4,894 nucleotides of DNA, from the IMG/VR virus record IMGVR_UViG_2713896791_000019. One strand, written 5' to 3'. Below the pieces are notes generated by a model. That model made no database searches and was not told where the DNA came from. It saw only the letters and a program-made list of their open reading frames with translations. Position numbers and translations under genes: made by a program. Positions within the stretch are counted from its first letter, which is position 1, and the number at the start of each line of letters is the position of its first letter. This stretch comes from a virus (taxonomy: Duplodnaviria > Heunggongvirae > Uroviricota > Caudoviricetes). This document shows positions 1 through 4,894 of this stretch, piece by piece.

Positions 1-130
1 TCGTCCGGAATGGCGGCGCAAATAAAGACTTTACTCATTTTGTTTTACCTCATTACAGATTTAAGGGTGAACAAATCCCTGCCATTGCTGGCATATAAGA
101 ATGAAATCGGATGTTTATTACGGAACTGTT

Positions 131-322
131 TTAAAGACCTGCCGGGATTTCGTTATTATCCTGGTGAATAACTTTATCGACCGGGTAACAGTTACCGGGA
201 ATTTTCTGTTCGGTTGCTGCAGTTACACACTCCTGCATTGTCCTGTGAACACTGACTGCAATATCAACTGGCTCTCCGGAAACAAGAAAAACTGTCAGAA
301 CAAGTGCAAATGCTGTATTCAT
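131..322 (-). CDS. small hypothetical protein, 63 aa, with hydrophobic signal-peptide/TM-like N-terminus (ORF extends upstream to 376)
   Basis: ATG at 322..320 overlaps the upstream ORF stop as ATGA (minus strand 322..319), with an AAGGA-like purine tract 8 nt upstream. Product begins MNTAFALVLTVFLVSG. Start could instead be 331 or 376. No homolog recognised. Confidence 0.4.
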   Translation of the reverse strand: MNTAFALVLTVFLVSGEPVDIAVSVHRTMQECVTAATEQKIPGNCYPVDKVIHQDNNEIPAGL

Positions 323-507
323 TGCCAGCATCCTTTTTGTATCGGACGTAAACGGGCCAGCATTGAAAGAATGCATATTTTATTTAATAGCTCCCGTTCG
401 TGTTTTCTCTTGTTAATGGCATCTTCAGTAAATACAGGGTTACTGATAGTGACACCAATTTCAAAACAACCTTCAGACGTATTAACGTTTGGTAATAACG
501 TTTCCAT
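319..507 (-). CDS. small hypothetical protein, 62 aa from ATG at 507; N-terminus uncertain because the ORF runs into the N gap
   Basis: Open frame 576..319 on minus strand. Internal ATG at 507..505 is preceded by GAGGA (519..515). Product METLLPNVNTSEGCFEIGVTISNPVFTEDAINKRKHERELLNKICILSMLARLRPIQKGCWQ. No homolog recognised. Confidence 0.4.
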   Translation of the reverse strand: METLLPNVNTSEGCFEIGVTISNPVFTEDAINKRKHERELLNKICILSMLARLRPIQKGCWQ

Positions 508-522
508 TATCGCGTCCTCAAC

Positions 523-572
523 NNNNNNNNNNNNNNNNNNNNNNNNNNNNNNNNNNNNNNNNNNNNNNNNNN
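523..572. other. run of 50 unresolved bases (N); gap or masked segment
   Basis: Literal n characters at 523-572. Confidence 0.97.
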
Positions 573-914
573 CCAAACGTCACCAGAAAATTGATAACAG
601 AGGGCGTTGCAGCGGGGTTGTCACTTAAGCGTATTGTCAACCTGACAACCCGGTGTCCTCAACGGGGAAGGAATAACCCCGCCATACTTACCGCCGCGCC
701 ATTTCGCGGAGTGCCACAACCGGAAGCGCACGTTCGAAGAAATCTAACGACAAGCCTTCTAAGGGAAAGAGCTTCGCCGTACGCTTTCGCGTTATGCCCT
801 GACTTTTCAGGGAAATATCCTTTCAGTAAACTGTCAGTACCGGATTCTTATCCGTGTCCGGCGCACGACCACACGTGACAGCGTGTTGGTCTCCATTTTT
901 AACCCAGAACCTCA
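573..914. other. GC-rich non-coding stretch dense in inverted repeats (possible structured RNA or regulatory leader)
   Basis: No convincing ORF on either strand; the only ORF (489..878 +) is Pro/Arg-rich and junk-like. Inverted repeats: GGGTTGTCA 615-623 with TGACAACCC 643-651; TTGTCA 634-639 with TGACAA 643-648; CGGGG 663-667 with CCCCG 677-681; CCGCG 694-698 with CGCGG 705-709; CCCTGA 797-802 with TCAGGG 807-812; GACCACACG 867-875 with CGTGTTGGTC 882-891. Confidence 0.35.
867..900 (+). terminator. candidate intrinsic-terminator-like hairpin with downstream T-run
   Basis: 9-bp GC-rich stem with one bulged U (867-875 / 882-891), 6-nt loop, then TCCA and TTTTT (896-900). The U-tract is 4 nt from the stem, so it is weak by the canonical rule. 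Confidence 0.25.
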
Positions 915-926
915 ATGGAGGATAAA

Positions 927-1136
927 ATGCCAAACAAAAAAAGAAATCCGCTTATTGAAAAACAGATTGAATGCCTGGTAAATCAACTCAGGCAATCAGG
1001 GTTATTAAAAACTCATTCAGAGTTGAGGCTCACAGAATCAGCATTCGACGATAAATTAAATAATGTCCTTTATAATGGCATTATTGATTTTAATCGTTCT
1101 GTTGGTCGCCGCGGCCCTGCTGGTGTTTCCTTATAA
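927..1136 (+). CDS. small hypothetical protein, 69 aa (ORF opens at 915)
   Basis: GGAGG at 917-921, 5-nt spacer, ATG at 927. AT-rich coding sequence. Stop TAA 1134-1136 abuts the stop of the convergent gene. No homolog recognised. Confidence 0.45.
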   Translation: MPNKKRNPLIEKQIECLVNQLRQSGLLKTHSELRLTESAFDDKLNNVLYNGIIDFNRSVGRRGPAGVSL

Positions 1137-1787
1137 TTACCAGTCAATCCAGAGTGGACCGTGTTCAGCGTAAATATAACTGTACACATCCAGATTATAT
1201 TTGTGGTCTGTTAAGAACAGGCCGCAAATACATGCCGAAGCTTCCAGTGCAGCGGCTCTGTTACTGAATAACCATGTAGCAACATTCCAGCGTTTTTCTG
1301 CATCCCAGTCTTTATCAAGGCCTGATACCATGAAGAAACCGTTAGTGTTGCCATCAAATAATTCTGTTTCCAAATTTTTAAGCAATGCCTGATGGACTCT
1401 TGCCAGGTATTCCACCGGAATTTCGCCACGAATTCTGATGAGATTGTCATAAACAAACATGTTCCCCGCATATGGCGATTTTTCTTTCTTGTTTTTTAAA
1501 CCAGCATCATGAGCAAACTGATCAATTTCTTCTTCCGTTGGTTTCGTATTGATGTTTTGCGCTGTCGTTTCTGCAATTTTATTTGCCACACTCTCTGAGT
1601 CGTGTTTATTTATAGACGCACAGAAATACAATCCGGTAAACGCATCGCGCACATTACGAGCCATATTATCAGTGTCTTTTTTCGTTACCGATTCCAATTC
1701 AAGTTCGTTCAGACGATGACGAAGTGTGTGTGCTGCAATCTCCTGGATTGAAGGAGGTAAATCTTTAAATTCCATCGTCAACCTCAT
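1137..1787 (-). CDS. hypothetical protein, 216 aa, no recognisable domain; candidate prophage accessory gene
   Basis: Long clean ORF with protein-like composition. ATG at 1787..1785 overlaps the upstream ORF stop (TGATG). Alternative start at 1775 has GAGG 6 nt upstream. No P-loop, HEPN or TM motifs seen by eye. Confidence 0.65.
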   Translation of the reverse strand: MRLTMEFKDLPPSIQEIAAHTLRHRLNELELESVTKKDTDNMARNVRDAFTGLYFCASINKHDSESVANKIAETTAQNINTKPTEEEIDQFAHDAGLKNKKEKSPYAGNMFVYDNLIRIRGEIPVEYLARVHQALLKNLETELFDGNTNGFFMVSGLDKDWDAEKRWNVATWLFSNRAAALEASACICGLFLTDHKYNLDVYSYIYAEHGPLWIDW

Positions 1788-1939
1788 CAGTCGGAGTTTC
1801 TTGCTAACCAGCGATGCGCGCCAGCTTCGGTTTTAAACGTTTTACTTTTGGTATACGTCATCGCGGTAAACGTACCGTCCTGGTTGGGAAACACGCCACA
1901 TACCAGAGATTCGCTGTTGCCAAGATCGATAGTATCCAT
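1787..1939 (-). CDS. small hypothetical protein, at least 50 aa; frame stays open across the N gap to an ATG at 2032
   Basis: ATG at 1939..1937 preceded by GAGG (1948..1945, 5-nt spacer). Stop TGA 1789..1787 overlaps the start of the 216-aa gene. A longer version from 2032 would require the 50-N gap to preserve frame. Confidence 0.4.
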   Translation of the reverse strand: MDTIDLGNSESLVCGVFPNQDGTFTAMTYTKSKTFKTEAGAHRWLARNSD

Positions 1940-1951
1940 GCTGACCTCATT

Positions 1952-2001
1952 NNNNNNNNNNNNNNNNNNNNNNNNNNNNNNNNNNNNNNNNNNNNNNNNN
2001 N
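1952..2001. other. run of 50 unresolved bases (N); gap or masked segment
   Basis: Literal n characters at 1952-2001. Confidence 0.97.
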
Positions 2002-2130
2002 CATAGTTATTAAAGTTGAACCCTGCCGTCATGTTCTTACGCCTCGGGCTGGCTACTTAACCCCTGACCACTGCCTGGTAACTCGAAGTATTGCCCTGCA
2101 TTCTGTGGGGTGGGGAGAGGGAATGAATGA

Positions 2131-2159
2131 AGTTTAGAAAAATGAACTTTTCAGGTCAA
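2131..2159 (-). promoter_or_regulatory. candidate leftward sigma70 promoter (PL-like)
   Basis: On minus strand: -35 TTGACC (2159..2154), 17-bp spacer, -10 TAAACT (2136..2131). Lies directly next to the operator-like palindrome. Confidence 0.3.
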
Positions 2160-2177
2160 TGTTTTTTTATCAAAACA
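2160..2177. promoter_or_regulatory. operator-like palindrome TGTTTT-N6-AAAACA, distal copy (candidate OL)
   Basis: TGTTTTtttatcAAAACA has perfect 6-bp inverted arms, identical to the arms of the palindrome at 2882-2899. Confidence 0.5.
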
Positions 2178-2243
2178 TTTTAAGCAGGCAGCTGTTAAGC
2201 CATCACCACGATGGCATACAGTTAATCAAATAGATGAGGTCGG

Positions 2244-2882
2244 TTAAATATCTTGTTGAATTTTAAAGCATACGCCCAATATGCAAGATAGATCATCCAG
2301 CATAATTGAAGGGTAGCGAGGATTCGTGGGGACTAAAAGAATATCCGGCCCTTCTATCTCCAGTTTACGAATGACAGGTGTTGTGGTCCCTTTGGGTAAG
2401 GCAAGGACAATATTTCCTGGTTGTACGGTTCGATTGGGATCAACAAAAACTGTTGAACCATTTGGGATGGAAACTCCCCCACCAGATGTTGACATACTGT
2501 CACTCTCTAGAACAACTGCAAAGGTATTGGCCGGGATTTCTCCGACAAGCTGCACACAAGAGGTTATTGAGGAATTTTTCATATAATCACTCCAGCTTGC
2601 TGCCTGCTGAAGTGATAGTAGCGGAACCGTTTTTATCGGCGGTAAAGATAGATCAAGCGAATCACCTGTATTTAACTCTCCTCCATTAAGAAGCCAATTT
2701 TCGTTTACTTTCAATATTTTTGCCAGTGAACTTATGTAACGCGAGGACGGCGCTCCTCCACCGTTTATCCATTGACTTACGGAGCCTTTTGATGCGCCAG
2801 TGGCATTGACAAGGTCTTTGCCTTTCAGGTTTAGCGCATGCATACGTTGGGTTATGCGTTCAGATATTGTTTGCTTGCTCAT
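2244..2882 (-). CDS. cI: CI-like prophage repressor (N-terminal XRE-type HTH, C-terminal S24 LexA-like autopeptidase)
   Basis: 212 aa. LAKILKV is identical to lambda CI. C-terminal motifs align with lambda CI: SDSM (Ser129) to GNSM, VFVDPNRTVQPGNIV to LILVDPEQAVEPGDFC, VIRKL (Lys173) to FKKL, and NPRYPSIM to NPQYPMIP. Divergent from a Cro-like gene. Confidence 0.93.
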   Translation of the reverse strand: MSKQTISERITQRMHALNLKGKDLVNATGASKGSVSQWINGGGAPSSRYISSLAKILKVNENWLLNGGELNTGDSLDLSLPPIKTVPLLSLQQAASWSDYMKNSSITSCVQLVGEIPANTFAVVLESDSMSTSGGGVSIPNGSTVFVDPNRTVQPGNIVLALPKGTTTPVIRKLEIEGPDILLVPTNPRYPSIMLDDLSCILGVCFKIQQDI

Positions 2883-2899
2883 GTTTTGATTTTAAAACA
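2882..2899. promoter_or_regulatory. operator-like palindrome TGTTTT-N6-AAAACA overlapping the cI start and a PRM-like -10
   Basis: TGTTTTgattttAAAACA. A -10-like TAAAAT (minus strand 2894..2889) ends 6 nt before the cI ATG, and no Shine-Dalgarno precedes cI. Confidence 0.55.
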
Positions 2900-2973
2900 C
2901 AGATGGTTTTGTTTCTTGACTTTCTTTGGTTTTGATTATTAAACTTTTGGCGTTCAGTTTTATGGAGCGACTC
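2900..2973 (+). promoter_or_regulatory. candidate rightward promoter (PR-like) with a degenerate second operator
   Basis: -35 TTGACT at 2916-2921. Weak -10 candidates lie at 2937-2944 (TATTAA with 15-bp spacer). Degenerate palindrome GGTTTTgattatTAAACT at 2928-2945 matches 9 of 12 arm positions. GGAG at 2964-2967 serves the ATG at 2974. Confidence 0.4.
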
Positions 2974-3216
2974 ATGAAAAAATCAGAAGTATTAGGCTAT
3001 TTTGGCGGAGTTGTTAAAACAGCCGCAGCTCTAGGAACGTCAAAAACCACAGTCAGCATGTGGGGGGAAGAGGTTCCGTGGAAATGGGCGTTGCTAATTC
3101 AGGCAGTCACTGCCGGGGCGCTCAAATATGAGTTACACATACCGACGGTTGTCATTCCCGGTTCTGATCATAATCCGCCTTCTAACCAAGGGGGGATTCA
3201 TGAAAATCAAGCATGA
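2974..3216 (+). CDS. ydaS: Cro-like HTH regulator of the YdaS family, 80 aa
   Basis: GGAG 6 nt upstream of ATG 2974; the ORF opens at a TTG at 2926 but that start lacks an RBS. Product MKKSEVLGYFGGVVKTAAALGTSKTTVSMWGEEVPWKWALLIQAVTAG fits the recalled YdaS/Cro-like HTH pattern. Divergent from the repressor and followed by a ydaT-like gene. Confidence 0.75.
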   Translation: MKKSEVLGYFGGVVKTAAALGTSKTTVSMWGEEVPWKWALLIQAVTAGALKYELHIPTVVIPGSDHNPPSNQGGIHENQA

Positions 3217-3625
3217 ACACATCCGCATGGCGATGAATGCCTGGGCGCGTCCTGATGGCGAAAAAGTTCCGGCAGCTGGAATAACCCAGGCTTATTTTGA
3301 GTTGGGTATGACGTTTCCTGAACTGTATGACGACAGCCATCCGGAAGCCCTGGCTCGCAATACCCAGAAAATTTTCCGCTGGGTAGAGAAAGACACCCCT
3401 GATGCAGTTGAAAAAATTCAGGCGTTGTTACCAGCGATCGAAAAGGCAATGCCACCTTTGCTGGTGGCCAGAATGCGCAGCCACAGTTCAGCTTATTTTC
3501 GGGAGCTGGTGGAGACGCGGGAGCGACTGGTGAGAGACGCTGATGATTTTGTCGCAGTGGCAATCGCCGGTTTCAATCAGATGAACCGTGGTGGCCCGGC
3601 AGGAAATGCTGTGGCAGTACATTGA
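3200..3625 (+). CDS. ydaT: YdaT-like regulatory protein (recalled 'toxin YdaT' family), 141 aa
   Basis: GGGGGG at 3190-3195, then ATG at 3200. N-terminus MKIKHEHI matches what I recall of YdaT-family proteins. Overlaps the Cro-like gene by 17 nt. The longer ORF from 3128 has no RBS. Confidence 0.7.
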   Translation: MKIKHEHIRMAMNAWARPDGEKVPAAGITQAYFELGMTFPELYDDSHPEALARNTQKIFRWVEKDTPDAVEKIQALLPAIEKAMPPLLVARMRSHSSAYFRELVETRERLVRDADDFVAVAIAGFNQMNRGGPAGNAVAVH

Positions 3626-3696
3626 CTGACAATAGCCGTATCGAATCGCTTCCGGCAACTCGTGAGTAAAAAGATTCGGTATCAGAAGAGGTGAGT

Positions 3697-4779
3697 ATGG
3701 CTAACGCCTGGCTCAGATTATGGCATGACATGCCAAATGACCCTAAGTGGCGAACAATTGCCAGGGTGTCAGGGCAGCCAATTGCAACAGTGATGGCAGT
3801 GTATATCCACCTCCTGGTGAGCGCGTCACGAAATGTCACGCGAGGTCACATTGATGTCACGACAGAAGATTTGGCAAGTGCGCTCGACGTGACAGAAGAG
3901 GTAATTGATTCAATTTTGCAGACGATGCAGGGGCGGGTACTTGATGGTGATTTAATCACTGGATGGGAAAAACGCCAGGTGCTTAAAGAGGACAACGGCA
4001 ATATTTCGCAAACCGCAAAATCTCCTGCAGAGCGCAAGAGGGCGCAGCGAGAGAGGGAAAGAAAGCGGGAACAAAATGGCGATTGTCACGGCGCGTCACG
4101 AAATGTCACGCACATGTCACGACGAGTCACGACAGATAAAGATACAGATAAAGATACAGATAAAGATACAGATCAAGAAGATCAAAACACTATGGTCCAT
4201 GGCGTAAAAAACGCCACGAACCAGGCAGGGGATGTTCAGACCGTCAATCCTGGTCAGCCAGCAGGCACGACACCGGAAGCCGATTCAGCGTATGCGCTGA
4301 AAGCCGATTCGGGCGCTGTGCAGCAGGTGATGACCGCAGGGTCGGAGCAATCACACCAACTGCAGCAGCCTGAAGCCGATTCCGCCATTCAGCGGGAAGC
4401 CGATCGGGTAGTCCCGGAAAGCACCGGGCAGTCTGTGGGACGAGTGGATTATCCGGATGTGTTCGAACAGGTCTGGCGGGAATACCCGTTGCGTGCTGGG
4501 GCAAACCCGAAGAAATCCGCTTTCAGTGCCTGGAAGGCCAGATTGCGCGAGGGGGTGCCACCAGAGACCATGCTGGATGGTGTGAGGCGTTACGCGAGAT
4601 ACCTGGCGGCGACCGGGAAAGCGGGAACGGAATTTGTTCAGCGAGCGACGACGTTTTTTGGGCCGGACCGGAATTTTGAAAACCCCTGGTTGCTCCCGGT
4701 AAGCGGCACGAACAACCAGCGTTGTGTGAATCATATTTCTGAACCGGATACCGAAATTCCGCCGGGATTCAGGGGGTGA
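3697..4779 (+). CDS. phage replication initiator / replisome organizer (functional analogue of lambda O), 360 aa
   Basis: AAGAGG at 3686-3691, then ATG at 3697 (the ORF opens at GTG 3691). N-terminus ANAWLRLWHDMPNDPKWRTIA fits the recalled replisome-organizer N-terminal pattern (W-x-R/K-L, DPK). It sits between the regulators and a helicase-loader gene and contains iteron-like repeats. Confidence 0.85.
   Translation: MANAWLRLWHDMPNDPKWRTIARVSGQPIATVMAVYIHLLVSASRNVTRGHIDVTTEDLASALDVTEEVIDSILQTMQGRVLDGDLITGWEKRQVLKEDNGNISQTAKSPAERKRAQRERERKREQNGDCHGASRNVTHMSRRVTTDKDTDKDTDKDTDQEDQNTMVHGVKNATNQAGDVQTVNPGQPAGTTPEADSAYALKADSGAVQQVMTAGSEQSHQLQQPEADSAIQREADRVVPESTGQSVGRVDYPDVFEQVWREYPLRAGANPKKSAFSAWKARLREGVPPETMLDGVRRYARYLAATGKAGTEFVQRATTFFGPDRNFENPWLLPVSGTNNQRCVNHISEPDTEIPPGFRG
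3825..3861. repeat. iteron-like array 1: four GTCACG/GTCACA repeats at 10-11 bp spacing
   Basis: GTCACG at 3825, 3835 and 3856, GTCACA at 3845. An inverted copy CGTGAC lies at 3888-3893. GACAGAAGA is repeated at 3861-3869 and 3891-3899. Confidence 0.6.
4085..4131. repeat. iteron-like array 2: five GTCACG repeats at 10-11 bp spacing
   Basis: GTCACG at 4085, 4095, 4105, 4116 and 4126. The 21-bp block GCGCGTCACGAAATGTCACGC at 4091-4111 is identical to 3821-3841. Confidence 0.7.
4132..4173. repeat. 12-bp tandem repeat ACAGATAAAGAT, 3.5 copies, A-rich
   Basis: Exact copies at 4132-4143, 4144-4155 and 4156-4167, with a partial copy to 4173. In frame they encode TDKDTDKDTDKD. Confidence 0.85.
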
Positions 4780-4785
4780 TGTGGC

Positions 4786-4894
4786 ATGAAAAACATTGCG
4801 GCAGCCGGGGTTCTTGAACGTATTCGCAGACTTGCACCACAGGCGTCGGTTCCACCGTACCGGACGGTGGAGGAGTGGCGGGAATGGCAACTTG
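4786..4894 (+). CDS. DnaC-like replicative helicase loader, 5' partial (runs off the window)
   Basis: G-run at 4772-4776, then ATG at 4786. Product MKNIAAAGVLERIRRLAPQASVPPYRTVEEWREWQL aligns with the E. coli DnaC N-terminus (MKN..., P..xxP.F/Y-K/R-T-x-EE-xxx-WQ). Immediately follows the initiator gene. Confidence 0.7.
   Translation, partial: MKNIAAAGVLERIRRLAPQASVPPYRTVEEWREWQL

Follow-up and report, generated by a model that had tools for sequence, protein, structure and literature searches.

The spacer at positions 573-914 of the window (the whole 4,894-nt stretch of viral DNA analysed, IMG/VR record IMGVR_UViG_2713896791_000019) is non-coding and, read on the minus strand, is the leader directly upstream of dicF. 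It is almost certainly the leader of a DicF precursor, in which an RNase III hairpin and a truly structured domain lie; covariation among homologues marks the latter, ~115 nt at 606-720(-), as a conserved RNA domain. DicF is among the first bacterial small RNAs described and inhibits cell division. The identity of the locus as the DicF leader is already known, and as a locus it is ordinary, being present in ~80% of complete E. coli genomes. DicF biogenesis has so far been described as two cleavages only; the 137 nt between them are conserved, helix-bearing and recurrent. As a whole, a three-part DicF leader is our best explanation and a probable one, while the role that we assign to the domain, that of a maturation scaffold, is tentative.

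A sequence-only reading of this stretch had described a GC-rich, ORF-free region packed with nested inverted repeats and had proposed a structured RNA or a cluster of protein-binding repeats. Both its observations and its interpretation held in part.

The dicF locus and its published processing

The window covers the immunity and early-left region of a lambdoid E. coli prophage. To the right of 573-914 lie genes for an S24 repressor, Cro, a YdaT-domain protein and O-like proteins; on the minus strand, the left neighbours are DicB (Pfam, 1.7e-37) and then a DUF1482/YdfD-like protein. According to the ORF map, Pfam and the RefSeq annotation of an identical locus, the minus-strand ORFs of the window encode DUF1391, phrog_2151 (216 aa), DicB and DUF1482 proteins. 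Together with the K-12 annotation, these sources place the leader, dicF and dicB on one strand, in that order, in an operon downstream of the immunity repressor.

The region had been placed between divergent small genes, which is only partly right: its true left neighbour is dicF, masked by an N-run at 523-572 and so missed. The N-run hides DicF nt 18-53, the DicF terminator and the spacer to dicB, and corresponds to 201 nt in an identical, unmasked locus (L001). Only DicF nt 1-17 are visible in the window, at 573-589(-), with the 5' end at 589 (UUUCUGGUGACGUUUGG) by comparison with the K-12 dicF annotation. Rfam on the window alone returned nothing relevant because DicF is masked. In L001 the DicF family RF00039 (gathering score 48 bits) matched at full length with 75 bits (E 1.8e-16) at 2465-2516(-), starting at window position 589. 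DicF here is K-12 DicF except for one base. A 19-mer of DicF gave 12 matches among genome contigs, from which L004, L007 and L014 were left out as chance matches in unrelated MAGs.

Identical (100%) copies of 573-914 exist in many E. coli genomes, and the region was found in 4318 of 5426 complete genomes, with a median of two copies. Compared with the ydfC-dicF spacer of K-12 Qin, identity is 91% over 573-867, where homology stops; in the alignment, 573-735 and the 180 nt adjoining dicF are near-identical. Annotation pipelines leave the region blank or call spurious small ORFs or a 'hypothetical protein' over it.

The closest known system is the dicBF operon of K-12 Qin (Faubladier et al. 1990; PMC10448788), in which the leader has the same strand and the same place between the early-left ORFs and dicF-dicB. 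The surroundings differ: ydfA-B-C lie upstream in K-12, against a DUF1391 gene and the 216-aa phrog_2151 ORF here; ydfC of K-12 contrasts with a plus-strand 69-aa ORF in the window (927-1136, phrog_4274, annotated in RefSeq); and the repressor is DicA there and an S24-type cI here. In K-12, DicF is cut from the dicBp polycistronic transcript: a 190-nt DicF species requires RNase III, and the 53-nt DicF owes its 5' end to RNase E; transcripts of 1,146 nt (terminated) and 1,608 nt (read-through) were reported, an internal promoter was not found, and the supplement prints the homologous K-12 sequence (PMC10448788). A database-annotated promoter upstream of dicF, cited in a 2024 preprint (PMC11430063), conflicts with that result.

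In both consensus and single-sequence folds, the DicF 5' end lies in a predicted minus-strand hairpin at 579-598, GUUAUCA (598-592) pairing with UGGUGAC (585-579) around the loop AUUUUC (591-586). The cut falls within this loop, between 590 and 589, and the hairpin pairs DicF nt 5-11 with the leader. It is invariant, hence without covariation, and identical in sequence to K-12.

A conserved domain at 606-720

The GC content of 573-914 is indeed higher (0.52) than that of each flank (0.41), and no credible ORF lies within it. The inverted repeats that had been noticed are present: a perfect 9-nt repeat (615-623/643-651) and repeats at 634-639/643-648, 612-626/668-682 and 797-802/807-812 (CCCTGA-AAAG-TCAGGG). 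Further inverted repeats accompany these four. Their density is less telling than their presence: we counted 7 perfect, hairpin-capable repeats with stems of at least 6, compared with 3.1 +/- 2.3 in dinucleotide shuffles, and 8.9% of the shuffles reach 7.

Conservation singles out the dicF-proximal half. Nucleotide diversity (pi) is 0.021 in the 137 nt upstream of DicF, against 0.030 in DicF itself and 0.063 at third codon positions of dicB; the domain is no less conserved than DicF. Rfam 15 (E<=1) held no family for the leader, whether searched with window positions 590-914 or with homologues. The earlier impression of a structured RNA without a match to a known family thus stands for 606-720, where covariation accompanies the missing Rfam match.

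With 32 E. coli-type sequences, RNAalifold found no compensatory pair, and the set was widened because these sequences are too alike. MAFFT misplaced the 3' side of one helix (Pa), so the divergent members were re-aligned with a covariance model, R1, that we built of the domain; it includes the helices P0, Pa and Pb together with the loop of Pb, which does not vary. Covariation support thus comes from an alignment that is biased, for nested helices, toward the model structure. R1 matches 53 of 53 diverse sources searched. The window-identical locus scores 184 bits as part of the training alignment, and the matches independent of training (P1, P7, an Actinobacillus phage, L210, L212 and L337) score 63-120 bits. 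Across the domain alignment 97.1% of cells are paired. Of its 32 pairs, 10 are compensated; shuffles give 3.7 +/- 1.2 and slid controls 1-4. We discarded a naive all-against-all covariation scan, which was swamped by linkage between class-defining transitions.

The closing helix P0 joins 720-713 (GUUGUGGC) to 613-606 (GCUGCAAC). It is 98.7-99.8% paired although six of its eight positions vary; most changes are transitions tolerated by wobble pairing (UG:25, GU:28 of 46), and one pair is compensated. Hairpin Pa (663-681) pairs CGGGG (681-677) with CCCCG (667-663) around a variable, pyrimidine-rich loop; two of five pairs are compensated, one position appearing as G-C, A-U, C-G and U-A, and 92.6% of cells are paired. 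The stem Pb (615-651), GGGUUGUCA (651-643) with UGACAACCC (623-615), is the 9-nt inverted repeat already mentioned. Six of its nine pairs are compensated and 96% are paired, with variants GGGUAACCA/UGGUUACCC in L210, GAGCUACCA/UGGUAGCUC in L212 and GUUGCCA/UGGCAAC in P1/P7. Its 19-nt loop (642-624, GGUUGACCAUACGCYURAG) is nearly invariant. A small hairpin, Px (695-708), may form between CGCG (708-705) and CGCG (698-695) around AAAUGG; it is weakly supported, being 99.5% paired with one-sided, wobble-compatible changes only.

Outside R1, a candidate pseudoknot would pair GUAUGG (687-682) with CCAUAC (636-631) of the Pb loop. It is 99.1% paired, a level that 25 of 500 shuffles reach, compared with 16-67% in slid controls, and has one compensated event (GCAUGG/CCAUGC in P1), which is suggestive only. 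P0 and the pseudoknot each have a single compensated event. The window allele reads CAAUAC here, an allele-specific base at 635 breaking one pseudoknot pair; this is the one extra Pb-loop change that separates the window from K-12. The same base undermines the mutually exclusive pairings seen by the sequence-only reading around its two copies of TTGTCA: the second pairing hinges on 635 as found in the window, in 1 of 94 unique variants, while 80 of the 94 carry TTGACCA, which is unable to form it. The alternative pairing is limited to the window allele.

The minus strand is the functional one: read from the plus strand, the many G.U pairs of these helices would turn into A.C mismatches.

That the conserved part acts as a DNA-level element, with operator-like repeats, or as a small protein-coding gene is very improbable. 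For the former, a weak ChIP-seq signal of DicC is on record upstream of K-12 dicF (PMC11430063) and is all that speaks for the proposed cluster of protein-binding repeats; the compensatory changes keep RNA pairing and not sequence, and there is no similarity to the window's own operator region. For the latter, the only minus-strand ORF in the conserved part (731-621, 36 aa) matches phrog_8854, and some records annotate a 'hypothetical protein'. This ORF begins with GTG without a Shine-Dalgarno sequence, is frameshifted in ~40% of variants by a 1-nt C-run polymorphism and has mostly non-synonymous substitutions, and despite the phrog match we rejected it as a gene.

The upstream hairpins and a proposed scaffold for maturation

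Upstream of the domain, a long imperfect hairpin, H1, spans 715-796(-), with its 5' arm at 796-772, its 3' arm at 739-715 and a variable apex between them (pi = 0.19) that differs between K-12 and the window. It folds at -28.7 kcal/mol (z -2.46), and its basal stem of ~22-24 bp forms with every apex type. The same architecture is built from unrelated or compensated arms in the homologues that we call class 2 (z -4.45, 0 of 200 shuffles) and likewise in L212; H1 is missing where the domain is promoter-proximal (P1/P7, Actinobacillus). The base of its 3' arm, GUUGUG (720-715), overlaps the 5' strand of P0. H1 is a candidate for cleavage by RNase III. A count of 137 nt from 589 would put the start of the 190-nt species at ~726 in this allele, within the H1 3' arm; the conservation boundary coincides with that position.

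We propose that transcription proceeds leftwards from a repressor-controlled promoter of the pL/dicBp type at ~2100-2240 and would cross two ORFs, then the 573-914 spacer, dicF, dicB and the ydfD-like gene. RNase III would cut H1 to yield the ~190-nt species, and this cut may free GUUGUGGC to close the domain through P0; RNase E would then cut in the loop of the 598-579 hairpin to give the mature 53-nt DicF with its 5' end at 589. For K-12, the need for both nucleases has been published (PMC10448788). In between, the folded domain (720-606) could act as a scaffold for the small RNA at its 3' end: it would give that RNA a defined 5' end, keep the DicF 5' seed in a pairing up to the RNase E cut and possibly bring in Hfq.

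Processing by RNase III of longer precursors is known for other small RNAs, among them ManS of Salmonella (PMC11745405) and CJnc190 of Campylobacter (PMC8687705). In those systems as here, RNase III enters at a long duplex and the small RNA is cut out of a larger transcript; the DicF system differs in using a second nuclease, RNase E, and in having a ~115-nt conserved domain between the RNase III site and the small RNA.

Directly 5' of H1 stands a small hairpin at 797-812(-), CCCUGA-AAAG-UCAGGG, which had been likened to boxB of phage lambda. It shares the 9-mer CCCUGAAAA with lambda nutR boxB, and it sits in a pL-type operon. These two likenesses are what a lambda-type nut site with this hairpin as boxB would build on, and we regard that identity as effectively refuted by anatomy and poor conservation. 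Lambda boxB has a 5-bp stem and a 5-nt GNRA-like loop, compared with a 6-bp stem and a 4-nt loop here; the full stem occurs in ~22% of variants and shrinks to 4 bp in the K-12 type, with three unique sequences carrying CUCUGA/UCAGAG instead. No boxA-like sequence was found 5' of the hairpin, a nearby GCUCUUU lying 3' of it in the variable H1 apex; the ORFs of the window gave no N-family match; and the hairpin is ~1.4 kb from the promoter.

The distal spacer (813-914) is moderately conserved to ~866 and module-specific beyond, as judged from the conservation profile, with small minus-strand hairpins at 861-840 and 891-867. It bears on the suggestion that the region serves the 69-aa ORF (927-1136) on the plus strand, as an attenuator-like leader or as its promoter region. 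This ORF belongs to a recognized phage family, the whole region folds better on the plus strand (z -2.70) than on the minus strand (z -1.44; -1.4 to -1.9 when folds of the 190-nt species are included), both being modest, and a plus-strand hairpin at 867-891 followed by TCCATTTTT lies just ahead of the ORF's GGAGGA Shine-Dalgarno sequence. All the same, there is very little chance that it is right: the covarying part (606-720) is more than 200 nt from the ORF and functional on the opposite strand, where alone its G.U pairs are valid; the domain occurs in K-12, P1, Ayreon and the Actinobacillus phage, all lacking the 69-aa ORF; 867-914 is not common to the other copies; and the only promoter-like match overlaps the start codon.

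Recurrence of the domain and its possible roles

At least four short terminated RNAs other than DicF, with a different 3' body, follow this domain, for instance the class-2 RNA AGCCACUGCUUUGGCGGUACCAG...CUGGUACCGCUCUUUUU; this suggests that a DicF-like small RNA with a different seed is present, unannotated, in ~1,400-1,600 E. coli genomes. It also occurs in the ban-operon leader of P1/P7 and in an Actinobacillus phage. In these three unrelated backbones it lies on the transcribed strand of repressor-controlled early operons, either promoter-proximal or delimited by RNase III, with heterogeneous downstream genes among classes. Of 212 unique variants, 211 have a terminator after the domain, the median distance being 66 nt, compared with 15% of random windows. 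Possibly, 606-720 represents an undescribed and widespread family of phage structured RNAs, a portable module at the head of repressor-controlled early operons in lambdoid, P1-like and Pasteurellaceae phages; we advance this tentatively, as somewhat less likely than not.

In P1/P7 the domain is homologous (76-81% identity, 67-74 bits with the model), lies on the strand that is transcribed, just behind a repressor-controlled promoter, and has an intrinsic terminator after it; an RNA from Pban to the terminator would be ~190 nt, about the size of the DicF precursor. The differences are the absence of an RNase III hairpin, the 5' end presumably arising from initiation, and of the DicF seed, with tRNAs and ban downstream; the P7 terminator also differs in sequence (GCCCAUC/GGUGGGC). 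In P1 (NC_005856) a misc_feature labelled 'dicF-like region' (68791-68892) takes in the tail but, of the domain, no more than the 3' half, and is annotated without structure or function; the extended homology to P1 may have been described earlier.

Recurrence ahead of terminators raises the main rival to a maturation scaffold: the domain would be a cis regulator of the following terminator, an attenuator or a put-like antitermination RNA setting read-through into dicB, kil, rha or tRNAs/ban, with DicF as a by-product of termination. Attenuation and antitermination had been proposed before, on other features; here they compete as readings of the conserved domain. We consider this role unlikely. 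The constancy of the terminator, the strand and the operon type across the three backbones speak for it, as does the window's operon, which lacks an N-family match, and the coexistence of terminated and read-through transcripts in K-12 (PMC10448788). The near-invariance of the 19-nt loop and of the 5' strand points to a binding partner that is itself conserved, and in several classes a GUUG shortly after the P0 3' strand could, by its sequence, compete with P0. However, alternative pairing between domain and terminator is not conserved, and the long-range leader-terminator pairing in minimum-free-energy folds of the 190-nt species was dismissed, its z being weak and the complementarity needed for it missing in P7. 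DicF is moreover a proven trans-acting small RNA (PMC5069750), so the 3' part is more than an expression platform.

Two particular forms of cis regulation are disfavoured. Like the domain, the put RNAs of HK022 are structured, belong to a lambdoid early operon and precede terminators; HK022, like this operon, is not known to encode an N antiterminator. put is described as two stem-loops of ~70 nt, compared with ~115 nt, a closing helix, two hairpins and a candidate pseudoknot here, where one copy is seen, in the left operon. An nhmmer search at maximum sensitivity found no match at E<=10 in HK022 24000-33000, the early region holding put, against 2.8e-21 for P7 and 1.2e-30 for the Actinobacillus phage, which speaks against identity with put. 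A metabolite riboswitch, which would share the helix-closed conserved domain, the fixed short distance, the intrinsic terminator and the variable linker, is unlikely given the heterogeneous downstream genes; a ligand and a conserved antiterminator alternative are lacking, and the 'expression platform' of the DicF class is the trans-acting small RNA itself.

A further rival is a stable ~137-nt RNA, freed by RNase III at its 5' and RNase E at its 3' end and acting in trans, for example as an Hfq-bound sponge or a protein-binding RNA that DicF probes would miss. Less probable still than cis regulation, it draws on P0 joining both ends of the fragment that the two published cuts would release, on conservation equal to or above that of DicF and on the domain being kept when the 3' body of the small RNA is swapped. 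RNase E by-products are usually degraded, which counts against it; the DicF literature consulted reports no ~137-nt species, P1/P7 and other classes have no known RNase E-type site after the domain, and there is no candidate target. An Hfq-enriched interval does lie upstream of dicF, with DicF itself just under threshold (PMC4152368).

Should the scaffold reading be correct, the module would mature a family of prophage small RNAs with interchangeable seeds, of which DicF is the sole known member; should cis regulation be, it would govern the terminator read-through that guards downstream early genes. If the family is real, a domain RNA of ~137 nt with paired ends may also accumulate unnoticed. 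The domain offers a testable handle on the 190-nt form that accumulates in stationary phase and on the restraint of the toxic early prophage functions DicF, DicB and Kil.

Finally, the C4 antisense RNA (RF01695) was rejected as an explanation of the P1 match: the P1 homologue lies in the ban-operon leader and not in immI upstream of icd/ant, and the C4 model gave no match to the domain in P1, P7 or the other searched loci. Matches to C4, isrK and c4-a1b1 occur elsewhere in L210.

The dicF leader and its gene neighbourhood

The window (4894 nt) comes from a lambdoid prophage of E. coli and represents its immunity and early region. Three plus-strand genes occupy its right side: one of P22-Cro type (2974-3216), one encoding a YdaT domain in the position of cII (3200-3625) and one for an O-type replication initiator (3697-4779). 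The S24/HTH repressor lies at 2882-2244 (minus strand); left of it runs a leftward operon comprising a DUF1391 (ydfA-like) gene, a 216-aa ORF (1787-1137, minus strand; phrog_2151), the region under study (573-914), dicB (507-319, minus strand; Pfam DicB, 1.7e-37) and, after dicB, a DUF1482/ydfD-like gene.

An identical locus free of N-runs is found in E. coli O103:H2 strain 12009 (window coordinate = strain 12009 locus coordinate - 1928). There, the 50-N run at 523-572 corresponds to 201 nt (2300-2500 of that locus); concealed in the window are nucleotides 18-53 of DicF, a small RNA, together with the terminator of DicF and the spacer between dicF and dicB. The Rfam search returned DicF (RF00039) in this locus with 75 bits (E 1.8e-16); positions 589 to 573 of the window, read on the minus strand, are the first 17 nt of DicF. 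Moreover, 573-867 shares 91% identity with the ydfC-dicF spacer of the K-12 Qin prophage, the match being near-identical across the 180 nt nearest dicF and stopping at 867. Judged by this hidden DicF and this homology, the region is therefore the dicF leader, on the minus strand of a pL-type (dicBp-type) polycistronic transcript; we are close to certain of its identity and architecture as a DicF precursor leader. As a locus, the dicF leader is already known and very common: many E. coli genomes carry copies 100% identical to the region, which occurs in 4318 of 5426 complete genomes (median of 2 copies per genome, maximum 8), almost always without any annotation beneath it.

Several features of the surroundings were recorded on the way. 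The gene in the cII position encodes a YdaT_toxin domain, and the O-type gene contains GTCACG-type iterons at about 3830-3870 and 4085-4135 and a tandem repeat, GATACAGATAAA, at about 4137-4172, coding for DKDT repeats. A second 50-N run (1952-2001) lies close to the pL-type promoter, in the DUF1391 gene or directly before it; its strain 12009 counterpart is disrupted, with an IS3 insertion in the 216-aa ORF. The dicF-dicB spacer of that strain matches Rfam STnc100 over its full length but scores 34.7 bits, below the gathering score of 47. A 69-aa ORF (927-1136, plus strand; phrog_4274, unknown function; labelled hypothetical in RefSeq) lies antisense inside the leftward operon behind a strong GGAGGA Shine-Dalgarno. 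Just upstream of its ribosome-binding site, a plus-strand hairpin (867-891) followed by TCCATTTTT makes a terminator-like element (867-899), an odd placement.

A conserved leader domain and its fold

Genome and viral collections yielded about 100 unique dicF loci, across which the ~140 nt immediately preceding DicF (590-730) show 95-99% conservation, with a sharp drop beyond. Over 72 loci with intact dicB, nucleotide diversity is 0.021 for the 137 nt upstream of DicF, 0.030 for DicF, 0.043/0.034/0.063 for dicB codon positions 1/2/3, 0.19 in the apex of a further upstream hairpin and 0.31 beyond it. Within the conserved part, the minus strand has a single ORF, of 36 aa, which begins with GTG, lacks a Shine-Dalgarno and carries a frameshift in about 40% of variants, in line with the ORF-free stretch described by the sequence-only reading; a coding gene is barely credible.

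The inverted repeats noticed by that reading exist where it placed them, as does the higher GC content (0.52 compared with 0.41 in each flank). Their packing is marginally above chance, with 7 hairpin-capable perfect repeats against 3.1 +/- 2.3 in dinucleotide shuffles (8.9% of which reach 7), and whole-region fold z-scores are modest (-1.44 on the minus strand, -2.70 on the plus strand); a cluster of DNA repeats is given hardly any weight. The hairpin likened to lambda boxB (797-812, minus strand) has its full 6-bp stem here, as do only about 22% of variants, and the K-12 stem is 4 bp; a nut site is equally hard to credit.

Divergent members of the conserved domain (720-606, minus strand) were gathered with allele-excluding patterns, giving 127 unique cores. 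A covariance model was built from the nested helices, with which 53 diverse members were re-aligned; it matches in 53/53 sources searched. In this alignment, which was fitted to the nested helices and whose members are mutually related, standard pairs fill 97.1% of cells, compared with 33-53% when partners are slid by 1-3 columns. Comparing homologous loci as the earlier reading had suggested, we found changes on both sides in 10 of 32 pairs, against 3.7 +/- 1.2 in shuffles (10 was reached in 0/500) and 1-4 with slid partners; a covariation score of 0.120 compares with 0.03-0.07 for the slid controls.

Helix Pb (651-643/623-615), the 9-nt repeat already noticed, has 6 of its 9 pairs compensated, and Pa (681-677/667-663) has two. 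In P0 (720-713/613-606), the helix that closes the domain, 6 of 8 positions vary and pairing reaches 98.7-99.8%: a single pair is truly compensated, its U.G intermediate being observed, and the remaining changes are wobble-tolerated transitions. Since G.U pairs abound (in P0, for example, UG:25 and GU:28 of 46), the structure is assigned to minus-strand RNA. The proposal of a structured RNA holds for this domain, on the minus strand; its extension to a leader for the plus-strand ORF at 927 has next to no likelihood. Rfam, searched as also suggested, has no family matching the domain in any member.

A candidate pseudoknot, kept out of the model, would pair GUAUGG (687-682) with CCAUAC (636-631) in the almost invariant Pb loop. 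It is 99.1% paired against 16-67% in slid controls, is matched by 25/500 shuffles, and has the support of one compensated event (GCAUGG/CCAUGC in P1). The second, mutually exclusive pairing proposed earlier needs TTGACAA, which is present here but in just 1 of 94 unique variants, 80 of which have TTGACCA. Position 635 is T on the plus strand (A in RNA), where those 80 of 94 carry the base that reads C in RNA; through this change one candidate-pseudoknot pair is lost and the extra TTGTCA/TGACAA pairing is gained. The allele carrying it is nevertheless widespread, at least 99% identical in 468 records.

Settings of the domain beyond dicF

In the phage collection search, only the core (~614-720) of the conserved block is common to phages without the DicF seed. 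The short 3' ends that come after the block are of at least four kinds: the DicF type, class 2, a third class and several singletons. Class 2 (AGCCACUGCUUUGGCGGUACCAG...CUGGUACCGCUCUUUUU) occurs, unannotated, in 1392-1599 of 5426 E. coli genomes and has no Rfam match; in phage Ayreon (1118-1215 of locus L135) and in locus L136 it forms a DicF-like RNA gene with a different single-stranded 5' part.

A sensitive search found further settings. In P1/P7, the block (76-81% identity) lies in the leader of the C1-controlled ban operon, starting ~45 nt after the operator/promoter; part of it is labelled only 'dicF-like region' in the P1 record. In an Actinobacillus pleuropneumoniae phage (85% identity) it immediately follows a DicA-type repressor gene and precedes kil and exonuclease VIII. 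It is also present in Salmonella phages and about 500 P1-like plasmids. In the Actinobacillus phage (vB_Apl-pPE4, locus L191), CGCCACAACAACCCATGTTGATTACC, consisting of the closing-helix 3' strand plus a tail, stands twice in tandem after the domain (1626-1720), a profile search picking up the second copy at 1683-1710. Another domain-carrying contig (L210, 2569-2769) has Rfam matches to C4 antisense RNA, isrK and c4-a1b1 about 5 kb away, and thus P1-type immI elements and the dicF-leader domain can co-occur in one phage.

In 211 of 212 unique variants the domain is followed by an intrinsic terminator, with a median distance of 66 nt (IQR 54-69) between P0 and the beginning of the T-run; random windows taken from these loci pass the same test in only 15% of cases. 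The P7 terminator is unrelated in sequence (GCCCAUC-UUCG-GGUGGGC-U6), and the genes beyond vary by backbone: DicB, a ~120-aa protein of unknown function, Kil, Rha/Ash, an excisionase-like protein or tRNAs. The domain could act in cis on this terminator, as an attenuator or a put-like antiterminator, which we consider unlikely. Sub-threshold STnc100 matches similar to that in the dicF-dicB spacer come after domain and terminator in P7 (2910-3025 of L190) and the Actinobacillus phage (1758-1942 of L191), just ahead of kil.

The leader domain as a structured RNA is absent from Rfam and apparently from the literature, the older part of which was covered incompletely. Because of that coverage, and because the P1 record shows that homology was at least noticed, we only tentatively regard as new a covariation-supported domain that P1/P7 and further phages share and that is linked to exchangeable sRNA bodies.

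Hairpin H1 and DicF maturation

In K-12, the 190-nt DicF species needs RNase III and the 53-nt species RNase E; both build up in stationary phase, an internal promoter was not detected, and a homologous sequence with a marked cleavage site is shown in the supplement (PMC10448788). A 2024 preprint cites a database-annotated promoter upstream of dicF and reports a weak DicC ChIP signal at that place (PMC11430063). The DicF 5' end pairs with xylR, its 3' end with ftsZ and pykA (PMC5069750).

The conservation boundary lies 137 nt before the 5' end of DicF, at about 726, where a 190-nt species sharing the DicF 3' end would be expected to begin. It falls within the 3' arm of H1 (796-715, minus strand), a long imperfect hairpin with a predicted fold of -28.7 kcal/mol (z -2.46). 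The H1 apex comes in about eight unrelated sequence types, all with the same basal stem of ~22-24 bp. Two other architectures keep the design, with a 3' arm ending GUUGUG(G), on different arm sequences (GCGUAUUCC/GGAAUGCGC in locus L212 against GCGCACGG/CCGUGCGC in the common type); the class 2 hairpin of phage Ayreon and Stx2c phages reaches -43.1 kcal/mol (z -4.45; 0/200 shuffles fold as well). Where the domain directly follows a promoter, in P1, P7 and the Actinobacillus phage, an H1-type hairpin is absent. As the arms vary with the design kept and the hairpin is missing when promoter-proximal, its job fits the creation of a 5' end close to the domain. An RNA started at Pban of P1/P7 and stopped at the terminator would measure about 190 nt, as long as the DicF species that RNase III generates.

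We propose that RNase III cuts H1 near 726. GUUGUG (720-715) is both the base of the H1 3' arm and part of the P0 5' strand, so H1 and P0 would exclude each other; once cut, H1 would release the strand for closure of the domain. A short hairpin (598-579) may pair DicF nucleotides 5-11 with the leader and expose in its loop the RNase E site, with cleavage falling between 590 and 589. The folded domain would serve as a maturation scaffold for whichever sRNA body comes next, a role we put forward as possible. Beside the cis-acting role at the terminator, the main alternative is that the two cleavages release the ~137 nt as an independent RNA, which we rate as rather improbable.

In two loci (L008, 2574-2920; L021, 1559-1905), a natural deletion running between a pair of CGCGAAA direct repeats has removed the H1 3' arm and the closing-helix 5' strand and left the rest of the domain and DicF in place.

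Follow-up and report, generated by a model that had tools for sequence, protein, structure and literature searches.

In phage lambda, the CI repressor binds the left and right operators OL and OR, which lie about 2.4 kb apart and interact through a DNA loop. The OR3 position is the one preferred by Cro and is the weakest site for CI, and CI cleaves itself at the bond between Ala111 and Gly112. Two further systems close to the locus described here are known from prophages. In Qin, DicA represses the promoter dicBp 22-fold, and DicF is processed from a polycistronic RNA (PMC10448788). In CP-933P, the distal promoter PL933P carries the operators OL1-3 and is repressed about 100-fold by PaaR2 and YdaS (PMC8630535).

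The stretch of DNA analysed here (the window, 4,894 nucleotides) comes from a lambdoid E. coli prophage and was 100% identical to prophages of many E. coli strains, including O103:H2 12009 and O45:H2. An annotated copy that adjoins tRNA-Ser/mtfA (L001) was 100% identical to the window and provided a 20.6-kb homologous prophage stretch for comparison. Read from right to left, L001 contains replication genes, YdaT and a Cro-like gene on the plus strand, the repressor on the minus strand, and then a leftward operon, also on the minus strand, made up of a DUF1391/ydfA-like gene, a gene for a 212-aa protein, DicF, dicB, a DUF1482 gene, an exonuclease gene, a DUF4224 gene and an integrase gene. The same comparison revealed that both N-runs of the window mask real sequence. 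The run at 523-572 masks the DicF sRNA gene and adjoining sequence (L001 8438-8489, RF00039 in Rfam, 75 bits), and the run at 1952-2001 masks 38 nt of the leftward leader. Sequence comparison suggests that positions 2160-2177 very probably serve as the main left operator (OL) of the immunity region, where a lambda-CI-like repressor would hold the early-left operon off. The features on which this reading depends are the following.

1137..1775, minus strand: second gene of the leftward operon, 212-aa phage protein (phrog_2151)
1787..1939, minus strand: first gene of the leftward operon, DUF1391/YdfA-like, 50 aa (PF07151, E 8e-28; annotated in L001)
1940..2118, minus strand: leader of the leftward transcript, about 180 nt (L001 9838-10016), partly N-masked at 1952-2001
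2131..2148: OL1-like weaker candidate operator AGTTTAGAAAAATGAACT, core GTTT-N8-GAAC with 1 core mismatch, over the leftward -10; putative assignment
2131..2159, minus strand: PL-like predicted sigma-70 promoter from a consensus scan, TTGACC (2159..2154)/17 nt/TAAACT (2136..2131), predicted start near 2124, leftward
2160..2177: OL2-like candidate operator, perfect palindrome TGTTTTTTTATCAAAACA, directly upstream of the leftward -35 at about -36 to -53; non-chance and conserved
2244..2882, minus strand: immunity repressor, HTH_3 plus Peptidase_S24 (PF01381 and PF00717), 212 aa; best solved relative lambda CI
2882..2899: OR3-like candidate operator, perfect palindrome TGTTTTGATTTTAAAACA that begins on the A of the repressor ATG and lies over minus-strand TAAAAT (2894..2889)
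2905..2922: OR2-like candidate site GGTTTTGTTTCTTGACTT, of which the left half alone matches; over the PR -35; invariant across relatives
2916..2945, plus strand: PR-like predicted promoter from a consensus scan, TTGACT (2916-2921)/18 nt/TAAACT (2940-2945), predicted start near 2952, predicted to drive the Cro-like gene
2928..2945: OR1-like candidate operator GGTTTTGATTATTAAACT, full core GTTT-N8-AAAC, over the PR -10
2974..3216, plus strand: Cro-like gene, 80 aa, P22_Cro family (PF14549, E 1e-15)
3200-3625, plus strand: YdaT (Pfam)

The locus resembles lambda in its CI-related repressor, in the candidate operators to the left and right of the repressor gene and in the predicted leftward early promoter flanked by such sites. 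As in lambda, three OR sites about 23 bp apart lie over PR and the cI promoter, and the cI mRNA is probably leaderless here as well. Unlike lambda, the locus has 18-bp operators with the core GTTT-N8-AAAC, no N gene after PL, two recognisable OL copies of which the best lies upstream of the -35 and not over the promoter core, and Ala-Ala at the repressor position where lambda has its Ala-Gly cleavage site. OL and OR are separated by 722 bp here instead of about 2.4 kb because rex genes are absent. Gene order matches that of Qin dicBp (DicA/DicC, ydfABC-dicF-dicB): the repressor is followed by a leftward promoter, then by a leader homologous to that of Qin, a ydfA-type gene, and DicF with dicB. 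The Qin promoter is repressed by the adjacent immunity repressor, as is predicted here, and its operators are described as resembling those of the dicA/dicC gap (PMC10448788). DicA, in contrast, is short, lacks an S24 domain and is controlled by the antirepressor Rem, and the P22-like Qin operators bear no sequence relation to those of the window (PMC10448788). CP-933P likewise repeats 18-bp palindromic operators, in its repressor/cro gap and again near a distal PL (PMC8630535, PMC9986795). Its PL and PR are also near-identical in -35 and -10, its repressor gene is leaderless (probably so here), its Cro is of the P22-Cro/YdaS type with YdaT in the cII position, and its PL is under both regulators, as predicted here. 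The differences are that CP-933P uses the repressor PaaR2 and the operator half-site GTTTAGTAA and has a toxin-antitoxin pair between repressor and PL, and that its operators are known from experiments (PMC8630535, PMC9986795), those of the window being predicted from sequence.

The original prediction had described an exact TGTTTT-N6-AAAACA palindrome at 2160-2177 and 2882-2899 and no other full copy, and a pattern scan of both strands bore this out. The two copies are separated by 722 bp from start to start. No third copy was present on either strand of the window when up to two mismatches were allowed, and the 20.6-kb homologous stretch of L001 contained only these two. In dinucleotide-preserving shuffles of the window (n=20,000), two exact copies occurred in 0 and one copy in 35, while shuffles of the 211-bp segment 2033-2243 by itself produced one copy in 18 of 200,000 cases. 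A chance origin of the palindrome pair is excluded. Beside the perfect copies lie weaker ones that the original prediction did not include, at 2131-2148, 2905-2922 and 2928-2945. When the core GTTT-N8-AAAC was searched with at most one mismatch, four matches were found in the window, all of them in the two regulatory gaps, so that copies of the candidate operator stand both between the repressor and cro genes and beyond the repressor gene, as in a lambdoid OL/PL arrangement.

In the cI/cro gap, three direct repeats TGKTTTTG at 2882, 2905 and 2928, 23 bp apart, define three 18-bp sites. A promoter scan of positions 1700-3100 returned three sites, including the leftward TTGACC-17-TAAACT and the rightward TTGACT-18-TAAACT. 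The perfect OR copy overlies the presumed cI promoter, whose minus-strand TAAAAT (2894..2889) lies 6 nt before the repressor ATG, with no Shine-Dalgarno sequence. By analogy with lambda, and with paaR2, whose mRNA has been mapped as leaderless (PMC8630535), this placement would make the cI transcript leaderless, with a predicted start at A2882. In one metagenome relative (L092), the left arm of OR1 is the perfect TGTTTT.

On the left side, the distal copy had been reported to abut a minus-strand TTGACC-17-TAAACT promoter pointing toward the genes beyond cI. Both statements held: the -35 hexamer occupies 2154-2159, the palindrome begins at 2160, and the genes downstream are co-oriented, which places a candidate operator at a predicted sigma-70 promoter directed from the repressor into the early-left genes. 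The perfect copy stands upstream of the -35 and not over the promoter core, and the copy 29 bp away, over the -10, deviates from the core at one position, while its left arm varies among close relatives. The position of this OL1-like site holds a full core in the metagenome relative L093 (AGTTTAGAAAAACAAACA). In the more distant relative L088, which has two full cores on the left side, the -10 TAAACT is likewise supplied by an operator. No third left-side copy was found in the window. The spacer of the leftward promoter (2137-2153) was highly variable among modules otherwise at least 98% identical, while the hexamers and palindrome arms were fixed. The palindrome GAAAA-N6-TTTTC within this spacer (2137-2152) was considered as an extra site and rejected, since its bases vary freely among near-identical modules.

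We examined the leader downstream of PL across immunity types. It is 84-99% identical across E. coli prophages that between them carry four or more different repressors and a variety of first genes, and its mosaic breaks are sharp, one at about +6 of the transcript (window ~2119) and the other at the ribosome site of the first gene. A query made up of the 292 bp that separate the ydfA-like gene from the repressor found matches in 4,359 of 5,426 complete E. coli genomes. At least 80% of this PL segment was covered in 1,038 of the 5,426, and most matching genomes aligned at query positions 1-164 alone, that is, over the leader up to window ~2115. We aligned five prophages representing four immunity types, namely this type twice (once as the phage 813R8, with a different first gene), L005, L006 and Rac (L007). 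The leader was near-identical up to ~2118 and the sequence beyond was type-specific, with a -10-like hexamer at one aligned position, just before the shared leader, in 5/5 prophages. In each of the three other immunity types, the type-specific spot shared words with the prophage's own repressor/cro gap: the 14-mer TTAAATTTGTAATT in L005, AATGTACT in L006, and ATTGTCAATAGGCT and TGCCTAATGT in Rac. Type-specific words at one spot next to a shared leader suggest that an immunity-specific left operator and promoter would sit there in the whole prophage group. The word that the window carries at this spot is the palindrome. In the phages 813R8, 640R1 and 204576 (loci L002-L004), the same module and repressor are joined to another first gene, and both palindrome copies are retained. 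The left segment is, in other words, an immunity-specific mosaic module that is inherited and exchanged with the repressor.

A search of related prophages found the palindrome at both positions, in 83 near-identical modules as well as in relatives with 84-85% identity. The close relatives were 83 loci (80 from IMG/VR and 3 phage records) fetched by a repressor at least 98% identical. Their OR copy was exact in 83/83, and their PL copy matched the pattern exactly in 80/83 (one with a spacer change), the other 3 being draft contigs with a 1-nt shorter A-run in the spacer. Across 56 distinct haplotypes the palindrome arms were unchanged and 2879-2944 was invariant, while the PL spacer 2137-2153 showed many changes. 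The phage collection contained three phages with this repressor, and the next relatives there had at most 31% identity; with three carriers alone in that collection, covariation was drawn from metagenome proteins. A contig scan of the genome collection with the repressor returned no relative; the peptide patterns used reach close relatives alone, and the E. coli representative lacks the module. Among the metagenome relatives with repressors 84-85% identical (L092, L093-95), both sites were kept and the flanking bases had diverged. L093 differs at the innermost arm base in one half-site of each copy (TGTTTC..., ...TAAACA), which narrows the core to GTTT-N8-AAAC. The repressor of L088 shares the N-terminal domain alone with that of the window (52% identity), including an identical helix-turn-helix stretch ATGASKGSVSQWING. 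Its 3.1-kb locus contains the core four times, twice in the cI/cro gap and twice around a TTGACT-18-TAAACT promoter located 1.5 kb beyond cI, past two inserted opposite-strand genes, and an additional one-mismatch site abuts the cI ATG. The spacing of the two palindromes is 722 bp in the window, 721 in L004, 716 in L092 and 714 in L093, so that helical phase is not kept, a measure that is uninformative at such loop lengths.

The mosaic boundary, the conservation and the distant relative, together with the studied analogues, support the earlier view of an OL/PL-like element. In the working model, the repressor (2244-2882) would recognise the core GTTT-N8-AAAC and bind 2160-2177, as the Cro-like protein probably would too. 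The perfect copy and the weaker copy at 2131-2148 would bracket the TTGACC-17-TAAACT promoter on the minus strand, and repressor dimers there would shield about -7 to -24 and -36 to -53 from RNA polymerase, which would keep the early-left operon off in the lysogen. In the cI/cro gap, the repressor would occupy the three sites spaced 23 bp apart, with OR1 and OR2 over PR and with the perfect OR3, over the -10 of the probably leaderless cI promoter, filled at higher occupancy. The Cro-like protein is expected to be the second user of the same operators, presumably with another order of preference. Looping between OL and OR is possible. Protein binding, repression, start sites and any such loop are what we infer from these comparisons. 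The four operator strings of this module had no match in the literature searched, and the locus represents a previously uncharacterised immunity specificity built on a design that is thoroughly known, not a new principle.

An alternative assignment, to which we give perhaps one chance in a few, is that the perfect palindromes are mainly high-affinity Cro sites, through which Cro would silence the cI promoter and weaken PL at the start of lytic growth. To control PL and PR, the repressor would then rely mostly on the imperfect copies that overlie the -10s. The perfect OR copy does overlap the putative -10 of cI and adjoins the cI start codon, which is the Cro-preferred OR3 position in lambda, and the Cro of L088 is also related to that of the window (39% identity). 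Binding of YdaS in CP-933P starts on the PRM side (PMC8630535). However, the window and L088, which keeps the core, share one and the same repressor recognition helix, while their Cro recognition helices differ (SKTTVSMW versus TKASITQW), and lambdoid CI and Cro normally act on the same sites. Since repressor and Cro were always inherited together, comparison cannot tell which of the two proteins prefers the perfect copies. A preference of this kind would refine the assignment of 2160-2177 as the main left operator and would not replace it.

The perfect copies stand at unusual places, at the cI start and -10 and upstream of the PL -35, with no visible terminator between cI and PL, and for this reason a regulatory logic different from that of lambda was considered. 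A repressor loop of 722 bp or a roadblock would then cap cI and stop read-through into dicF/dicB, PL would be held mainly by the weak copy over its -10, and the Ala-Ala switch would not be flipped by RecA-stimulated self-cleavage. We regard this combination as improbable. A little less probable again is the narrower proposal that the distal palindrome acts on cI read-through, either as a terminator hairpin or as a repressor roadblock that shields the toxic dicF/dicB operon. A terminator scan found no terminator-like site between 2125 and 2246 and none from the cI stop (2244) to the palindrome, and a repressor at 2160-2177 would stand in the path of read-through polymerase. The palindrome RNA, on the other hand, forms an A-U hairpin without a U tract, and with no site returned by the scan we rejected it as an intrinsic terminator, which would require a G+C-rich stem and a U tract. 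In L088, moreover, the core flanks a promoter that lies past two oppositely oriented genes, where read-through from cI is not an issue. A roadblock would add to the operator function of 2160-2177 and not replace it, and such an additional role is possible. That the second copy is a chance palindrome of an A/T-rich region, or a site for the CII-like YdaT or a nucleoid protein, can practically be dismissed: the sequence read by YdaT of CP-933P is likewise an inverted repeat of 18 bp with a spacer of 6 bp, but two copies arose in none of the 20,000 shuffles, the arms are invariant amid varying neighbouring bases, and the YdaT box TTGATT-N6-AATCAA, located at the ydaS/ydaT junction, is unlike the TGTTTT/AAAACA arms (PMC9986795). 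The reading as a YdaT operator was rejected on sequence and on position, both palindromes lying outside the cro/ydaT junction. A look-alike of the YdaT box, GGGATT-CATGAA-AATCAA, is present at 3193-3210, where it overlaps the ydaT start codon; the matching junction in CP-933P holds TTGATT-N6-AATCAA.

The repressor aligned over its full length with lambda repressor 3bdn (E 7e-10). It has the N-terminal HTH and the C-terminal S24 domain of the lambda CI/LexA type with the Ser/Lys dyad, ESDSM aligning to EGNSM and IRKL to FKKL. At the self-cleavage site, where an Ala-Gly or Cys-Gly bond is typical, QQAASW of the repressor aligns with VQAGMF of lambda, so that the bond is Ala-Ala. It falls at residues 93-94 (window ~2600-2610, minus strand) and is kept in the relatives P0003-P0007 (84-89% identical), with the Ser/Lys dyad intact. 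A repressor with Ala-Ala at this bond may be cleaved poorly or may be induced by another route. RefSeq/PGAP annotates the C-terminal 112 aa of the repressor alone (L001 10133-10471), as 'LexA family protein', and leaves the HTH half and the operator-abutting ATG of the 212-aa protein without annotation. Just past the repressor stop codon, at 2199-2215, a hairpin GCCATC-N5-GATGGC is present that has no U tract and is not a canonical terminator. In relatives with 84-85% identity its stem was conserved and its loop was different.

The unit thought to be under repressor control had been described as two genes. Control by the repressor remains the predicted arrangement, but the gene number did not hold: the two genes are the start of the whole early-left operon, which extends to DicF, dicB, DUF1482, exonuclease, xis and int. 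A transcript from PL would run from the leader through the ydfA-like gene, the 212-aa gene, DicF, dicB, DUF1482 and the exonuclease to xis and int. For the homologous operon of Qin, transcription from the leader through to DicF and dicB is documented (PMC10448788). The ydfA-type gene, the DicF RNA and dicB are co-oriented and lie downstream of a repressor-adjacent promoter, and the presence of DicF, dicB and the DUF1482 gene identifies the operon as dicBF-type. Pfam and PADLOC assigned no function to the 212-aa protein of the second gene (1137..1775). The module is common in E. coli, including O103:H2, O121, O45 and O157:H7 strains, and lies directly upstream of a DicF/dicB copy, and knowing its operator and promoter helps to establish at what times these genes for cell division and phage exclusion are switched on. 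The core GTTT-N8-AAAC allows the repressor regulon to be predicted by motif search, and for phage biology the locus further confirms the modular OL - repressor - OR design.

Several further observations concern the surrounding sequence. The 5' end of the leader is C-rich (CCCUCUCCCCACCCCACAG). The leader RNA matched no Rfam family, its fold was no more stable than those of shuffled sequences (z +0.78), and 0 of 34 predicted pairs covaried; the leader might act as a Rho-loading or attenuator site, or as a put-like element. Between the 212-aa gene and DicF, a small gene (phrog_4274, 915-1136) lies on the opposite (plus) strand and would be crossed in antisense by the leftward transcript. To the right of the immunity region, the heptamer TGTCACG occurs six times in the O-like replication gene (7 in the whole window versus 0.58 expected by chance) and is followed by a 12-bp tandem repeat, ACAGATAAAGAT, in 3.9 copies; the segments concerned are 3834-3894 and 4084-4178. 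The pattern resembles a lambda-like origin, in which the iterons lie within the initiator gene.

What the first reader, a model, noticed from the sequence alone, without database searches (positions are those of the whole stretch)
2882..2945. Operator palindrome sits on the cI start codon and cI appears leaderless
Seen: TGTTTTgattttAAAACA abuts the cI ATG, a -10-like TAAAAT ends 6 nt before the ATG, and there is no Shine-Dalgarno sequence. A 9-of-12 degenerate copy overlaps the -10 region of the rightward promoter candidate. Established: lambda cI is translated from a leaderless PRM transcript and OR sites overlap PRM and PR. Inference: the same autoregulatory logic applies here, with occupancy of the perfect site shutting off cI transcription.
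Basis: partly seen in the sequence, partly recalled or inferred. Interest (0 to 1): 0.4.

Follow-up and report, generated by a model that had tools for sequence, protein, structure and literature searches.

The report
Operator covering a leaderless repressor start
This is the control region of a common but unstudied lambda-like E. coli prophage: three repressor-binding sites lie between the repressor and Cro genes, and one sits on the repressor's promoter and start codon, so its mRNA probably has no leader, an ordinary lambda-style design with tighter spacing.

Summary
TGTTTTgattttAAAACA lies at 2882-2899 and overlaps the cI ATG by one base. On the cI strand, TAAAAT ends 6 nt before the ATG, and cI has no Shine-Dalgarno sequence.

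On its own the palindrome is not statistically rare. Four other things show it is an operator:
- The same arms recur at 2160-2177, beside a leftward promoter.
- It is one of three 16-mers spaced exactly 23 bp apart (2883, 2906, 2929).
- In cI relatives of 84-85% identity, substitutions fall in the spacers.
- More distant relatives (Symbiopectobacterium and metagenomes) also place a GTTTW-N6-WAAAC site against the repressor ATG.

The -10 hexamer lies at -12..-7 relative to the ATG. That matches lambda PRM and CP-933P PRM, and CP-933P has a 5'-RACE-mapped start on the ATG. Leaderless cI is therefore likely but remains unmapped here.

The geometry also differs from lambda. The sites sit about 10.5 bp closer to cI, the middle site is centred at -31.5 rather than -42, and the PR and PRM -35 hexamers overlap. 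Lambda-type self-activation therefore cannot be assumed.

Verdict: a new member of a known kind, of modest interest.

The parts
2244..2882 (-). cI-type repressor gene, 212 aa (HTH plus S24 self-cleavage domain). The true start is the ATG at 2882.
   Evidence: Pfam HTH_3 and Peptidase_S24. PDB hits to full-length lambda cI and to the 434 and P22 c2 N-terminal domains, which align from residues 1-6. An in-frame TAA lies 4 codons upstream, and no other start codon occurs before M14. Homologue N-termini align at this start.
2883..2898 (.). Operator site a (OR3-like), GTTTTGATTTTAAAAC. It is the core of the 18-bp palindrome 2882-2899 and lies at -16..-1 relative to the cI AUG.
   Evidence: Invariant in about 105 close copies. 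One change in a relative with 85% cI identity, while the adjacent spacer changes at 3 of 7 positions. A site abutting the ATG is also present in L009, L146, L006 and L149.
2889..2894 (-). Candidate PRM -10 hexamer TAAAAT (5/6), at -12..-7 relative to the A of the ATG.
   Evidence: Lambda TAGATT and CP-933P GATAAT sit at the same position. A qualifying hexamer ends exactly at -7 in about 5.5% of shuffles.
2912..2917 (-). Position of a PRM -35 at 17-bp spacing. It reads AAGAAA (3/6), which is weak.
   Evidence: Read directly. It overlaps the PR -35 by 2 bp.
2906..2921 (.). Operator site b (OR2-like), GTTTTGTTTCTTGACT. One half-site is perfect (GTTTTG); the other half is the PR -35. Centre at -31.5 from the cI AUG.
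   Evidence: Exactly 23 bp from sites a and c. 16/16 conserved in L002/L003 while both flanking spacers vary. This is the weakest of the three assignments: it matches site a at 10/16, and part of its conservation is explained by the -35.
2929..2944 (.). Operator site c (OR1-like), GTTTTGATTATTAAAC. It lies between the PR -35 and -10 and overlaps the -10 by 5 bp.
   Evidence: Conserved in L002/L003. L009 and L006 have the same site/-10 arrangement with -10 TAAACT.
2916..2945 (+). Candidate PR: TTGACT (2916-2921), 18 bp, TAAACT (2940-2945). It drives cro, ydaT and O.
   Evidence: Promoter scan. The CP-933P paaR2-ydaS intergenic region contains the same hexamers and spacer length (my reading). 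Both starts there were mapped by 5' RACE (PMC8630535).
2974..3216 (+). cro gene (P22_Cro family), with SD GGAG at 2964-2967.
   Evidence: Pfam P22_Cro, E=1e-15. PDB 1rzs P22 Cro, E=2.5e-8. Anti-SD duplex -5.6 kcal/mol.
2161..2176 (.). OL distal operator GTTTTTTTATCAAAAC. Its 18-bp form, 2160-2177, has the same arms as site a. It lies just upstream of the PL -35.
   Evidence: Conserved in the O157:H7 copy. Relatives have paired sites downstream of cI.
2132..2147 (.). OL proximal operator GTTTAGAAAAATGAAC, between the PL -35 and -10.
   Evidence: One arm mismatch. The arms are kept in the O157 copy while the central spacer and the flanks change.
2131..2159 (-). Candidate PL: TTGACC (2159..2154), 17 bp, TAAACT (2136..2131).
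   Evidence: Promoter scan. Its -10 hexamer is the same as that of PR.
3200..3625 (+). ydaT, the CII functional equivalent. It is likely to activate a leftward establishment promoter that also feeds cI with a leadered mRNA.
   Evidence: Pfam YdaT_toxin. PDB 8bt1 CP-933P YdaT, E=4e-79. Function taken from PMC8630535 and PMC9986795.

Best explanation
The stretch 2882-2945 is the right operator (OR) of a lambda-like prophage immunity region.

Layout (read from the sequence):
- Three 16-bp sites of the form GTTTW-N6-WAAAC start at 2883, 2906 and 2929, 23 bp apart. They lie between the divergent cI (leftward) and cro (rightward) genes.
- Site c overlaps the -10 of PR and site b covers its -35.
- Site a, the perfect palindrome, covers the -10 (TAAAAT, -12..-7) and the start point of the cI maintenance promoter.

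Transcript (inferred): that promoter starts at the A of the cI AUG, giving a leaderless mRNA. A dimer on site a blocks RNA polymerase and shuts off cI transcription.

Likely order of events (inferred, untested):
- In a lysogen, cI on site c, and on the OL proximal site, silences PR and PL. The PR and PRM -35 hexamers overlap, so silencing PR also frees the weak PRM.
- At higher cI levels, sites b and a fill and limit cI synthesis.
- After induction, Cro, which shares an SK..VS.W recognition-helix motif with cI, fills site a and turns cI off.
For: Genes: cI has an HTH plus an S24 domain, Cro is of the P22_Cro family, and the CII equivalent is YdaT-type.

Sites:
- Exact 23/23 bp spacing, against 23/24 bp in lambda.
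- GTTTW-N6-WAAAC occurs 3 times against 0.06 expected, and the 18-bp arm pattern twice against 0 expected. All occurrences are in the OR or OL gaps.
- In 105 close copies the 62-bp block from site c to the ATG is invariant. The one exception is at a contig end. Eight distinct substitutions fall in the 29-nt cro leader.
- In relatives with 84-85% cI identity the changes cluster in the 7-nt spacers.
- Relatives with 39-57% identity keep the recognition helix SKGSVSQW. They keep GTTTW/WAAAC sites, one of them 0-1 nt from the ATG, and a pair of sites downstream of cI.

Leaderless transcript:
- No SD: +0.9 kcal/mol, against -5.6 to -11 for the neighbouring genes.
- The start codon is AUG.
- The -10 is at -12..-7, as in lambda and in CP-933P. 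CP-933P was shown to be leaderless by 5' RACE and N-terminal sequencing (PMC8630535).
- The Symbiopectobacterium relatives also have a 5/6 hexamer ending at -7.
- Leaderless repressor mRNAs are also documented for RacR (PMC9638921) and PY54 cI (PMC4488713).
Against: - There are no transcript or binding data for this element. The published cases are different proteins.
- The -10-like hexamer is part of the AT-rich centre of the operator. Site c carries an equally good AATAAT on the cI strand, so the hexamer may be a by-product of the operator sequence.
- The -35 is poor (3/6) and lies under site b. It is therefore unclear how PRM would fire in a lysogen if site b is occupied.
- One relative has no qualifying -10 hexamer at the right position (L005). 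Another carries a perfect TATAAT ending at -30, which would give a roughly 23-nt leader (L149).
- RacR has leadered as well as leaderless transcripts (PMC9638921).
- The palindrome by itself is not statistically unusual.
Confidence: 0.65

Rival explanations
1. cI is made mainly from leadered transcripts that start upstream. The sources would be a YdaT-activated establishment promoter beyond cro, or a promoter inside the cro leader or at site c. Translation would start without an SD on the AU-rich leader. The TAAAAT hexamer would be only the AT-rich centre of an operator.
For: - A YdaT/CII equivalent about as close as CP-933P's is present. In CP-933P it activates a leftward PRE (PMC8630535).
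- Site c carries AATAAT on the cI strand.
- A weak leftward promoter match lies at 3017..2988.
- RacR uses several promoters (PMC9638921).
- The upstream region is unstructured and AU-rich.
Against: - A maintenance promoter must fire while cI occupies the PR-repressing site c. A promoter at site c would be off in a lysogen.
- The leftward match at 3017..2988 is no better than chance: 3 promoter matches were found against 2.2 expected.
- The -10 position at -12..-7 is shared with two relatives and with two experimentally leaderless systems.
- PRE-type transcripts probably coexist with PRM transcripts rather than replace them.
Confidence: 0.22
2. Site a is an operator, but it is essentially a Cro site, in the manner of PY54 OR3. 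Its role would be to switch cI off after induction rather than to give cI self-repression.
For: - Both perfect palindromes are the innermost sites (2882-2899, and 2160-2177 upstream of the PL -35). High-affinity cI binding there would silence cI without silencing PR or PL.
- The promoter-proximal sites carry a GTTTA half-site instead.
- PY54 Cro binds only a 16-bp palindrome next to the repressor gene (PMC4488713).
- Lambda Cro prefers OR3 (established knowledge).
Against: - cI and Cro share the SK..VS.W helix motif, and in the lambda-like phages studied both proteins bind all sites.
- Affinity order cannot be read from sequence.
- This rival is a refinement of the main explanation and does not exclude it.
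Confidence: 0.4
3. The palindrome is a chance feature of AT-rich intergenic DNA, or it acts as an RNA hairpin masking the AUG in a leadered transcript.
For: - Inverted repeats with 6-bp arms arise in 10-16% of shuffles.
- The hairpin would include the A of the AUG.
Against: - The same arms recur at OL, with 0 expected.
- The site is conserved while the spacers drift.
- Distant relatives show the same placement.
- The RNA hairpin is only -3.6 kcal/mol, weaker than shuffled sequences (z=+1.0).
- No Rfam family matches.
Confidence: 0.03

Closest known systems
Phage lambda OR/PRM with leaderless cI
   Same: - Divergent cI (HTH plus S24 domain) and cro genes.
- Three pseudo-palindromic operators 23-24 bp apart.
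- The OR1-like site lies on the PR -10 and the OR2-like site on the PR -35.
- The PRM -10 is at -12..-7, so the transcript starts at the AUG.
- No SD, a weak PRM -35, and a second operator cluster at PL.
   Different: - cI is only about 24% identical to lambda cI.
- Sites are 16 bp, GTTTW-N6-WAAAC.
- The whole array lies about 10.5 bp closer to cI: site a at -16..-1 against OR3 at -27..-11, and the middle site centred at -31.5 against -42.
- The PR and PRM -35 hexamers overlap, whereas in lambda they are 12 bp apart.
- OL shows two clear sites 29 bp apart, not three.
- There is no N gene; the CII function is of the YdaT type.
CP-933P (E. coli O157:H7) paaR2/ydaS switch (Jurenas et al. 2021, PMC8630535)
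   Same: - The same prophage family, with ydaT about equally close (8bt1 E=4e-79).
- A similar intergenic length: 91 bp here, 97 bp there.
- PR reads TTGACT-18-TAAACT in both.
- The PRM -10 ends 6 nt before the ATG in both.
- The CP-933P repressor mRNA was shown to be leaderless by 5' RACE and N-terminal sequencing.
- Its palindromes with a GTTTAG half-site overlap PRM and PR.
   Different: - The CP-933P repressor is PaaR2, an unrelated fold with no S24 domain, followed by a toxin-antitoxin pair. Its Cro equivalent is YdaS, not P22_Cro.
- Its PRM-proximal palindrome sits at -29..-12, as in lambda, and does not abut the ATG.
- It has four 18-bp repeats rather than three 16-bp sites.
Telomere phage PY54 OR3 with leaderless cI and cro (PMC4488713), and Rac prophage racR PracR3 (PMC9638921)
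   Same: - PY54: a 16-bp palindrome next to the prophage repressor gene, bound by Cro, which shuts off repressor transcription.
- Both systems: repressor mRNA that begins at the AUG.
   Different: - The proteins and operator sequences are unrelated.
- PY54 Cro binds a single site and cro is itself leaderless. Here cro has a roughly 22-nt leader with GGAG.
- RacR also has leadered promoters.

Membership tests
Lambda-type immunity switch (cI / OR / Cro) | Divergent genes for a cI-type repressor (HTH plus S24/LexA-like self-cleavage domain) and a small Cro-type repressor | tested here: met
   Pfam HTH_3 and Peptidase_S24; P22_Cro. PDB hits to lambda cI 3bdn, the 434 and P22 c2 N-terminal domains, and P22 Cro 1rzs.
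Lambda-type immunity switch (cI / OR / Cro) | Several related, partly symmetric operators about two helical turns apart in the intergenic gap | tested here: met
   Sites start at 2883, 2906 and 2929 with 23-bp spacing. Enrichment. Conservation of sites against spacers. Site b is the weakest.
Lambda-type immunity switch (cI / OR / Cro) | Operators overlap the core elements of PR and PRM | tested here: met
   Site c overlaps the PR -10, site b the PR -35, and site a the PRM -10 and start. The promoters are sequence predictions only.
Lambda-type immunity switch (cI / OR / Cro) | A second operator cluster at a leftward early promoter (OL/PL) | tested here: met
   Sites at 2132-2147 and 2161-2176 around TTGACC-17-TAAACT. 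Relatives have paired sites downstream of cI.
Lambda-type immunity switch (cI / OR / Cro) | The middle operator is centred near -42 of PRM, so bound repressor can activate PRM (positive autoregulation) | tested here: not met
   The middle site is centred at -31.5 if the start is the AUG; lambda OR2 is at -42. This feature is specific to lambda, 434 and P22 rather than to all switches of this kind.
Lambda-type immunity switch (cI / OR / Cro) | cI and Cro both bind these sites, with opposite order of preference | not testable with these tools
   Needs EMSA or footprinting.
Leaderless repressor mRNAs (lambda cI, PaaR2, RacR, PY54 cI) | The transcription start coincides with the A of the AUG | not testable with these tools
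   No transcript data are available. Predicted from the -10 at -12..-7.
Leaderless repressor mRNAs (lambda cI, PaaR2, RacR, PY54 cI) | AUG start codon and no Shine-Dalgarno sequence upstream | tested here: met
   ATG at 2882. Anti-SD duplex +0.9 kcal/mol, against -5.6 to -11 for neighbouring genes. The same holds in L002, L003, L009, L146 and L149.
Leaderless repressor mRNAs (lambda cI, PaaR2, RacR, PY54 cI) | A -10 hexamer ending 6 nt before the AUG | tested here: met
   TAAAAT in the window, TAGATT in lambda and GATAAT in CP-933P, all at -12..-7. AATAAT at the same place in L009 and L146.

The most novel reading that the evidence does not exclude
This immunity type may be a compacted switch that cannot use lambda's contact activation.
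- The PR and PRM -35 hexamers overlap, and the OR2-equivalent sits on the PRM -35.
- Maintenance synthesis of cI would then be switched on indirectly, by relief of promoter competition when cI silences PR at site c.
- It would be switched off directly at the start-codon operator.
- The two identical perfect palindromes that bracket the cI gene, 707 bp apart, would act as a dedicated pair. Either they are Cro-specific, or cI bridges them by looping.
Probability: 0.3. Interest if true: 0.4.

Novelty: new member of a known kind. Interest (0 to 1): 0.27.

Why it matters
- Prevalence: this immunity region is common. 1035 of 5426 complete E. coli genomes carry at least 80% of it, including O157:H7. 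Its repressor is less than 30% identical to any studied phage repressor.
- Practical use: defining its operators and its probable leaderless start gives a map for studying induction and superinfection immunity of these prophages.
- Annotation: it explains a recurring error. RefSeq calls the repressor as a 112-aa fragment and a phage record calls it as 200 aa. In both cases the true start, which has no ribosome-binding site, is skipped.
- Concept: it adds one more case to an established theme and does not change it.

Tried and rejected
- RNA-structure reading of the palindrome: the hairpin is -3.6 kcal/mol and weaker than shuffles. Rejected.
- Rfam scan of the window: no family matched.
- Significance of the palindrome on its own: not significant. 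The case rests on recurrence and comparative data instead.
- YdaT site: I asked whether the TTGATT inside sites a and c marks a YdaT (TTGATT-N6-AATCAA) site. It does not. The only decent match is at 3193-3210, at the cro/ydaT junction, and the number of matches with up to 3 mismatches equals chance.
- GAAAAATGAACTTTTC (2137-2152): I first took this for an OL site. It is not conserved in the O157 copy. The correct register is 2132-2147.
- Literature search for the operator sequences: no paper found. A search for TSS maps of O157 prophages gave nothing usable for this locus.
- The protein search found a narrow family of 15 hits. The genome scan added only one full-length relative.
- Alternative starts: M14 (2843) would delete helix 1 of the HTH domain, and M101 (2582) would remove the HTH domain altogether. 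Both rejected as the main start.

Full report
WHAT THE WINDOW IS

The window is the immunity region of a lambda-like E. coli prophage. It is 100% identical to E. coli 2011C-4251 and 98% identical to induced phages vB_EcoS-640R1 and vB_EcoS-813R8. At least 80% of the 1.6-kb core is present in 1035 of 5426 complete E. coli genomes.

The genes are:
- cI-type repressor, 2882..2244 on the minus strand, with HTH_3 plus Peptidase_S24 domains.
- cro, 2974-3216, of the P22_Cro family.
- ydaT, 3200-3625, the CII functional equivalent. It matches CP-933P YdaT (PDB 8bt1) with E=4e-79.
- An O-like replication gene, 3697-4779.

The repressor is a distinct immunity type. Outside its own three phage records it is less than 30% identical to any phage repressor in the collection. 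Only 15 database clusters match it.

THE OBSERVATION

- TGTTTTGATTTTAAAACA is at 2882-2899. T2882 pairs with the A of the cI ATG.
- On the cI strand the sequence reads ...TGTGTTTTAAAATCAAAAC-ATG. TAAAAT therefore ends 6 nt before the ATG.
- The 20 nt upstream of cI cannot pair with the 16S 3' end: +0.9 kcal/mol. The values for cro, ydaT and O are -5.6, -11.0 and -7.1.
- The '9-of-12' copy is the site at 2929-2944. Over the 16-bp core it matches at 14 of 16 positions.
- That site overlaps the -10 of the rightward promoter match TTGACT-18-TAAACT.

IS THE START CODON RIGHT?

This matters, because public annotation disagrees.
- RefSeq annotates only 112 aa (window 2244..2582), even in the 100%-identical genome.
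- The phage record annotates 200 aa, starting at M14 (2843).
- The ATG at 2882 is the only start codon between an in-frame TAA four codons upstream and M14.
- The 434 repressor and P22 c2 DNA-binding domains align from residues 1-6 of the 212-aa protein.
- The first 13 residues are conserved as protein in relatives down to 31-41% identity.
- A start at M14 would remove helix 1 of the domain.

The true start is therefore 2882. Gene finders appear to miss it because it has no ribosome-binding site. The RefSeq start, by contrast, has a GGAG.

IS THE PALINDROME MORE THAN CHANCE?

On its own it is not. A 6-bp-arm inverted repeat with a 4-8 nt spacer turns up in 10-16% of shuffles of this AT-rich stretch. 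The 14/16 direct repeat appears in 0.3-6.5% of shuffles. The case comes from four other lines of evidence.

(i) Recurrence.
- The same arms, TGTTTT-N6-AAAACA, recur at 2160-2177. That gives two matches in the window against 0.00 expected.
- The looser form GTTTW-N6-WAAAC occurs three times against 0.06 expected, at 2161, 2883 and 2929.
- A one-mismatch copy lies at 2132.
- All of these lie in the two gaps flanking cI.
- The left pair brackets a leftward promoter match, TTGACC-17-TAAACT. That is the expected OL/PL.

(ii) Spacing.
- A third site, GTTTTGTTTCTTGACT at 2906-2921, lies exactly midway between sites a and c.
- The three starts are 23 and 23 bp apart. In lambda the spacings are 23 and 24 bp.

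(iii) Conservation pattern.
- Among about 105 near-identical copies from viral and metagenome collections, the 62 bp from site c to the ATG never vary. The one exception is at a contig end.
- Eight different substitutions fall in the 29-nt cro leader.
- In copies whose cI is 84-85% identical, the 7-nt spacers change: CATCTGT becomes CTCTAGT or CTTTAGT, and CAAAGAA becomes AAAAGAA.
- In those same copies the three 16-mers keep 47 of 48 positions.

(iv) Distant relatives. More distant relatives keep the recognition-helix sequence SKGSVSQW. They also keep the same half-sites and the same layout.
- Symbiopectobacterium purcellii, 46% identity...GTTTAATAATACGAAC-ATG, with two further sites 23 and 22 bp upstream.
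- A metagenome clade, 52-57% identity in the N-terminal domain: three sites, the last being GTTTAGAATAATTAAC-T-ATG.
- A marine contig, 39% identity: GTTTAGTATGCTAAAC-ATG.
- Where sequence extends far enough downstream of cI (L009, L146 and the 85% relative L003), there is also a pair of sites there.

The operator reading is therefore well supported. Site b is the least secure of the three, because half of it is the PR -35.

IS cI LEADERLESS?

This cannot be shown without RNA data. The sequence evidence is nevertheless consistent.
- cI has an AUG start and no SD.
- A 5/6 -10 hexamer lies at -12..-7 relative to the A of the AUG.
- I checked the two best-documented cases on real sequence. Lambda has TAGATT at -12..-7. 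CP-933P has GATAAT at -12..-7.
- For CP-933P, the paaR2 start was mapped to the AUG by 5' RACE and confirmed by N-terminal sequencing (PMC8630535).
- The Symbiopectobacterium clade also has a 5/6 hexamer ending at -7. The metagenome clade and the marine contig have hexamers ending between -9 and -6.
- Chance placement exactly at -7 is about 6% per lineage, and within -9..-6 about 20-30%.
- RacR (PMC9638921) and PY54 cI (PMC4488713) are further leaderless prophage repressors. This is a recurrent design.

Caveats:
- The hexamer is the AT-rich centre of the operator, and site c carries an equally good AATAAT.
- The -35 is weak (AAGAAA, 3/6).
- A YdaT-activated establishment promoter very probably supplies leadered cI mRNA as well.
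- A maintenance promoter at site c is unlikely on functional grounds, because cI must occupy site c to hold PR off.

WHERE IT DEPARTS FROM LAMBDA

All positions below are relative to the cI AUG.

| Feature | Window | Lambda | CP-933P |
|---|---|---|---|
| cI-proximal site (site a / OR3 / IR1) | -16..-1 | -27..-11 | -29..-12 |
| Centre of the middle site (site b / OR2) | -31.5 | -42 | not determined |
| Centre of the PR-proximal site (site c / OR1) | -54.5 | -66 | not determined |
| PR -35 | -39..-34 | -53..-48 | -45..-40 |

- The operator array is shifted about 10.5 bp towards cI.
- The PR -35 overlaps the PRM -35 position (-35..-30) by 2 bp.
- Repressor on the middle site would sit on the PRM -35 rather than beside it. 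The lambda contact-activation mechanism therefore cannot be assumed.
- Two polymerases cannot occupy PR and PRM together. This suggests that silencing PR may itself be what allows PRM to fire.
- Both perfect palindromes are the innermost sites, next to the two ends of cI. Strong cI binding there would shut off cI without repressing PR or PL. A Cro-preferred role, like lambda OR3 or PY54 OR3, fits at least as well as cI self-repression.

These points are inference. They are what I would test first.

REJECTED ALTERNATIVES

- As RNA, the palindrome folds at only -3.6 kcal/mol, which is weaker than shuffled sequences.
- No Rfam family matches the window.
- The operator sequences appear in no paper in the library.

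VERDICT

It is incomplete, because there are three sites plus OL. It is too literal in assuming lambda's logic.

This is a new, uncharacterised and widespread member of a well-known kind of switch, with a compact geometry worth a bench test.

Noticed in passing
window 2244-2882 (minus strand): Public annotation miscalls the repressor start. RefSeq/PGAP annotates a 112-aa 'LexA family protein' (2244..2582) in the 100%-identical genome and in O157:H7. Phage ON470612 annotates 200 aa from M14 (2843). The intact 212-aa ORF is present in both genomes; the O157 copy differs by 4 aa.
   Followed up: yes
window 2580-2600 (minus strand): The in-frame internal ATG at 2582 (M101, just before the S24 domain) has an SD-like GGAG 7 nt upstream (anti-SD duplex -5.9 kcal/mol). 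This could be only the reason for the annotation error. It could also allow a product consisting of the C-terminal domain alone.
   Followed up: no
window 3193-3210: GGGATTcatgaaAATCAA overlaps the ydaT ATG. It corresponds to the footprinted CP-933P YdaT site OM, TTGATTcatgaaAATCAA, which I reconstructed from the published primers. Its cro-side half is degenerate. The module junction between different cro genes and the shared ydaT appears to run through this site.
   Followed up: partly
window 3821-3868 and 4084-4178: Origin-like repeats lie inside the O-like gene. There are about five 10-bp TGTCACGACA-type iterons (4084-4134). A copy of GCGCGTCACGAAATGTCACGC lies about 270 bp upstream. A 12-bp tandem repeat, ACAGATAAAGAT x3.9 (4132-4178), encodes (DKDT)n.
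   Followed up: no
window 2916-2945 and 2131-2159; L161 1432-1461: PR and PL use the same unusual -10 hexamer, TAAACT. Its first five bases are an operator half-site. The same hexamer is the predicted PR -10 in the Symbiopectobacterium and metagenome relatives. TTGACT-18-TAAACT is also present in the CP-933P intergenic region.
   Followed up: partly
window 2137-2152: A second palindrome, GAAAAATGAACTTTTC, overlaps the OL proximal site. It is broken by three substitutions in the O157:H7 copy, so it is probably fortuitous.
   Followed up: yes
window 523-572 and 1952-2001: Two 50-base runs of N (masked sequence) lie inside or next to leftward ORFs. One of these ORFs is the DUF1391-family gene downstream of PL.
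   Followed up: no
window 2199-2215: The GC-rich inverted repeat GCCATCaccacGATGGC lies about 30 nt downstream of the cI stop codon, between cI and the OL sites. It has no T-run, so it is not a canonical terminator.
   Followed up: no

Follow-up and report, generated by a model that had tools for sequence, protein, structure and literature searches.

The iteron plasmids P1 (incC/incA) and F (incB/incC) and the satellite phage P4 (ori/crr) each carry two clusters of one short repeat that are served by one initiator. Replication of P4 needs both clusters; initiation in P1 and F is controlled by the second. In the O genes of lambdoid phages, specificity is divided between the two ends of the protein, with the N-terminal domain carrying that for the origin and the C-terminal domain that for the helicase loader. 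The lambda origin itself lies within O and consists of four iterons, which are 18–19-bp units with hyphenated dyad symmetry, and a 39-bp high-AT region; in the protein, this easily unwound A/T-rich segment corresponds to the linker that joins the DNA-binding N-domain to the loader-contacting C-domain (PMC6022878). In Stx phages, extra upstream iterons are needed for replication and are proposed to stabilize the initiation complex or to raise the local initiator concentration (PMC7466680). In SPP1, the AB boxes and DNA unwinding element (DUE) of oriL are located in gene 38 and bound by the N-terminal domain of its product, G38P, and a helicase-loader gene lies downstream of gene 38 (PMC5737612, PMC6316719).

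The stretch of DNA analyzed here, 4,894 bp in full length and referred to as the window, comes from a lambdoid E. coli prophage and represents its immunity and early-replication region. Its replication initiator gene is threaded with two arrays of the hexamer GTCACG, designated array 1 and array 2 in the order of transcription, and an A-rich tract directly follows array 2. On comparative sequence evidence, structure prediction, and analogy with described origins, this region is probably a two-part replication origin of the prophage, lodged inside its own initiator gene. Four features underlie this assignment: (i) selection on the arrays and the tract at the level of DNA, (ii) co-variation of the two arrays, (iii) their position relative to the domains of the encoded protein, and (iv) their modular inheritance with the N-terminal domain.

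As in lambda, the initiator gene contains an iteron array with an A/T-rich region directly behind it, in the predicted linker between domains, and, as in lambda O, the N-domain and the origin specificity are inherited together. Unlike lambda, the initiator is not an O homolog (it has no Pfam match), the iterons have asymmetric 6-bp cores arranged directly every 10–11 bp instead of 18–19-bp symmetric units, and a second array, ~224 bp upstream, overlaps the codons of the folded DNA-binding domain. Because O homology is absent and the iterons differ, the analogy with lambda is one of mechanism and not of family membership. Like the present locus, where the DUE is a candidate one, SPP1 oriL combines direct repeats and an A/T-rich DUE within the organizer gene with a loader gene downstream. 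However, the initiator of the window scores far under the cutoff of TIGR01714 (15.4 versus 49.8 bits), which sets it apart from the G38P type and the lactococcal phage replisome organizers, and the second G38P site, oriR, is a separate origin-like region ~13 kb off, whereas the second array here is within the same gene. P1, F, and P4 have in common with the present locus a short repeat grouped in two separate clusters, but their initiators belong to unrelated families. The arrays of these replicons flank the rep gene or lie far from it and lack an A-rich, linker-encoded DUE, while both arrays here are in coding sequence.

Genomic Context and the Initiator ORF

A sequence-only reading of this DNA had placed the repeats inside a replication-initiator ORF, and both the gene order (cI/Cro/cII-like/initiator/DnaC-like; Table 1) and a profile match agree with that placement. 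The profile phrog_3729, annotated as “replication initiation protein”, spans the whole ORF with E = 7.5e-253, aligning residues 1–360 with positions 1–356 of 356. In a Pfam search of the initiator, no family is found at E ≤ 0.01, Phage_rep_O, PF09681, and the Rep families included, and an NCBIfam search returns sub-threshold matches only. TIGR01714 (phage_rep_org_N) reaches E = 0.016, with residues 5–125 on profile positions 1–119, and a distant relationship of the initiator to the TIGR01714/PF09681 replisome organizers is possible. Many E. coli copies of the protein are labeled “phage replisome organizer” at NCBI and are otherwise designated “hypothetical protein”. An Rfam search of the window identifies no family.

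The C-terminal half of the initiator has DnaD/DnaT-like character, including a weak match with the C-terminus of DnaT. It is co-inherited with the downstream DnaC-like gene and presumably contacts the helicase loader.

Table 1. Coordinates of genes, repeats, and candidate origin elements in the 4,894-bp window
Feature	Position	Strand	Basis or remark
cI-like repressor gene, S24/HTH	2244–2882	−	
P22-Cro-like gene	2974–3216	+	
YdaT/cII-like gene	3200–3625	+	
Replication initiator ORF, 360 aa	3697–4779	+	ORF list, phrog_3729
Predicted N-terminal winged-helix DNA-binding domain, coding region (~aa 1–98)	3697–3990	+	AF2
Array 1 (GTCACG, GTCACG, GTCACA, GTCACG)	3825–3861	+	aa 43–55
Lone inverted iteron (CGTGAC on + strand), 27 bp past array 1	3888–3893	−	encodes D-V-T
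Duplicated 21-bp block GCGCGTCACGAAATGTCACGC, two iterons with AAAT spacer	3821–3841 and 4091–4111	+	exact identity
Array 2, five GTCACG direct iterons in linker	4085–4131	+	aa 130–145
A/T- and purine-rich tract, ACAGATAAAGAT x3.9, encodes TDKDTDKDTDKDTDQ	4132–4178	+	candidate DNA unwinding element
Mosaic junction between origin/N-domain module and C-terminal module	4155–4184		limits of E. coli matches
Imperfect palindrome just past tract, possible accessory element	4193–4223		scan and DNA fold
Initiator C-terminal half, DnaD/DnaT-like	4184–4779	+	phrog_1701 “DnaD-like helicase loader”, phrog_18526
DnaC-like ATPase gene (helicase loader), 5′ end; exits window	4786–4894	+	“ATP-binding protein” annotation in matching E. 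coli genomes

Iteron Arrays, A-Rich Tract, and Palindrome

GTCACG occurs 10 times in the 4,894 bp of the window versus 1.98 times expected (sd 1.32), and none of 200 shuffles reached 10 copies; the enrichment is therefore not due to chance. Nine of the ten copies are within the initiator ORF, in array 1 with its inverted copy and in array 2. The core is an asymmetric hexamer repeated directly every 10 or 11 bp, with weakly conserved flanks and the same orientation in both arrays. Array 2 consists of five exact copies (at 4085, 4095, 4105, 4116, and 4126) spaced by 10, 10, 11, and 10 bp. Array 1 has three exact copies (at 3825, 3835, and 3856) and, at 3845, the variant GTCACA that retains five of the six bases, with spacings of 10, 10, and 11 bp. 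Of the copy numbers first reported, the five of array 2 stand, while the four of array 1 include one variant and are not all exact; the reported 10–11 bp periodicity is reproduced by these measurements. The inverted copy past array 1 is likewise exact and was absent from that first description.

The 21-bp block common to the two arrays, also described in the sequence-only reading, is indeed identical at both places. Its identity stops at 21 bp with no extension on either side, and the duplicate is inexact in the Pseudomonas and Aeromonas homologs. Such a duplicate fits either an occasional exchange between the arrays or a constraint that both share.

Past array 2, Tandem Repeats Finder recovers the 12-bp tandem repeat that had been noted there, at 3.9 copies of ACAGATAAAGAT, slightly above the 3.5 first given (97% matches, with one mismatch in the last unit). 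Forty-nucleotide windows on the tract contain 27–32% G+C versus 45–65% in the surroundings, and the tract as a whole is 71% A+T versus 46% for the ORF. The same bias accompanies the linker arrays of related loci. In a fixed window of 42 nt after the last linker iteron, A+T content is above that of the ORF in 54/54 loci (mean 65% versus 44%), and the purine content of the coding strand in that window is 73% versus 57% for the ORF (54/54 loci; Wilcoxon p = 1.6e-10). Typical tract sequences among these loci are (C/T)AGATAAAGATAAAGA, CAGATACAGATACAGA, or GAGAAGAGGAGA, with a period of 6 nt. In hosts of at least 55% G+C, codon choice is strongly skewed in the tract: the ratio of GAT to GAC for Asp is 61:5 versus 282:376 outside the tract (p = 5e-16), and that of AAA to AAG for Lys is 84:46 versus 153:266 (p = 2e-8), as counted with an automatic purine-tract finder that sometimes took the upstream coding region of a basic helix instead. 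Because of this skew at both Asp and Lys in G+C-rich hosts, the A/T richness of the tract is upheld against codon bias.

The imperfect palindrome that follows the tract folds as DNA with −8.7 kcal/mol (z = −3.05) and is the sole element above shuffle expectation in a promoter/terminator scan of positions 3500–4400. Among related loci, 12 of 52 have a strong hairpin at the corresponding place (binomial p = 8e-6), which makes it a frequent but not universal companion of the tract.

Conservation and Co-variation of the Arrays

Homologous N-domains were collected at 64 loci on contigs of one genome per species, to which phage and E. coli variants were added, and 58 related loci from alpha-, beta-, and gamma-proteobacteria and Acidobacteria were compared. 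A periodic linker array at the position of array 2 is present in 55 of these 58. Its core varies by lineage and can be GTCACG, GTAACG, CGAACG/GAACGC, GGAACG, GTGACG, AACGCC, or ACTACG. In ~30 loci, GTCAC(G) is placed at +95/+105/+115/+126 and again at ~+345 to +395 from the MPNDPKWR motif, and most loci of the GTCACG type also have the inverted iteron, at +159. The hosts of this type include Enterobacterales, Pseudomonas, Aeromonas, Bordetella, Acidovorax, and Chromobacterium, among others, and the G+C content of their loci ranges from 34% to 69%.

The presence of a second array in the N-terminal coding region, regarded as unusual at first sight, is not specific to the window. In 43/55 loci, the array-1 zone contains two or more same-strand copies of the 5-mer of array 2; the mean for this zone is 2.87 copies versus 0.12 in control windows taken from the same loci. 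By sequence comparison, array 1 is conserved and the two arrays co-vary in their core across iteron types. The way in which the iterons fit the protein also differs between types, as seen for an invariant Arg-Gly in the loop that array 1 encodes. In one iteron type it is specified by ACG/CGN/GGT-CAC, with the Arg in a spacer, and in the other main type by GAA-CGC/GGN/CGA-ACG, with the Arg in an iteron.

The remaining loci, ~12 of the 55, have a linker array only; one of them (L042) carries seven copies of CGAACG. Array 2 thus emerges as the universal or nearly universal element and array 1 as a widespread addition that is not essential to the family. Distances between the arrays are 250, 258–262, 270, 278–281, or 350 bp and, in the CGAACG type, 222–262 bp. 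This variation over ~220–350 bp, with no constant helical phase, speaks against the arrays being joined in a rigid loop of fixed helical phase, and such a loop was rejected.

Proposed Origin Model and Possible Role of Array 1

The core origin would comprise array 2 and the adjacent tract, a choice made because this layout matches that of experimentally defined intragenic origins; the features in common are phased iterons, an asymmetric A/T-rich tract in a linker, in some cases a palindrome, and a downstream loader gene. The predicted N-terminal winged-helix domain of the initiator would occupy the iterons of array 2 next to one another along a single face of the double helix, and the iteron-bound initiator would distort the DNA such that the A-rich tract, the putative unwinding site, opens. 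The C-terminal half of the initiator would then recruit the DnaC-like loader together with host DnaB. Array 1 and the inverted copy at 3888 would be auxiliary sites bound by the same initiator, which is most likely for array 1 because it is under selection at the DNA level and has its sequence in common with array 2. The contribution of array 1 would probably be to raise the local concentration of initiator or to stabilize a looped origin complex. It may in addition feed back on transcription from the early promoter, or serve as an autoregulatory roadblock or handcuff. The association between iterons and initiator could in part reflect mere physical proximity, both arrays being inside the gene.

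Origin and control arrays of iterons are established in iteron plasmids, and array 1 might similarly be mainly a negative control element with no part in activating the origin. Initiator bound to it would stop or weaken early-promoter transcription of its own gene and of the loader gene; alternatively, array 1 would handcuff array 2 and so limit firing, as control arrays do in P1 and F. Its location within the 5′ part of a transcribed gene, in the orientation of array 2, would suit this function, and its absence from ~12/55 members is as expected of a modulator. The evidence gathered here nevertheless fits a positive or a negative role alike, copy-number control is of no evident use to a lytic phage, and the extra upstream iterons of Stx phages are required for replication (PMC7466680). 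A mainly negative role of array 1 is accordingly a possibility to be entertained with some doubt.

Initiator N-Domain and Proposed Iteron Recognition

The full-length initiator modeled with AF2 without an alignment gives a mean pLDDT of 45, which is uninformative. An N-domain model built with a 40-sequence alignment attains a pLDDT of 87–95 over aa 11–40 and 51–90 and is predicted to contain helices at 16–25, 29–45, 56–63, and 67–77 and a short beta wing at 78–87. These elements are followed by a basic helix (110–127) and a disordered segment (128–170), within which the region of array 2 has a pLDDT <50. Foldseek comparison of the model with the PDB yields weak matches, mostly to winged-helix proteins of the MarR, CRP, and DtxR types, with none at E<0.001.

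Mapped onto this model, array 1 encodes the end of helix 29–45 and a surface loop before the HTH helix 56–63, and the HTH turn is specified by the inverted copy. The predicted disordered linker corresponds to array 2 and the tract, both of which come after the predicted winged-helix domain, as in lambda O (PMC6022878), with which the sequence-only reading had drawn the comparison. The peptide of the array-1 loop (SRNVTRGH versus SNATERGRTQ) was considered as the determinant of iteron specificity and is unlikely to be one; it is contradicted by three loci (L042, L059, and L060) that carry (C/G)GAACG linker arrays, have unrelated loops, and are devoid of array 1.

The recognition helix (67–77) and the wing are nearly identical among lineages with different iteron cores. 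This similarity would be compatible with the arrays being sites for a protein other than the initiator, such as the YdaT/cII-like protein, another phage regulator, or a host factor. Such an assignment is nonetheless improbable. The arrays travel with the N-domain, while the regulators encoded upstream differ from locus to locus and include racR/ydaS/ydaT, relBE with an HTH gene, cI/cro with unrelated small ORFs in Pseudomonas, and a DicA-like regulator in Aeromonas. Moreover, iterons succeeded by an A/T-rich linker tract are a known layout of intragenic origins (PMC6022878, PMC5737612). The initiator thus remains the favored, if still presumptive, binder of both arrays.

Modular Inheritance and Distribution

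E. coli matches cover either only query positions 1–555 (window 3600–4154) or only 585–1295 (window 4184–4894). A single inherited module comprises the N-domain, the two arrays, and the tract, and it recombines exactly at the end of the tract. The partners of this module are diverse: it is joined to a DnaC-like gene in the window, to a DnaT-like C-terminal half and a lambda-P-like gene elsewhere, to a 609-aa protein in Pseudomonas phages, and to a “replicative helicase” in an Aeromonas phage. Conversely, the same C-terminal half is fused in an O157:H7 prophage to a different N-terminal half, at ...DKNTMVHG. With this unrelated-looking N-domain come two arrays of GGGGCTT, separated by 256 bp, and then a (GAACAG)n tract, a layout that hints at convergence on the two-array design. 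The swapping of N- and C-terminal modules in these initiators resembles that of the lambdoid O genes.

The module of N-domain, arrays, and tract is found in 1817/5426 complete E. coli genomes, i.e., in a third, with up to four copies per genome. Strain 2013C-3264 has four places that match the wider 1295-bp region (window 3600–4894). It is also present in phages of Pseudomonas and Aeromonas and in many other proteobacterial prophages. The N-domain occurs in 26 phage records, none of which is a classical model phage.

Since the E. coli mosaic junctions fall at the end of the tract and lineages that differ in their iterons carry similar AGATAAAGATAAAGA tracts, the tract, and possibly also the arrays, could be kept as linker homology that promotes recombination between modules and has no direct role in replication. 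The breakpoints are equally explained as a by-product of a functional tract within a disordered linker, and conservation from Acidobacteria to Enterobacteria is hard to ascribe to selection for evolvability. Helical phasing, frozen synonymous sites, and array co-variation would all be left unexplained, which renders this account very improbable. A tract that functions as part of the origin, with module exchange at its edge, is preferred.

Selection on the DNA Sequence of the Arrays

The codons of array 1 read GCG TCA CGA AAT GTC ACG CGA GGT CAC ATT GAT GTC ACG, and those of array 2 read TGT CAC GGC GCG TCA CGA AAT GTC ACG CAC ATG TCA CGA CGA GTC ACG. Hexamers placed 10–11 bp apart are translated in each of the three reading frames and do not constitute a peptide repeat. 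A true peptide duplication is present in the same ORF and displays a different pattern: the four copies of AAGCCGAT at 4277–4404 are in a single frame with spacings of 24, 72, and 24, all multiples of 3, as befits a repeat at the level of the protein.

Selection at synonymous sites was evaluated in 21 loci of the GTCACG type, which have a mean pairwise nucleotide identity of 68%, at codon columns in which the amino acid is conserved. The frequency of the most common third base is 0.957 in the hexamers (n = 10) versus 0.540 outside them (n = 40; Mann-Whitney p = 1.2e-6). The codons of the hexamers are fixed, with GTC, ACG, GGT, and CAC each in 21/21 loci and TCA in 20/21, and the Val codon of the inverted copy is GTG in 19/19. 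In contrast, invariant Pro, Val, Gly, Arg, and Ala residues outside the hexamers make use of all of their codons. The sequence-only reading had singled out nucleotide conservation beyond codon constraint among homologs as informative, and the third bases of the hexamers exhibit precisely this.

Although the peptide ASRNVT is present twice (aa 43–48 and 134–139) and the motif is conserved in protein alignments, the notion that the repeats are a by-product of protein constraint or a duplicated peptide with no role as DNA has a negligible probability, and a peptide repeat as the cause of the arrays is effectively refuted, by hexamers that occupy three frames and by synonymous sites that are invariant where equally conserved residues elsewhere vary their codons, as well as by the position of the linker peptide CHxxSRNVTxDKD in a predicted disordered segment and by the genuine AAGCCGAT repeat, which, unlike the iterons, keeps one frame.

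Significance and Outlook

An origin within its initiator gene is already known, and a literature search found no paper on these iterons or on the origin of this initiator family. The new traits of the present locus are (i) short direct hexamer iterons set one helical turn apart, (ii) a conserved second array in the coding sequence of a folded DNA-binding domain, (iii) the co-variation of the arrays over many specificities, and (iv) the reappearance of this layout, with GGGGCTT arrays and a (GAACAG)n tract, in another N-domain family.

Bipartite intragenic origins may even be the general pattern for a large class of phage initiators in proteobacteria, a generalization that is advanced here only tentatively. 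If it holds, an array threaded through the coding sequence of the DNA-binding domain would lock the sites to their reader, so that recombination could not part the specificity from its sites, and the two arrays could form a looped initiation complex or an autoregulatory one.

Confirmation of the two-part origin would establish where replication starts in a very common class of prophages, some of them in pathogenic E. coli. It would also reveal prophages within one cell that have a common initiator specificity and are thereby able to cross-activate each other. Finally, the locus would provide a natural system for learning how a coding sequence accommodates phased binding sites in three frames and what a lambda-style origin gains from a second iteron array.

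Iteron Arrays of Related Initiators

The replication initiator gene of an Escherichia coli O157:H7 86-24 prophage (L069:1481-2572) has the same two-array and purine-repeat layout as the window ORF but is built on a different iteron. The two proteins share the C-terminal half and differ in the N-terminal half. In L069, the iteron GGGGCTT recurs every 11 bp within each of two arrays (1667/1678 and 1923/1934/1945). The arrays lie 256 bp apart, and a (GAACAG)n purine repeat follows the second one. This layout also occurs in loci L098-L140 and is kept in relatives at 78-96% identity, where each GGGGCTT array encodes the peptide EGASKGL.

The GTCACG array in the N-domain loop (array 1) varies in length. 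Related loci from E. coli UTME-14 and E. albertii (L003 and L006) carry a 21-bp insertion that adds two iterons, for a total of six copies, and the expanded array encodes the peptide ...NVTTCHGVSLRGH... The loop thus tolerates growth of the array.

Elements Downstream of the Second Array

Two GATC (Dam) sites lie where the A-rich tract ends, and several homologues have AGATCT at this position. These sites may have a bearing on control of the putative origin by methylation or SeqA. The tract is followed by an imperfect palindrome, and 12 of 52 related loci have perfect G+C-rich hairpins at the same position, just after the purine tract, as exemplified by L021 (tctctctctcctgacggagagagaga). The lambda ori has an inverted repeat to its right, which the palindrome and these hairpins appear to resemble.

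Further downstream, AAGCCGAT occurs four times (at 4277, 4301, 4373, and 4397) versus 0.17 expected, with spacings of 24/72/24 and all copies in one reading frame. The duplication is at the peptide level (EADS/KADS/EADS/EADR) and lies within the C-terminal linker; the O157 variant lacks part of it.

Features of the window
Feature	Position	Strand	Details
phrog_4274 ORF	915-1136	+
phrog_2151 ORF	within 1137-1942	-	216 aa
phrog_751 ORF	within 1137-1942	-	51 aa visible before N run
N runs	523-572; 1952-2001		50 N each, exactly
GATC sites	4166-4185		aGATCaagaaGATCaaaac
Imperfect palindrome	4193-4223		TGGTCCATGGCGT aaaaa ACGCCACGAACCA; DNA fold z=-3.05
AAGCCGAT repeat	4277-4404		four copies

Left Side of the Window

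Two runs of N, representing masked or unresolved sequence, break up ORFs on this side. Upstream of the repressor, 1137-1942 (-) holds conserved phage ORFs with no assigned function.

Module Copies per Genome

A comparison with E. coli genomes shows up to four copies of the putative origin module (3697-4180) in one genome. Prophages that reside in the same cell may thus have a common initiator specificity and activate one another's origins.
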